A DNA stretch of 59,140 bases from the IMG/VR virus record IMGVR_UViG_3300030376_007244; one strand, written 5' to 3'. The stretch comes from an uncultured virus (IMG/VR IMGVR_UViG_3300030376_007244) (Duplodnaviria > Heunggongvirae > Uroviricota > Caudoviricetes). The notes beneath the pieces were generated by a model that was not told the DNA's origin, searched no databases, and worked only from the letters and a program-made list of their open reading frames with translations. The translations under genes and the position numbers were made by a program. Shown here piece after piece: positions 1 to 59,140 of this stretch (positions are counted from its first letter, which is position 1; each line of letters opens with the position of its first letter).

Positions 1-712
1 ATCTGGAATATTCGGTCATACTGGGATGAAGAAATCGTTTGATAAGATATTTGTGTTTGGAGAAAAAGAGAGACAAATATTCTCACAGGTTTTTGACCCA
101 AAAGATGTATTGGTTGGCGGAATACCTGGTAATGATTCGTTATTCGACGCACATATGGAACATAATATTAGTAACCATGTTGATTCACATATATTGGTCA
201 TACCTAACTTTTTAGGAAACAGATCTCACCCATTTTCTAGAGCCATGGATGAAGATTTTGTAAGAGATACACAATTAGAACAGTTATCACAAGAGTATGG
301 ATTACCAATTGTCACCAAAATTAAGTCACGATTAGACGATCCAAACAGGGAAAGAAATATTGAGTACGTAATGGATTTGATTCCAAACGGAGAGGTTGTT
401 GTAGATAGTGATGATATAGACACATTGGTTGCAAATTCAAATGTCGTGGTGAGCGCATTATCAACGTTGGCATTCAAACCTATACAGTTTGGTAAGAGAA
501 CGATAGTAATTGAAGGAACTGGACAGGTCGGTAATTTTTATGATTATAATTATTTGGTGGATCCAGCTGAAGTCAACATGATAGAAATAGTTAACGGTTT
601 CGAACAAGATAGGGAATTTATAAAGACAACTCTTGCTGGTGGAATAGATTTTTGTGCTAAAAACATATACATAGAAGAATTATTGAGGACATACAATGAA
701 AGTAATATATAG
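1..712 (+). CDS. Glycosyltransferase-like / polysaccharide-biosynthesis protein, C-terminal part (probably truncated by the window edge)
   Basis: Frame is open from position 2 to the stop at 712. 'DTLVANSNVVVSALSTLAF...GKRTIVI' resembles the C-terminal Rossmann domain of GT-B enzymes. Adjacent to GT2 genes. Confidence 0.5.
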   Translation, partial: SGIFGHTGMKKSFDKIFVFGEKERQIFSQVFDPKDVLVGGIPGNDSLFDAHMEHNISNHVDSHILVIPNFLGNRSHPFSRAMDEDFVRDTQLEQLSQEYGLPIVTKIKSRLDDPNRERNIEYVMDLIPNGEVVVDSDDIDTLVANSNVVVSALSTLAFKPIQFGKRTIVIEGTGQVGNFYDYNYLVDPAEVNMIEIVNGFEQDREFIKTTLAGGIDFCAKNIYIEELLRTYNESNI

Positions 713-1388
713 AATATCTGATGGTGGTTACGCTAAGGAAAAACCAGATTATATAGACAACGAGAAATGTTTATTTAATGCATCTCTCAGATTTGGTGCT
801 AGCAACATTCATGTAATTGCAGATGGTTGTGGACCAAGAACTATGAAGATGATACGTAAAGAGTTTCCAAAGAGCAGCATAACTAAAGTACAGGTTGGAC
901 ATGGTGCAGGTACATTTAATATTGCCTTAGATATGGCATTGAATCAGTTTAAAAATGAGGACTATATTTACTTCTTAGAAAATGATTATCTACACAAAGG
1001 ACAAGCTAGAGAAGTGCTTCAAGAAGGTATAGATCTCGGAGCATCGTTTATTGCATTGTACGATCATCCAGATAAATACCTAGACCCAAGCAAAGGTGGT
1101 AATCCATACTGTGAAGGTGGTGCTGAGGATACAAGAGTTTATTTAACGAAGACATGCCATTGGAAAGTGACCAATTCTACAACAATGACATTTGCAGCAA
1201 GAGTGGATGTGTTGAGAGAGACAGAGCCCATACTAAGAAAGTGGACAACTGGAACATATCCAGAAGATTTTAAAATGTTTTTAGATTTAAGAGAGAATGG
1301 ACATCTACTAATATCATCGATTCCAGGTTTTTCTACCCATGGAGAAACAGCATGGCTGTCTCCACTAACTGATTGGAGCGTACAATGA
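696..1388 (+). CDS. GT-A fold glycosyltransferase-like protein
   Basis: 'IHVIADG' and 'YIYFLENDYLH' (DxD-like motif); overlaps its neighbours in an operon. Confidence 0.65.
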   Translation: MKVIYRISDGGYAKEKPDYIDNEKCLFNASLRFGASNIHVIADGCGPRTMKMIRKEFPKSSITKVQVGHGAGTFNIALDMALNQFKNEDYIYFLENDYLHKGQAREVLQEGIDLGASFIALYDHPDKYLDPSKGGNPYCEGGAEDTRVYLTKTCHWKVTNSTTMTFAARVDVLRETEPILRKWTTGTYPEDFKMFLDLRENGHLLISSIPGFSTHGETAWLSPLTDWSVQ

Positions 1389-2155
1389 TTTCAGTAATAA
1401 TACCAACATATAAGGAACCAGAAGCTTTAGATTTATGTTTAAGATCTGCAGTGGAGGGAATGAAGACTAACTACGAAGAGATTATAGTAGTCGTAGATGG
1501 GACGTATGATGTAAACAAAGAAGTGCTTGACAAATACGAAACAGTAAAGTACATTGTGTTAGATGAAAACTATGGTACAGGACATGCAATCAATATTGGC
1601 GTTAGTTCTGCAACACAACCATATGTTTTAATTGTTAATGATGACAATGTATTTCCTCGTGATTGGGATAAGAAGCTTGTTGGGTACTGTAACGAACAAT
1701 GGGTTGTGGCACCAAATCACATAGAACCGTACGATTCTATATTTGAACAGTTTCATATAAAAGATTTAGGAAGAGATCCAAAAACATTTGATTTAGAAAA
1801 GTTTTGGGATTACGAAGAAAGTATATCCGAGAAAGAAACAGATGTTACAGGTTCAACGTTTCCAGTGTTGGTTTCTAAACAGGCATTTCTATATCTTGGA
1901 GGGTGGGATACCAACTATCCTACACAAGCTGGATTAGTTGCTGATTGGGATTTCTTTTTGAAGGCTACGCTAGCAGGTTTAAAATTGATGAGAACATATC
2001 AATCTCACTTCTATCATTTTGTATCGTTAGCACAAAAATCAACTCAACAAGAAGAAGCAAATAGATTAACAGAGATAGAGTGTCACGAATATGCTAAGTG
2101 GAAGTGGGGAGATTATATCAAGCATGACCCTAAAACTAATGCTAAAAGCATATAA
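1385..2155 (+). CDS. Glycosyltransferase family 2
   Basis: 'ISVIIPTY...EIIVVVDG...NIGV...LIVNDDNVF...GGWD...DWDFF'. Start placed at ATG 1385 (ATGA overlap with the upstream stop). Confidence 0.9.
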   Translation: MISVIIPTYKEPEALDLCLRSAVEGMKTNYEEIIVVVDGTYDVNKEVLDKYETVKYIVLDENYGTGHAINIGVSSATQPYVLIVNDDNVFPRDWDKKLVGYCNEQWVVAPNHIEPYDSIFEQFHIKDLGRDPKTFDLEKFWDYEESISEKETDVTGSTFPVLVSKQAFLYLGGWDTNYPTQAGLVADWDFFLKATLAGLKLMRTYQSHFYHFVSLAQKSTQQEEANRLTEIECHEYAKWKWGDYIKHDPKTNAKSI

Positions 2156-2174
2156 ATACGATATTTAGTATTAT

Positions 2175-2255
2175 ATGATACACGAAGAACACAAATGTGA
2201 ATGTAAAAACTGCAAATGTCGTGAAGCATGCGGCTGTAGTTGTTGTGATTGTTAA
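2175..2255 (+). CDS. Cys-rich metallothionein-like micropeptide (26 aa)
   Basis: Manual translation MIHEEHKCECKNCKCREACGCSCCDC (9 Cys, 2 His). Fills an intergenic gap just after an ATATTTAG motif. Confidence 0.55.
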   Translation: MIHEEHKCECKNCKCREACGCSCCDC

Positions 2256-2281
2256 TTTTAAATGGTTAATGGAGAACTGTT

Positions 2282-2773
2282 ATGCCAAAAAAGCCTGCGT
2301 CGTTTGAATATAATGCGACACTAGTTAGAGTTTTAGATGGAGATACGATTGATGCGTATATCGATCTCGGTTTCGATCTTAAAATAAAAAAACGAATTAG
2401 ATACATGGGTATTGATACTTGGGAAAGTAGAACTCGTGATTTAGATGAGAAGAAAAAAGGATTGGCTGCAAAGGCTCGAAATAAAGAGCTTTTAGAAGCT
2501 GGTGTTTTTAAAGTAATATCACACGGAACTGGTAAATTTGGTCGTGTATTAGGTGAGGTTTATGTTTCACCAGATGCTGTTGGACATGAAATTGCTGAGA
2601 ACGTAGACAAGACATCAGATGGTTTGGTCAGTATAAACGATATTCTTATCAACGAAGGACACGCATACGAGTATGATGGTGGTAAAAAGAAAGTATTTCA
2701 AGAGGAAATAAAGTCAGAAAAAGCTGCCAAAAAAGAAGACTTAGTCGATAAAAAAGCTGAAGAATCTGCATAA
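2282..2773 (+). CDS. SNase-like (thermonuclease family) nuclease
   Basis: 'RVLDGDTID...RIRYMGIDTWESR...GKFGRVLG...INDILINEGHA'; SD GGAG upstream. Confidence 0.85.
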   Translation: MPKKPASFEYNATLVRVLDGDTIDAYIDLGFDLKIKKRIRYMGIDTWESRTRDLDEKKKGLAAKARNKELLEAGVFKVISHGTGKFGRVLGEVYVSPDAVGHEIAENVDKTSDGLVSINDILINEGHAYEYDGGKKKVFQEEIKSEKAAKKEDLVDKKAEESA

Positions 2774-2810
2774 AAGCATGTACATTTAACGGAGATACGT
2801 TTAGATTCTA
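2772..2810 (+). promoter_or_regulatory. Putative early promoter, copy 1 (TGTACA-N17-TAGATT)
   Basis: AAAAGCATGTACA...TAGATTCTA, same motif as 7 other intergenic copies. Confidence 0.7.
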
Positions 2811-2812
2811 AT

Positions 2813-3058
2813 ATGACAGAGTTTTATATATTTCTACCAGACGATGATAAGAGTACCTTACAATACGACACTAATATTTTAGGTCGTGAAAGCTTTGGTA
2901 CGTTTTATGCTGAAAGAGGTATGCAAACACTCGAGCGCATAATAGAAAGGAAGCCTTCTTACCTCAAAGATACAGAGATTGTAACAGATGCAGGTACGAA
3001 GTATTCCATAACTGAGTTTTTGGATCATCTTAACAAATTAAAGGTATTATTTAACTAG
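2813..3058 (+). CDS. Hypothetical protein (probably leaderless mRNA)
   Basis: ORF track; ATG lies 5 nt after the TAGATT element. Confidence 0.65.
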   Translation: MTEFYIFLPDDDKSTLQYDTNILGRESFGTFYAERGMQTLERIIERKPSYLKDTEIVTDAGTKYSITEFLDHLNKLKVLFN

Positions 3059-3064
3059 GAGAAT

Positions 3065-3247
3065 ATGATGAATAACGATTATCACCTTTACGCTGAAGAA
3101 TATGAGAATGATGAGATTGATGAAGTCAGACGAAAACGTCATAGGTCATCCAAAAAACTTTCATATCCTCAACACAAGCATCTAAAGGAGTCTAAGAAAA
3201 ATGGAACAAAGTATCCTAAAAAACCTAAACGGAATCGTTCTCGGTAG
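3065..3247 (+). CDS. Hypothetical protein with acidic N-terminus and basic C-terminus
   Basis: ORF track; SD AGGAG upstream. Confidence 0.55.
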   Translation: MMNNDYHLYAEEYENDEIDEVRRKRHRSSKKLSYPQHKHLKESKKNGTKYPKKPKRNRSR

Positions 3248-3719
3248 TTTATTATTATTTTTTATTGGTTGTGAATCACCGCATGAACCGGTTGATGACA
3301 ATCATGGAACAATCTATGTAACGGTTGAATACATACCAGAAATAGATTTAGGATCAAATTGGCAAACTCTCTATACTATGTGGGGAGTTGCCGAATCCAA
3401 TGATATGGACATTACATATACAAGAGTCGAATGGGAATCTGATATGTTTTGGCATATAACCGATAACAGTGGATACTTTAGATTAGATTGCAGAGAATGC
3501 GAAGAGGGTACATGGTATGATGAAGATGGTACAACATCACGAGATACATTTAGTGAACATGTATATGTACCAGTTACAAACCAAGTTTCATTAGTAAGAG
3601 AAGATGGAGAGTTTAACAATGTGTTGGCTCCAGTACAATCAATGGTAGGTCAGCACATGTGGTTGTGGTGGTCTATATCAAGTACAGTGATTGATTCACA
3701 AAGGATACAAATTAGGTAA
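3201..3719 (+). CDS. Putative lipoprotein
   Basis: Hydrophobic signal ending in lipobox-like FFIG-C; SD AGGAG. Confidence 0.6.
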   Translation: MEQSILKNLNGIVLGSLLLFFIGCESPHEPVDDNHGTIYVTVEYIPEIDLGSNWQTLYTMWGVAESNDMDITYTRVEWESDMFWHITDNSGYFRLDCRECEEGTWYDEDGTTSRDTFSEHVYVPVTNQVSLVREDGEFNNVLAPVQSMVGQHMWLWWSISSTVIDSQRIQIR

Positions 3720-3737
3720 AAAGATAGGAGATAAACG

Positions 3738-3878
3738 ATGGCAAGACCAATAGGAGGAGACTCTAGTGGAAGAACAAAGGCTAGAAAGAAGCAAAGATTA
3801 GGATTAGGTAAAGGTACAAAGTACGGTAGGATTGGTGGTAAACGATATAAGAAAAGATACAGAGGACAGGGAAGATGA
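3738..3878 (+). CDS. Small basic protein ending KKRYRGQGR (46 aa)
   Basis: Manual translation MARPIGGDSSGRTKARKKQRLGLGKGTKYGRIGGKRYKKRYRGQGR. SD AGGAG; ATGA overlap with the next gene. The YRGQG terminus is familiar from aquatic phage small proteins. Confidence 0.7.
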   Translation: MARPIGGDSSGRTKARKKQRLGLGKGTKYGRIGGKRYKKRYRGQGR

Positions 3879-4129
3879 AGTATGTTGTAGTAGAACGAGC
3901 CACTGATAATATTAAGGGCAAAATAAATGCTGTAGACGAAAATGGTGTGATAGTGTATTTTACGGATAAGATGAAGATTTCAGAAGAAAACTTTAAGAAG
4001 CAATTCTATGTTACAACTGAACCTGAATGGCAAACTGGATTTAAAAATAATCTACAAAATCGTCAATTAGATAAACGAAAGTTTGAATGGTGGAAAGACG
4101 AAGGCACATATTTGGATATTGACTCTTGA
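3875..4129 (+). CDS. Hypothetical protein
   Basis: ORF track; overlaps both neighbours by 4 nt. Confidence 0.65.
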   Translation: MKYVVVERATDNIKGKINAVDENGVIVYFTDKMKISEENFKKQFYVTTEPEWQTGFKNNLQNRQLDKRKFEWWKDEGTYLDIDS

Positions 4130-4905
4130 TCAATAACAATATACAATATTGGAAGGACAATCATAAGACATGGTTATCTGATAATCCTTTCCAGTACTGG
4201 CAGATTGATAGTATGTTAGATGGTGCAGTACTGGATAATATAGCAGACTATGATAAGATACAAAAAGCATGGGATCATGTCAATTCTATACCAGATCCAT
4301 CAAAAAGGTGGGGATTATCTGAGTTTTGGAACGATTTAGAAGGAAAACGTGGATTAAGTAACGTTACTGGAGATCAAGAGATCCATGAAGTTTTGAAGTA
4401 TTTGAATGGTGATGAATTTGTTGGGTTTCTAAGACACATAACTGGAATATCAGACCTAATAAGTGATGATACATTTTCAGGAGGTGGAGTACACATAGTA
4501 CCGAAAGGCGGAAAGTTGGGTGTACACTGTGATTTCAGTATACATGATGATCAAAAATTCAATGGTTATTGGAGAAGAGTTAACGTGTTACTTTATATGA
4601 ATCATGATTGGAAAGATGAGTGGAATGGTCATTTAGAATTATGGGATAAACCACGTAAACACGGTGGAGTGTGTGTTAATAAGATACGACCAGATTTTAA
4701 TCGAATGGTAATATTTGGAACTAACGAAAATTCATGGCACGGTCATCCTACACCCTTGGATTGTCCAGAAGATAAGAAACGTATATCGTTGGCTACGTAT
4801 TATTACTCAAAGCAATCAAGTAGTGATACAACGAATCATTCTACACTGTTTGCCGAGTCGGATGATCATTTGGGTTGGATGAAAGGTCAAGGTTTAATAG
4901 ACTAA
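4126..4905 (+). CDS. 2OG-Fe(II) oxygenase (prolyl-hydroxylase-like)
   Basis: 'GGGVH...GGKLGVHCDF...RRVNVLLYMN...GHLELW...FNRMVIF...SWHGHP...RISLATYYY' (HxD...H...R). Confidence 0.9.
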   Translation: MINNNIQYWKDNHKTWLSDNPFQYWQIDSMLDGAVLDNIADYDKIQKAWDHVNSIPDPSKRWGLSEFWNDLEGKRGLSNVTGDQEIHEVLKYLNGDEFVGFLRHITGISDLISDDTFSGGGVHIVPKGGKLGVHCDFSIHDDQKFNGYWRRVNVLLYMNHDWKDEWNGHLELWDKPRKHGGVCVNKIRPDFNRMVIFGTNENSWHGHPTPLDCPEDKKRISLATYYYSKQSSSDTTNHSTLFAESDDHLGWMKGQGLID

Positions 4906-4910
4906 CAAAA

Positions 4911-4950
4911 TGTTACAGCTGTTACAGTGTATATTGTAACAATTTGAACA
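4911..4950. promoter_or_regulatory. Symmetric operator/enhancer-like array TGTTACA x2 / TGTAACA, TTGAACA
   Basis: TGTTACA at 4911 and 4920 (9-bp period), mirrored by TGTAACA at 4935 and TTGAACA at 4944. Lies about 100-140 bp upstream of a sigma54-like site. Confidence 0.55.
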
Positions 4951-4957
4951 ACTAATT

Positions 4958-4985
4958 AATAGGGACTTCGTGTCCCTATTTTTTT
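4958..4985 (+). terminator. Intrinsic terminator
   Basis: AATAGGGAC-TTCGT-GTCCCTATT followed by a T-run. Confidence 0.8.
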
Positions 4986-5052
4986 GCATTATAACTTCAA
5001 CAATAACTTCACTTAAAAAATAATTTAAAATAATTTCCCCCAGTGAGGACTT

Positions 5053-5068
5053 TGGCATACTTTTTTCT
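5053..5068 (+). promoter_or_regulatory. Sigma54-like -24/-12 promoter (TGGCATA-N4-TTTC)
   Basis: TGGCATACTTTTTTCT has exact GG-N10 spacing, with TC in place of GC at -12. Lies upstream of the pilin genes; the same variant precedes hsp20. Confidence 0.55.
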
Positions 5069-5124
5069 ATATACCCTATAGGAAGACTACTATTAACAAG
5101 TAAAAATACAAAAGGAGCATTAAA

Positions 5125-5784
5125 ATGTTCAAAACAATAATCAAAATCATAAAAAAGATGTTCAAAACACTTAAGAGCAACAGAGGAAACTCTCTTGCTG
5201 AATTCGCAGTTACAACTGCAATGATGGCTACACTAGCTACAACTGCTGCACCTAAATTTGGTAATGTTGGAGCAGCTGCAAAAGAAAAAAAGTCTATAGC
5301 TAACATCGATAAGATTTTAACAGTTGCAAACAACTACTACAACCAAGCTGTGTCTGAAGAAGGTAAAGGAAGATTTCCAGGACAATCAAAGTATGATCAA
5401 ATGGTGGGTGGAATAGATCTAGGAGATGGAGCACTTACTGATGAAACTCTTGAAGCATATATTGAAACAATACTTGAACAAAAAGATTCGTATGAATCTG
5501 AATTAGGTGAGTTTGTTTACGTATTCTCATCAGCAAGTGATGACGATGACGCTTTACAAGGCGATTGGATGAACCTAGAAACATCAGTTGGTTTTAATGC
5601 AGGTGGATCACTCGATTTCAAGAAAGACTTTGGTAACCAAGGAATCAAATCACCATTTCAGGATGGTTCGTATGCTTACTTAGTAATACCAGGAAGTGGT
5701 AGTGGAACAGATGCACAAGCACCTGCTCTAGTCGTAATAGACACTGAAAACCCAGGAAATTTATTTAAAACTTTAGTACCGTAG
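5125..5784 (+). CDS. Type IV pilin-like protein (atypical N at +1)
   Basis: Basic leader, then RG|NSLAEFAVTTAMMATLATTAAPKF: G-1, E+5, hydrophobic helix and Pro at +22. SD AAGGAG. Confidence 0.7.
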   Translation: MFKTIIKIIKKMFKTLKSNRGNSLAEFAVTTAMMATLATTAAPKFGNVGAAAKEKKSIANIDKILTVANNYYNQAVSEEGKGRFPGQSKYDQMVGGIDLGDGALTDETLEAYIETILEQKDSYESELGEFVYVFSSASDDDDALQGDWMNLETSVGFNAGGSLDFKKDFGNQGIKSPFQDGSYAYLVIPGSGSGTDAQAPALVVIDTENPGNLFKTLVP

Positions 5785-5821
5785 ACAATTAAGTTTACGT
5801 TAATAAACGAAAGGCAAAACA

Positions 5822-6262
5822 ATGAACAACATATTAAAGAACACATCAAAAGGTTTCACATTGATTGAGCTTGTTATGGTGACAATCATACTTGGAATCT
5901 TAGCTGCTGTTGCAATACCTCGATATCAGCAAACTGTTGATAATGCAGAAGCAACTGCAGAGAAAACATTTGTAGACATGGTATGGGCAGGTGTAGAACA
6001 AGAAGCTTCTGAAAGACTAACAGATGATGGACTCGAGGCATGGCCTTACAATCCACTAACAGTTATTGGTAGAAGCCGTAACATATCAGTTACTCTGTTT
6101 GAAGGTATACCTGATGAAGATAATGAATGGCAGTTTAGTGTAGATGCAGTTGGAACACCAGCAATATTCCACCACAGACGAAATGATGAGATCTATTACT
6201 ACAAATACGATTCATTGACATTCGAGTTAGACGAAGAACCTACTCTTTATACAAACGAATAA
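5822..6262 (+). CDS. Type IV pilin / pseudopilin with N-methylation site
   Basis: KG|FTLIELVMVTIILGILAAVAIPRY, the canonical prepilin motif. Confidence 0.92.
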   Translation: MNNILKNTSKGFTLIELVMVTIILGILAAVAIPRYQQTVDNAEATAEKTFVDMVWAGVEQEASERLTDDGLEAWPYNPLTVIGRSRNISVTLFEGIPDEDNEWQFSVDAVGTPAIFHHRRNDEIYYYKYDSLTFELDEEPTLYTNE

Positions 6263-6313
6263 TTAATGGGGGAATTGCTAACCTTTTCCCCTATTTATTA
6301 AAAAAGAGGACGT

Positions 6314-6757
6314 ATGAGACTTAAAATCACTGATGATATTTTAGAAATAATACTATTTGGTTTAATAATGGTTACTTTAGGGCTTGTGTTTTTTCAAAGT
6401 GACGAGCCCACTAAAGTACAAACTGAGCCAGATATTGCTTCATTTTCCGACTTCCCACTACAAGCATGGCAGACTACAGACTTACACGGTGGAGATTGCA
6501 TAAAGATTAGATACATGGTAACTAGACCAAATACTCGTTTATTTATGATAAATGCTGATGGTAAACGAGTTCACATGCAACCAATATCTTTAAGTCCAAG
6601 AAGAAGTGAAGACAGAATAGAAACATACGTATGGAAATTATATCGTACAGAGTGGACAGACAAAATCTCACCTGGAGAATATCTAATAGTGGTAGGAACA
6701 GATCACGATAGACGAGCCGCTCATCCCAACCTTTCAATAAAAGTAGATGTGATGTAA
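6314..6757 (+). CDS. Membrane-anchored protein with a beta-rich (Ig/FlgD-like) C-terminal domain
   Basis: N-terminal TM helix; 'YVWK...ISPGEYLIVV' resembles FlgD-Ig-type strands. Confidence 0.5.
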   Translation: MRLKITDDILEIILFGLIMVTLGLVFFQSDEPTKVQTEPDIASFSDFPLQAWQTTDLHGGDCIKIRYMVTRPNTRLFMINADGKRVHMQPISLSPRRSEDRIETYVWKLYRTEWTDKISPGEYLIVVGTDHDRRAAHPNLSIKVDVM

Positions 6758-6759
6758 AA

Positions 6760-7344
6760 ATGAAATACTTATTTATAATATTATTAAGTGTTGTGTATTC
6801 TCAAGACATTCAACAAACATCTGAATTTAAAAGAGATGTTGCATACGGAATAGATTGTGATGCTACAGAATACAGAGATTATAAAGGTTCACCTGCTTGG
6901 AAAGGTTATGGTGGATGGTTATCTGAATGTGATTCAATTCGTACAACACGATTAGATGCTGAGTTTGCTTTAAAATCAAAAGAAAGACAAAGACAAAAAG
7001 CAATTCAAGATAGTATTGATATAATAGAATTACAATCTATAGATTTAGATTTAGATGCTATGTGGGAAAATACTGTATGGGAAGAAATACAAGATGTAAC
7101 AGAAGTATATGCTGAAGTAGAACAAATAACTGCAGTTGCGGGTGTACGAGGTGCAGAAGCAGAAGATGAAGCATTAAATCATTTATATTATAGAAGGAGT
7201 ATGAAAGGGTTGGCATTGCTAGATCTACAAAAAGCATATGGCAAACTAAGCAATACTAGAGAAAAGGTTTCAGATCCACAAAGGATAGCAAAGATTGATA
7301 ATTTATTGTTACAACTAAAGAAAAGAATACAAAACGCATCTTAA
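6760..7344 (+). CDS. Secreted hypothetical protein
   Basis: Signal peptide MKYLFIILLSVVYS-Q; contains AVAGVRG motif. Confidence 0.65.
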   Translation: MKYLFIILLSVVYSQDIQQTSEFKRDVAYGIDCDATEYRDYKGSPAWKGYGGWLSECDSIRTTRLDAEFALKSKERQRQKAIQDSIDIIELQSIDLDLDAMWENTVWEEIQDVTEVYAEVEQITAVAGVRGAEAEDEALNHLYYRRSMKGLALLDLQKAYGKLSNTREKVSDPQRIAKIDNLLLQLKKRIQNAS

Positions 7345-7442
7345 CTGTTATCCCACCAAAGTTTACATAAAAGACATACTAAGAAGATATAATAGAGAGT
7401 TGATAACCATTCCCAAATGTATAGTGGTATTTCCAAAATGAG

Positions 7443-7466
7443 GAGGGCCGTATTTCTACGACCCTC
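7443..7466 (-). terminator. Hairpin terminator of the minus-strand gene
   Basis: Minus strand GAGGGTCGTA-GAAA-TACGGCCCTC, directly after the stop of 7476-7697 and between convergent genes. Confidence 0.6.
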
Positions 7467-7475
7467 ATATTCTCA

Positions 7476-7697
7476 TTATTTACGGAACAATCCGACTAAC
7501 AATAATAAAGCGACTAACCCAGCAAATCCAGATTCACCGAATTTACCTATTATCATTGTTAGATTACCAATAACATTTACTCCGAAGACACCGCTGCCAA
7601 AGAGGACTTCTGACATTGCGCCTACAGCAACTAAAGACATGAGTAGATGTACAATATCATCTATCCATACTTTGACCATTGTTATGGCTTCTTTCAT
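7476..7697 (-). CDS. Small two-TM membrane protein
   Basis: Hydrophobic 73 aa; strong SD (AAAGGAGAA) and ATATTTAG motif upstream on the minus strand. Confidence 0.8.
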   Translation of the reverse strand: MKEAITMVKVWIDDIVHLLMSLVAVGAMSEVLFGSGVFGVNVIGNLTMIIGKFGESGFAGLVALLLLVGLFRK

Positions 7698-7788
7698 TTG
7701 CTATTCTCCTTTTGTTCCAAAGAAAAAGAGGACCCGTTGAAGTCCTCTCAGGTCTAAATATTAATATATTTTTGTTAAAAAAGTGAAA

Positions 7789-7828
7789 AAAAGCATGTAC
7801 ATTAACCGGTTTTTATTAGTAGATTCTA
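7789..7828 (+). promoter_or_regulatory. Putative early promoter, copy 2 (TGTACA-N18-TAGATT)
   Basis: Conserved motif with upstream A-tracts and downstream AAGAGGTT RBS. Confidence 0.75.
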
Positions 7829-7848
7829 ATATAATTGAAAGAGGTTTC

Positions 7849-8394
7849 ATGAAAAATTGCAAGACGTGCGGTAAGTTTATGCCACACACAAGAATACATT
7901 TAGGATACAAGGAATGTGTTAGATGCAGCGACGTCGAAAAGTATTCAGCACATATAGTATATCCACATAAGACTGGTGGTTATGTACAACCAGTGAGTAG
8001 TGATACTAAAGATAGTTTACGTAGAATGGACAGACGCAGTGTTGGTGGTGGTAAGGTTGCAAAAGGTAGTGGATCATGGGATAGATGGTTAAAAGATTAT
8101 TATGCAAATAAAGAAAAGCAAAAATCGCGGGTGTCGTATAGTGGTAATACCTCAGCCTTCCAAGCTGATGCTGTCGGTTCGATTCCGTCCACCCGCTCCA
8201 TTAAAGATGTGATGAAAACTGCTATCAAAATGTTTATCAAGGATGGTTATCATATGAGTGTGCAATACGTTAATGGTTTATATTCTAAAGACGAAATCAC
8301 ATTGATCACTAAGTCCAATATAAACAACCATTTGACATATGTACATTCACATAATAAAAAACAGCAAAGGATGTTATTAAGTGAAGTATTATAA
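7849..8394 (+). CDS. Zn-ribbon-like protein (CxxC...CxxC) whose frame runs through a tRNA gene
   Basis: True start ATG 7849 after AAGAGGTT (the ORF-track start at 7783 translates the promoter). 'CKTCG...GYKECVRCS'. Confidence 0.65.
   Translation: MKNCKTCGKFMPHTRIHLGYKECVRCSDVEKYSAHIVYPHKTGGYVQPVSSDTKDSLRRMDRRSVGGGKVAKGSGSWDRWLKDYYANKEKQKSRVSYSGNTSAFQADAVGSIPSTRSIKDVMKTAIKMFIKDGYHMSVQYVNGLYSKDEITLITKSNINNHLTYVHSHNKKQQRMLLSEVL
8127..8200 (+). tRNA. tRNA-Gly(TCC) with encoded CCA
   Basis: Acceptor GCGGGTG/CACCCGC, D stem GTAT/ATAC, anticodon stem TCAGC/GCTGA with loop CT-TCC-AA, T loop TTCGATT, discriminator T plus CCA. One T-T mismatch in the T stem. Confidence 0.9.
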
Positions 8395-8662
8395 CAAAGA
8401 CGATATGTTCTTAATCACTGGTCATCAATTAAATCAGTGTATATGGGGAATAGAGATGATGATGGAATTGTTTCAAGAAAACGATGATATGATAATTAAA
8501 CTAGGGAGATTACGTGAAGAATTAATAAAAAAGATGAGTTACATGGAATTATTAGACAGTATAGGATTACCGCAAGCACCACCTGAAAATGAAATTGGGT
8601 GGGTAGATTTTTTAAGTGATCTGGGTTTGAAACCTTCTGAAAAGAAGGGAGGAAAGAAATGA
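8381..8662 (+). CDS. Hypothetical protein
   Basis: ORF track; GTG start after AAGGA. Confidence 0.6.
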   Translation: MKYYNKDDMFLITGHQLNQCIWGIEMMMELFQENDDMIIKLGRLREELIKKMSYMELLDSIGLPQAPPENEIGWVDFLSDLGLKPSEKKGGKK

Positions 8663-8673
8663 TCAATCCTCCC
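8646..8673. terminator. Hairpin between convergent genes
   Basis: GGGAGGA...TCCTCCC inverted repeat at the junction of 8381-8662(+) and 8679-9014(-). Confidence 0.45.
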
Positions 8674-8678
8674 ATTCT

Positions 8679-9014
8679 TTATCTACCAAATGCTATAGGA
8701 AGTCTATATCGTACTCGTACTGGAATGCCATTCTGATGAGCAGGAATATATTTCGTACCCTTAACTTTGTCAAGAATGACAGCATTGTAACTAATATCGA
8801 AAGTGTCTATCACGACAGCATCTTCAACGTCGCCATTTTTATTAACGATAAAATCAACAGTTACGGTACCGCTTGTGTAATAGTGGTAAGTGGATGGTAA
8901 GTCTGATGTGGTTAATTCGAATGGTTTCTTTGGTATGGGTGGATGGCTTCCTTCTTCGGAAGGAACTTGAGCAGCCACCAAGCTCAGTAACAAATAACCT
9001 AATATTGTCCTCAT
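8679..9014 (-). CDS. Stand-alone TonB C-terminal domain protein with signal peptide
   Basis: 'GTVTVDFIVNKNGDVEDAVV...KYIPAHQNGIPVRVRYRLPIAF' is the TonB_C pattern; short Pro-rich linker; SD GGAG. Confidence 0.8.
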   Translation of the reverse strand: MRTILGYLLLSLVAAQVPSEEGSHPPIPKKPFELTTSDLPSTYHYYTSGTVTVDFIVNKNGDVEDAVVIDTFDISYNAVILDKVKGTKYIPAHQNGIPVRVRYRLPIAFGR

Positions 9015-9098
9015 TTTGTTTCTCCGGTTTAAGGTGTGTTAGTCATGACTAATTACTTTCAATTCATTTTCAAAGCTTAATATATTAAAGGATATTAA

Positions 9099-9452
9099 AT
9101 GAAAAAACTAAATTTATCAGTAATTCACATACTAATTGTTACGTTAGTACTATTATATGAGTTTATCAAAGGTCAAACTCCAATAGAAATAGTACCGTAT
9201 AGATTGGTACCAAGTGGAGATGTGTATTGCCAAATATCGATAGAGATCGTAGAACCGGTTTCATTCAAAGAATTACCAGACATATACAAATCTGAAATTA
9301 AAGAAATAATGTGGGACAGAGTAGTATATGAACAAACTAGTCCATTCGCAATAAACGAACCATTTAATGTGGACGACAAATATTATCAATTAGTAAGGAT
9401 TCCAAACAATGGAGATCGATGGTATCAGGGTCCATGGAATCACAGAGAATAA
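9099..9452 (+). CDS. Secreted or membrane-anchored hypothetical protein
   Basis: N-terminal hydrophobic segment; SD AAGGA. Confidence 0.6.
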   Translation: MKKLNLSVIHILIVTLVLLYEFIKGQTPIEIVPYRLVPSGDVYCQISIEIVEPVSFKELPDIYKSEIKEIMWDRVVYEQTSPFAINEPFNVDDKYYQLVRIPNNGDRWYQGPWNHRE

Positions 9453-9473
9453 CCAACATAGGAGAAAAAATAA

Positions 9474-9962
9474 ATGTCTGTAAAAGATAAAATAGCAATC
9501 TTCGACTTAGACGGAACATTAGCTAACACAGATGAACGTATGAAGTTAGCAACATCTAATAAGACTAGAGAGGCCGACTATAATAAAATAGATTGGGGAG
9601 TATTACACGATCCAAAGAATATAAAATTAGATGTTCCAAATATTCCAGTTGTGACTATGTGTAAACTGTTATATGACAGTGGAGCATCAATCTATATTTT
9701 CAGTGGAAGATCAGACAGAACAAAGTTAGCAACTAAACTATGGTTAGATGAACATGACATCAAATATCATAAACTAGTTATGAGACCCTCAAATAAGAAG
9801 GAACTCTACATTTCTGATCAAGTCTTAAAGAAGAACATGTTAGATGATCACTGTGCAGATTTAAGCAAAGTTTTAGGTGTGTTTGACGATAGACAGAAAG
9901 TGGTGGATATGTGGAGAGAGAATGGTTTGACATGCTTTCAAGTGGACTATGGAGATTTCTAA
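9474..9962 (+). CDS. HAD-family phosphatase (PNKP/PseT 3'-phosphatase-like)
   Basis: 'IFDLDGTLA...FSGRS...LVMRP...DQVLK...VFDDRQKVVDMWR...GLTCFQV..GDF'. Confidence 0.9.
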   Translation: MSVKDKIAIFDLDGTLANTDERMKLATSNKTREADYNKIDWGVLHDPKNIKLDVPNIPVVTMCKLLYDSGASIYIFSGRSDRTKLATKLWLDEHDIKYHKLVMRPSNKKELYISDQVLKKNMLDDHCADLSKVLGVFDDRQKVVDMWRENGLTCFQVDYGDF

Positions 9963-10112
9963 TTGTTATCTCGAGAGTTTTTGATTGAACGAGGATTCTG
10001 TTGTGGTCACGGATGTTTAATGTGTCCTTATGATCCAAAACATACGGAAGGAAATAAAGTCTTAAAAAAACGAAAAAAAGTGAAAAAAAGTGAAAAAAAG
10101 CATGTACATTAA
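9963..10112 (+). CDS. Small Cys-cluster protein (RGxCCGxGCxxCPY, DUF5522-like)
   Basis: Manual translation from TTG: LSREFLIERGFCCGHGCLMCPYDPKH...; SD GGAG at 9951. Confidence 0.6.
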   Translation: MLSREFLIERGFCCGHGCLMCPYDPKHTEGNKVLKKRKKVKKSEKKHVH

Positions 10113-10135
10113 CCGGTTTTGTTTAGTAGATTCTA
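10096..10135 (+). promoter_or_regulatory. Putative early promoter, copy 3
   Basis: TGTACA-N18-TAGATT preceded by four A7 tracts at about 10-bp phase. Confidence 0.75.
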
Positions 10136-10159
10136 TCATAATATAAAAGAGGTTACTAA

Positions 10160-12199
10160 ATGACAAGAATAAATCAAAACTCAAACTATTGGATCGGCAA
10201 CATGACAGGAAGTGTCGATGCTTGGTGGAGAGAAGATGATGATCAACCAAAAAAGAAAGGTAAAGATGTTATCGCTCTTGCTGGTTATCGTAAAGCTATT
10301 TCTAACTATGTCAATATTGTTACTGGTCGTAGCGACATAAGAGTTAAATTTGCTGGTAATGACAGTTTCACTGATGGTAAGACTGTTACCTTAGCTGCTA
10401 ACCTTAACGATAAGAATTTTGATCCTTCAGTTGGATTGGCTCTTCATGAAGGTAGTCATATTGTACACAGTAATTTCGAGTTCTTAAAAGATCTTAAGCA
10501 GCACATTGCTAAAAGATTTGATATAGATTATGGTGGATTGCCATATGGATCTCAAGAGCAACAAGACTTTCATGAAATGGTTCCAAGAATCAAAGCTCTT
10601 CTTAACTATGTTGAAGACAGACGTATCGATTATAAGACTTTCAAATCAGCCCCAGGGTATAAGAATTACTATCACTCAATGTATGATAAGTATTTCAATT
10701 TTAGAGCTATCAATAAAGGTCTTAAGTCTAAAGACTATCGTGATCCAAGTGAGTATGATCATTATGAATTTCGTATCATTAACTTCACTAACCCAAACAC
10801 AGACTTAGATGCTCTTCCTGGACTAAGATTTATTTATAACACAATCAATCTTAAAAACATCTCAAGATTAACCTCTACTGAAGATGCTTTTAATGTTGCT
10901 GCTGACGTATACGAAATCATCATGATGCATATGACTCAGAAGCAAGAAGATGTAACCTCAGAAGATGCTGAATCAACCATCGACGAAAATGGAGCTGAAA
11001 GTGCTTCAGATTCAGCATCTTCAAATGAAGGTACTACAGTTGATACAGGTGATACTCCAATGGAAGCTGAAGAAGGTGAAGAAGGTGACTCAACTCAAGA
11101 AAACGAGCTTAGTGCATCAGAGCATGCTACAATTGATAAAGCCATTCAAAAGCAAAAAGACTTCACTGAAGGTAAACTTAAAAAGTCTAAGCTATCTAAG
11201 AAAGATCAGAAGCAAGTTGAATCTGTTGAAAAGTCAGGTGCTTATCATAAAGAAGTAAAGGTAAAAGATTCAGATAGATGGGGAAATAAGGTCGATTCTA
11301 AAGTCAAAGTTATTGTAGTTCCAAAACTTAGTGACGCTTTATTAGAAGATGCTAAAAGCTACAGACATGAATCATTAGGATATGCTCTTATGACAAGCGG
11401 AAGATATAATAATCTTGAAGGTCCAGTTAGTCAAGGTATCACACTTGGTAAGAAGCTTGGTAAGAAGTTACAGATTCGTAACGAAGAACGTACTACTAAG
11501 TGGACAAGACAAGAATCTGGTCGTATTGACAAGAGATTAATTGCTGAGTTAGGTTTTGATAATGGTAACGTATTCTCACATTCATTCACTACAAAATACA
11601 ATGATGCTTATCTTCATATCTCAGTCGATGCGAGTGGATCTATGAGCGGTGACTATTTCGAAAGTGCTATCAAGAGTGCAGCTGCTATCGCAACTGCTGC
11701 CGATATGGTTGGTAACATTCATGTACAAGTTACAGTAAGAACAACAATGAATACTTCACATGATCCACTATTAGCTGTAGTATACGATTCTAAAGTTAAC
11801 AAGATCGTACACATCAAGAAATTTTGGAAGTACTTAGATGCTAAAGGTACTACTCCTGAAGGTTTATGTTTTGCAGCTATTGAAAAGCAAATCTTATCAG
11901 ATTCAAACGGTAGAGATGCATTCTTTCTAAATTTATCAGATGGAATGCCATACTTCGGTAACGCTGATGTCGATTACTGTGGATCAACTGCAATTAATCA
12001 TACTAGGAACGAAGTAGAAAAGCTTAGAAAGTCAGGAATCAATGTTCTTTCATTCTTTATTGCAAGAGAAGACGGATACAGAAGAGAATCAACAATAGAA
12101 GACTTCAAGAAAATGTATGGACAAGATGCATCATTCATAGATCCTACAAATCTTACGAGCTTAGCGAAAGTTCTAAACAATAAATTCTTACAAAACTAA
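10160..12199 (+). CDS. VWA-domain protein with N-terminal HExxH metallopeptidase-like domain (CobT-like MoxR partner)
   Basis: 'LALHEGSH...LNYVEDRRI', acidic linker, MIDAS 'VDASGSM...TPEG...LSDGMP'. Confidence 0.85.
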   Translation: MTRINQNSNYWIGNMTGSVDAWWREDDDQPKKKGKDVIALAGYRKAISNYVNIVTGRSDIRVKFAGNDSFTDGKTVTLAANLNDKNFDPSVGLALHEGSHIVHSNFEFLKDLKQHIAKRFDIDYGGLPYGSQEQQDFHEMVPRIKALLNYVEDRRIDYKTFKSAPGYKNYYHSMYDKYFNFRAINKGLKSKDYRDPSEYDHYEFRIINFTNPNTDLDALPGLRFIYNTINLKNISRLTSTEDAFNVAADVYEIIMMHMTQKQEDVTSEDAESTIDENGAESASDSASSNEGTTVDTGDTPMEAEEGEEGDSTQENELSASEHATIDKAIQKQKDFTEGKLKKSKLSKKDQKQVESVEKSGAYHKEVKVKDSDRWGNKVDSKVKVIVVPKLSDALLEDAKSYRHESLGYALMTSGRYNNLEGPVSQGITLGKKLGKKLQIRNEERTTKWTRQESGRIDKRLIAELGFDNGNVFSHSFTTKYNDAYLHISVDASGSMSGDYFESAIKSAAAIATAADMVGNIHVQVTVRTTMNTSHDPLLAVVYDSKVNKIVHIKKFWKYLDAKGTTPEGLCFAAIEKQILSDSNGRDAFFLNLSDGMPYFGNADVDYCGSTAINHTRNEVEKLRKSGINVLSFFIAREDGYRRESTIEDFKKMYGQDASFIDPTNLTSLAKVLNNKFLQN

Positions 12200-12236
12200 T
12201 ATTTATGTAAGATTATAACAACAACGCGGAAGACTC

Positions 12237-12518
12237 ATGAATTCTAAAGATAAGCAAGATCTCGAACTAGTACATTATAGATTAGACGAATTAGATAAGA
12301 AGATGGATCAGATGAGACACGATATGTCAATGGCACACGGTAAGACTGATGCAACGTTAAGTTTTATAAAAGAGAACTTATTTAACCCAAACGATGGCTT
12401 ATGGGCAGAGACAAAACAAAACTCGCAATTCAGAGAAAATTCACAAAAGTGGAGAGGTGTTATTGGTATGGGTTTTGTGGCTCTAATAATCGATAAGGTT
12501 TGGGAGATGTTAAATTAA
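12237..12518 (+). CDS. Coiled-coil protein with C-terminal TM helix
   Basis: ORF track; ATATTTAT motif upstream. Confidence 0.65.
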   Translation: MNSKDKQDLELVHYRLDELDKKMDQMRHDMSMAHGKTDATLSFIKENLFNPNDGLWAETKQNSQFRENSQKWRGVIGMGFVALIIDKVWEMLN

Positions 12519-12553
12519 AACAAGTTATTTAAAAGGTTATAAGGAGTAATCAA

Positions 12554-12811
12554 ATGGCAATTAAAGTAGTAGCAGAACGTCATCCACCAGGGGATAGATG
12601 GGTTCTAACAGAAGATACATTAGGTGGTAAGGAATCAATCGTACAACCTTCATTAACAGCAGCACTCAACGAGATATACATGACGACGGGCGATAAGGTT
12701 TTCACGGTCGACGCCGCGAAGGGCAAGATAACGGTCGACGAGGAAATCCAACACGGTCCGCGAGTGTGGGACTTGTACGGAGAGCACAGCAAAGATCTAT
12801 TAACAGGATAA
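12554..12811 (+). CDS. Hypothetical protein
   Basis: SD AAGGAG; ORF track. Confidence 0.7.
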   Translation: MAIKVVAERHPPGDRWVLTEDTLGGKESIVQPSLTAALNEIYMTTGDKVFTVDAAKGKITVDEEIQHGPRVWDLYGEHSKDLLTG

Positions 12812-12948
12812 CAGCGTGCGCATTCTATTTCAACTACCCGGTTCCCGTGGACGAAAGATACGATGGGATCGCGTACAAGAGTGGGTAGTATTAATGTACG
12901 AGAACAGAGACCACTTAACCACATTACAGTTAGCGAAAGGATAATCAT

Positions 12949-13173
12949 ATGCAGAACATATCACAACAAGGAACACCATTACAGATAGACCCAAATACAC
13001 TCGAAGACGTAGGATGTAAGGAGTGTGGATGCCTCTTATTCGATACAGCCGTTAAAATGAAAAGAATATCCGCTATACAGAGCCCAACGGGTAAAAGCGA
13101 ATTAATTCAAATTCAAGTAAACGTATGTAGGGATTGCGGAACAGAGGTAAATCCAAATGAACTATCGCAGTAA
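12949..13173 (+). CDS. Small Zn-ribbon protein
   Basis: CKECG...CRDCG; SD AAGGA. Confidence 0.7.
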   Translation: MQNISQQGTPLQIDPNTLEDVGCKECGCLLFDTAVKMKRISAIQSPTGKSELIQIQVNVCRDCGTEVNPNELSQ

Positions 13174-13303
13174 AGAGGGACTATGGATTATAGGTCTAAC
13201 GGTAATAACGGTTCCATGGCTGTGGATGGCCTGGCAGTTACTGTTTTGGGTACACGTAATCGGGTTCATAGGGGTCATAGTGTACTCGATATATAAGGGC
13301 TAA
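13157..13303 (+). CDS. Small membrane peptide (48 aa)
   Basis: Manual translation MNYRSKEGLWIIGLTVITVPWLWMAWQLLFWVHVIGFIGVIVYSIYKG; SD GAGG. Confidence 0.5.
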   Translation: MNYRSKEGLWIIGLTVITVPWLWMAWQLLFWVHVIGFIGVIVYSIYKG

Positions 13304-13341
13304 GAGTCTAAGATATAAGGGTTATAGAGTACTAGAGATAA
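13272..13341. repeat. Three imperfect 22-25 bp tandem repeats
   Basis: GGGTCATAGTGTACTCGATATATAA / GGGCTAAGAGTCTAAGATATAA / GGGTTATAGAGTACTAGAGATAA. Confidence 0.5.
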
Positions 13342-13516
13342 GAGAGTTTGTCGCACCCAACGTAGATACGGAGCCGATATAGGTATGCTGGTCTTTGTGA
13401 AAAATATAGGTTGATCGATACTTATTCATAAGAAAATCTATGATCCAGGAGAGTATGGTGAGTAAGCTCGCGTTCGTTCAGAGAAAAAATTTTTAAGCCA
13501 GGGTGTCATATATAAT

Positions 13517-13876
13517 ATGCCAAAATATCTTACAAAAAAAGAAGCAGCAGCTATGTTGCACATGACTGAGAGTACCATAGACGGGTACAGAAGAAAAGGT
13601 GTCCTTCCCTATATAAAGATGGGAGTCCGCAGTAACAGTAAGGTACTATTCGACGAGCAGGATCTGATAGACTTTATGGAGCGGCGTAAGGTTAACACAC
13701 ATCTCCGTAAGCATGGTGACGGTATAGTGTATAACTCAGGCTTTAAACCCGGGGGTGGTGTGGTTACTGGCAGTATGGAGACCCGCGGCGTACCTGATAC
13801 CTACTACGACAAACCTGATGAAGAAGAGTACTCCGACACCCGAGACTTTTCAGATATGCCTCCCGATATTTATTAA
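13517..13876 (+). CDS. Excisionase-like winged HTH (HTH_17-type) DNA-binding protein
   Basis: 'YLTKKEAAAMLHMTESTIDGYRRKGVLPYIKMG...VLFDEQDLIDFM'. Confidence 0.8.
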   Translation: MPKYLTKKEAAAMLHMTESTIDGYRRKGVLPYIKMGVRSNSKVLFDEQDLIDFMERRKVNTHLRKHGDGIVYNSGFKPGGGVVTGSMETRGVPDTYYDKPDEEEYSDTRDFSDMPPDIY

Positions 13877-13897
13877 ATTATTTTAAAAAAAGTGAAA

Positions 13898-13937
13898 AAA
13901 AGCATGTACTCGTATGCCGGTTTACGTGTAGATTCTA
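13898..13937 (+). promoter_or_regulatory. Putative early promoter, copy 4 (TGTACT-N18-TAGATT)
   Basis: Conserved motif plus AAGAGGTTAC leader. Confidence 0.75.
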
Positions 13938-13960
13938 GTATAACAAATAAGAGGTTACCA

Positions 13961-15118
13961 ATGAACTCAAACAATAATGAAGTAATAGTAAAAATCGAAA
14001 CTGTCGGCAGTCGCACCAGAGCAGTATGTCAAAATGGCACTGACTACTCTAACGAGATGCCGTCATATAAACGCAAACAGATCTTAGCCGATACTGGATT
14101 TGCAGTACGTAAGACTGGTAGCACTGGTCGCGTATTTTGGAGACCGGCTACTAAATCTGAATGGGACAGTCAAGCTGTTGTAGTCACTGTCACTGACGAT
14201 GTAAGCGAAGATCATAATGACATATTGTCATATATACACTCTTCTTATTCACTTAAGCCAGATAGTCTTATAATGAATGAGGTAAAGTGGAAGTACTTAG
14301 TAAGATCTGCTATGCGAGGCAAGAATATTATGATGACTGGTCCCGCCGGGTGTGGTAAGACTATGGCTGCAAAATGCTTAGTCAAATCCCTCGACAGACC
14401 TGAATTCTATTTTAATCTAGGATCTACACAGGATCCACGTGCTACTCTTATCGGTAACACCCACTACAACAAAGACAAAGGTACATATTTCTCAGAGGCT
14501 CTGTTTGTCAAAGCTATACAGACTGAGAACGCCGTCATCCTACTAGACGAGCTATCAAGGGCACACCCTGAAGCTTGGAACATCCTAATGACCGTGTTAG
14601 ACGAAGGACAAAGATACCTTCGGTTGGATGAGGCTGACGGACAAGCTACAATTAAGGTAGCAAAGGGAGTTACTTTTATCGCAACTGCCAATATAGGTAA
14701 CGAGTACACAGCAACAAGAGTTCTTGACAGAGCTCTATTGGATAGGTTCACTCAGATAGAGATGGACGTGTTGAACAAAGAACAAGAGGAAGTACTACTT
14801 GGTGGACTCTACCAGAATGTCAAGGAAGAGTTAATAAGTAACGTCGCAGAACTAGCTTTCATAACTAGAACAGAGTCTAGTTCGGAAGAAGGCAGACTGT
14901 CAACCCATATAAGCACAAGGGCAACAGTCGAAATAGCAAGCCTACTGTACGACGGGTTTACCCTATCTGAGGCAGCAGAGGTAGCCGTACTTCCCAAGTT
15001 CGACGCAGCTGGAGGAGTCGAGTCAGAGAGAACCTTTGTCAAGCAGTTACTGCAAAAGTACACTGACGACGGGTCATCCGACGAGTTATTTGAAGACGTA
15101 GCTGGAGACGAGATATAA
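13961..15118 (+). CDS. MoxR/CobS-family AAA+ ATPase
   Basis: Walker A GPAGCGKT, Walker B ILLDELSR, 'FIATAN...LDRALLDRF', 'ISTR'. Start moved to ATG 13961 after the RBS. Confidence 0.9.
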   Translation: MNSNNNEVIVKIETVGSRTRAVCQNGTDYSNEMPSYKRKQILADTGFAVRKTGSTGRVFWRPATKSEWDSQAVVVTVTDDVSEDHNDILSYIHSSYSLKPDSLIMNEVKWKYLVRSAMRGKNIMMTGPAGCGKTMAAKCLVKSLDRPEFYFNLGSTQDPRATLIGNTHYNKDKGTYFSEALFVKAIQTENAVILLDELSRAHPEAWNILMTVLDEGQRYLRLDEADGQATIKVAKGVTFIATANIGNEYTATRVLDRALLDRFTQIEMDVLNKEQEEVLLGGLYQNVKEELISNVAELAFITRTESSSEEGRLSTHISTRATVEIASLLYDGFTLSEAAEVAVLPKFDAAGGVESERTFVKQLLQKYTDDGSSDELFEDVAGDEI

Positions 15119-15315
15119 GTGAGACTGGTAACCTCAACTGAAAGGAAAGGCGGGTCTTCATGGCCCGCTGGACCAAAGCCTGGCGGAAATCGGAATCGAA
15201 TTGCTTTTTTTATACGTGCACAAGCCTATTTTACCACCACGATGATTTTATTACCCCAGGTTGAGTATATACACCCTATCATATAATATGATAAGAAAGA
15301 ACTAAAGGAGCCAAC

Positions 15316-15828
15316 ATGCATAACTTATACAACACCGAAGATCTTTGGGCAAGACGTAACCCCAATAGGGTAAAGAAGGGAGCCCCCGGATACGTGGACA
15401 TGAAACTATCTAAACTGCTTTGTCTTAGGATCATGAGCTGGGCCGAGATGGCCAAGTCGGACAAGACCGGTCAGCAGCACATACACTCGGACGAATTCAA
15501 AGAAGATCTGCACTCGGCTGTGGTGTTTGATAACTACGAGCACTCTAGAACCGGAATCAGTAAGGCTGAAAAGCTGCAGATGAACTGGCTGTGGAAGAAG
15601 TACTCCATATACGGTAGACTTGAATCCGCTAGGTACCTCATATCTCAGGACAAGTTGGATCAGCTTAAACTGGATTACTGGGGTCGGACGGGCGAGAAGA
15701 ACCTAAAGATTAACGCTATCAAGGATTATCGTAACTGGTGTCATGAGCGGTTAGGTTGTCCTATAAAGCTTAAGCAGGCCAAGGATGATGTTGATGTTTG
15801 GTGGGATAGGTGGCACCGTGAAAAATAA
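15316..15828 (+). CDS. Hypothetical protein with C-terminal ribosomal L7/L12-CTD-like motif
   Basis: 'KINAIKDYR...LGCPIKLKQAKDDVD' matches KIxAIKxxR...LKxAKxxV; SD AAGGAG. Confidence 0.55.
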   Translation: MHNLYNTEDLWARRNPNRVKKGAPGYVDMKLSKLLCLRIMSWAEMAKSDKTGQQHIHSDEFKEDLHSAVVFDNYEHSRTGISKAEKLQMNWLWKKYSIYGRLESARYLISQDKLDQLKLDYWGRTGEKNLKINAIKDYRNWCHERLGCPIKLKQAKDDVDVWWDRWHREK

Positions 15829-15883
15829 ACTGCATTTTGAGCATTTAAATTAATATATATAATAAACAGAGAAAGAGGTTTCT

Positions 15884-16861
15884 ATGTCAAAGGTTATAAC
15901 AAGTCCCGCTACTAACATACCCCTACATGAGAAGTCCCACGTAAGGGGCTGGTCTCTAACATGGGCTGATCGTTTGAACGCGGAGATCAACGAACGCTGT
16001 ACTGAATCAATTATGCAATACGAAAGGGTGTACCTTGACCACGGTGTAAACTGGTCCGGTGCCCTAAACCTGTTTTCCGGGGCCGACGATTCCGTTTTCG
16101 AACGGTTCAATCGGTTGCTTGCCGTCGGTGCGGGTAAGGTAACGAGTCTCGACTGGGAAATGCCTGATTACGGTGCATTCTTGGCTAAGAGGTTAAACGC
16201 TGCAAGTACAAGCAAACAGATTACTGCCGAATGGTGCGAAGCTGTATCTCGCTTCTGTAAGGAAGTAGAGCATATTAAGTTTGATAGTATTGATCATTCG
16301 TGGTTAAGTTGGGGAGATTCGCATACTCCTGCTTTTGCTCCTAACGGCCACAAGAACGCTGTTCTAAAAAAGGATGGTCGTACGCTTTACGGAGTATTGA
16401 AGGAGAGGATGCTCGACGATATCGAAGTAAAACCCGATGTTAAGGGTGTAACCATATGTTTGGGAAGTATCGATGTACGTCATCACCTCTGTCGGCCCGA
16501 GTCTGCTGATCTCGATAAGTTACTGCAAGAGTATAGAAACCAGGCGGTCCGTTTTCGGGACCGTATCGGCGTGACCGTCGAACTGTGTGCCCCGGTGCCC
16601 GTTGAATTTGAGTCGCGTAAGATTCCCAAGACAGGATACTTTAAGAATACACCTTTCTTTGGAACCAGGGAAGAGAGACTAAATAAGACGGTTCAGATCA
16701 TGAGCACAATAAAGAGTTGGGACTTTCCGTTAGTTGCTCCACCCAGTTTACGATACACTATGGATGGGGAAGATTACGCTAAACAGTATATGGAACTAGG
16801 TGGTTCAGTACATACTGCTCCGCCGTTCTACAGGAGAAATTCAGAATGGGTGACTTTATAA
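15884..16861 (+). CDS. Putative nucleotide-modification-associated protein with C-terminal SGNH-like domain
   Basis: 'WGDSHT...LGSIDVRHH...GGSVH' resembles SGNH blocks; first gene of the PLP/ThyX operon. Confidence 0.5.
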   Translation: MSKVITSPATNIPLHEKSHVRGWSLTWADRLNAEINERCTESIMQYERVYLDHGVNWSGALNLFSGADDSVFERFNRLLAVGAGKVTSLDWEMPDYGAFLAKRLNAASTSKQITAEWCEAVSRFCKEVEHIKFDSIDHSWLSWGDSHTPAFAPNGHKNAVLKKDGRTLYGVLKERMLDDIEVKPDVKGVTICLGSIDVRHHLCRPESADLDKLLQEYRNQAVRFRDRIGVTVELCAPVPVEFESRKIPKTGYFKNTPFFGTREERLNKTVQIMSTIKSWDFPLVAPPSLRYTMDGEDYAKQYMELGGSVHTAPPFYRRNSEWVTL

Positions 16862-16965
16862 TGTGGGTAGATTACATTGCCAGTCCAAGTCAGTTTGCTG
16901 GCTTGTTTGTATTTTGTACTGCGATGATGGCCTTAATAGAAGATATTCATAGGAGACATAAGTAA
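16861..16965 (+). CDS. Small membrane peptide (34 aa)
   Basis: MWVDYIASPSQFAGLFVFCTAMMALIEDIHRRHK; TAATG overlaps at both ends. Confidence 0.55.
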   Translation: MWVDYIASPSQFAGLFVFCTAMMALIEDIHRRHK

Positions 16966-17873
16966 TGTCGCATAACAATCACGTACTTGATGGAGAGAAC
17001 AAGGATCTGAAAGAGTATAGCCGAGAGTGGTATCTAGAACATACTAAAGATTGGATAGATCCTTATGGCATGCCTGTGGTATCGCAGCATGATTATTTTA
17101 ACGTGGTTAGAGACGATATGATAGTGGGGAGTAAAGCTAGGTTTGGGGATTATCTCATGAGCCAAGTCAAGGAGGACACTATCGTTTATGTGCAGCCAAG
17201 GAAGGGACTTGCAGGAGTCTCGATTTTAGAAGCTGCGAAAAGGTACGGTAAAAAGGTTGTACTATTCATGCCCTCATCAAAACAGGTATCGGATCATCAA
17301 GCTGTGTGCATTGAAAGAGGGGCCGTACCAAAATTTAGGAGAATTGCGGCCATGCCTAATTTAAATAAAATGGCCAAGGAGTACGCTAAACAAACCGGTG
17401 GATTTTTCGTTCCATTAGGTTTATATCACCCACTTGTAGTTGCTGGAGTGGTAAGGGTGGCGGATAACATAGCGAAACATTATGGAGAACCCGATGAAGT
17501 ATGGTGCGCCATATCAACTGGTGTCCTTTCAAGAGGACTTCAGATCGGGTGGCCTAACGCTAAGTTCTATTCAGTCGCTGTTTCTAGAAACCTCAAAGTA
17601 GGCGAGCTAGGTAGATCAGATGTAATATCTGATCCGCTACCCTTTTTAAGAAACGAAAAGAAAGAATGGTGGCCTCCGTTTCCAACTGTGTACAATTACG
17701 ATGCAAAGGTTTGGAAATACATGAAACATAAGGGTACAAAGTCTGTAGGTGGTACAACAGGTGCATGGATGTGGAATGTTGGAGCGGAGCCAGAGTTAAT
17801 AGACGAGACTATTTACGATAGAATAGATAGTCAAAGAGAATGGGGAGAAATCAGAGATGATCAATCTAATTGA
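16965..17873 (+). CDS. PLP-dependent enzyme, fold type II (ACC-deaminase/TrpB-like)
   Basis: 'VVRDDM..GSKAR' (PLP lysine), 'AAKRYGKKVVLFMP', 'FFVPLG', 'EVWCAISTGVLSRGL', 'YDAKVW'. Confidence 0.8.
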   Translation: MSHNNHVLDGENKDLKEYSREWYLEHTKDWIDPYGMPVVSQHDYFNVVRDDMIVGSKARFGDYLMSQVKEDTIVYVQPRKGLAGVSILEAAKRYGKKVVLFMPSSKQVSDHQAVCIERGAVPKFRRIAAMPNLNKMAKEYAKQTGGFFVPLGLYHPLVVAGVVRVADNIAKHYGEPDEVWCAISTGVLSRGLQIGWPNAKFYSVAVSRNLKVGELGRSDVISDPLPFLRNEKKEWWPPFPTVYNYDAKVWKYMKHKGTKSVGGTTGAWMWNVGAEPELIDETIYDRIDSQREWGEIRDDQSN

Positions 17874-18066
17874 AAAGGTACTAAATAAGTACGGTGTAAA
17901 GCATCATGACATTAGCACTAGAAGTTTAGCTGAACTACTAGTTGCCCATATGACCATTGGTTTTGAAGGAAAACGAGGCTGGTATTGGGATAGTAGTGAT
18001 TATGATGGTCAAAATGAAGAAAAGAGAAAGCTTATAGAGAAGTATGAAGAATTTAGTATTAGATAA
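17857..18066 (+). CDS. Hypothetical protein
   Basis: ORF track; overlaps its neighbours. Confidence 0.55.
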   Translation: MINLIEKVLNKYGVKHHDISTRSLAELLVAHMTIGFEGKRGWYWDSSDYDGQNEEKRKLIEKYEEFSIR

Positions 18067-18733
18067 GGGGTTTGTAGAACTAGTCGATACGTTAGGTACA
18101 GATCTAACTGTTGTCAATTCTGCAAGAGTTTCCTTCGGTAAAAGAAAGACTACGTTTGATAAACAAGACAGGGCACTAGTGAGGTACTTAGCAAAGTATA
18201 AACACTTTTCACCGTTTAGGCACATACAAGCTCAGTTCCATATAAAGGCTCCTGAATTTGTTATGCGACAGTGGTACAAGCATGTTGTTGGAATAGAAAC
18301 GTCATCTAGTAGTTCCACAAAAGATCATGCTTGGAATGAGATCTCAGGTAGATACGTAGAAGTTACAGACTTTTATACACCAGAGATTTTTCGTCAACAG
18401 TCTAAGGATAACAAACAGGCAACTGAAGGTGCAATAGAAGATCAGGATAAAGCATTGCAATCTTGGAACGATGCACATTGGTATGCAAACCTTTATTATA
18501 AAAGTTTACTAGATGCTGGTGTGGGTAAGGAACAAGCTCGGGCAATTCTTCCATTGTCTCAATATACTGAGGTTTATTGGACTGCTAGTTTTCAGGGTAT
18601 AATGAATTTTATAGAACTCAGGTATGAAAAGACTGCGCAAGTAGAGATACAGGTTTATGCTGAAGCTTTGCTTAAAGTTATGAAGGACAAGTTTCCAGAA
18701 ACCACTAATGCATGGATGAGCAGAAATGCATGA
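18044..18733 (+). CDS. thyX: Flavin-dependent thymidylate synthase ThyX
   Basis: 'VNSARVSF...KHFSPF...APEFVMRQWYKH...WNEISGRY...GVGKEQARAILP...AQVEIQVYA'. Confidence 0.92.
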   Translation: MKNLVLDKGFVELVDTLGTDLTVVNSARVSFGKRKTTFDKQDRALVRYLAKYKHFSPFRHIQAQFHIKAPEFVMRQWYKHVVGIETSSSSSTKDHAWNEISGRYVEVTDFYTPEIFRQQSKDNKQATEGAIEDQDKALQSWNDAHWYANLYYKSLLDAGVGKEQARAILPLSQYTEVYWTASFQGIMNFIELRYEKTAQVEIQVYAEALLKVMKDKFPETTNAWMSRNA

Positions 18734-19431
18734 TCAATCCTAGACTACATAATCCTCACGTACCATTAAATAATGTATACAAGTCTCAGACTCCTTCTTC
18801 GTATCTTATACTGAATGATTTTTTAGAGAAGACAGTTATAACAAGTTTAGTGAATGAATCTAAACTAATTACAGAGGATGCTTATGATAGGAACTCTGAT
18901 GGTGAATACGATAACCACAAACACAGTAATTTAAAACGTGGTGTAAGAGATATAAACAAACTTCCTACTGTAATGAAACTTGTCTGTCAGTACTTTAACA
19001 GTCGTAGCTTTATGAAGTGGCTGAGAAATGTTACAGGAAATCCTGACTTGGTACCAGACGATAGCTATCATGGAGGTGGTTTTCATCATACACTACCAGG
19101 TGGACATTTAGAAGTGCATAAAGATTTTAGTTATCACGAAGGCATGAAGATGTGGAGAAAGGTTAACTTGTTAATCTACTTAAACGAAGGGTGGATGCCA
19201 AATCAAGGTGGTGAGTTGGAAATATGGGATAAAAAATTAAAGGTTAAACATGCTGTTGTAGATCCATCTTGGAATAGAGCCGTGATATTTGATGTTGATG
19301 GTACACCTCACGGTCATCCAACAAAAACAACAGTTGATAGAAGAAGTCTAGCATTCTACTACTATGATAAGAATCCAGTTTCAGAAAAAACTACAAGAGC
19401 TCATTGGAGAGAAGGAGATAAATTAGTATGA
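18730..19431 (+). CDS. 2OG-Fe(II) oxygenase
   Basis: 'GGGFH...GGHLEVHKDF...RKVNLLIYLN...GGELEIW...HGHP...RRSLAFYYY'. Start at the ATGA overlap, 18730. Paralog of 4126-4905. Confidence 0.9.
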   Translation: MINPRLHNPHVPLNNVYKSQTPSSYLILNDFLEKTVITSLVNESKLITEDAYDRNSDGEYDNHKHSNLKRGVRDINKLPTVMKLVCQYFNSRSFMKWLRNVTGNPDLVPDDSYHGGGFHHTLPGGHLEVHKDFSYHEGMKMWRKVNLLIYLNEGWMPNQGGELEIWDKKLKVKHAVVDPSWNRAVIFDVDGTPHGHPTKTTVDRRSLAFYYYDKNPVSEKTTRAHWREGDKLV

Positions 19432-20588
19432 GTATAGAACCAACAAAATACTATGATAACTTTTTAAAGTATTTTAAACTAGCTGAGAAGCAGCAACGAG
19501 ATTGTAACTTAGGCTTTACATCGCATCAAGAGTGGGATGGTGGAGATGATCTCATGTGTCAAGTAGAACTGTACGATGTTGTCGAACGTAAGTATGCAGG
19601 TTTTAGTCAGCTTGTCAATGATGTATTTTATGGATACAATGAAGATCATCCTTATTGGGCTAAGATGCAAAAGGGTATGATGTCTCCTCAGCGTAATGCA
19701 TTATCTCGTGCATGGCAAGATAAGCAGTCAGTGTTTGGTTTACCAGAATGGTTGTATGTTTTTATGGTGCACAGATTAACTGGTTCTGCAATTAATTATG
19801 CACAGAAACCGTCTGGATACCATAACACAATTGTACCACATTTCTATTTAGATAACACAATAGAAGAGATGACTGCTAGAATTACAAATGGAAAACATGA
19901 GCCGTTCTACACTTCAATTGGTTATCAATTTCCTGCATTTCCTAAACCACCTGAAGGATCAGAATATAAACGGAACGGTGATTATTTTATGGTTGAGCAT
20001 GTTCCTAAAATGGTTAGAGAATTGGCAGAGTGGTTAGAACAGGGAAACAAAAGAGAAATACGAGAAATAGGTGATTGGTTATTTGATTGGAATGTTAAGC
20101 ATGGCTTTAGAAAGTTTAAGTTTCAATATGCCGCATTCATATCTGATATAGCAGATTGGTTTCCACAGTATGTCGTTAGAGAGTCTATGTTCTACTATGG
20201 CACTAACGCAGTAGAATGCATTAAGTATATGGCAAAGCCAACCACTAGGATGAACAAGGAGAAGTTTATGGATGAGGTTATGGAAATGGTTTATAAAGAT
20301 ACAGGTTCTGTACCATATAATGCTGAAGATGTTATGTGTGATAGTATTAGATGGATAGAAAACTATATTAGACCAGGTGAAATGTACGATCATCTAGATT
20401 TCAACAAAGTATGGGGAACATCTAATATTATTGATCATCCAACAGGCAGACAAAAGATGATGTTGAATCTTGGATTGGTTGAAGACTTTAATGAGTTCAA
20501 ATCATTCCCGTCTGATACTAAAGTTTTAGACATGAACAACATGACAGTAGACGAGTATAAAGAGAAGGTTAATCAATACTTATCCTAA
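19428..20588 (+). CDS. Putative aGPT-Pplase / 5-hmdU-DNA-kinase-helical-like (HhH-related) DNA-modification enzyme
   Basis: N-terminal 'DDLMCQVELYDVVERKY...YVFMVHRL', later 'FQYAAFISD', 'YYGTNAVEC' and C-terminal 'NAEDVMCD'. The pattern recalls aGPT-Pplase families; PLP/ThyX context. Confidence 0.45.
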   Translation: MSIEPTKYYDNFLKYFKLAEKQQRDCNLGFTSHQEWDGGDDLMCQVELYDVVERKYAGFSQLVNDVFYGYNEDHPYWAKMQKGMMSPQRNALSRAWQDKQSVFGLPEWLYVFMVHRLTGSAINYAQKPSGYHNTIVPHFYLDNTIEEMTARITNGKHEPFYTSIGYQFPAFPKPPEGSEYKRNGDYFMVEHVPKMVRELAEWLEQGNKREIREIGDWLFDWNVKHGFRKFKFQYAAFISDIADWFPQYVVRESMFYYGTNAVECIKYMAKPTTRMNKEKFMDEVMEMVYKDTGSVPYNAEDVMCDSIRWIENYIRPGEMYDHLDFNKVWGTSNIIDHPTGRQKMMLNLGLVEDFNEFKSFPSDTKVLDMNNMTVDEYKEKVNQYLS

Positions 20589-20598
20589 AGGAGTTAAG

Positions 20599-20859
20599 TT
20601 GAACATATATGATTATACTATTCAGATGACTTCTCAACCTTGGTTTTATATGCTGTTAGGCTACGTAATGGGTTTCTTTACTTGGTACTTTTATGCACAA
20701 AGATTAGAACGAATTTACAAGAAGCATGTAAGTGAATTAGAGAAAGATCTAGATAGAACTGAAGATGAATTGCAAAGTGTTTTAATAAGGCATGGCGAAC
20801 ATGAAATTGATTGGCAACAAAACCTTTGGGTTAATGATACTGAGAAGGCCGAGTCATGA
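20599..20859 (+). CDS. Single-TM coiled-coil protein
   Basis: TTG start after AAGGAG; TM helix. Confidence 0.6.
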   Translation: MNIYDYTIQMTSQPWFYMLLGYVMGFFTWYFYAQRLERIYKKHVSELEKDLDRTEDELQSVLIRHGEHEIDWQQNLWVNDTEKAES

Positions 20860-21095
20860 AAGAAGGCGTAACATACAATAGAGCAGACAACGAAATATTT
20901 GTTAGAACAGATGGAGATTCAATATACGTTATATGCAACACAGAAGATCAAACAGATTTTATTGTAAGTAAAATGACAACACAACATTGTAAGCTAGTTG
21001 GATACGAAGAGTGGGACGAGAAGGATGATATGAAGTGGATATTAAAGTTTTTGGTTCATGAAGAAGGCCATAGCATGAATGAGGATTTAAACTGA
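20856..21095 (+). CDS. Hypothetical protein
   Basis: ORF track; ATGA overlap. Confidence 0.6.
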   Translation: MKEGVTYNRADNEIFVRTDGDSIYVICNTEDQTDFIVSKMTTQHCKLVGYEEWDEKDDMKWILKFLVHEEGHSMNEDLN

Positions 21096-21703
21096 GAGGA
21101 AAATTAACATACGATTTCAATGATACCATTGGAGTATTTCCAGATGCATTGACTAAGAATGAGTGTGCATCTATAGTTCAGGAATTCGAAGACAACATAG
21201 ACGAGACATTTGAAGGACTAACATCTGGTGGTGTACAACCAGAATACAAGCTTACACGTGATTGGACATTGGATCCAGATGGTGACATATTTAGGATGTT
21301 TGTTGATAGATCTAACACGTATGTTGATAAGTATTTAGATGGATATGGAGAAGAGGATTTGTGGGATCCATACACTATGTTTTCTGAGGGTTCACACTAT
21401 CCTTCATGGCAGATACAGCGATATACAAAAGGTGAAGGACATTATAATGCATGGCACAATGAAGAGCCATACCTGAAGAAGCATAGTAATAGAATGTTTG
21501 TTGTTATGTTTTATTTAAACGATGTCATCATAGGTGGTACCACAGAATTTTTATATACAAGGTTACAGATTACTCCAAAAGCGGGCACTTTCTGTATTTG
21601 GCCTGCAGGATTTCCATACGTACACAAGGGAAATATGCCAGCAAGTAACGATAAATATATTGCAACTACATGGCTATGCTCATCTCATCAGGAGGAAGAG
21701 TAA
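21092..21703 (+). CDS. 2OG-Fe(II) oxygenase (possible CTG start)
   Basis: 'QIQRY..GEGHY.AWHNE...RMFVVMFYLNDV..GGTTEF...WPAGFPYVHKG...KYIATTW'. Frame is open upstream of TTG 21149 to CTG 21092. Confidence 0.85.
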   Translation: MRGKLTYDFNDTIGVFPDALTKNECASIVQEFEDNIDETFEGLTSGGVQPEYKLTRDWTLDPDGDIFRMFVDRSNTYVDKYLDGYGEEDLWDPYTMFSEGSHYPSWQIQRYTKGEGHYNAWHNEEPYLKKHSNRMFVVMFYLNDVIIGGTTEFLYTRLQITPKAGTFCIWPAGFPYVHKGNMPASNDKYIATTWLCSSHQEEE

Positions 21704-21724
21704 AAAAAACGCATTTTTTTGAAA

Positions 21725-21764
21725 AAAAGCATGTACATTAACCGGTTTTTACGTGTAGATTCTA
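21725..21764 (+). promoter_or_regulatory. Putative early promoter, copy 5
   Basis: TGTACA-N18-TAGATT plus AATAAGAGGTTAC leader. Confidence 0.75.
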
Positions 21765-21785
21765 ATATAAAATAAGAGGTTACAC

Positions 21786-22115
21786 ATGAATAAAAACACT
21801 AAAGAGTTCAAACCAGACACAATCATCGGCGTCGAAGAAGTTGGTCCTGGTTTGAGAGAAGAAAAAATTGTAGATCTGCTTTTCGAGGGAAAAATGTTAG
21901 AAGAATGGGATCACAATCAAATAATCAAAAACAACCAAACTATCGGTATTGATTTTTACGAGAAGGATGGTGATTTGGAAATTGACGAAATCTGGAATAC
22001 TACAACAGGTGAAGTCTACAGAGAGTATAATGATTTACCAGAAAATAGAATGTGGACTCCTGGCGATGAACTAGTTGTTTCTTCATTATTAATGTGGGGT
22101 GAGTTAGATGGATAA
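21786..22115 (+). CDS. Hypothetical acidic early protein
   Basis: ORF directly behind the promoter/RBS cassette. Confidence 0.7.
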   Translation: MNKNTKEFKPDTIIGVEEVGPGLREEKIVDLLFEGKMLEEWDHNQIIKNNQTIGIDFYEKDGDLEIDEIWNTTTGEVYREYNDLPENRMWTPGDELVVSSLLMWGELDG

Positions 22116-22278
22116 AGAAAGGTTATTAGAATTATTAGAAGAGATTGATGACATCTTGACCGATGCTTATAACACAGGTCATGAAGGTGAAATCAATAGC
22201 GATTCATTGTATTATATAGATGCAGCTCAAGGTAAACTAGAAGATTTAACAATTAAAATAAATAAGGAGGATGAATAA
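22108..22278 (+). CDS. Small acidic protein (56 aa)
   Basis: Manual translation MDKERLLELLEEIDDILTDAY...KINKEDE; fills the gap. Confidence 0.55.
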   Translation: MDKERLLELLEEIDDILTDAYNTGHEGEINSDSLYYIDAAQGKLEDLTIKINKEDE

Positions 22279-22279
22279 T

Positions 22280-22402
22280 ATGGGTTATTCAGATTGCTGC
22301 GCTGAAGAAGTGTATGAAGATTATATGATTTGCTCAGGATGCAACGACCATTGTGGGTATCAGGAAGAAGATGATGTAGATTATGACGAAGAGAACGAAT
22401 AA
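22280..22402 (+). CDS. Small Cys-rich acidic protein (40 aa)
   Basis: MGYSDCCAEEVYEDYMICSGCNDHCGYQ...; SD AAGGAGG. Confidence 0.65.
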   Translation: MGYSDCCAEEVYEDYMICSGCNDHCGYQEEDDVDYDEENE

Positions 22403-22423
22403 TTTTTTCGAAAATAATTGAAA

Positions 22424-22463
22424 AAAAGCATGTACAATAACAGGCTTTTACGTTTAGATTCTA
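22424..22463 (+). promoter_or_regulatory. Putative early promoter, copy 6
   Basis: TGTACA-N18-TAGATT plus AAGAGGTTAC leader. Confidence 0.75.
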
Positions 22464-22485
22464 ATATAAAATAAAAGAGGTTACT

Positions 22486-22803
22486 ATGACAAACACAAAT
22501 AACAATTTCGTTTCAACTGAAGTAGACTTGGACAGAGATGTTCCAGGTGATGAAGCGTACTTAAGCTTTCATAACGCAGGTAAAGATACTGATGAGGTTG
22601 ATTTAATTACTGGGCATTTCGATGTTGACGTTGATGAAGACGGTCCATTTATTACATCTTCACTTGATGATGATCCAATATGTCACTACTCAGGTTTACC
22701 TTCTGTGGCATCATATAAAACAGAAGCTGATGATTTCGATCAGTACTTGACAGATCATCCCGATTTTAATGCAGCTTTAAACGGACACCCAGATTGGATC
22801 TAA
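22486..22803 (+). CDS. Highly acidic early protein
   Basis: Asp-rich ORF behind the promoter cassette. Confidence 0.7.
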   Translation: MTNTNNNFVSTEVDLDRDVPGDEAYLSFHNAGKDTDEVDLITGHFDVDVDEDGPFITSSLDDDPICHYSGLPSVASYKTEADDFDQYLTDHPDFNAALNGHPDWI

Positions 22804-22804
22804 A

Positions 22805-23380
22805 ATGATGTTAGAATCAATATTAGCGAAGCTTAATCCAGACGAATCAGTGTGGATTAAGCGAGAACTAAGTAAAGACCCATACAGAAGAGAAGAAATG
22901 GTTTCTCTACTTTTGAATGTTGGTAATACTGGATTTGGTCACAAATGGGATGGACAAGGTCCATTCGAATCAGAATGTGGAAAGGTGTTTGACTATTTAG
23001 AATATAAAACTAGTCAAGCTAAGAAGTATAATGGATTATTAAAGTTTCACGATTATCCGAAGTCAAAGACTTTTGATTGGATAGAAGACAATGTCATGTT
23101 AATGTATGCGACGTTTGCAGATGGTGAGATTGAATGTGTGATTGGTATTGCACCAATCATTAACGGTTTTATGCAACCATGGGTAATGCAGTTAGCAAAT
23201 CAAGTTGCTCACGGTGTTGCTAGCCCCACAATTGCTAGAACAGAATGGGAAGATTCAGCAGTTTGTTTAGAACATTTTACTGGTGAATTCAAAAATCCAA
23301 AGTCTTATACTAAGGGTATGAGAGAATTAATAATGAGATTACATGAAGATAATACGCCCACTTTTACAAGAGATACATAA
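22805..23380 (+). CDS. Putative PD-(D/E)xK nuclease-like protein
   Basis: 'WDG...YLEYKTS' resembles a D...ExK catalytic motif. Confidence 0.4.
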   Translation: MMLESILAKLNPDESVWIKRELSKDPYRREEMVSLLLNVGNTGFGHKWDGQGPFESECGKVFDYLEYKTSQAKKYNGLLKFHDYPKSKTFDWIEDNVMLMYATFADGEIECVIGIAPIINGFMQPWVMQLANQVAHGVASPTIARTEWEDSAVCLEHFTGEFKNPKSYTKGMRELIMRLHEDNTPTFTRDT

Positions 23381-23768
23381 AGATAATCCATGGCAAATGT
23401 TAGTTTGCTGTATCTTGCTCAATCTTACACATAGACGACAAGTCGATAAAGTAAGAGAAGAGTTGTTTGATCGGTGGCCTACACCTGAACACATGATGGA
23501 AGCAAACGAAACAGAGTTGGCAGAATTACTTAAACCACTTGGCTTCTATAATAAACGTGCTAAGACATTAATAAAGATGAGTAAACAGTGGGTAACAGAC
23601 GATCCAACATGGATACATGTAGGTGATTTACCAGGAATAGGTGAGTATGCAATGGATTCGTGGGAAATATTTCAGATGGAGAATGTACCTAAAGATCCAG
23701 ATATGGTACAAGATAAAGTTTTAAAACAATATATAAAGGAATATTGGTATGCAAGCAGTAGTAACTGA
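23343..23768 (+). CDS. HhH-GPD DNA glycosylase, MBD4-like
   Basis: 'PWQMLVCCILLNLT...WPTPE...LLKPLGFYNKRAKTL...LPGIGEYAMDSWEIF...DKVL..Y'. Confidence 0.85.
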   Translation: MKIIRPLLQEIHKDNPWQMLVCCILLNLTHRRQVDKVREELFDRWPTPEHMMEANETELAELLKPLGFYNKRAKTLIKMSKQWVTDDPTWIHVGDLPGIGEYAMDSWEIFQMENVPKDPDMVQDKVLKQYIKEYWYASSSN

Positions 23769-24324
23769 AATAAATGTAGATGATTTGTATGATCCAGATT
23801 ATATATCTGACACGTACGTTAGAGAACTAGATCGTATGACTAGTGGAATATATGAATCAGATAAACGTGGTAGATCTAAAGAAGAAATTGTTTTAACTAC
23901 GCTTAGAGGTTTAGCATCAGAAGTTGCCTTCACTAGAAAGTTTCCACAATTCTGCAGGCATAATCAACCTCCATTTGCATTCGATGTTGCAAACTTAACA
24001 GGTACTAAAGGAACGAGGATAGAAATAAAATGTCCTAAGAAAGATAAAGATTGGTGGGTCCCAGTTCATTACGATCATTTTTACACTAATGCACATAAGA
24101 AAAATGTCGACTATATATGCAATACGTATTTAGATAATAAAAATAGATTTTATATTAAAGCGATAGCAAATGCATATTCGTTTGAACGGTACGTTAAACA
24201 AGGACCATATAATGAGTACTACAATCATCATGCAGCAATTAAAGATGGTGAATGTTGGATTGGTAGTAATGCAGTTAACAAAATAAAGGAAATAATACAG
24301 GAGTTCGCATGGAACGATTTTTAA
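23749..24324 (+). CDS. Putative PD-(D/E)xK nuclease-like protein
   Basis: 'GLASEVAF...FDV...RIEIKC' has the E...D...ExK spacing. Confidence 0.5.
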   Translation: MQAVVTEINVDDLYDPDYISDTYVRELDRMTSGIYESDKRGRSKEEIVLTTLRGLASEVAFTRKFPQFCRHNQPPFAFDVANLTGTKGTRIEIKCPKKDKDWWVPVHYDHFYTNAHKKNVDYICNTYLDNKNRFYIKAIANAYSFERYVKQGPYNEYYNHHAAIKDGECWIGSNAVNKIKEIIQEFAWNDF

Positions 24325-24442
24325 AAGTATGTAGTAATGTAATCGATTTCATCGTCGGAAAAGAAGCCGTTGAAGAAAAGAAATACGTTAAACCTAAAAG
24401 TAAACCTAAACGAAAGTATACTAGGAGGAAACAAAAGTCTAA

Positions 24443-24685
24443 ATGAAAAAGTTAGAAGAACTAATGGTAATCACCATGGAAGAATGTGGTGAACTAATAC
24501 AGGAATGTAGTAAAGCAATAAGAAAAAAACAATTCACTAAGAATGACAAGCTTATTCAAGAACTTTGCGATGTTAAATGTATGATGGATCTAATGATAGA
24601 AAATAAGATTGTCACCAATATGGAACTAAACAATGGTGCGTCACTTAAGAAAATGAAACTAATGAAATGGAGTAATCTGTTATGA
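24443..24685 (+). CDS. MazG-like NTP pyrophosphohydrolase
   Basis: 'MEECGELIQECSK...IQELCDV' (EExxE...ExxD). Confidence 0.75.
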   Translation: MKKLEELMVITMEECGELIQECSKAIRKKQFTKNDKLIQELCDVKCMMDLMIENKIVTNMELNNGASLKKMKLMKWSNLL

Positions 24686-25602
24686 ATTATGGCTATGCAT
24701 GTATAAACATGAAATTATCATATCCACCTAGGGGTGTTCAACGAATTACAACTGGCAGATCTATGATTAGACGAACGTTCCTAGAGAAGGGACATGGTTA
24801 TGCCAGTGAAATCACACTTAAGAATGCAAAAGATCTAGATAAAATTATCGATTGGAATATTCTGAATGGCTATAAGTTTTTTCGTATGACATCTACACTT
24901 GCACCATGGAAATCAGAATATGAATGGACAGATCTTCCTGATCTAGATCAAATTAAAATGTATTTACATTCTGCAGGTACAAAGGCCAAAACTCATGGTC
25001 TTAGATTGACTACACATCCTGGTCCATTTAATGTTCTAACTTCTCCACACGAACACGTTATACAAAACTGTGTTAAGGATTTGGAATACCATGGAGATAT
25101 GATGGACTTTATGGGTCTAACTAAAACACCATACAACAAAATTAATATACATCTAGGTGGTGCATATGGTGATAAAGAATCTGCAATGGACAGATTTTGC
25201 AAAAATTTCGAGTTATTATCAGAATCAGTTACGTCTCGATTGACAGTCGAGAATGACGACAAAGAATCAATGTATTCAGTAAAGGAGTTATATAATGGAA
25301 TATACAATCGTATTGGCGTGCCCATCGTGTTCGACTATCATCACCACAGGTTTTGTAATGGCGGGCTTAGTGAACGTGAAGCACTTGAGCTTGCTATGTC
25401 AACGTGGCCTGAAGGCATTACGCCAGCGGTTCACTACTCAGAATCGAGAAGCTTAGAGAAGGAAGATCCTAAAATCAAACCTCAAGCACATTCAGATTAC
25501 GTCTTTGATTATATCGACACATATGGAAACGATGTTGACGTTATGATCGAAGCAAAGAAGAAGGAGCTAGCAGTTGAAAAGTATCTTGAGTTACATGGTT
25601 GA
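24682..25602 (+). CDS. uvsE: UV-damage endonuclease
   Basis: 'GYACIN...FFRM...RLTTHPGPF...INIHLGG...RLTVENDD...VFDYHHH...VHYSES...AHSDY...DVMIEAKKKE'. Confidence 0.93.
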   Translation: MNYGYACINMKLSYPPRGVQRITTGRSMIRRTFLEKGHGYASEITLKNAKDLDKIIDWNILNGYKFFRMTSTLAPWKSEYEWTDLPDLDQIKMYLHSAGTKAKTHGLRLTTHPGPFNVLTSPHEHVIQNCVKDLEYHGDMMDFMGLTKTPYNKINIHLGGAYGDKESAMDRFCKNFELLSESVTSRLTVENDDKESMYSVKELYNGIYNRIGVPIVFDYHHHRFCNGGLSEREALELAMSTWPEGITPAVHYSESRSLEKEDPKIKPQAHSDYVFDYIDTYGNDVDVMIEAKKKELAVEKYLELHG

Positions 25603-25689
25603 TAAGATTAAAAAGTTTTTGTTTTTACTTTGGTATAAACGACACTTAAAACATAGAATAGAAAAGAATAATTTTGGAAGGAGAGAAGA

Positions 25690-26280
25690 ATGGTATTAGA
25701 TAGTTTATTGGCAGGTGTAATGTTGTTCACGTCATTTGCAGCAAGAACACCAAACGTACAACCAAATCCCGATGATTACGAAGTTAGTGTTGGAATAAGT
25801 AATGATAAGTTTTATGCTAACAGACAATGGGAAAGGGAACTTGGAGAGTTCTACATAGATGATTTGTTTTGGGCAAAAATTGATGACGGTGTATATTTTA
25901 AACCAGAATATATGAATAAAGAAAGTCAAGGTGTACGATATCTAAAGATTGATGCAAGACGAAGTTGGAAAGGTATGTCTTTAGGTTTTACAAGTCGTAA
26001 TAGTAATGAGAATGTATTTAGTAAGAACTTCGAAACATTCGTATCCTTTGGTATGTCTAAAAAGAAAACATACTGGGAGAAAGTAGAAGTTGATGTCTCA
26101 TTCGATGGATACTTTCCACCAAGTCAAGAAGAAGGCAGAGACACATTTGAGTTTGAAGATAAATTTAAAGTGTCATACAAGCTTACTGAAAAAATTAGGT
26201 TGTATAATGTAGGCGAAATATCCAAACTTCAAGGCAAAGAATTTTATAAAGCTAAAATAGGAATTGAGGTGAAATTATGA
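25690..26280 (+). CDS. Putative secreted or outer-membrane beta-rich protein
   Basis: Signal peptide, amphipathic beta-strand periodicity, C-terminal 'YKAKIGIEVKL'. Confidence 0.5.
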   Translation: MVLDSLLAGVMLFTSFAARTPNVQPNPDDYEVSVGISNDKFYANRQWERELGEFYIDDLFWAKIDDGVYFKPEYMNKESQGVRYLKIDARRSWKGMSLGFTSRNSNENVFSKNFETFVSFGMSKKKTYWEKVEVDVSFDGYFPPSQEEGRDTFEFEDKFKVSYKLTEKIRLYNVGEISKLQGKEFYKAKIGIEVKL

Positions 26281-26810
26281 AACAAGCAATAGCAATTGCG
26301 GCATGTAGTTTATTTTGCTTTACATCAGGATTATATCTTGGTGTACAAAAAGCAAATGATCGTGTTGCAGAATTAGGTGAACAATATAAGAAGACTGATG
26401 ATAAGGTCGCAGTGTTTACGGATTTGAATAATCCAAAAACAATACAGAGTTATGTCACTCAGTTGAGGCAAATACTAGATGACATTACATTCTTAAGTAA
26501 GCTTATAGAATCTGGTCAGATTGCAGATGAAGCGTTAGCACAAATGAAAAAAGACATAGATGCTAAATTAAATAGAATGGTAACGATAGACGAATTTGCA
26601 TCATCAGTTAACTTAACGCAGTCACGAATGGCAGCAATTGGTGTAGACCTTGATGATCTATACGATATTACAGAAGACATAGACGATAAAGCAGATAAGT
26701 CTGATAAGAAGATCAATAAGCAGTTAGATACTATTCAAAAAGAATTAGACGAAGTTAAAGATCTTCTTAAAACATTTAACAAAAAGAAATTCTTTCACAC
26801 ACATAAATGA
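26277..26810 (+). CDS. Membrane-anchored coiled-coil protein
   Basis: N-terminal hydrophobic segment, then heptad-rich sequence. Confidence 0.65.
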   Translation: MKQAIAIAACSLFCFTSGLYLGVQKANDRVAELGEQYKKTDDKVAVFTDLNNPKTIQSYVTQLRQILDDITFLSKLIESGQIADEALAQMKKDIDAKLNRMVTIDEFASSVNLTQSRMAAIGVDLDDLYDITEDIDDKADKSDKKINKQLDTIQKELDEVKDLLKTFNKKKFFHTHK

Positions 26811-27076
26811 GGTCAACAATGAAATCACTTATTGGTGCAATTGTAGATTTGTTTAAAACTATAATTAGCACACTAACGTATCATTCTGAACAATGGTTCT
26901 GGAGAAATAAAACTAAGCCAAAGGAAGTAAAACATTTTGCAGATGGCTTTCACGAAGGAAGATGGGAAGATGATGAGCCGATTAGAGATATACATGGAAA
27001 GGTATATGATCCTAAAAAGATGAATGATAAACAATATGATTTTGCTGAAGACGATGAGGAAATACTTGGAATTTAG
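26807..27076 (+). CDS. Hypothetical protein
   Basis: ORF track; ATGA overlap. Confidence 0.55.
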   Translation: MRSTMKSLIGAIVDLFKTIISTLTYHSEQWFWRNKTKPKEVKHFADGFHEGRWEDDEPIRDIHGKVYDPKKMNDKQYDFAEDDEEILGI

Positions 27077-27413
27077 TAAGTTACATATGGCAATTGCAGC
27101 ACAGTTTGTTGGTTCAGTGTTTGCGTTTTTTCAATTACAAGGTTGGGTTGTATGGGATAAACCATGGTTAAAGTCAATTTGGTGGATGTATCTAACCAGT
27201 TTGGCAATAGCACCATTATTTTTCTACAGTACAAAATGGTCTTATGAACATTTCGGTGCATTTTGGAACATGCGGTTAGCGGGTTTTGGAATGGGTACTA
27301 TAGTATTTGGTTTACTAGCTTGGATGTTTATTGGAGAAATACCAACATTGAAAACAATGATTAGTGTAATACTAGCAATTGCAATAATATTAATACAAAT
27401 AACAAATCTATAG
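27024..27413 (+). CDS. Four-TM small membrane protein (SMR/DMT-like; start may be further downstream)
   Basis: Four hydrophobic helices; 'FIGEIPTLK' resembles the DMT/SMR C-terminal loop. Confidence 0.55.
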   Translation: MINNMILLKTMRKYLEFSKLHMAIAAQFVGSVFAFFQLQGWVVWDKPWLKSIWWMYLTSLAIAPLFFYSTKWSYEHFGAFWNMRLAGFGMGTIVFGLLAWMFIGEIPTLKTMISVILAIAIILIQITNL

Positions 27414-27424
27414 CGAGGAATAAA

Positions 27425-27709
27425 ATGGATTTTAACAAACTTTCAGAATATGATAAATATATTTTAATGGCATCTAGAAGTGGTAAGATACCAATGACAG
27501 CCACAGGTTTTAATGCATATCGAGATCTAAGGAAGATCATCGAACAATGCTCAAAATCAGATGCACCAACTGTGGAATTTAGAGGTGACACGTTTGAAAC
27601 ACCAATAGACAGACACGAAGCAATTAAACTTTTAGAGGATTGTAACGATATGAGATGGAATCCTAAGCTTCGAAAGCTTTCTAAATTTTTTAATCTTGAG
27701 TTTAAGTGA
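27425..27709 (+). CDS. Hypothetical protein
   Basis: SD GAGG; ORF track. Confidence 0.65.
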   Translation: MDFNKLSEYDKYILMASRSGKIPMTATGFNAYRDLRKIIEQCSKSDAPTVEFRGDTFETPIDRHEAIKLLEDCNDMRWNPKLRKLSKFFNLEFK

Positions 27710-27788
27710 CATTATGACAAATTGTTTGCCAATATGGGGAAACATAATGCCATTTTGTCATACTAATATTAATGGTACGGTTTTTTCC
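27707..27788 (+). promoter_or_regulatory. TG(A/C)CA inverted-repeat operator plus sigma54-like promoter upstream of hsp20
   Basis: TGACATTATGACA (27707-19) and TGCCATTTTGTCA (27748-60) form an imperfect inverted repeat; TGGTACG-GTTT-TTTC at 27773-87. Confidence 0.55.
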
Positions 27789-27860
27789 TTATATAATATG
27801 AGTACGCTAAATGGTTAGGTATTCAAGTTAGTTCATAAGAATAACATAAGGAGAAAAACA

Positions 27861-28331
27861 ATGAGCTTAGTAAGATACACCAGTTTTCCTGGTATTAATC
27901 GTGAGAATTTTTTAACACCATTCGACAGACTATTTGACAGTATGTTTGAAGAGAACTTTCCAGAAGTTGCAAAAACTGTTGGTGTTAATCCATTTTCGGG
28001 AACAGCATATCCAAAAGTTAATGTATACGAATACGACGATAAAGTTGGTGTTGTTGCAGAGATTCCTGGAATCGATAAAAAGAACCTCGAGGTAGAGGTT
28101 GAAGAAGGTGTTATGACTATCAAAGGAAGTAAACATGGTTTTGATGAAGATACTGAAGCAACAGTTTTGAGAAGAGAACTGAAGCATTCTGCATTCGAAC
28201 GTAAGTTTACACTTGGCGATTCACTAGATGGTGATAACATAAGTGCTAATTTTAAAGATGGTATTCTGTCTATCGAGATTCCAAAGTTCGAAGAGACAGT
28301 GCCAAAAAAGAACTTCGTTAAGATAAGTTAG
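27861..28331 (+). CDS. Small heat-shock protein Hsp20 / alpha-crystallin
   Basis: 'PKVNVYE...AEIPGIDK..LEVEV...RRE...FERKFTL...ISANFKDGILSIEIPK'. Confidence 0.93.
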   Translation: MSLVRYTSFPGINRENFLTPFDRLFDSMFEENFPEVAKTVGVNPFSGTAYPKVNVYEYDDKVGVVAEIPGIDKKNLEVEVEEGVMTIKGSKHGFDEDTEATVLRRELKHSAFERKFTLGDSLDGDNISANFKDGILSIEIPKFEETVPKKNFVKIS

Positions 28332-28400
28332 GTTATATGTTTATTTCAAGAGAAGAGGTGATTTTCCGTTTCTTACACTGTGAATTAAGGAAAACGGGAA

Positions 28401-28616
28401 TTGTGTGTAGGCTTAGGGTGGCTTCACTTGAATAAACGACTCATCAAGGTTGGAGACAATATGTACTATCTATTAGGTAGGATGATTGTCTCCGGCGTTG
28501 AAGAGAAAGGCATGGATCATTGGAAACGATGTTGGAGTGCAGATACAGTCCTTAGAAATGGTGACAGCTATTACTTCTGTAGAGACATAATTATAGCTGA
28601 ATATCAGGACTTATAA
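28401..28616 (+). CDS. Hypothetical protein (start uncertain)
   Basis: ORF track. Confidence 0.5.
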   Translation: MCVGLGWLHLNKRLIKVGDNMYYLLGRMIVSGVEEKGMDHWKRCWSADTVLRNGDSYYFCRDIIIAEYQDL

Positions 28617-28618
28617 TC

Positions 28619-29509
28619 ATGGAATTTATAAACTCTAAAATATTTCCTTATATGGTAGCAATTGCTGCTGGTGCTGTAGCATTTAGCGCAGCATTTTTCT
28701 CTGTATTTGGATTATCAAAATTATTTGCCGGCGCACAAACGAGTGTGGTGATCATGGCTGGAAGCCTTGAATTTGCTAAATTAGTAACTGCCTCGTTTCT
28801 TTACAGATACTGGAAGACGGTACCCGCGTTCTTAAGAACCTATTTACTTGTCGGCACAATTGTTCTTATTATGATAACTTCTGCTGGTATATTTGGCTAT
28901 CTGTCAAATGCATATCAAGGAGCTACAACTGGATTTGAAAAGCAATCAACATCACTGATCTTTAAAGAAGACCAATTACAACAAGTAAAGGATGATCAGA
29001 TTTTTCTAAAACAAGAAATGGAAGATGCTATTCAAGAATTACCAGATAATTACAGAACAGCAAGAAAGAAACTTAGAGAAGATTATCAACCACAGATTAA
29101 CGAATTAAACGTTAAATCGTTAGAATTAAAGCAAGAGATAGGTGATCTTAAGATTGCACTAGTTGAAACTGGTGTTGATGTTGGACCAGCGATTTACTTG
29201 GCTAGAGTATTCAATACTGAAATAGATACAGTTGTAAAGTTCTTCATATTCATATTGGTATTCGTGTTTGATCCATTAGCAGTATCATTAGTCATAGCTG
29301 CAAGCATGGCCTTTGAGCTGGCAGCAGGAGCACCAGCACCTGTTAAGAAACAACATAAGAATAAAAAACGTTGGTGGGAAATGTACAAAGAAGGCGAAAA
29401 ACCACCTACAGCTCATGAGTTAATGATGGGTAAAAAGGAAGAAGAATCAAAAGAAGCAGTTGTAATGAAAGGTGGAGTAGACTTACGAAAATTAAAAAAG
29501 GAAGATTAA
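28619..29509 (+). CDS. Multi-TM plus coiled-coil membrane protein typical of T4-like phages
   Basis: 'AAFFSVFGL...LEFAKLVTA...ITSAGIFGYLS...VGPAIYLA...FVFDPLAV'. Confidence 0.7.
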   Translation: MEFINSKIFPYMVAIAAGAVAFSAAFFSVFGLSKLFAGAQTSVVIMAGSLEFAKLVTASFLYRYWKTVPAFLRTYLLVGTIVLIMITSAGIFGYLSNAYQGATTGFEKQSTSLIFKEDQLQQVKDDQIFLKQEMEDAIQELPDNYRTARKKLREDYQPQINELNVKSLELKQEIGDLKIALVETGVDVGPAIYLARVFNTEIDTVVKFFIFILVFVFDPLAVSLVIAASMAFELAAGAPAPVKKQHKNKKRWWEMYKEGEKPPTAHELMMGKKEEESKEAVVMKGGVDLRKLKKED

Positions 29510-29580
29510 CAACCAGAAATATATTCATATTTAGCTCTAAATGATATAGTTACTAACAATTTAAATGAAGGATAACGAGT

Positions 29581-30342
29581 ATGATGAGTCCTAGATTACA
29601 TAATGGTTATGAGCAAAATGGTCGCGTATACAAATCACCTGTAGGCCAAATTCCAAAGATAGTAAACAATTTCAAACCACTAACTGACAATCAAAAACTG
29701 TTCTTTCAAAAGATGAGCGACTTTAAAACTCAACTTATTCTGTGTCATGGAATAGCTGGTACTGGAAAAACTTATGTATCTATTTACAAAGCTTTACAGG
29801 ATGTATTAAGAAGGGGAACCCCATACAACAAACTAATGATAATCAATCCGACAGTTGATGTAGGAAATGAAGATAAGTTAGGTTTTCTACCTGGTGAATT
29901 GGATAAAAAAATACAACAGTACAACGAATCAACATTTACTATACTAGATAACATAGTTGGAAAGGAAAAAGCTAAGAAGCTTATTACTGATGGTAAGGTT
30001 GAAATTGGTGTATTGAATTTTTTAAGAGGTGTTAATTTGGAAAATTGTTATGTTATATTAGATGAAGCTCAAAACGTTTCACCAATGCAGATAAAAACTC
30101 TGATGACGAGAATATCTCACGATTGTAAAATGATAATACAAGGAGACATGTCTCAATGCGACAAGTACAAAAACAATGGTGTTATGGATTACGAGAGAAG
30201 TGGGTTCTATGATGTATGGTTTAGACTTAAAGAAATAGAAGGTGTAGATCATATGGCATTTACAAGAGATGATTGCATCAGGCATCCATTAGTAAAGCGT
30301 ATTCTTAAAACGTATGAGGACGAGCACGAAATACAACTTTGA
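29581..30342 (+). CDS. phoH: PhoH-family ATPase
   Basis: 'GIAGTGKT...LGFLPG...FLRG...ILDEAQN...GDMSQCD...RHPLV'. Confidence 0.93.
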   Translation: MMSPRLHNGYEQNGRVYKSPVGQIPKIVNNFKPLTDNQKLFFQKMSDFKTQLILCHGIAGTGKTYVSIYKALQDVLRRGTPYNKLMIINPTVDVGNEDKLGFLPGELDKKIQQYNESTFTILDNIVGKEKAKKLITDGKVEIGVLNFLRGVNLENCYVILDEAQNVSPMQIKTLMTRISHDCKMIIQGDMSQCDKYKNNGVMDYERSGFYDVWFRLKEIEGVDHMAFTRDDCIRHPLVKRILKTYEDEHEIQL

Positions 30343-30364
30343 AAAAAAACGCATTTTTTTAAAA

Positions 30365-30404
30365 AAAAGCATGTACATTAACCGGGTAAGTCGTGTAGAT
30401 TCTA
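30365..30404 (+). promoter_or_regulatory. Putative early promoter, copy 7
   Basis: TGTACA-N18-TAGATT. 30342-30385 matches 21702-21745 at 43 of 44 nt. Confidence 0.75.
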
Positions 30405-30428
30405 ATATAACAAATAAGAGGTTACTAA

Positions 30429-30707
30429 ATGACAATAATAGAACAAGTCAACAACATGAATATAGACGATTTGAGGATGCTAAATAAATTAGCTGTCAGT
30501 CGTATTAATGATTTAACTGCTAGCTTAAGATTCAACTTTAAGAAAGGTGATCTAGTCACAGTTAAGATGAATGGTAGATCTACTGCACCTGGTGTGGTTG
30601 AGAAAGTTATGCGTAAGAACGTGCAAGTTAAGGTTATGAATGAAGACGGTTTAATCAGAGGTATTTACAATTGTACCCCAACCCTATTAACTAAGAGGAG
30701 TAAGTAA
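30429..30707 (+). CDS. Small early protein with SH3/KOW-like beta domain
   Basis: 'FKKGDLVTV...GVVEKVMRKNVQVK'. Confidence 0.65.
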   Translation: MTIIEQVNNMNIDDLRMLNKLAVSRINDLTASLRFNFKKGDLVTVKMNGRSTAPGVVEKVMRKNVQVKVMNEDGLIRGIYNCTPTLLTKRSK

Positions 30708-31186
30708 TGAATCAAGAAGCTACATTTAAAAAGAATGGTGGTTACTTCGTAGATGGAGTAGCATATATGGATTGTAGAGAAACAGGAGAACCAGTTGCAA
30801 ATGTAAGTTTAGGTTCTGTATCTGTTATGGGTAGTAGAGCTTTGCTTCATAGATGCCTATCATTGATGCCAGAAGATGAACGCAATAGATTGTTTTCTAG
30901 TACAAGTAGAACTGCTAGTACTGGTAGGCCAAGAGGTTGGAGATGGAGAAAAGAATTTGTAGATTCAGATGGTACAGTGTTTCACAAAGGTGTTGAACAA
31001 CCTAAGTTGAAGGGTACTCTACCTCCAACTGATGTAAATGCAATCAAACAAAAGCAGCAGTCTAGAAAGGCGAAAGCAAAGAAAGCCGAGCATAAGAAGT
31101 TGTTAAAGATGGCGGCAGAAAAGAAGGAATTGAAAAAGGCAATTGAAGCTCAGAAAGATTTCTTAGATCACAAGGCAGGTAAGTAA
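30707..31186 (+). CDS. Hypothetical basic protein
   Basis: TAATG coupling; 'GRPRGWRWRKEFVD.DG.VFHKGVEQP'. Confidence 0.7.
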   Translation: MNQEATFKKNGGYFVDGVAYMDCRETGEPVANVSLGSVSVMGSRALLHRCLSLMPEDERNRLFSSTSRTASTGRPRGWRWRKEFVDSDGTVFHKGVEQPKLKGTLPPTDVNAIKQKQQSRKAKAKKAEHKKLLKMAAEKKELKKAIEAQKDFLDHKAGK

Positions 31187-31368
31187 TGGATAGAAAAACA
31201 CAGTTAAAGAACCAAAGCGATTTCTCAATCTATGGTGTATTCAGATTTACTGCATATCTGTTATCATCGATAGCATTGTATATGGGTAACCTACAAGTTG
31301 CTGGAATAGCATTAGGGTTTGGAGCTACATTAGGTTTCATTCGTAGAATCGCAAGGATATGGGAATAA
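31186..31368 (+). CDS. Small membrane protein
   Basis: Two hydrophobic segments; TAATG coupling. Confidence 0.6.
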   Translation: MDRKTQLKNQSDFSIYGVFRFTAYLLSSIALYMGNLQVAGIALGFGATLGFIRRIARIWE

Positions 31369-31556
31369 TGACTAAAAAGAAATGGTTAGAAGAAAAGATT
31401 ATGTGTGATGAATGGGGACGTCCGCCAAGTTTGGCTGATGTTCCACTCACCATAATGAAAAGAAAAGATGCACTCATCAAACAGGGTGGGGACACTAAAT
31501 CTATTAACGAACTTTGGAACTCAGTAAAGGAGAATTACAATGTCAAAGAAAAATAA
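31359..31556 (+). CDS. Hypothetical protein
   Basis: ORF track. Confidence 0.55.
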   Translation: MGIMTKKKWLEEKIMCDEWGRPPSLADVPLTIMKRKDALIKQGGDTKSINELWNSVKENYNVKEK

Positions 31557-31776
31557 AAAGACTGAAGTCTGGGGTGGGTACAAAGTGTACACCTTGGAAG
31601 ATGGTACTAGTTTTTTAGCTAAGGATGATAAAGATGCTGAACTTTACAAAAAGAAAGTAGCAGGCTTTACGGTAAATGGGTAGTTTAATATGGGTTTTAG
31701 CAATCTGTCTAATAGCCGTATCGACTGATGTTGTTGATTGGTTAGCTGACAAAATAGAAGGAAAATTCAGAGATAA

Positions 31777-32406
31777 ATGAAACAAGTAATCAATTGTTTA
31801 AAGCACGATAATCCTGTTATAAAGAAAAAGTTACGAGAAGTTACAGTTGAAGAAGGAATGGAAATTGCGACAGAGTTATTTAACATACTTAATAAACGAG
31901 GTGATGGAATCGGTTTGGCCGCTAATCAAGTTGGGATTGATGCGAACGTTGCCGTGGTTAATGTTAGGGAGCCTCTTATTTTAATAAACCCTAAAATCAT
32001 TTCAAAGGAAGTTGAGATAGATTTTTACGAAGGATGTTTATCATATCCTGGAAAAGGAGTTAGAACAAAGAGGTACAGAGATGTAGTTATATCTACAGAT
32101 CAATCAGAAAGTGATTGGTATTTTAGTGGAGCTGCTTCAGCTACAGATGGAAAGGGTAGTTGGGAACAAGGAGATGCAGACGATGAGCAAATAAGACTAT
32201 TAGAATCTGTGTGCGTTCAACACGAAATAGATCATCTAAATGGTATTGTTTGTATGGACAGAAAAATAAATACAACATACGTAGCAGAAAAGAAAATTGG
32301 TAGAAATCATTTGGTTACCATAAAAAAAGGCGAAGCAGTTAAAGTAATGAAGTATAAGAAAGTGAAGAAATTTTTAAATGATGGATGGGAATTAAGTGCA
32401 ACGTAA
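31777..32406 (+). CDS. def: Peptide deformylase
   Basis: All three motifs present: GIGLAANQVG, EGCLS, QHEIDHLNG. Confidence 0.95.
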   Translation: MKQVINCLKHDNPVIKKKLREVTVEEGMEIATELFNILNKRGDGIGLAANQVGIDANVAVVNVREPLILINPKIISKEVEIDFYEGCLSYPGKGVRTKRYRDVVISTDQSESDWYFSGAASATDGKGSWEQGDADDEQIRLLESVCVQHEIDHLNGIVCMDRKINTTYVAEKKIGRNHLVTIKKGEAVKVMKYKKVKKFLNDGWELSAT

Positions 32407-32776
32407 TTTGTCAGACGAAGAAAAGATTAATTATATCATTGTTGGTATATGTATTGGTCTAATGATGGGAATATTCATTGGCATATCACTTGATACCTGG
32501 ACATTGGTAAACACATTGGGGTTATAATGGAAGAAACATTATTAGATAAGTTTATGCGAGTATTTGTTTACTTGGTATTGCTACCAACTGGAACAGCAAT
32601 TGCCTGGTATGGACTATATAAATTTGTGAGTTTTGTATGGGTGATTGGGATAAAGTAGAAAAAAAGAAAAGAGTTGCGACTCAACAAGATATACAAATGC
32701 TATATCTTAAGATGATTCTTTGGATAGTGGGAGGTCTTGCTTATTTTTATTTCATAATAATGGGATGGCATTTATA

Positions 32777-32896
32777 GTGAGCAAGAATAAAAAGAAACAC
32801 TCAAATGCAGGAAAAGGAGATAAGAGTCGTGTATCAAATAAAAAAAAGTACGATGAAAATTGGGACAAAATTTTTAAAAAACAAAATAAGGACTGA
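32777..32896 (+). CDS. Tiny basic protein (39 aa)
   Basis: MSKNKKKHSNAGKGDKSRVSNKKKYDENWDKIFKKQNKD; the GKGDKxR...NWDxIF pattern is familiar from aquatic phage micro-ORFs. Confidence 0.55.
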   Translation: MSKNKKKHSNAGKGDKSRVSNKKKYDENWDKIFKKQNKD

Positions 32897-32904
32897 ACCA
32901 GTAT

Positions 32905-33843
32905 ATGAATATTGTATACGAAAATACTAGAAACGTTGAACTAAATAATAGAAACAAACCGATTAATAGTTGGATGGAAGACTGGACATTAGACGAAAGA
33001 AAAGAAAAGTTTTTTGAATTTTGTAGAGTGTTTGATAAGCGTGAAGATGATTTGCTAAAAGAGGATTATCAAATATTCTCTCATAGACTTCATTGGCATG
33101 AACACCCATACTGCGATGAGATGAGAAACGTAGATGATTTACATAAGCGAATATGGTACACAATGGTGTTCTCATTTAGTAATGAACATTGGTTAACATT
33201 TAAAACATTAAAAGATCAGGGAATAGAATCGTTGAGAGAAAGGTTTGTAACAGAACGACATGCTCGTAGTGATCTATTTCAAATATATTATCCTAAAGGT
33301 ACAAACGTTAGAGAATGGTTATTGTCTGGTCCTAAGAAGTGTGCAGATGATATGGTACATGTATTGGAAAGCAGAGATAAACAATGGACAATGATGGAAT
33401 TAGCTAAAGTGTTTTGTGATTACTTTAAGGAGAACCAAGGTTTTAGAGCACCAATGTATCCATGTAAGAATTTTGCTAGGTACATGGCCATGACGTGGCC
33501 ACAAGATTATGATCCAGAATCTGTACTATTTGGTGGTACAGGTCATTTTGATGGATTGCATCAGATATTTGGTGGTAAGAATTTAATGAATAAAGTTAAA
33601 TATGATATAGACAATGATGGTCAATTTATTCCAGCAAACTATAATGCGGAGTTATGGTTGCAGCAAATGGATGAATTAATATCGGATAGTAGGAATCCAA
33701 TGGTGGAACAAAAATTCCTAAACGTTGAGGATAAGACCTGTTTTTTCTATAAACATATAGCTATAAATCACGGAGTAAAGAGTCCAACTAAGCGAATACC
33801 GTACGAGTGGATATTTCCTAGTGATTTTAGTCTCAAAGATTAA
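32905..33843 (+). CDS. Second putative aGPT-Pplase / 5-hmdU-DNA-kinase-helical-like protein
   Basis: 'FFEFC...DDLLKEDYQIFSHR...WYTMVFSFSNE', 'LFGGTGHFDGL', C-terminal 'NVEDKTCFFYK'; architecture parallels 19428-20588. Confidence 0.45.
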   Translation: MNIVYENTRNVELNNRNKPINSWMEDWTLDERKEKFFEFCRVFDKREDDLLKEDYQIFSHRLHWHEHPYCDEMRNVDDLHKRIWYTMVFSFSNEHWLTFKTLKDQGIESLRERFVTERHARSDLFQIYYPKGTNVREWLLSGPKKCADDMVHVLESRDKQWTMMELAKVFCDYFKENQGFRAPMYPCKNFARYMAMTWPQDYDPESVLFGGTGHFDGLHQIFGGKNLMNKVKYDIDNDGQFIPANYNAELWLQQMDELISDSRNPMVEQKFLNVEDKTCFFYKHIAINHGVKSPTKRIPYEWIFPSDFSLKD

Positions 33844-33855
33844 TATTTATAGTAT

Positions 33856-34296
33856 ATGAAAAGAGGCATTCTACATATCAAGACTAACGTCAATTCTTCA
33901 TTCAAGGATGTTAAATCTGCATTCGTTGATAGGGATGGGGAGTTGTTGAAATACTTGTGCCCGAATGGAACGAAGGTTGTTCACCATAAGGGTATAAGAA
34001 GGGGTGCCGTTACAAAAATAGATTTTTTTGGGGACATTGTAAAGTTCAAAGTTGTTGGATACAAAACTTCTAAATCTGATTTATTTTTTAACGATATACT
34101 GGTTGATGGAAACTTTTTAGGTATAAAGTTTTGGTCTCATAGGCACAAGCTTAAATCAGTATCAGACGAAAAAACAATGATAGAGGACGAAGTAACGTTT
34201 ACAACAAAGAACGCAGTTATGGATTGGCTTCTTCACTTTTGTTTATTTGTTTCGTTTGTTACACGAAAATTAAAGTACAAAAAATTCTTTAAATAG
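33856..34296 (+). CDS. SRPBCC/START-like protein
   Basis: 'FNDILVDG...FWSHRHKL...TMIEDEVTF'. Confidence 0.6.
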   Translation: MKRGILHIKTNVNSSFKDVKSAFVDRDGELLKYLCPNGTKVVHHKGIRRGAVTKIDFFGDIVKFKVVGYKTSKSDLFFNDILVDGNFLGIKFWSHRHKLKSVSDEKTMIEDEVTFTTKNAVMDWLLHFCLFVSFVTRKLKYKKFFK

Positions 34297-34306
34297 GAGA
34301 TCAAGC

Positions 34307-34537
34307 ATGGCTAATAAATCATGGCCCGAGGAACGAGCCGACATCGCGGTATGGTTATCTGGATTTTTAGGTATCTATAAAAAATGGGTAGATAAGATTC
34401 TAGACAACGACGATGTAGAGGTTAATAAGGTTAAAATAATAGAACTGTTAGAAGAGTGGATTGGTAAATTGGAAGAGATCAAACTAAAGATAATAAAAAT
34501 GCCAGACACTCCTAAACAAGAAAGTAACGATATATAG
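34307..34537 (+). CDS. Hypothetical protein
   Basis: SD AGGAG. Confidence 0.65.
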   Translation: MANKSWPEERADIAVWLSGFLGIYKKWVDKILDNDDVEVNKVKIIELLEEWIGKLEEIKLKIIKMPDTPKQESNDI

Positions 34538-34541
34538 ATAT

Positions 34542-34880
34542 ATGAGCAAGATTAACGAAGTCGCATCTAATTCTGCAAATTATGGAGCAGACAGTGGTGA
34601 ACCAGATACAGGATGGTTACCAGGTGGGGATGTACGTACTTTGGGTTTTGAATCTGGTAAGCCTGAGCCTTGGTATCATCAAGGACAATATGAGCAGGTT
34701 GATTTTCCAGTTGCATCGTTTATATATGGATCGAAAAAGGAAGATAGTAAGTTGGCGTATAAAGTACAAAAACAAACTAAGGTTGTTGATATGGATAGTG
34801 TTATTAAGGACTTAGATCTTGAAATAGAAGAACTAATGACTAACACCGAAATAATGTATAAGGATATAAAGCGTGGTTAA
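34542..34880 (+). CDS. Hypothetical protein
   Basis: ORF track. Confidence 0.6.
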   Translation: MSKINEVASNSANYGADSGEPDTGWLPGGDVRTLGFESGKPEPWYHQGQYEQVDFPVASFIYGSKKEDSKLAYKVQKQTKVVDMDSVIKDLDLEIEELMTNTEIMYKDIKRG

Positions 34881-35097
34881 TAGAATATTAGATTGGGAAA
34901 TGTTTGTTTTAGAAACTAGATTGTTATATGATAAGCACAAAGATTTGTTGGAAGAAGTAGCTGAAAAGCCAGTAGATTTTCCTTCAGAATGTAAGAACAT
35001 GTTCTTAGCTCTGTTGCATGATTATCATGTAGGAATGGAGAGTGGGAGCAAAGAAAAAGTAGTAAAAAACTTTGGTTTTGAAATAGCGGAGGCATAA
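34873..35097 (+). CDS. Hypothetical protein
   Basis: ORF track; GTG start after AAGGA. Confidence 0.55.
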   Translation: MVNRILDWEMFVLETRLLYDKHKDLLEEVAEKPVDFPSECKNMFLALLHDYHVGMESGSKEKVVKNFGFEIAEA

Positions 35098-35195
35098 TAA
35101 TGCATATAATTTTACCGTATGGTTACGATGAAAAATGTACAACTGTAAGTCAGTCTTTACCGTATTTAAGGGCAACCGAGACGGAGACCTACATC

Positions 35196-35348
35196 ATGAA
35201 AAAAGAAGATATAATATTACGTTTAGAATCAGCCCTAGAGAATAAAGATTGGGCAGATATTGAACTTTTATTGGAAGATCTACAACTTGACGATGAAGAC
35301 ATCGATGAAGATTATTTTTCAGACACCATGTGGGGTGGCGAGGGGTAG
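35196..35348 (+). CDS. Small acidic protein
   Basis: Start moved to ATG 35196 after GGAG; in frame with the track ORF at 35100. Confidence 0.5.
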   Translation: MKKEDIILRLESALENKDWADIELLLEDLQLDDEDIDEDYFSDTMWGGEG

Positions 35349-35620
35349 ATAATGAAAAAAGTCCATAAACCTAAGATGTCTGACTTTCCGATACCTACGA
35401 CAAAGATACATAAAACAAAGAAAAATAAGTCTAGACAAGAACAGAAACTAGAACTAAAGAAACAGATTAATAGTCTTGTTTAAACACATTAAAGAAAGTA
35501 ATACTACGTATTATAAACATTGGTGGAGAGCTATATCATGTGCAATTGCCTTAATAATACATGCGTTCTATCCAGATGTGTTAAAAGATTATGCGTCAAA
35601 AAAGTTACAAAAAAAGTAAA

Positions 35621-35660
35621 AAAAGCATGTACATATATGCCGGTTTACGTGTAGATTCTA
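35621..35660 (+). promoter_or_regulatory. Putative early promoter, copy 8
   Basis: TGTACA-N18-TAGATT; shares TATGCCGGTTTACGTGTAGATTCTA with copy 4. Confidence 0.75.
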
Positions 35661-35682
35661 TTAATTAACAAAGGAATACGTC

Positions 35683-36198
35683 ATGCAAAACCTAAGTAAG
35701 TATCTAATAGTATTAGCACTAATAACAACTATAAATGGATATGTTGCAACTAAGTTTATGAAAGCAAACAAAGAAACATATCATCAACATTATGAGTTTC
35801 TTGCTAATCAAAATCAAGAGTTGTCAAAAAGGTTATCAGAGTTTTATCAACATGGTATTAAAGTTGATGTAACAATGTATCAGCCAAACACAATACAGTG
35901 TGACGATACACCAGATGTAACGGCTGATGGAACTAAAATCAGAGTGCATCATGCATCTAGGTATAAGTTTGTTGCACTATCACGTAATTTACTTGCAAGG
36001 TGGGGTGGACCTTTTGATTATGGTGATTTTATTTTATTAAAGGGTACAGATGGAAAAGATGGTGTTTATCAAGTTAGAGATACTATGAATTCCAAATGGG
36101 TAAACGTAGTAGATATATTGGAATCTGAAACCGTCAAACCTTACAAGTTTACAAACGTAGATATTTTTAAATTAAATTGGACTAAGGAGAACGCATGA
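35683..36198 (+). CDS. Membrane-anchored 3D-domain (MltA-like) protein
   Basis: 'VTMY...DDTPDVTADG...VALSRNLL...YQVRDTM...VDIL'. Confidence 0.75.
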   Translation: MQNLSKYLIVLALITTINGYVATKFMKANKETYHQHYEFLANQNQELSKRLSEFYQHGIKVDVTMYQPNTIQCDDTPDVTADGTKIRVHHASRYKFVALSRNLLARWGGPFDYGDFILLKGTDGKDGVYQVRDTMNSKWVNVVDILESETVKPYKFTNVDIFKLNWTKENA

Positions 36199-36941
36199 GA
36201 ATAAATGCTGAGCAAATACAAGAGAATTGGGAAGGGCTCAATAAAATAATAGAGGACACCTTTGAAGGTGACAGGTTAAAGAATATAAAATTGTTACATG
36301 AGCACTTTCAAGATAGAATGACATTGGCTCCAGCCTCAGGAACAAAATGGTTTCATAATGCTTTTCCAGGTGGATACGTAGCACACGTACTAAACGTAAT
36401 AAAATGGTCTTTAGAATACTACGAAATGTTTAAGAAAATGGATATGCACGTTAGTGACATAGATGAAGAAAGTGTAATCTTTTGTGCAATGTTCCATGAT
36501 CTTGGTAAAATAGGAGACATGGAAAATGATTACTATATTACTAATCCCGATGAGTGGAAAGCCAAAAAGTGGGGAAGATTATATGATCATAATCCTAACC
36601 TACATTGGATGACAGTTACAGATAGAACATTTTGGTTACTGAATCAATTTAGTATACCGATGTCGCAACAAGAGTTTTTAGGTTTAAGAATGGCAGATGG
36701 ATTATACGAAGATGCAAATAAGCCATATTTTTTCGAAGGTTCAGAATGGAAAGCAATAAAAACAAATATTGGATTTATAATACATTATGGGGATGCATGT
36801 GCAACTAGATGGGAAAAGGAACAATATATGTTGTCAGGTGAAAGTAGCGTAGACTTCCCAAAGATAATGAAGGGTACTACAACAAAATCGGAACCAATGG
36901 CCGATATAGACGTTGATAAGTTAGGAGATTTATTTAAATGA
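36195..36941 (+). CDS. HD-domain hydrolase (YhaM-like)
   Basis: 'APAS...HNAFPGGYVAHVLNV...AMFHDLGKIG...IIHYGD'. Confidence 0.85.
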   Translation: MRINAEQIQENWEGLNKIIEDTFEGDRLKNIKLLHEHFQDRMTLAPASGTKWFHNAFPGGYVAHVLNVIKWSLEYYEMFKKMDMHVSDIDEESVIFCAMFHDLGKIGDMENDYYITNPDEWKAKKWGRLYDHNPNLHWMTVTDRTFWLLNQFSIPMSQQEFLGLRMADGLYEDANKPYFFEGSEWKAIKTNIGFIIHYGDACATRWEKEQYMLSGESSVDFPKIMKGTTTKSEPMADIDVDKLGDLFK

Positions 36942-37198
36942 TAATTGAAACAATAATGGGAATAACCATATTGATTCTGTGTTATGTTATTTGGAATCTA
37001 TATAATAAGGTAGATTTTTTAGAACAGGCTTTAGATGGAACATATGTTTCTATCGGTGCAGCATTACAAAACATGCGAGACATTGATAGCCTTGGTTCGT
37101 TCGAAGCTGATGATGAAGCTGGAACAACATTTACAGAATTATTAAATCAAGTAGAAATATTAGAAAACTTAATAGGAGAAAGAAACGATGCCGCGTAA
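36938..37198 (+). CDS. Single-TM hypothetical protein
   Basis: N-terminal TM; 'GSFEADDEAG'. Confidence 0.65.
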   Translation: MIIETIMGITILILCYVIWNLYNKVDFLEQALDGTYVSIGAALQNMRDIDSLGSFEADDEAGTTFTELLNQVEILENLIGERNDAA

Positions 37199-37928
37199 AG
37201 CAAAAAAGAAAACAGTAAACAGAATGTATTTTCACGAAGGAACAGAACAAGCAATTATAGAGTATAATGCAGCTTTAACTCACAGAGAACGAAATGATAT
37301 TTACAATGAACATCTTAGAGCTCCGTTCGAAAAACTTGTGGAAAGTATAATACACACATTTAAGTTTTATTATTTTGATATTCCACTTGATGATGTTAAA
37401 CATGAAGTAATATCATTTATGATTACCAGGTTGGATAAGTACAAGCCAGGTAAAGGAAAGGCTTTTAGTTTCTTTAGTGTAGTTGTAAAGAATTGGTTGA
37501 TATGTCACAACAATAATAACTATAAGAAAATGAAAATGACTGCAGACGTTATTGATTTGAAACATAAAGATGCTAAGCAAGTTACGTATGATGAAAAATT
37601 CGAAACTATGAATGACGGCCAACAGTTTTTTAAGTCTATTGTAGAATACTGGGAAGAGAATATTGATGTTGTATTTAAAAAACAAAGAGATATTAGAATT
37701 GCATACTCTATAGTAGAGTTAATGACAAGAGTTGATGCTATAGAAATATTCAATAAAAAAGCCTTGTACATATTACTAAGGGAATTATCTGGTGCCAAGA
37801 CTCAGCATATAACAAAAGTTCTAAATACAATGAAATCTCACTATAAAAACTTAGAACGACAGTGGGATGTTGAAGGCCACATAGAACAGCCAAGAACAAA
37901 TAGATTGTCTAAGCCTCTGTACCTTTAA
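37188..37928 (+). CDS. Phage sigma factor, region-2 type (T4 gp55-like late sigma)
   Basis: 'FEKLVESII..FKFYY...DDVKHEVISFM..RLDKYKPGKGKAFSFFSVVVKNWL' resembles sigma region 2; precedes the structural module. Confidence 0.7.
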   Translation: MPRKAKKKTVNRMYFHEGTEQAIIEYNAALTHRERNDIYNEHLRAPFEKLVESIIHTFKFYYFDIPLDDVKHEVISFMITRLDKYKPGKGKAFSFFSVVVKNWLICHNNNNYKKMKMTADVIDLKHKDAKQVTYDEKFETMNDGQQFFKSIVEYWEENIDVVFKKQRDIRIAYSIVELMTRVDAIEIFNKKALYILLRELSGAKTQHITKVLNTMKSHYKNLERQWDVEGHIEQPRTNRLSKPLYL

Positions 37929-37975
37929 TCAATTTTTCATTTACGCCATATTTATGATCAAAGGACGTTCTAATT

Positions 37976-38362
37976 ATGTCTGCTGATTATGAAATATATG
38001 ACGGAGTTAAACTATCTGACATGTTTAAGAAGATAGATGGAAACTCTAAGCGTAACAAAATACAAATAGAATCACTGATTCAAGAAATGATGGTCTTCAT
38101 CAAAGATCCAAACTCTGCGATGCAGTTGTTTCCAATGATAAGTGAATTTATGCAAGCTAATATTCGAAACGATGAATTGTTAGTTAAGTTGACAGCTGTC
38201 GTACAAAGGGTTATACAATCAGAAACTAAACTTGATAGTGGAGAGTTGGGACTGTCTGATACCGAAAAAGCTGAAATACTTGATAAAATTCAAAACGCTA
38301 CAGAAAATATTCAAAAAGAGGTAGATGACATTTCTCTAGGAATACAATCAGAAGGACCGTAA
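37976..38362 (+). CDS. Helical hypothetical protein (late)
   Basis: ORF track; ATATTTAT upstream. Confidence 0.65.
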   Translation: MSADYEIYDGVKLSDMFKKIDGNSKRNKIQIESLIQEMMVFIKDPNSAMQLFPMISEFMQANIRNDELLVKLTAVVQRVIQSETKLDSGELGLSDTEKAEILDKIQNATENIQKEVDDISLGIQSEGP

Positions 38363-38363
38363 A

Positions 38364-39545
38364 ATGGCCGACGTACAGGGAGTGTACACAGAGCGGGTAT
38401 CTAATAACGCTAAAGTTAACATAAAGAACCAGATACCCACAGAAAAACGTGTACGAGACATAACTCAGGAAATAATCGATGCTACGCAAACTATATCTCT
38501 GCAAGTTGTAGCTGCAGAAGTTGTAGATGTAGTAACAGATCCGTTGTCCGCAAAGTTACCACCAAGTTATCAAGGATGTATAAGAGTTGATACTGGAGGT
38601 GTTGATTTTGCTTTGCTCCCAGAAAATAGTAAAGGATACGTAAAGCCTTTAAGTGCATTTGTCAATCAATATCCAGTTCTAGGAGAATTTGTGTCATTGA
38701 TAAATTTGGGTGGATATACATTTTATTTTAATCCTATAAACTTCTTAAACAGTCCAAATAATAATATGTTAAAGGGGCTAACCTCTAATCCAGAGGATGG
38801 AATTATTGACGATAAAAAAGCCGCAGCATCTGTTGGAGAATTTGAACCAGTTATTGGTGGAGCTCCAAGACCAGTACAGGTTTATCCAGGTGATTTTGCT
38901 ATAAATGGTAGAAATGAACAATCTATAAGAATAGGAAAAACAAAAGGATCCAAAAAGGATTCTGTTATAAAATTAAGAATTTCTAGCGAAGATAGTAACA
39001 TAGGCAACTTACTTGTTCCAAATGAAGAAGATGTGAATCTAGATTTATCGTCAATTTATATGACAAGATCCGAGGAGATACCACTAAACATTGTACCCTT
39101 TGCACAAGAAATAACTAAAGATCCACTAGTTGGTAGTCAGATATTATTGGATTCTAAAACCATAACTTTTAATTCTAAAGAAGGTGGAGATATAAGGGTT
39201 TACAGTGGACGAAATATTAATATAGTTGGAAAAGGAACTGCAAATATTGTAGGATTGTCTGTTAACATTGGGGACAACTTAGACGCAAATTTACAACCCG
39301 GTGTATTGGGTGACCAATTGGTAAAGTTTTTAGTTAACGTTTTGAATCAATTAAATTCCTTTGGAGCTGCATGTGCTGCAGCAACTGGAACTGGAAATTT
39401 TGGTATACCTGTTCCAGTATTTAATGTGATGAGTGCTGGAGCTGGATTGCAAAGTGGAACGGCAGTATGGACAGAATCTGTATTAAAAGATTTTCTACTC
39501 AGTAAAAATGTAAAAATATCTAGAGCTGGAAAGGCTAACCTATAA
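38364..39545 (+). CDS. Baseplate spike/hub protein (gp5/gpV-like)
   Basis: OB-fold-like 'YPVLGEFVSLI', 'YPGDFAINGRNEQSIRIG', beta-helical stretch, 'PGVLGDQL'; position before gp25. Confidence 0.6.
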   Translation: MADVQGVYTERVSNNAKVNIKNQIPTEKRVRDITQEIIDATQTISLQVVAAEVVDVVTDPLSAKLPPSYQGCIRVDTGGVDFALLPENSKGYVKPLSAFVNQYPVLGEFVSLINLGGYTFYFNPINFLNSPNNNMLKGLTSNPEDGIIDDKKAAASVGEFEPVIGGAPRPVQVYPGDFAINGRNEQSIRIGKTKGSKKDSVIKLRISSEDSNIGNLLVPNEEDVNLDLSSIYMTRSEEIPLNIVPFAQEITKDPLVGSQILLDSKTITFNSKEGGDIRVYSGRNINIVGKGTANIVGLSVNIGDNLDANLQPGVLGDQLVKFLVNVLNQLNSFGAACAAATGTGNFGIPVPVFNVMSAGAGLQSGTAVWTESVLKDFLLSKNVKISRAGKANL

Positions 39546-40825
39546 TGTTAAACTGTGACAATATTACTTCAGCTAAAAGGTTTTTACCAGAAGGATCAGC
39601 ATTATTGTTAGGCGATCAAATATTAGAAGGTTGTGCAATAAAAACTGGTTCTAGTGGAGGAGTAGGTGTTAGTGAGGAAGAACTAGAAAAGAACAGAATA
39701 GCAAATCAAATTTTTGGTGTAGCAGAGGATTATGAAGACATATACATAATTGGAGAAAAAGTTTGTGAAGGTGAATTTATAAGCGAGCTTGGATTTACAG
39801 CTGATGAGGGTGGTGTTACAGTAATACATTCAGGTTACGGCGGTGAAGCAAGAAACTTTGCACCAGGTACAGATTTGAAGACGGGTGACCTAGTCCTGAA
39901 TGGTTTTGTCTTAGATCCTAATGGCGTGAGGTTCGATGCACCACAAAATATTGATGGAGATGGTTTCGTTGTTGGTGAATCTGGTGCTGTTGTTTCACCC
40001 GGTGCAGGGAATGATGATGACGAAGCATATTGTAGTTTGCAAGAATTAGCTGGAAAAGCGGATAGACCTGATGGGTTCTTTGATGAGTTTTCTATGGATT
40101 TGGATTTGGATATTCCAGATCTCGATATGAAATGGTGGTTTAAGATACAAAAAAAGATTAATGATTTAATGTCTGTACAGAACAAGTTTATGGTTAGAGT
40201 ACAATTATTGGTCGACAAAATAGAACTTGAACCAGATGATGCATGTAAATTAGTTCCAGATGTTAACAAACTAATAAAATTAATTCAGAGAGTAGAGAGG
40301 GTAATATCTAGAATTTCTAGATTGTTACGAGCTTTATCTTCGCTAGCGAGAAAATTAAAAAAGATAGTAAAATTATTAAAGTGGATATTCTCACCATTAA
40401 AAATAGTAGAAGCATATTTTATGGTTTTAGGTGTCATAAACGGTATACCACAATTATTGGCAACAGCAGCACAAAACATGGCCAACTCACAAAGAGTTAT
40501 GAGATCGTTGTTAGCACTTCTACAAAAAATTATAGCACAATGTATAGTGAATAGAGGTGCAGAAGCTGGATTAACAAAGGAACAGTGTGAAGCTGCTGGA
40601 GGTGTATACATTGAAAGAAGACTTGGTGATCTTGGAGATTCTGATGGTGGAGAGCTAGGACTGGGTCTAGATGATTTAGAAAATTTTGATGCATTCGGTA
40701 CAGATGAAGATGGTGAAATATCGTTTGATGAGTTTGATAGAATATTAAGTAAACAATCTGTCGACTTAGAGGAATGTTTATTGGAATTAGACGATATAGA
40801 TAAGGCACAAGGTTTTGTTATATAA
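39545..40825 (+). CDS. Hypothetical virion-module protein (Gly/acidic N-half, amphipathic helical C-half)
   Basis: ORF track; TAATG coupling. Confidence 0.65.
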   Translation: MLNCDNITSAKRFLPEGSALLLGDQILEGCAIKTGSSGGVGVSEEELEKNRIANQIFGVAEDYEDIYIIGEKVCEGEFISELGFTADEGGVTVIHSGYGGEARNFAPGTDLKTGDLVLNGFVLDPNGVRFDAPQNIDGDGFVVGESGAVVSPGAGNDDDEAYCSLQELAGKADRPDGFFDEFSMDLDLDIPDLDMKWWFKIQKKINDLMSVQNKFMVRVQLLVDKIELEPDDACKLVPDVNKLIKLIQRVERVISRISRLLRALSSLARKLKKIVKLLKWIFSPLKIVEAYFMVLGVINGIPQLLATAAQNMANSQRVMRSLLALLQKIIAQCIVNRGAEAGLTKEQCEAAGGVYIERRLGDLGDSDGGELGLGLDDLENFDAFGTDEDGEISFDEFDRILSKQSVDLEECLLELDDIDKAQGFVI

Positions 40826-40855
40826 TATTTATAAAATAAAGGTAAAGGTAATATC

Positions 40856-41275
40856 ATGAAAAAATCACAAATCGGAGCTTTGAAAAAGATAATACAAGAA
40901 GCTGTGCAAAAGGAAGTAGCAAAGCAAATGCATGCTGTTATTAAGGAGATAACTGCACCTGCTCAACCAAACGTGGTTAGTGCTTCACCGATGGCTGAAG
41001 CTAGAAATCTTGCAAAAGATCCAGTTCTTAATCAAATTTTAAATGAAACACAGGGTGGATTACCAGGTGGAGAGCAACAACAAGATGCATGGCCCACAAT
41101 GGGTGGTGGACCAATATCAACAGTTGGGCAATTTGATGGAATTCAAGCACAAACGCAACCTCAACAACCAGTTAATACAGCTGGAATGCCAGATTTTTTA
41201 CAAAAGGCTTTCAGTGGTCATGACGCAAAGGTTGTTCAAGCAATAAATAAAAAACATGGCACTAGAACTAAGTAG
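40856..41275 (+). CDS. Hypothetical late protein
   Basis: 'LKKIIQEAVQKEV...DPVLNQILNET'; ATATTTAT upstream. Confidence 0.7.
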   Translation: MKKSQIGALKKIIQEAVQKEVAKQMHAVIKEITAPAQPNVVSASPMAEARNLAKDPVLNQILNETQGGLPGGEQQQDAWPTMGGGPISTVGQFDGIQAQTQPQQPVNTAGMPDFLQKAFSGHDAKVVQAINKKHGTRTK

Positions 41276-41741
41276 ATTAATTAAAAACCTTGCTCAGCTT
41301 AAGCATAAAGAAACCAATAAAAACAAGTTTCTAAAAAGCAAAGCTAAGATAGCAGAGTTTAAACAGAATGTAGAAAAGGCTAGAGAAGAAGCTTTAGCCA
41401 TACATGACTATGTCAATAAAGGAGAAGTAAGACCAGTATTTCCACTTGGAAACAATGGTAGACAACTTAATCCTCCTGTTCCAATGGAAGCTAGATCGTT
41501 TGCATTTCTAGTTGAAGAGATGTTAGAGCTAGCCACTACTACGCCAAATTCTACTACGCGTCAAACAAAGAAAGCGGCAATAGAAAGAGATTTAGAAGTT
41601 GGGATTGTCACAAATATATCCGGTGTTCGATATTTAACTACAAGGGGAAGAGCAAAAGAACTTAATCGTCCGTTTCAAAAAATGGATGATCAACAAGCCT
41701 TAGCTCTTTCTAAAACTACTGGTAGAGGTAAACTTAAATAA
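41256..41741 (+). CDS. Hypothetical protein
   Basis: ORF track. Confidence 0.6.
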   Translation: MALELSRLIKNLAQLKHKETNKNKFLKSKAKIAEFKQNVEKAREEALAIHDYVNKGEVRPVFPLGNNGRQLNPPVPMEARSFAFLVEEMLELATTTPNSTTRQTKKAAIERDLEVGIVTNISGVRYLTTRGRAKELNRPFQKMDDQQALALSKTTGRGKLK

Positions 41742-42172
41742 TGGCACTCGAAAACAAAAGGCAAGCATCTGTACGAGAACGAGATAGGGATGAAGATTCT
41801 AAAATTGGTTTAGTATTCCCCTTGACCCGAGGTAAAGATGGATATTTTAAATCTTCGTCTACGCTTTTAGAGCAAACGAAGACAAACATGAAAAACCTTT
41901 TGTTGACAGTTAAGGGTGAAAGACCGTTTCAACCAGAATTAGGATGTGACATTTTTAACATACTATTTGAACCAGCAACCGAAGACCTATCTAGTGATAT
42001 CGATGCATCTATTAGAGAGTCTGTTGGGAAATGGCTACCACACGTAAGTTTGAAGGGTGTAATGGTTGACGTAGATAATAATACGGTAAACATAACAGTA
42101 ACATTCTCTATTGTAACAGATCCAAATGCCACGGAATCTATATCGTTGGCACTTAATAGAGTTGGAGTTTAA
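41741..42172 (+). CDS. Baseplate wedge subunit, gp25/GPW-like
   Basis: 'NMKNLLLTVKGERPFQPELGCDI..ILFEP...IRESVGKWLPHV'. Confidence 0.9.
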   Translation: MALENKRQASVRERDRDEDSKIGLVFPLTRGKDGYFKSSSTLLEQTKTNMKNLLLTVKGERPFQPELGCDIFNILFEPATEDLSSDIDASIRESVGKWLPHVSLKGVMVDVDNNTVNITVTFSIVTDPNATESISLALNRVGV

Positions 42173-42174
42173 TA

Positions 42175-44166
42175 ATGGCAAGTACGAAAGTTAAACCTAA
42201 AGAAGTACAATATCTAAATAAAGATTTTAATGCTTTCAAGTCTACACTTATAGAATATGCGAAAACATATTTCCCTCAGAGTTATGCGGATTTTAATGAA
42301 ACTTCCCCAGGAATGATGTTCATAGAAATGGCTTCATACGTTGGCGATGTTTTGGCATTCCATATAGATGAACAGTTTAGAGAATCATTATTGGTTTATG
42401 CTGAAGAAAGAAAAACAATTTACGATATTGCCCAATCTTATGGATATAAGCCAACAATTTCTACACCGTCTACAGTAACATTAGATTTCTTTCAAACAGT
42501 ACCTGCAACTGGAACTGGAAATGCTATAAAACCAGATTACAGATATGGATACGAAATATCTGCAGGTTCTAGGACAAAGTCAGATGAATTTGGTGTATCG
42601 TTTAGAACAGTCAACAATATAGATTTTAAGCATTCTAGTTCATTGGATCCAACAACAGTTAGCATATATGAAGTAGATGAAGATAATTTACCAACCAAAT
42701 ATTTGTTAAAGAAATCTGTTAGGGCAGTAAGTGGTGAACTATCACAAGAAAAATTTACGTTTACAACTGCTAAAGCTTATGATCAAGTTGTATTAGAAAA
42801 AGACAATATTTTAGAAATAATATCATGTACAGATTCTGATCAAGGTAAATGGTATGAGGTTGAATCACTAGCTCAAGATTTGGTATATGATGATGTGTCA
42901 AATACTTCTGAGTTTGATCCACAACTATCACAGTTTAACGATACTGTACCTTATATTTTAAAAATGGTTAGATCTCAAAAGAGATTCAAAACAAGATTTA
43001 GAGATGACAACAAAACAGTTGTACAGTTTGGGTCTGGAACTTCAGATAATCCAGATGAAGAAATTGTACCAAATCCTTCTACAGTTGGTAATTCATTTAC
43101 CAATACAAACTTTTTAAATACAAATTCTGCACTTGATCCTGCAAACTTTTTAGATACTGCAGTTTATGGACAAGCTCCAAGAAACACAACTTTAACATTT
43201 GAATATTCGTTTGGTGGTGGAATAAAGGATAACGTTCCTAGCAATTCAATCACCTCACCCAATGGTTTAACGTTAGTATTGAATACAAATGGTTTGACAG
43301 CAGGTCTAGTCAATGAAAGTAAAGGATCTATAGCAGTTAACAATTCAGTTGCTGCAACAGGTGGAAAGGGTTCAGAAACACTAGGCGAAATAAAGGAAAA
43401 TGCTAGACAGTATTTCCATGCTCAAATGAGATCTGTGTCAAAACAAGATTATATAACTAGAGTTTACAACATGCCTGCAAAATATGGAAACATATCTAAA
43501 ATCTATATAACACAAGATGACCAATTAAATGCAGGTGAGGGTGTACTACAAGACCAAGTAATCAATCAAGATATATTGGATGAGAACGATGGTGAAATCC
43601 AACTTTCTAAATTGCAAGTTAGAGTTCCAAATCCAAATGCACTAAACATGTATGTTCTTGGATATGATGGCGATAAACGTTTGACACCAGTAAATGACGC
43701 AACTAAAAGAAATATAAAAACATATTTGGGACCATATAGAATATTAACAGATGCGGTCAATATAAAAAATGCATTTGTAATAAACATAGGTGTTAGATTT
43801 TCAATACTAACCAAAAGAGGATACAACAAGGAAAAAGTAATTTTAAATTGTATTCAAAAATTAAAAGAATATTTCGATGTAGATAAGTGGCAAATCAATC
43901 AACCAATAATATTAACAGATGTTGCATATGAAATATCACTTATAGAGGGTGTCAACAATGTAGTTGCACCAAAAGAAAACAATCCTGATGGACATATTGT
44001 TGTTATAGAGAACAAATTTAAAACAAATGATGGATATTCAGGAAACATATATGATGTTAATGATGCCACAACTAACGGAACTATTTATCCTTCTTTGGAT
44101 CCTTCTATTTTTGAAGTAAAGTTTCCAGATACCGATATTACTGGTAGAGTATTAGGAGATTATTAA
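42175..44166 (+). CDS. Baseplate wedge subunit, gp6/baseplate-J-like
   Basis: 'KDFNAFK..LIEYAK.YFP..Y.DF...SPGMMFIEMASYVGDVLAF..D', 'FGSG', 'GGKGSETL.EIK...RSVSKQDY'. Confidence 0.88.
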   Translation: MASTKVKPKEVQYLNKDFNAFKSTLIEYAKTYFPQSYADFNETSPGMMFIEMASYVGDVLAFHIDEQFRESLLVYAEERKTIYDIAQSYGYKPTISTPSTVTLDFFQTVPATGTGNAIKPDYRYGYEISAGSRTKSDEFGVSFRTVNNIDFKHSSSLDPTTVSIYEVDEDNLPTKYLLKKSVRAVSGELSQEKFTFTTAKAYDQVVLEKDNILEIISCTDSDQGKWYEVESLAQDLVYDDVSNTSEFDPQLSQFNDTVPYILKMVRSQKRFKTRFRDDNKTVVQFGSGTSDNPDEEIVPNPSTVGNSFTNTNFLNTNSALDPANFLDTAVYGQAPRNTTLTFEYSFGGGIKDNVPSNSITSPNGLTLVLNTNGLTAGLVNESKGSIAVNNSVAATGGKGSETLGEIKENARQYFHAQMRSVSKQDYITRVYNMPAKYGNISKIYITQDDQLNAGEGVLQDQVINQDILDENDGEIQLSKLQVRVPNPNALNMYVLGYDGDKRLTPVNDATKRNIKTYLGPYRILTDAVNIKNAFVINIGVRFSILTKRGYNKEKVILNCIQKLKEYFDVDKWQINQPIILTDVAYEISLIEGVNNVVAPKENNPDGHIVVIENKFKTNDGYSGNIYDVNDATTNGTIYPSLDPSIFEVKFPDTDITGRVLGDY

Positions 44167-45269
44167 TGGCACATTATTTTGTATTTTCAGAAAAAGATTC
44201 TAGTTTAGAAAGAGGAGCTACAGCCAATAGTACTGCTAGTTTAAAAAATGCAGGATTAGATGAGATTCTAGAAGTTGGAAAAGAGTTTCAGGTTGACAGT
44301 ACAAATTTTAGTCGCATAGCAAGATCTGTAATTTATTTCCCAGTTACAGCTATATCAGAATCTATAGCCTCAGGTGAAATATCTAGAAATGCTAAATTTT
44401 ATTTAAACCTCTACGAGGCAAACTCTATTGGATTGGATAGGGATATAACATTATTTGCTAACGCAGTTTCTCAAAGCTGGGATGAAGGAGATGGAAAGTC
44501 TACAGATAATCCACAAACAGAAACTGGTGTTAGATGGAGATACAGAACAACTGGAACTGGTTCACAGTGGTCAGCCGATCAAAACAGTTGGGGAGCCACA
44601 TATTTTACTGGATCAAATAATGTTGCATCTCAATCTTTCAACAAAAATTTACCAGTAGATATGAGAATGGACGTTAGTCCAATTGTTAGATCATGGATGA
44701 GTGGAAGTATAGCTAACGAAGGGTTCGTAGTTCGTAGAAACGCTTTAGAGGAAACCAGTCCTAGTGCATCTGGGATATTTAAGTTTTTTTCATCTGATAC
44801 ACATACAGTATTTGCTCCAAAGTTGGAAGTCGAATGGGACGATTCTACATGGCAAACTGGTTCACTATCCCCGTTAACTTCTGACAATCTCAATCAGCTA
44901 AAATTGTATGTTGAAAATATGAATCACGATTATAAAAAAGGCTCAATTGCAAAAATTATAGTTAAAGGAAGAGAAAAGTATCCAGCTAAAAACTTTTCTA
45001 CTACTTCTTCATATTTAGATGTGAAGTATCTACCAAGTGGATCATCATTTTATTCAATCGTAGATACAAAAACAGATACAGTTATTATTCCCTTTGGATC
45101 GGGATCTAAGATGAGTTGTGATTCCAGTGGAAACTTTATTAAGTTAAGAACTGGTGAATTAGAAGCTGAACGATATTATAAAGTCAAATTTAAAATCGTT
45201 AGTGGATCAGGAATAAATGCATATACAAATTTTTATGATGAAGATTTAATATTTAAGGTGTCAAGATAA
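44166..45269 (+). CDS. Structural protein (DNRLRE/Ig-like domains)
   Basis: 'NAGLDEILEV...RSVIYF...SQSWDEGDG...FFSSDTHTVFAPKLEVEWDDS'. Confidence 0.65.
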   Translation: MAHYFVFSEKDSSLERGATANSTASLKNAGLDEILEVGKEFQVDSTNFSRIARSVIYFPVTAISESIASGEISRNAKFYLNLYEANSIGLDRDITLFANAVSQSWDEGDGKSTDNPQTETGVRWRYRTTGTGSQWSADQNSWGATYFTGSNNVASQSFNKNLPVDMRMDVSPIVRSWMSGSIANEGFVVRRNALEETSPSASGIFKFFSSDTHTVFAPKLEVEWDDSTWQTGSLSPLTSDNLNQLKLYVENMNHDYKKGSIAKIIVKGREKYPAKNFSTTSSYLDVKYLPSGSSFYSIVDTKTDTVIIPFGSGSKMSCDSSGNFIKLRTGELEAERYYKVKFKIVSGSGINAYTNFYDEDLIFKVSR

Positions 45270-45556
45270 TGCCATACACAGAACAAGAATTACAGTCAAA
45301 CGAATTTTACACCTCGTTAAAGGATAGGGATAAGCAAAAATATTTACTATCAGTAGATGAATCTGTCAACAATAGTACGTCACACGATGGAACCCTAAGA
45401 AACAATAATGATGTAATAATTTCGTATGAAGATCCAGATAATGTAGGGTCAACTCTTACAGATAGAGATGCGATACATGTTGAAATATATCAGAGAAGAT
45501 ATAGAACAAATCAGGATACTAAGGACATACTAGACAGAGCATTTACGGAGTTTTAA
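45269..45556 (+). CDS. Small structural-module protein
   Basis: ORF track; TAATG coupling. Confidence 0.65.
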   Translation: MPYTEQELQSNEFYTSLKDRDKQKYLLSVDESVNNSTSHDGTLRNNNDVIISYEDPDNVGSTLTDRDAIHVEIYQRRYRTNQDTKDILDRAFTEF

Positions 45557-48500
45557 GTGCCACATCAAAAATCCAAAAGACAAATTAACATCCCACAAAA
45601 GGTGTTCGACCTAGTCGTAAGACCAGAGTCAAACGATTATATTACATTTAGGGATACTGAATATTACAACCAGTTTGTAGATCTTCCATATGGTTCGCCT
45701 GAATGGCCAGAATATTCCTTTGGTGGTGATCCAAAAGATATAATACAGGTTAACATTTATGGAAATCAAGGTGGACTAATATCAACGGTATATAAAACAG
45801 CTTCTGATATAATGGTAGATGCAGGATTTGAAGAAGTTCCATCTATCAAAATAGAACCAGGATCAATACTAAGAGATTTAGGATTTAGAAAGGGTAGATT
45901 TACACTGGAAATGGATTTTATGAGAGTCCAAGCAGGAGGACCATTCCCAGTATTAGTCAACGGAAAAGACAAGTTATATAGAGGACCATTTGAAGAGTCA
46001 GATGATGGTTACTTTTTTGCATCTATAGATGATCCAGCTTCTGAGACACTAACAGAAGATAGATTGTATGTCAAAGAAAATAAGTACATAATAAAGCAAA
46101 TATCATCTGATAGAACGGAAGCCATTGTTATACCTGCATATATTGATGATGAAAAATATTTAGAAGATTTTAGATTAGCTGCGTACACATGCCTTAACGT
46201 TTTTCCAGATGCTGGAGAATCTTTACAGTTTCCACAAGATTTAAGTTCTAAATACATAACATTGACACTAAATGATGGAAACTCAATATTGTCATCGTAT
46301 ATAAACGGGGCAATACGTGTTAAAGATGCATACTTTTTGGGCAATAGAGAAGTACCAGAAGTAAGAGAAGTGTTTGAAGTAGAACCTTCAGTCGAAGTAG
46401 AACAATTGGTTCCAAACTTGTTAGCAAATAGGGGATTCGAAAGCGGAGCTAACTTTAGACCACTTTCTCCATGGCCTAGCCCGTTTAATTTGGTAAGCTA
46501 TGTTGAGGGAGCCGATATATATCCGTTATTTAGTATACAACCAGATTTAATACCAAGTCCAATCGGTCAAATTGGCATAAATCTTCAGTATAACGATTTA
46601 CTTGCAGGTCCAGATACACCAAACAGAGAATTGGCAAATGAGGCCTACAATGAGAGGTATCAAAAGACTACTGGTGTTTCTGATGGGAGCATGGTATACG
46701 GAGCATCTGGTATTGAAACGTATCCATGGTTATTTAAAGGGGACTTTGTAAGAACTGGATTGGATATAACTGGTCAAACACATACATTTAGTTTTTATAT
46801 GAATGCAGCTGAAGGTACAACCGTTAGATGTTTCATAAAGACAGGTGCTTGGGGATCTGGATGGCAAACAAGCCAAAACTTTCAGTGTACAGGCGAGTGG
46901 CAAAGATTTGTAGTAACATTTACCCCTGACTTTTTTGACAATAGAGGATTACTAATACGAATAAATATAGATCAACGAACCGTGCATGTACCAGGTTTAG
47001 ATGCTATGTTGCCATTATTTGCTGCTAGTGGAGATGTTGTTAATACTATACTTCCACACATAAATGACGTGCCTCTTGAAATGGCAGGAGCTATGTTGCA
47101 AAGAGGATCTTCGGCAACCAAATATCACACTAATGATACAACTTCTAATGACGGAGTCATTGAAACACCAACAAACGGTTTAATTAAGTTTAAGTCAGAT
47201 GAACCAGACGTAATACATGTGGAGGATTTTCCAGAAGGAAGTGGCAAATTTACACCAAAAATGGTTGGTGGTTTAATAACAATTTCCAATGCAATTGCAA
47301 CAAACGATTTTACACAAGTTTTAGAAACACAAGACGTAATTGAAGAAACAATTTCTAGGTGGGATTTTCAACCAACTGGTGAAGCCTCAGGTTCTATGGG
47401 ACTATTTAAGGCATCAGATCCAGATTCTCAATTTCCAGAAATGGGTTGGGACATTAACTTACATTCTAAAGCAATTGAAGTTGAAGATGAAGATGGAATC
47501 AGAATGTTTGATACTGGACTCACAAATACAGATTATATTTCTAGACACACCAATTATGATTACCATAGATTTCATCGTGCTAGAGATGATAAAGGATATT
47601 GGCCCGGAACTGGACATATTGGATACCACGTTCATTGGAGAAAAGATGCTGGTGTAAATGAAGATCCAGCCTTAGTATTTCCAGATTTAAATTATCAAGA
47701 ATGGATTTTAGGTCCAATGACTATAGCTGCTAACGAATCAATTAACAGCACAGATCCAGATAAAAATTATTTTGCAAAACGAGAATTAGGCGAAGATACC
47801 AGATTACAGGAAGGTAGAGGAACCAGTTATTCTAAGTTCCCACATAGACCATTAGAAAACTATATATTTTTAAGAAGAAGTTTGGCTTCTCACAATATAC
47901 AGCAAGGAGATACTGTAAGGCTTAAATTTAAGATGAAGTCGCAACCAGTAGACTTTGATCAAGGAAAAAGAAAGGGTATTAGAGCTCAGTTTTATAGATC
48001 AGTTGGTGATAGACTTATAGAGCCTTCACCGCTTGGTCCAGAACAAATAGCTGGATTGTACGGTAATGTTACGTTGCCTTCGACTATTGACATTTTAAAG
48101 GAAATGACATATCCCATTATAAAGCGTATGTATCAAGCTCCTAACAGTTTTATTGGAGATCTTGGTGGGGTTAATCAGGCTCCATTTGAACCATTTAATA
48201 TTGAGATAGAAAGAGTCAACATCTTTTTAGATGTACTAGACATGTTATATCCTCAAATTGGCAGTTGGTTTGCAGACGATAACAATAAAGTTTGGCCTGA
48301 TTATTTTAACCTTGACCTTTTTAATTTTGTTCCAAGAATACGAGTACGTTATGAACACTTTCCCGAAGATCTTCAAAACTCACTAGGGATAGATAGTAAT
48401 TTTACAGATTTACATTCTAACTTTTTAAATTTAGTAAATGATCCCGGTGATGGTGCCATTATTCAGTTGGGTGACCTTGCAGGTGGATTGATTGGAGAAG

Positions 48501-51500
48501 GTGCATTCCTACATCACAACTTACAACGTAACAGTATACAAGAACTTTACGAAGTTTGGTCACCAACGTTGGATTCGATGGCATATTATCAAGGTGAATT
48601 TGCACAAAAAATGAATGGTCTTACTGGTAGAATACGTGGTAAAGTTGTTGCTGACGCGCCGGCTGGGGGTTTCACATACGATATTCCTAATGGAGTATTA
48701 AGAACATCTGGTACGGATGGCCTTTCACTCGGTGGTGCGAATCTTGAAGGATATTTTTTCTATCATAAGACTAACTCTAGAAGAAACTTTAAGCTCACAG
48801 TTATACCTTCACTTGTCAAATTAGGTACAATAGATAGGGAATCATTTTTTAACAATCCAAACGACGTAGCCCAAACACTAATAGGTCAAAGCAACTCAGT
48901 TGGTCAGAGAACTGGCATAGACTTTTCTACAGAAGCCGGCATTGGAGCGATTGCCGATAACAATGTAGATATAACCGAGCATTTTGGAATACAAACAAAT
49001 AGGTTCTCAAGATTTGATACGGACGATTCATGGAAGTACACATGGAGATATGGAAATGTTAACTCAGTAACACAATTAGACAATAGTCCTTACGACGCAC
49101 TATTAGATTTAGACGGTTTACAGCAGGCGTATACAGAACAGGCTTTCCAAGAGACTGCTACTCAAGTTATTGACATGAACGATTTCGTTAACGATATTAA
49201 TAATATAGACTTTGACAATTTGCATCCCGATGTTGCAGCAAGAATAGGTGCGCCAACAAATCAACCAATTATATCAGACGATAACTTATTTCAATGGAAC
49301 TTTGCAGACCAATCTTGGGATTATATAGGTCCCGAAGATCAGGTTGAGATGGACGGACCATTACTAGTAAAAAGAAAAACCTCACATGTAACCGCAATAG
49401 ATCCTCTTGATTTGTCAACACAGGAACCAGGAGATCCATATTTTACAGAAGAAAGAAGAGATGTAAATGGATACATGTATGGAAAATACTTGTCACAATA
49501 CATTGTTCCAGAGGTATACGATGAGTGGGAAGAATACATAGTAGAGTTTCCAATATCAGATCAAGTTTTAGTTGATTTTCCTGCATTCATAAAAATGAGT
49601 GGACACTTAGGAGATTATGGTACAGTGTATTTAGATGATATTGAAGTTTCAGTTAGAAGATCTTCGGATACACGAATACAGATTTCTCCATATACAATAT
49701 TGGCTCCACTAACTGCACAGATACATGAAGTTATAGATGAAAATACAGTGCGCGTAGATGCTGATTATGATACATTGGCAGAAGATCAGGGAGCGGTACC
49801 TAGCAATTACGCAGTATCTAGGTATTCCGAGTTTGGATCGGGTTTCAATATAGATTATGTTGAAGAACAACAAAGAATTGAACCTATATATGCAAAGTAC
49901 GTTTCTAATATTATTGGTGTAGAACCAGAAAATAATAGAATAATTGTAGAGAAATCTTACCAAGAATATGGACAAGAGATTGGCGCAATGTTCGATCAAG
50001 AGGAATCGATCGATGCTAGTAACGTGATGTTTGATGATTACTTTATTAGACATAGGTTGAAGGACAAAGATAATCTCTACACGTACATGATTAAAGATTC
50101 AGTAACTAAAAATTTAATTATAAACTTTAAACCAGTCAATACTTCAGAATATCCAGGTGGAATAGCATATAAATTTATGGATCCATTGGATTCATCTATA
50201 GAACCGTTAGACCAAGTTTTTATAGCACAAGAGGTAACTCCAGCTTTAACTGAGACCGTAGATCTTATACCATTTGAAGATGAAGAAATTCCAGAAACAG
50301 TATTAAGACAACCAGATTTCGACAATATAGAGCCTCTAGTTTCGAACAGGGATACTCCATATAGAAGCCACACGGATCTGGTTGGAATAGAACCTGGATT
50401 ACGTAAACAGTTAGAAAACAGATTGTTAAGTGGAAGTTTAGAAACCACCAAAATCAATATAGATTATAGGCAGTTTAAAAACTTTTCACACTTTGGTTCT
50501 GTTAAAAAACGAATACAAAATTTTAAAACAAAATTAACATCGATTGAAACATATTCTAATAGAAGTGCTTCTCTCGTAGGAACATACCCAAAAGAAGGAT
50601 ACTTAGAAAATGCTGCGAATACTGAAATAAGTTCATCTGCAGATCAAGTTAAGGTATGGGAGCTTTCTAGAGACGAAGTAATAAATGGATTTGATGATTT
50701 CGAAAACTACATGTACTTTAAAAACGAAGCATATGTAACAAGTTCTTTAGGTGAATTTTTTGATAACAGTGCACCAAAAATATCTGGAGATGGAACGTTA
50801 ATTAGTCCATATGTTTTATATTCAGTTACCAGCTCTCAATTTACAAGTTGGTATAACGGAGCATATGATAGTGCTTCAGTATATGATCAACAAAATAAAA
50901 ATAGATTGGTCAACTTAATACCAGAACATGTAAAATACGATGAGATGAATAGTCAGTTTATAGACTTTATAGACATGATTGGACACCATTATGATACCAT
51001 ATGGACACACGTTAAATCTCTTACAGATGTACATGATAGATCTGAGGATATAACTAAAGGTATTGCTGCTGCTCTCACTGAACCAGTTGCAAAATCTTTT
51101 GGGTTCGAATTAAAAGAAGGCCATGATTTAGTTAGACTTCCACAATACGAATTAGGTCTACAAGAGTCTGGATCTAAAACTGGAGTATTCAGTGTTAGGT
51201 ATACCAAACGATCCCAAAAAGATGTTACTAGAGAAATATGGAATAGATTATTAGCATCGATGCCATATTTGCTAAAAACAAAGGGTACAAAGCAAAGTCT
51301 AAAGGGATTAATAGCATCATACGGTATACCAGGTTCTATATTAAGAATACAAGAATACGGTGGACCTAGAATTGATGGAGCTCCTGATTTTGAAATAAAA
51401 CAAAAATTTACTAAAGCTGTAGATTTTAATGGGTCAAGTCACGTTGAAGTTCCATGGTATAATTCAGACACTTCTACCAGGGCACCAGATACTATTGAGT

Positions 51501-53545
51501 TTAGATTTAAAACTCCTAGTTCAACAGAACAACAAGTAATTGGAAAGTCTGATGCTACTGGAAACGAAGTTGTCGCTGGTGTAAAATTAACACCTACTGG
51601 CTCCAAAGGTAATTTAACATTTTTCCTATCTGGAAGTACATCGCTAAGTATGAGCATTGACAATCAAGACTTTTACAATAATGAATTTTGGTCAGTGATG
51701 GTTAGAAGACGACAAGCTAGTATCACATCTAGTTTTTCTGAACAAACACTAACATCTAATGAAGCTGCAACACAAAGTTTTGACATGTACGCTGGATATT
51801 TTGATAGTGGAATAGATAAAATTATTACACGTGAATCGGCCAGCATGACCGTTTCTAGCAGTTTAAAGGCAAATTGGTATGCTACGTCATCTGCTGGAAC
51901 ATCTCGTAGATGGTTTGTTGGTGGTAACAATGCTTTTGGATATGCAAACAGATTTACTGGATCTATGATGGAGTTTAGATATTGGAATAGTCCTCTAACA
52001 TCATCTGCATTTTTTAATCATGTTGCTGCACCAAAAGCAATAAATGGTAACCATGCTAGCTCATCATATTTTGATTTATCTTTAAGGTTATCATTTGATG
52101 ACAATTTAAATTTAAGTACGGACCCTCTAGAAATAAAGGATTACACATTTACTGATGACCAAATATATGTGACAGCTTCTAACTTTCCAAACAAAGTAAA
52201 CTTTAGTAATGTGTTTGATAGGCAAAAATCATTTGTGCCAAAAATAGGATTTACAAAGGCAAGTAATAAGGTAAGATTAGAAGGATCACAGCTAAAAACT
52301 CCGGACGGAATACCAGCTGTACTAAATAGATCTGAACGTGTTGAGTTGAGCATGTATGATAAGTCAGGATTAGACTCAAACAAGTTGGGCATATACTTTG
52401 CACCCACTGATGTTATAAATGAAGATATTATGTTATCTCTAGCTGATTTGGATTTTAATGAATATTTAGGTGATCCACGAGACAACGATAATGATAGATA
52501 CATTGATGGTGGATTAGATGAAATAAGTGATACATATTGGAAAAAATGGACAACTAGACAGGGTTTTTGGGACTATCTAAAGTTAATAAAATATTATGAC
52601 TTAAGTCTATTTGATCACATACGAAGATTTGCACCAGGAAGGGCAAAGAAAACTATAGGAATATTGATTGAATCACCTATGTTGGAAAGACCAAAGGTTT
52701 CATCACTTATACCAATACCAGAAGCACAACCTAGGGATTTTCTAGGTACAGATGATTTATCTGTAGCAGGTGAATATGGAATTGGTAGTGCTACTAGTTC
52801 TAGAACATTTGCAGATGGAACAGTTTCAGAATTAAAGCTTCCTGTTACAAGTTCATTTGAAAGAAGAAGCGCAAAGCTAGATAGAGTAGTTACTTCTGTA
52901 TCAAGTTCAGATTCTTTATTGAGAACTTCACATATAGTAACATCAGATATTTACGTAACTAGTGGATCTGATGCTCAACAACGTACGGGTCACATACAAA
53001 ATGCTGGATTCAATGCCAGTGGTAGTAATGATTTAATGAGACAGGGAAACTTGGTAGGATTACCTGCAGCAAGCAGTAGTAGAGAAGATTTCGAAACTGG
53101 ACATGTAAGTTCAAGTCAATTAAACATAGTTAACACAATAAGAAACTTCGGTTTAGATTATTTACAAGATGCTAATGATAGAGATTACTCTGATGCCAGA
53201 GTAGAATTAAAACCAGATAACCATTTCTTATCGGGCTTAGAGCCACATTATACATCATCTAAACTATCGATTTTCAATGAAGAAGTAGTTTACTTTTATA
53301 GTTCAAGTGTAAGTGCATCACTTAGAAAGGCTTACTCATCATCTATGCAAAGTAGTGAGTTTGAATCCATATATAATATGCACACTGGTTTAACTAGGTT
53401 GGTTTACGATGGATGTAAAGAAGGTGGCAATACAGTTCCTGATGGTACAAACTTGGTTGTTGAAATAACAGAAACAAATCCGTTTGATGTAACAACTAAC
53501 CAATCCGGAGACCAGTTTGTAGATGTGGAACTTTTGAATGAATAA
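45557..53545 (+). CDS. Giant (2662 aa) baseplate-wedge/tail protein (gp7-like core, CBM-like inserts, LamG-like domain)
   Basis: 'PYLLKTKGTKQSLKGLIASYG' (gp7/gpI-like KGT motif), 'TIEFRFK...FTGSMMEFRYW' (LamG-like), 'NLLANRGFE...WQRFVVTF' (CBM-like). Confidence 0.7.
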   Translation: MPHQKSKRQINIPQKVFDLVVRPESNDYITFRDTEYYNQFVDLPYGSPEWPEYSFGGDPKDIIQVNIYGNQGGLISTVYKTASDIMVDAGFEEVPSIKIEPGSILRDLGFRKGRFTLEMDFMRVQAGGPFPVLVNGKDKLYRGPFEESDDGYFFASIDDPASETLTEDRLYVKENKYIIKQISSDRTEAIVIPAYIDDEKYLEDFRLAAYTCLNVFPDAGESLQFPQDLSSKYITLTLNDGNSILSSYINGAIRVKDAYFLGNREVPEVREVFEVEPSVEVEQLVPNLLANRGFESGANFRPLSPWPSPFNLVSYVEGADIYPLFSIQPDLIPSPIGQIGINLQYNDLLAGPDTPNRELANEAYNERYQKTTGVSDGSMVYGASGIETYPWLFKGDFVRTGLDITGQTHTFSFYMNAAEGTTVRCFIKTGAWGSGWQTSQNFQCTGEWQRFVVTFTPDFFDNRGLLIRINIDQRTVHVPGLDAMLPLFAASGDVVNTILPHINDVPLEMAGAMLQRGSSATKYHTNDTTSNDGVIETPTNGLIKFKSDEPDVIHVEDFPEGSGKFTPKMVGGLITISNAIATNDFTQVLETQDVIEETISRWDFQPTGEASGSMGLFKASDPDSQFPEMGWDINLHSKAIEVEDEDGIRMFDTGLTNTDYISRHTNYDYHRFHRARDDKGYWPGTGHIGYHVHWRKDAGVNEDPALVFPDLNYQEWILGPMTIAANESINSTDPDKNYFAKRELGEDTRLQEGRGTSYSKFPHRPLENYIFLRRSLASHNIQQGDTVRLKFKMKSQPVDFDQGKRKGIRAQFYRSVGDRLIEPSPLGPEQIAGLYGNVTLPSTIDILKEMTYPIIKRMYQAPNSFIGDLGGVNQAPFEPFNIEIERVNIFLDVLDMLYPQIGSWFADDNNKVWPDYFNLDLFNFVPRIRVRYEHFPEDLQNSLGIDSNFTDLHSNFLNLVNDPGDGAIIQLGDLAGGLIGEGAFLHHNLQRNSIQELYEVWSPTLDSMAYYQGEFAQKMNGLTGRIRGKVVADAPAGGFTYDIPNGVLRTSGTDGLSLGGANLEGYFFYHKTNSRRNFKLTVIPSLVKLGTIDRESFFNNPNDVAQTLIGQSNSVGQRTGIDFSTEAGIGAIADNNVDITEHFGIQTNRFSRFDTDDSWKYTWRYGNVNSVTQLDNSPYDALLDLDGLQQAYTEQAFQETATQVIDMNDFVNDINNIDFDNLHPDVAARIGAPTNQPIISDDNLFQWNFADQSWDYIGPEDQVEMDGPLLVKRKTSHVTAIDPLDLSTQEPGDPYFTEERRDVNGYMYGKYLSQYIVPEVYDEWEEYIVEFPISDQVLVDFPAFIKMSGHLGDYGTVYLDDIEVSVRRSSDTRIQISPYTILAPLTAQIHEVIDENTVRVDADYDTLAEDQGAVPSNYAVSRYSEFGSGFNIDYVEEQQRIEPIYAKYVSNIIGVEPENNRIIVEKSYQEYGQEIGAMFDQEESIDASNVMFDDYFIRHRLKDKDNLYTYMIKDSVTKNLIINFKPVNTSEYPGGIAYKFMDPLDSSIEPLDQVFIAQEVTPALTETVDLIPFEDEEIPETVLRQPDFDNIEPLVSNRDTPYRSHTDLVGIEPGLRKQLENRLLSGSLETTKINIDYRQFKNFSHFGSVKKRIQNFKTKLTSIETYSNRSASLVGTYPKEGYLENAANTEISSSADQVKVWELSRDEVINGFDDFENYMYFKNEAYVTSSLGEFFDNSAPKISGDGTLISPYVLYSVTSSQFTSWYNGAYDSASVYDQQNKNRLVNLIPEHVKYDEMNSQFIDFIDMIGHHYDTIWTHVKSLTDVHDRSEDITKGIAAALTEPVAKSFGFELKEGHDLVRLPQYELGLQESGSKTGVFSVRYTKRSQKDVTREIWNRLLASMPYLLKTKGTKQSLKGLIASYGIPGSILRIQEYGGPRIDGAPDFEIKQKFTKAVDFNGSSHVEVPWYNSDTSTRAPDTIEFRFKTPSSTEQQVIGKSDATGNEVVAGVKLTPTGSKGNLTFFLSGSTSLSMSIDNQDFYNNEFWSVMVRRRQASITSSFSEQTLTSNEAATQSFDMYAGYFDSGIDKIITRESASMTVSSSLKANWYATSSAGTSRRWFVGGNNAFGYANRFTGSMMEFRYWNSPLTSSAFFNHVAAPKAINGNHASSSYFDLSLRLSFDDNLNLSTDPLEIKDYTFTDDQIYVTASNFPNKVNFSNVFDRQKSFVPKIGFTKASNKVRLEGSQLKTPDGIPAVLNRSERVELSMYDKSGLDSNKLGIYFAPTDVINEDIMLSLADLDFNEYLGDPRDNDNDRYIDGGLDEISDTYWKKWTTRQGFWDYLKLIKYYDLSLFDHIRRFAPGRAKKTIGILIESPMLERPKVSSLIPIPEAQPRDFLGTDDLSVAGEYGIGSATSSRTFADGTVSELKLPVTSSFERRSAKLDRVVTSVSSSDSLLRTSHIVTSDIYVTSGSDAQQRTGHIQNAGFNASGSNDLMRQGNLVGLPAASSSREDFETGHVSSSQLNIVNTIRNFGLDYLQDANDRDYSDARVELKPDNHFLSGLEPHYTSSKLSIFNEEVVYFYSSSVSASLRKAYSSSMQSSEFESIYNMHTGLTRLVYDGCKEGGNTVPDGTNLVVEITETNPFDVTTNQSGDQFVDVELLNE

Positions 53546-53602
53546 AAGTCAGTTTTCTTATATTTATTAACAAATCGTTATTTTTAATTTGGAGATAAAA
53601 AA

Positions 53603-54274
53603 ATGGGATACCTAAATAATGCAACAACAGTCCTCGACGCCGTTCTAACAAAGAAAGGCAGAGAGCTACTCGCTAGAGGACAAAACGAATTTAACATAAG
53701 CAAATTTGCTTTGGCAGATGACGAAGTAGATTATTCTTTGTGGGATGTAACACATCCATTAGGAACAGATTACTATGGTACTGTGATTGAAGCATTGCCT
53801 CTGTTAGAACCTATCCCTGATCCTAGTACAGTAATGAGATATAAACTGGTAACCCGTGCAGTTGGAACTAATAAGATGTCAACAATACAAAGTGTTGGTA
53901 CCAATTACACTGTAAATTGGAGTTCAAACAATCAGCCAATAGGTTTTCAAACTATTACTCCAAGTAGTACAAACTTACCAAATGACGAAACTGAAAATTA
54001 TACATTTACACTATTAAACTCTGCCTTTGCATACTTAACGTCTCCAAATAATCAAAGTGCAGGTGGTGACGGTGTAGGAATAAATTATGTTGAGTCCACA
54101 CAAAACTTAAGTCAGACTGTTTTTGGTCCTTCATGTACAGTGAGAGCAAAAGCAATATTAGAGTCTTCGTCCCCAGCGGCAACTACTTTATTAATAACTG
54201 GACAAAAATACGGGGCAACATTGGCTACTACAATTAACGTTTCTTTTGTAGATGAGTCTGGTGGAGCTAATTAA
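53603..54274 (+). CDS. Structural protein, family A paralog 1
   Basis: 'LDAVLTKKGRELLA...FALADDEVDYSLW...LPLLE...MRYKL'. Confidence 0.7.
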   Translation: MGYLNNATTVLDAVLTKKGRELLARGQNEFNISKFALADDEVDYSLWDVTHPLGTDYYGTVIEALPLLEPIPDPSTVMRYKLVTRAVGTNKMSTIQSVGTNYTVNWSSNNQPIGFQTITPSSTNLPNDETENYTFTLLNSAFAYLTSPNNQSAGGDGVGINYVESTQNLSQTVFGPSCTVRAKAILESSSPAATTLLITGQKYGATLATTINVSFVDESGGAN

Positions 54275-54301
54275 AAGAAATAATAACAAGGGAAATAGTT
54301 A

Positions 54302-55168
54302 ATGGCGTTTTTAGACAAGAGCACACTGATAGTCGACGCCGTGTTGACGGATAAAGGAAGGCAAAAGCTAGCTAGCAATAGCTTCTCAATTAGTAAGTTT
54401 GCTTTAGCCGATGACGAGATAGATTACGAATTATATGATGAATCTAATACTCAAGGTCCGAACTTCTACGGTGTTGCATTAGAAAACATGCCAATATTAG
54501 AGGCGTTTACTCGGGCTGATTCTGTTATGAGGTATAAACTTCATACTATGGATGTCGGACAAAATCAAACACCACAAATACAGGGAATGCAGTCTGAATA
54601 TGTTTTTAATTCTGATCCCAATCAAGAACAATATATCCTATTAAATCCTTCTACATCTGCAAACTCAGGTCAAGCTGAGGAATACATTTTTGAATTACAG
54701 GATAGTCAATACGTTGACATAGTAGTTGGAGATGCAGCACAGCAAGAAGCAGTATCACTATTCCCAGTAACAATTCAACAAGTAGATCTCGAAAGTATCG
54801 ATCTACCAATTGGACTGACAACCAATATAATGGTTGATGGATTGTCGATAGATAGACCTAGATTTGATAGTGAGTTGCCACAGGCAGATTATGCAGTTAG
54901 TATTATGCAACCTCAATCTGGTAACGCTCAATTTATGGGGATACAAAAATATGGAGCAGTACAGTTGATAACAGCAAATGGTACTGTTGAACAAATTTCA
55001 GCAACTGGACAATTTCCAGTAGATTTTATTTTAAGGGTTAATGGATCAGGTGGAATACGAGCAGTATTTGCTGATGAACCAATTATATCACAACCACCAA
55101 CAGGCTTAGCACCAAGTGGAATAACGTTTGGGCCTGGTGGATCTTTAGAAGTACCGGGAGGTAAGTAA
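54302..55168 (+). CDS. Structural protein, family A paralog 2 (N-terminal part)
   Basis: 'VDAVLTDKGRQKLA...FALADDEIDYELY...MPILE...MRYKL'. Confidence 0.7.
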   Translation: MAFLDKSTLIVDAVLTDKGRQKLASNSFSISKFALADDEIDYELYDESNTQGPNFYGVALENMPILEAFTRADSVMRYKLHTMDVGQNQTPQIQGMQSEYVFNSDPNQEQYILLNPSTSANSGQAEEYIFELQDSQYVDIVVGDAAQQEAVSLFPVTIQQVDLESIDLPIGLTTNIMVDGLSIDRPRFDSELPQADYAVSIMQPQSGNAQFMGIQKYGAVQLITANGTVEQISATGQFPVDFILRVNGSGGIRAVFADEPIISQPPTGLAPSGITFGPGGSLEVPGGK

Positions 55169-55797
55169 TGCCACATAAACCAGGTCATTTCGGCGATGAA
55201 GGAGGAAAAGCTCCGAAGAGTGCACCAGCACCTTCACCAGCACCTGCTCCAGCGCCAGCACCAGCTCCAACAGGAATGCCACCAGGAATGCCGCCAGGAT
55301 TTACGCTTGGACCAGGTGGATCTTTACAACCACCATCGGCACCATCCCCGGCTCCATCCCCAGCGGCTCCCCCAACAACACCACCTTTGCCTCCAGGAAT
55401 GACACTTGGACCAGGTGGATCTTTAGAAGGGGCAACCACTCCAACTGGACCAACATTTACAGGTGAAGATATGGCTTCTGGTAATTTTACACCACAAGTT
55501 ACACCAACACCTCCAACTGACACCTTAGGTAAGGACGATATGTTAGATACAGGTGCCAAAAATTTCGCGACAGCGTTTGATTTAGTAGCTAAAGCAGCAA
55601 CTGTCAAGAATCAATTTACTCAACCTCCACAAGTCCAGCCACCGGGAACAATGGCTCCCAAAACTATAACTGGAACGAGAGTTAGTTTAGTAACAAAACC
55701 AGAGGTTCCAGTGACGGAACAAGTTCAAGTAAAAGTGCTAGCAACTGGCATATCAACAGGTGCGACGCAGGAGATAACAGTAATAATAAATCCATAA
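55168..55797 (+). CDS. Pro-rich protein carrying the family A C-terminal motif
   Basis: (PA)n and PPGxTLGPGGSL repeats; C-terminal 'VLATGISTGATQEITV' resembles 'LLITGQKYGATLATTI' of paralog 1. Confidence 0.65.
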   Translation: MPHKPGHFGDEGGKAPKSAPAPSPAPAPAPAPAPTGMPPGMPPGFTLGPGGSLQPPSAPSPAPSPAAPPTTPPLPPGMTLGPGGSLEGATTPTGPTFTGEDMASGNFTPQVTPTPPTDTLGKDDMLDTGAKNFATAFDLVAKAATVKNQFTQPPQVQPPGTMAPKTITGTRVSLVTKPEVPVTEQVQVKVLATGISTGATQEITVIINP

Positions 55798-55842
55798 AAA
55801 TTACACTAAGATAATATTTATCATTGATTAGGAGTTTAAATC

Positions 55843-56868
55843 ATGGCAAACGGAGTATTTACAGAATTTATAGAAGACGACATAGTTGAAGGTCAACTAA
55901 GTATTGTCTCTTCAGGAATGTGGTCAGGTGGAGTCGGAACCTTGACTGCTTTCTACACGTCTTCTACACAAAGTGGTAGTACAGGCGAACATTACTATGA
56001 TGTTTTCCAGGGAGTTGTTGGCACAGACGCTACAGCATCCGTTCAATTTTCAGTTACATATGGTCACTTCGCTGGATCAGGTTCAAAATCTGGTGATAGC
56101 GATGTTAAAGCTTCTAAAGCCATATACAGACAATTAAGAAACATTTTACTTCCACCAGGAAGCACACAATTTAAAGTCGGTGCAGCAGATGCTACATCGT
56201 CAAATTCTATTTATGCCGTCTCAATGAATAGATCAAGATTGAAAGAAAAAATGGATCCAGGCAACTGGGAACTTCATTTATCAGGATCAGATGGTAATAA
56301 AATCAAATTGATTGATGATAGTGGAGCAACTACAGATCCTACAGTAAAATCTACAATTAGAGAATTTTCTGTAATATCAGGATCAATTGCTACAGGTACA
56401 GCAGTCACTGGATCTTCTACAAAATATTATGGTAAATTCTATCCAGAATCAGGTATGGTAATATTAGATGCCGATGTTCTAGATAGAGGAACAGGTAGTT
56501 TAGCTGCAGATTTTGTAGGTGGATATGCAACTGCTTCTAATGCAGACGGTAACAACTCTAGAGACTTTTTCGAGTCAGTTAAGGGTGGAGCGTATTTTGC
56601 ATCAAGAAGAGAAGAGCAAATCAAATCAACACACTACTTCTGTAGAGTTAGACACGGAAAATATAATCACAGTCAGAATCCAACCTATTTTACTGGTTCA
56701 GATTCTACATTGACAATACCTTCATTTAGAAACGATCCTAAGGCATATATTACTACAGTTGGATTATACAACGAAAGTAACGAATTGTTAGCTGTTGCTA
56801 AATTGTCTAGACCGATACTGAAAAGTACATCTAAAGAGGCGTTAATCAAGGTTAGATTAGATTTCTAA
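55843..56868 (+). CDS. Structural protein, family B paralog 1
   Basis: C-terminal 'YITTVGLYNESNELLAVAKLSRPILK...IKVRLDF'. Confidence 0.7.
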   Translation: MANGVFTEFIEDDIVEGQLSIVSSGMWSGGVGTLTAFYTSSTQSGSTGEHYYDVFQGVVGTDATASVQFSVTYGHFAGSGSKSGDSDVKASKAIYRQLRNILLPPGSTQFKVGAADATSSNSIYAVSMNRSRLKEKMDPGNWELHLSGSDGNKIKLIDDSGATTDPTVKSTIREFSVISGSIATGTAVTGSSTKYYGKFYPESGMVILDADVLDRGTGSLAADFVGGYATASNADGNNSRDFFESVKGGAYFASRREEQIKSTHYFCRVRHGKYNHSQNPTYFTGSDSTLTIPSFRNDPKAYITTVGLYNESNELLAVAKLSRPILKSTSKEALIKVRLDF

Positions 56869-56895
56869 TAAGTTTTAAATGTTTGTTTTAGCCAT

Positions 56896-56922
56896 AAACT
56901 CCTCGTTCATTCGGGGAGTTTT
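56896..56922 (+). terminator. Intrinsic terminator
   Basis: AAACTCCTCG-TTCATT-CGGGGAGTTT followed by T-rich sequence. Confidence 0.65.
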
Positions 56923-56976
56923 CTTATGCAGACAAAGCTCACTCATATAATATTTATGTAAAAGCAAGGCCACATT

Positions 56977-58074
56977 ATGTTTGGTAATATACATGAAGAC
57001 GATAAACAGATAAACGAATTAAAAGTTCATAAAGAATTTACGTTTACTCATTATAACGATATAGATACTGCAAGTCCAGATGGAGTATTTAGTTACATCG
57101 CCCAATCTGGAAGTTTTAGAGGGGCAAATGGAGAAGGTAATTCTGGTGGGGAAGGATGGACTACATCTTCTGCAGCAGTAAACACGAATGTTAGTGGTGG
57201 TGTAGAATATAAAGCATTTAAGATTCCACTCTATAATCAAATAAAATTAAACTTTTTCGAGTTTCAAAATGCACCAAATAGGGTTAGTGCTGAAGTACCT
57301 CAACCTCAACATGCATTGGATAACATATTTAGACCATTTGGAAGGGGTGCACTATCTGGAAGTGTACCACATTATGAAAAATTAGGTCTTAGAAAAATTC
57401 ATAACAAAGCAAACATTGTAGCCATTCCACGTAGGTTCATGGGAGAAAGTATAAAGACTGGTTCTATATCTATATCGGATTATTCTTCTGGTCAATTAAT
57501 AACTGTTAAAGACGATGGATATGGAAACTTGTATGATAAACAATATGAACAGAATTTTTTAAGCGGCAGTCCCGATTCAAATGGATCTGGTTCTGCAATT
57601 GGTACTGTAAGTTACACATATGGATTAGTTATGTTAACCGATACTGGAAGTCGATACACAGATATAGTTGCTGGTACAACTGGATCAGATGGGTGGAAAA
57701 TAACGTATAAGGCTACAAAAACAATACAAGAGCATCAATACCAAGTAATTATTCCAGAAAATAAATTTAATCATACTACAAACATAAGCATAACACATGG
57801 AAGAAGTGGAAGTTTTGATGTTCCACCAGGAATAAGTGCTAACGAGTTGAGAACGTTTCTTCCTCCAGCTGAAGGCCAATACGATACAACAAATGGATAT
57901 TCTTCGTCAATGAAGGTTGAAGACTTTGTAACACATTCGTTTTTTGCGCCATATGTGACAACAGTTGGTTTGTATAATGATTTAGGAGATCTATTAGCCA
58001 TAGCAAAACCTAGTAGACCCGTAAGAAACGACCCGGAATTGGCACTTAGTTTCGTAATTAGATTTGACGTTTAG
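56977..58074 (+). CDS. Structural protein, family B paralog 2
   Basis: C-terminal 'YVTTVGLYNDLGDLLAIAKPSRPVRN...VIRFDV'; internal 'KDDGYGNL'. Confidence 0.7.
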   Translation: MFGNIHEDDKQINELKVHKEFTFTHYNDIDTASPDGVFSYIAQSGSFRGANGEGNSGGEGWTTSSAAVNTNVSGGVEYKAFKIPLYNQIKLNFFEFQNAPNRVSAEVPQPQHALDNIFRPFGRGALSGSVPHYEKLGLRKIHNKANIVAIPRRFMGESIKTGSISISDYSSGQLITVKDDGYGNLYDKQYEQNFLSGSPDSNGSGSAIGTVSYTYGLVMLTDTGSRYTDIVAGTTGSDGWKITYKATKTIQEHQYQVIIPENKFNHTTNISITHGRSGSFDVPPGISANELRTFLPPAEGQYDTTNGYSSSMKVEDFVTHSFFAPYVTTVGLYNDLGDLLAIAKPSRPVRNDPELALSFVIRFDV

Positions 58075-58084
58075 GAGACAAACA

Positions 58085-58417
58085 ATGGAAAGTAGTAAAA
58101 TAGTAAGTAAATTGAAAGATAATGTAGATTATCATGTACAAGACCAAAAACACCAAATCAATACAGAGTTAATTGGTATAATAAAATTTAGACAAAATAA
58201 AAAATGGTTAATTAGTATTGTTGTTGTTTCATTATTTGCCACAATATTGGGGCTTATGATTTGGTTCATGAGTAGTGGTGTTGATGTAATGGGCGGATGG
58301 AAAGAAATACTTTTATTAATGTTGGGTGGTTTTGTTGGTTCTTTTGCAAAAGTCATCGACTTCTGGTTTAACAATGCAGAGGATGATGTTAAGTTATTAG
58401 AACACGCTGACGACTAA
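58085..58417 (+). CDS. Two-TM membrane protein (holin-like topology)
   Basis: Start moved to ATG 58085 after AGGAG; 'LLMLGGFVGSFAKVIDFWF'. Confidence 0.6.
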   Translation: MESSKIVSKLKDNVDYHVQDQKHQINTELIGIIKFRQNKKWLISIVVVSLFATILGLMIWFMSSGVDVMGGWKEILLLMLGGFVGSFAKVIDFWFNNAEDDVKLLEHADD

Positions 58418-59070
58418 TGGACATAGCAACGTTATCTGGCCACCTGGCTTTTGGTTTAATAGCGTTTTCATTTTTAGTTAAAGACATTCTTTGGCTTAGG
58501 CTAATGTCTGTCTTAGCTAGCATATTTTCTGTTTTCTACAATTATGTTATCCCTATGGAACCCATGTGGATTCCGATTGGTTGGAATATAGTATTTGTAC
58601 TGGTTAACGTATACCATATAGCTATAATATTTTATGAAAAACGTCCAGTAAAAATGGACAACAAAAATAAAGAGCTATATGAAACTTTATTTAAAGATAT
58701 GACACCAGTAGAATATTTGAAAATAAGCAAAGTTGCAAAATGGACTTCGTTTAAGGATGGTACAACCATTGTAAAACAAGGATGCATGGTAGAAGATTTA
58801 ATACTAATTTACAATGGAACAGTTGATGTTGCCGTTGAAGGTAAAAAGGTTGCAGAATTAAGAGACGGTCAGTTTGTTGGGGAAATGTCATTTTTGACTG
58901 AAAAACCTGCAACAGCTACGTGTATAGTTAAGCATGATACTGAATGTTTGGTTTGGAAACAGCGCGAATTTAAAGATTTACTTAAACGTAATCCTTCTTT
59001 ATACTTCACTATACAATCCGTTCTAAGTGGACAAGTATCTGACGCACTAGTGACCAGTAGTCGTAAATAA
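58417..59070 (+). CDS. Popeye-like membrane protein with cyclic-nucleotide-binding domain
   Basis: N-terminal TM helices ('ILWLR...WNIVFVLVN'), 'LYETLF', cNMP cassette 'GQFVGEMSFLT..PATAT'. Confidence 0.8.
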   Translation: MDIATLSGHLAFGLIAFSFLVKDILWLRLMSVLASIFSVFYNYVIPMEPMWIPIGWNIVFVLVNVYHIAIIFYEKRPVKMDNKNKELYETLFKDMTPVEYLKISKVAKWTSFKDGTTIVKQGCMVEDLILIYNGTVDVAVEGKKVAELRDGQFVGEMSFLTEKPATATCIVKHDTECLVWKQREFKDLLKRNPSLYFTIQSVLSGQVSDALVTSSRK

Positions 59071-59140
59071 AAACGTAGTTACTCGATATTTATTGTAAAC
59101 CATATCTCGATTGGAGAACATTATGTATATAATAAAAAGA

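Follow-up and report, generated by a model that had tools for sequence, protein, structure and literature searches.

An intact tRNA gene nested in frame between the two domains of a tailed-phage protein gene

A tRNA-Gly gene inside a 181-codon reading frame

The window, meaning here the whole stretch of 59,140 nucleotides that was analysed, comes from an uncultured member of the Caudoviricetes (IMG/VR record IMGVR_UViG_3300030376_007244) and has a myovirus-like gene content, including baseplate wedge, PhoH and Hsp20 proteins. On its + strand, positions 7849–8394 hold an open reading frame (ORF) of 181 codons plus stop, recognised from its open frame and its homologues as encoding a protein with two domains, whose family, found in marine phages, is uncharacterised. 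The frame is open from the ATG at 7849 to the stop at 8392–8394; a GTG at 7783 would give 203 codons. Within it, on the same strand, lies a tRNA-Gly(UCC) gene, which extends from the acceptor 5′ end to the discriminator at 8127–8197 and is followed by an encoded CCA at 8198–8200. The one tRNA that ARAGORN calls in the entire 59 kb is tRNA-Gly(tcc), located on the + strand at 8127–8200, and the full Rfam model RF00005 matches 8127–8197 with 62.1 bits (E 4.2e-11, gathering score 29), the sole Rfam match of the window. Covariation among nested copies and a match to a free-standing phage tRNA, both described below, agree with this call. A complete tRNA-Gly lying in frame inside a 181-codon ORF was the central claim of an earlier, sequence-only reading, and it is borne out by the open frame and by both tRNA searches, including the tRNA-finder scoring which that reading had asked for. 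Its count of 92 codons before the tRNA and 64 after it is likewise confirmed; codons 93–117 overlap the tRNA. Among the nested copies only that of the window encodes CCA, which is absent from L081, L083, L161 and the other nested Gly copies.

The T-stem contains one non-canonical pair, U.U, which had been raised as a possible sign of a decaying tRNA. The 25-nt T-arm and acceptor end that includes it recurs at 71 places in bacterial genomes; 69 of these are readable over the full length, and 67 of the 69 are tRNA-Gly-like, with 55–63 of 71 positions identical. Since the same end recurs in bacterial tRNA-Gly genes, the U.U pair is not a mark of decay but normal for tRNA-Gly(UCC), and the tRNA is identical to that of L081 at 71/71 positions despite a flank dS of about 0.5. 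In the comparison with L161, 68/71 positions are identical at a dS of 1.0–1.6. Verrucomicrobia, Alphaproteobacteria and Cyanobacteria all have tRNA-Gly genes with the 25-nt end, which therefore carries no usable host signal. The anticodon loop reads C-U-UCC-A-A in all ten nested Gly copies, with seven bases, U33 and a purine at position 37, and the anticodon agrees with the tRNA body. In the window as a whole, 41% of Gly codons are GGA, which fits a demand for this tRNA. Its frequency is 35.8 per 1000 codons in the baseplate region at 37–59 kb versus 22.3 per 1000 at 1–37 kb, so the remark that GGA is frequent in the late genes holds numerically.

In alignments of the family, the N-terminal domain (codons 1–92, 7849–8124) shows a zinc ribbon of the CxxC...CxxC kind, a WDRW helix, and YPHKTG and DRR motifs that do not vary. 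The C-terminal domain (codons 118–181, 8200–8391) contains an invariant GY motif and is modelled by AlphaFold2 as four helices (residues 118–132, 134–146, 152–166 and 170–180) with pLDDT 92–95. Between them, the translated tRNA supplies codons 93–117 (8125–8199). AlphaFold2 places the tRNA-coded residues as coil between a helix and the confident C domain, with pLDDT below 50 for residues 94–110, and in this model they form a disordered interdomain linker.

The window protein and 10–12 other family members match no Pfam or PHROG family. For the DksA/TraR zinc finger PF01258 in particular, the window protein has no Pfam match at E≤1, and one distant family member scores 17.5 bits, below the cut-off of 24.9. 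Structural and language-model likeness to that zinc finger is weak and sub-threshold. The spacing of the CxxC...CxxC motif resembles the DksA/TraR family, which is a lead only. Foldseek searches of the PDB and BFVD returned nothing at E≤1e-3, tblastn against 50,697 GenBank phage records gave no match, and a protein atlas yielded unnamed viral clusters only.

Upstream of the start, positions 7820–7844 (+ strand) hold the motif TAGATTCTA, a TATAAT-like hexamer and an AGAGG ribosome-binding site, the last a Shine-Dalgarno-like motif at 7840–7844. These motifs recur upstream of the start in L081, L163, L166, L176, L164 and other relatives, and may act as a promoter. A sigma-70 scan found no + strand promoter match at 7700–7849, so the gene's own promoter, as proposed by the sequence-only reading, is putative; the ribosome-binding site proposed with it is matched by the AGAGG motif. 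The scan gave ten matches in total, against 6.0 ± 2.2 in shuffles, among them one weak match inside the ORF (8000–8027, 9/12) which could provide the tRNA with a promoter of its own. On the − strand, a terminator-like hairpin of the convergent upstream gene (7726–7749, ten pairs followed by a T-run) marks the start of the transcription unit. Downstream, a 93-codon ORF (8381–8662, + strand), which has no Pfam or PHROG family match, begins 14 bases before the host ORF ends, and the two are probably co-transcribed. Neighbouring genes encode pilin-like, TonB_C, PNKP phosphatase domain and AAA ATPase proteins and offer no clue to the function of the family.

The gene family with and without a tRNA

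The family comprises 593 homologues at E≤1e-3 in a set of 5.8 billion proteins, most of which are 169–190 aa long and span about 97% of the query. Distant relatives of a YHKTGN type also exist. Relatives without a tRNA carry both halves of the protein in one continuous gene of about 170–180 codons. Of the 20 related viral loci compared first, 17 show this, and family scans found a single tRNA-less ORF at 76/80 viral and 67/79 metagenome loci; counted as distinct full-length alleles, 111 of 126 are tRNA-less. The homologue comparison proposed beforehand thus identifies the tRNA as a frame-preserving occupant, and homologues do not stop before it. The cluster of the window protein is present on 12 contigs and a 92% relative on 19; the nested arrangement recurs on independent long contigs of 59, 72, 66, 135, 96 and 30 kb, so misassembly does not account for it. 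A 21 kb fragment, G001, is the nearest record and lacks a tRNA, and the contigs of L001, L002, L113 and L119, with estimated completeness of 17–52%, hold one to three tRNAs each.

The chance of an open frame across a tRNA was gauged from 158 distinct free-standing tRNAs in the fetched loci, in which 176 of 474 sense frames (37%) are stop-free. ORFs at control loci occasionally reach into neighbouring tRNAs (L076, L065–L069). In 12 of 60 controls bearing a free tRNA-Gly(tcc), the frame stays open through the tRNA for 90 codons or more, and in none of these do family domains flank the tRNA on both sides. Judged by this comparison of homologues and controls, the ORF spanning the tRNA is a real gene and no chance read-through.

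An intact same-strand tRNA occupies the linker in 17 genes (the window, four viral loci and 12 metagenome loci), and all 17 are open and in frame. ARAGORN calls ten of these tRNAs Gly(tcc), four Cys(gca), with one further duplicate, one Ala(tgc) and two Trp(cca). Rfam scores of the scanned copies range from 52.1 to 69.7 bits, against the gathering score of 29; three free-standing neighbour tRNAs score 63.0–69.4 bits. The tRNAs of L163, L166, L167 and L193 are identical in sequence to scanned ones and were not scanned separately, and that of L164 scored 55.2 bits when its region was scanned alone, having been lost to a filter in the scan at the gathering threshold. The identity of the Trp-called copies is uncertain because a shifted anticodon loop sits on a Gly-like body; with two extra T-stem mismatches, these tRNAs may be failing.

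Substitutions in the nested copies preserve the cloverleaf. Among the Cys copies 8/20 pairs are compensatory and 97.5% of cells are paired, a covariation score reached by 0/500 shuffles, and the D and anticodon stems share in this (three compensatory pairs). The Gly/Trp copies have compensatory changes at 3/21 pairs, pairing in 92.5% of cells and a score above all 500 shuffles. Such changes also alter the protein: an anticodon-stem change from U-A to C-G turns Ser/Asp into Pro/Gly, and acceptor pairs change from G-C to A-U. Both protein halves have dN/dS of 0.04–0.27 in tRNA-bearing genes where dS is unsaturated (0.04–0.27 for the N-terminal half, 0.08–0.25 for the C-terminal), a pattern by which both are under purifying selection. 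Relatives carry a Gly, Cys, Ala or Trp-like tRNA in the same place, and on these comparisons the linker DNA is therefore kept both as protein code and as tRNA.

Because the tRNA lies between two conserved domains, the downstream domain would depend on read-through. In 8/17 nested genes, the stretch from the 3′ end of the tRNA to the invariant GY motif contains no in-frame ATG, GTG or TTG. Where candidate starts for the C domain do exist, they lack a Shine-Dalgarno-like motif, which true starts have. Indirectly, these features indicate that the C domain needs read-through of the tRNA.

Several nested tRNAs have close free-standing counterparts. A phage tRNA-Gly that stands free in L024 matches the nested Gly tRNA at 70/71 positions. 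About 1.8 kb upstream of the gene, L008-type loci have a free Cys tRNA with 87% identity to the copy nested in L113, and the nested Ala copy shares 89% identity with a free Ala tRNA. Free-standing tRNAs of this kind lie within 0.4–2.4 kb of the host gene in relatives. One well-supported clade carries the tRNA in 13/19 distinct alleles (trees were built from about 150 columns, one with FastTree and the other by a quick IQ-TREE run on 65 hand-chosen rows of 126). In the same clade, direct inspection of L168, L171, L172 and L173 revealed remnants without D and anticodon arms, in which the acceptor ends of tRNA-Gly persist as an 11-bp stem. Pairing of this stem is 100% in three full-length copies, with two compensatory pairs, a covariation that 53/500 shuffles reach. 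Three of the four remnant linkers resemble the tRNA 3′ end with z of 4.0–4.8, while six other tRNA-less linkers give −1.1 to 1.7. By this resemblance, the linker sequence of one subclade is descended from a tRNA. An Rfam scan of 16 tRNA-less loci at E≤10 gave tRNA matches only at known free-standing tRNAs and none in the linker, and no tRNA relic was found in the linkers of L165 and L170. Three N types and three C types meet at the tRNA joint in 7/9 possible combinations, which may be true recombinants or else chimeras of short-read assembly, formed at the 72-nt repeat that they share.

A probable dual-use gene and its alternatives

Taken together, sequence comparison makes it probable that this is a dual-use gene, in which one transcription unit has two possible products, the whole protein or a tRNA released by RNase P and 3′ processing. 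Transcription would start from the gene's own upstream signals. A ribosome that reads the transcript before the tRNA folds would make the 181-residue protein, with the tRNA translated as 24–25 linker residues. If the cloverleaf folds, host RNase P would instead cut at 8127, followed by 3′ trimming and addition of CCA where it is not encoded, and the released tRNA would read GGA/GGG. RNase P cleavage and 3′-end processing of tRNA transcripts are established. After the cut, the 5′ fragment would lack a stop and the 3′ fragment a start; as release of the tRNA would sever the mRNA, protein and tRNA would be alternative products of one molecule, possibly as the regulatory switch that the sequence-only reading suggested. 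Among the sequencing runs listed, none of RNA carried the locus, and the five metatranscriptome runs contained almost none of its sequence words. As to origin, the linker may be a permissive slot in a gene that sits in the tRNA neighbourhood of these phages. tRNA lineages that also occur as free-standing genes, for Cys and Ala within a few kb in relatives and for Gly in other phages, would have entered it more than once, and selection would then retain both cloverleaf and open frame.

A different emphasis makes the cut itself the selected function, a built-in post-transcriptional switch that limits or times the zinc-ribbon protein, in which any RNase P substrate could serve and tRNA identity is secondary. 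Four called tRNA identities in one slot, the 13/19 tRNA-bearing clade alleles, the 11-bp acceptor stem of the four armless alleles, fully paired with two compensatory pairs in three full-length copies, and the likeness of remnant linkers to the tRNA 3′ end would all fit such a switch, and the same logic was proposed for selC in selB, as outlined by Mukai 2021 (PMC8124441). It is nevertheless a minority possibility. The compensatory D and anticodon stems of the Cys copies and the conserved anticodon loops point to a whole tRNA, able to decode, as the object of selection, the covariation of the remnants comes from three sequences and is matched by about a tenth of the shuffles, and the great majority of distinct alleles manage without a tRNA. 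A more elaborate version takes the linker as an evolved tRNA cassette site, in which an either/or cleavage switch sets the level of the zinc-ribbon protein, the hairpin-only subclade keeps nothing but cleavage, and the tRNA is a joint at which N and C modules are shuffled; being near-invariant among co-infecting phages, the tRNA would serve as a portable joint for homologous recombination. All of this together we regard as unlikely. It is improbable, to a much greater degree, that the tRNA is a tolerated passenger, translated as linker, never matured to a working tRNA and persisting only through recent acquisition. The lack of an encoded CCA in most copies, the T-stem mismatches of the Trp-called copies and the in-place decay possible in L168–L173 lend it some credit, but compensatory substitutions preserve stems while altering encoded residues, the tRNA is identical where flanking synonymous sites have diverged, and nested copies score 52–70 bits in Rfam, the range of three free-standing neighbours.

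Two further explanations are very hard to sustain. Insertion at tRNA genes is a habit of many temperate elements, which then contain a portion of the tRNA, and this would make the window tRNA an attachment site or its remnant, copied from a host tRNA gene, as the sequence-only reading had also considered. That suggestion fails on several counts: the tRNA is complete, 5′ half included; no PHROG integrase was found among the 62 ORFs of the window, whose gene content is myovirus-like; an exact-match search of 185,579 species genomes found nothing for the 34-nt 3′ half of the tRNA; and the best bacterial tRNA-Gly reached through the 25-nt end is 63/71 identical, against up to 70/71 for phage copies. 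One HTH protein 5 kb away shows a weak match to an excisionase family. The last explanation, equally remote, is an artefact in which two small genes with a tRNA between them were joined by chance read-through or misassembly. A stop-free rate of 37% and the occasional control ORF that enters a tRNA show how a single case might arise; it is contradicted by the tRNA-less relatives with both halves in one ORF, by the in-frame position of 17/17 copies of at least three unrelated tRNA types (a chance of about 0.37 × 1/3 per independent event), by the start-less C half in 8/17, and by recurrence of the arrangement on many independent contigs.

The preferred reading, a gene with two products, bears on annotation, where pipelines hold a tRNA and a protein gene on the same bases to be mutually exclusive; the comparative evidence here indicates that selection keeps both. 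It draws on 17 nested genes with three unrelated tRNA lineages, on RNA covariation, on low flank dN/dS and on a downstream domain apparently reached by read-through only. As a natural system, the gene would pit translation against processing of the same RNA molecule. It also suggests that disordered protein linkers can be landing sites for phage tRNA genes, and that a conserved tRNA inside a gene may additionally act as a recombination joint.

Comparison with known systems

In mitochondria, tRNAs punctuate the genome, tRNA genes overlap or are nested, and their excision defines or destroys neighbouring mRNAs. Mitochondrial tRNAs usually separate coding regions, unlike the window tRNA, which is read within one polypeptide, and the genetic system differs. 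In phages, turnover of tRNA regions driven by homing endonucleases provides a lead. Large phages have free-standing tRNA genes and tRNA clusters with the same kind of cargo, for example the tRNA region of T4, which includes the homing endonuclease SegB (PMC2330249). Those tRNAs are intergenic. Free-standing phage tRNAs are 87–99% identical to the nested Gly, Cys and Ala copies.

No phage precedent for a nested tRNA was found in the literature, and the sole published precedent found is one bioinformatic report in bacteria, in which, as far as the report sets it out, the tRNA forms a C-terminal tail. In Alphaproteobacteria, selC (tRNA-Sec) is nested in the selB ORF, and tRNA processing was proposed to leave a non-stop mRNA, making protein and tRNA alternative products; remnant tRNA sequences are described in some selB lineages (Mukai 2021, Int J Mol Sci 22:4605, PMC8124441). 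For both cases the evidence is purely bioinformatic; going by that account, each has a whole sense-strand tRNA inside an ORF, translated as extra residues. The feature that defines selB–selC, a tRNA inside an open sense ORF conserved across relatives, is present in 17/17 of the genes described here, while a C-terminal extension that binds its own tRNA is not. As presented in the report, the tRNA of selB is a C-terminal extension with no domain behind it, whereas that of the window gene lies between two conserved domains. Finally, the tRNA nested in selB is described as the protein's own ligand; here the gene belongs to a phage, and the slot holds Gly, Cys, Ala or Trp-called tRNAs depending on the allele.

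The nested tRNA and its host gene

ARAGORN calls a single tRNA in the window, a tRNA-Gly(tcc) at 8127–8200 on the plus strand. The Rfam tRNA model matches it over its full length (8127–8197) with a score of 62.1 bits (gathering score 29), and this is the only Rfam match across the 59-kb window. The tRNA lies within an ORF of 181 codons on the same strand, which runs from an ATG at 7849, preceded by an AGAGG ribosome-binding motif, to a stop codon at 8392–8394; the frame is open throughout, with 92 codons ahead of the tRNA, codons 93–117 overlapping it and 64 after. These data bear out the sequence-only reading, in which a complete tRNA sits in frame within a protein-coding ORF. The encoded CCA that it described is present, with the correction that it is peculiar to the window among nested copies, and the frequent use of GGA holds (41% of Gly codons; 35.8 per 1000 codons in the baseplate region compared to 22.3 elsewhere). 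The T-stem mismatch raised as a possible sign of decay is a single non-canonical pair, a normal trait of tRNA-Gly(UCC) common to 71 bacterial genome places with the same 25-nt 3′ end. In the minimum-energy fold of the mRNA context the acceptor, anticodon and T stems are present, and the flanks are A/U-rich and open.

The gene had also been credited with its own promoter. A sigma-70 scan found none on the plus strand upstream of the host ORF, and one weak match within it (8000–8027). A TAGATTCTA-like motif followed by an A/T-rich hexamer is conserved ahead of the family-gene start codon in many loci; the motif lies at 7820–7835 in the window and also upstream of the gene in L081, L163, L164, L166, L169, L176, L185 and L189. 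Motif and hexamer together may be a phage-specific promoter outside the reach of the sigma-70 scan.

The host protein belongs to a family of 593 proteins (E ≤ 1e-3 in a set of 5.8 billion proteins), with 347 cluster representatives in a 50%-identity library; most are 169–190 residues long and cover ~97% of the query. Pfam and PHROG searches found no family for the host protein or the other members searched, and 50,697 GenBank phage records contained no family match. The likeness of the N-terminal zinc ribbon to the DksA/TraR type is below threshold. In an AlphaFold2 model built with 61 family sequences (mean pLDDT 72.8), residues 118–180 form four helices (pLDDT 92–95) and the stretch encoded by the tRNA is coil (pLDDT below 50 at residues 94–110); the tRNA-coded peptide is thus modelled as a disordered linker. 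The only PHROG match below E 0.01 (phrog_30175, E 0.0059) falls on this peptide (8149–8199, residues 101–117), a hint that ORF calls spanning tRNA genes gave rise to some PHROG families of unknown function. Four family proteins (P0138, P0150, P0221 and P0239) share an unrelated tail of about 20 residues at the protein end, which resembles translated sequencing-adaptor sequence; they may be products of contaminated short contigs in public protein sets.

Chance read-through and a recurrent tRNA slot

The openness of the frame alone proves little. Many tRNAs have at least one stop-free frame: among 158 distinct free-standing tRNAs in the fetched loci, 176 of the 474 sense frames contain no stop. 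In addition, at 60 control loci that have a free tRNA-Gly(tcc), an ORF sometimes extends into the tRNA. In these controls the open stretch through the tRNA is shorter than 90 codons in all but 12, and in none of the 60 does it link family domains on both sides. One control holds a KdsA-like ORF that continues through two apparent tRNAs at its 3′ end (L076:185–1129), and in others (L065, L067, L068 and L069:2932–3903) a frame of 323 codons stays open from a point 22 codons ahead of the tRNA-Gly into a lipase-like gene; both cases resemble simple read-through at a gene end and not a tRNA nested between domains. It is comparison with relatives, not openness, that decides between chance and design. 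A search of IMG/VR with the 181-residue product yielded 20 loci matching both halves. Two of these (92% and 61% identical) carry the same tRNA-Gly at the same place, 17 have no tRNA there and consist of one continuous ORF of 171–207 open codons with both N and C parts, and in the remaining one, L020, the C part is cut short. A stop before the tRNA followed by a separate downstream gene, the arrangement that the sequence-only reading had set against nesting, was found at none of the 20. In L020/L160:1073–1537 the C-domain frame is lost after the invariant GY motif, possibly through a frameshift or truncation of this allele.

An alignment of 20 tRNA-less members (A1) was used to fetch 80 IMG/VR and 80 metagenome-contig family loci, the latter counted as 79 since one lacked the motif used to locate the frame. 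ARAGORN placed a same-strand tRNA inside the ORF at 4 of the 80 and 12 of the 79, giving 17 nested genes with the window: Gly(tcc) 10, Cys(gca) 5 including one duplicate, Ala(tgc) 1 and Trp(cca) 2. All 17 tRNAs lie between the WDRW helix of the N part and the GY motif, and all 17 genes are in frame and stop-free; the tRNAs scanned score 52.1–69.7 bits with Rfam. Corresponding tRNA-coded peptides are seen in ~27 of the 120 database homologues listed, as counted by eye at the peptide level only. The junctions vary, with the tRNA starting 5 to 13 residues after WDRW and ending 8 to 16 residues before GY, and Gly, Trp and one Cys copy are read in phase 2, Ala and the other Cys copies in phase 0. 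As judged from these loci, related phage tRNAs repeatedly occupy the same linker slot. The two Trp-called copies (L189:1489–1560 and L192:269–340; 52–54 bits) have a Gly(tcc) body, 56/71 identical to the window's tRNA, with the anticodon loop shifted by one base, a C.A pair at the base of the anticodon stem and two T-stem mismatches, and could represent anticodon remoulding or early decay.

Both RNA and protein bear marks of selection. In the nested Cys tRNAs (four distinct sequences), 8 of 20 stem pairs have compensatory changes and 97.5% of cells are paired, a covariation score above all 500 shuffles and all slid controls; for the seven distinct Gly/Trp copies the values are 3 of 21 pairs and 92.5%. 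Several compensatory changes in nested tRNAs alter encoded amino acids, so the constraint on the RNA overrides that on the peptide. The tRNAs of the window and L081 are identical (71/71) with synonymous divergence of ~0.5 in both flanks, and those of the window and L161 are 68/71 identical at dS 1.0–1.6. Between tRNA-bearing genes with unsaturated dS, dN/dS is 0.042–0.273 for the N part and 0.078–0.252 for the C part. No in-frame ATG, GTG or TTG occurs between the tRNA 3′ end and GY in 8 of the 17 genes, and in the other nine no candidate C-domain start has a Shine-Dalgarno-like motif, a motif that the true starts do have; the C domain must therefore be reached through the tRNA. Together these patterns show, on sequence evidence, an intact, selected tRNA inside a selected ORF, and a downstream domain dependent on read-through.

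Origin, loss and exchange

The gene content of the window is myovirus-like (baseplate wedge proteins, PhoH, Hsp20, thymidylate synthase, peptide deformylase and a PNKP phosphatase-domain gene), and no integrase match was found in it. The PNKP gene (9474–9959; PF25109, E 2.6e-31), which may be linked to tRNA repair as in T4 biology, lies 1.1 kb downstream of the nested tRNA, with a TonB_C-domain gene on the opposite strand between them (8682–9014, minus). A 2662-codon ORF beside the baseplate genes (45557–53545) has no PHROG match at E ≤ 1e-5. In relatives, free-standing tRNAs are found near the family gene: Ala and Cys 1.8–2.4 kb upstream, Lys 0.44 kb upstream and Cys ~0.7 kb downstream. One locus has five tRNAs, the last of which stops 52 bases short of the tblastn match marking the family gene. 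In L113 the nested Cys tRNA shares 87% identity with a free Cys tRNA from the family-gene neighbourhood, and the nested Ala is 89% identical to a free Ala tRNA; the nested Gly is 70/71 identical to a free-standing Gly tRNA on other viral contigs, compared to 63/71 for the best bacterial copy found.

A FastTree phylogeny built from 126 distinct full-length alleles without the linker columns places the tRNA-bearing alleles at two positions: a clade of 19 (support 99) with Gly 7, Cys 3, Trp 2, Ala 1 and six members that lack a tRNA, and a separate pair, L113 and L119 (both Cys), within a 98-row clade of tRNA-less alleles. At least five presence/absence changes are required. A single clade of all tRNA-bearing alleles was rejected by an AU test (delta lnL 176.7, p 2e-47), run in quick IQ-TREE on 65 author-selected rows with the tested group named after the first tree was seen. 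The ancestral state is most likely a fused gene without the tRNA, since the more distant relatives of YHKTGN type likewise have one ORF with no tRNA in it.

Within the clade of 19, four of the six alleles that lack a tRNA retain the 5′ and 3′ acceptor ends of tRNA-Gly in the linker (L168, L171 and L172, each at 1779–1835, and L173:1779–1817); the interior is replaced or deleted, and the D and anticodon arms are lost. Local similarity to the tRNA 3′ end gives z of 4.0–4.8 in three of the four linkers and is low in L171, compared to −1.1 to 1.7 in six other tRNA-less linkers. The remnants fold into an 11-bp and a 6-bp stem (−23 to −26 kcal/mol). In the three full-length remnants 17 of 17 pairs hold, with two compensatory changes; with a sample of just three sequences, 53 of 500 shuffles reach the same level. 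The Rfam tRNA model does not detect the four remnants. The retained acceptor ends indicate that part of the linker in this subclade descends from a tRNA.

Database proteins with the Gly tRNA (P0002, P0003, P0006–P0009, P0011 and P0029 were compared) combine three N-part and three C-part types in seven of nine possible ways; one N type, 100% identical in three proteins, carries C parts only 39–53% identical to each other. Similarly, dS between the L189 and L192 DNA is 0.67 before the tRNA and 0.055 after. These mosaics fit recombination at the invariant tRNA, but most of the sequences come from short contigs (0.7–3.4 kb) and may instead be chimeras formed at the shared 72-nt repeat during short-read metagenome assembly.

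Mechanism and comparison with known nested tRNAs

Maturation of tRNAs by RNase P, 3′ trimming and CCA addition is well established, as is ribosome rescue. By these routes one transcript would yield either protein or tRNA, and processing would leave a 5′ fragment with no stop codon and a 3′ fragment with no start. A full-text search for nested or embedded tRNAs, with most subscription journals outside its coverage, found no phage case. Among published cases the nearest is selC inside selB, presented there as the first nested tRNA reported for a bacterial ORF (Mukai 2021, PMC8124441). The same either/or logic is proposed for selB–selC; unlike the tRNA in the window, selC forms a C-terminal tail and is the protein's own ligand (PMC8124441). 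What is new here is that the tRNA sits mid-gene with a conserved domain on either side, that tRNAs of different identity replace one another in a single slot, that a tRNA has decayed in place to a hairpin and, possibly, that a tRNA serves as a recombination joint.
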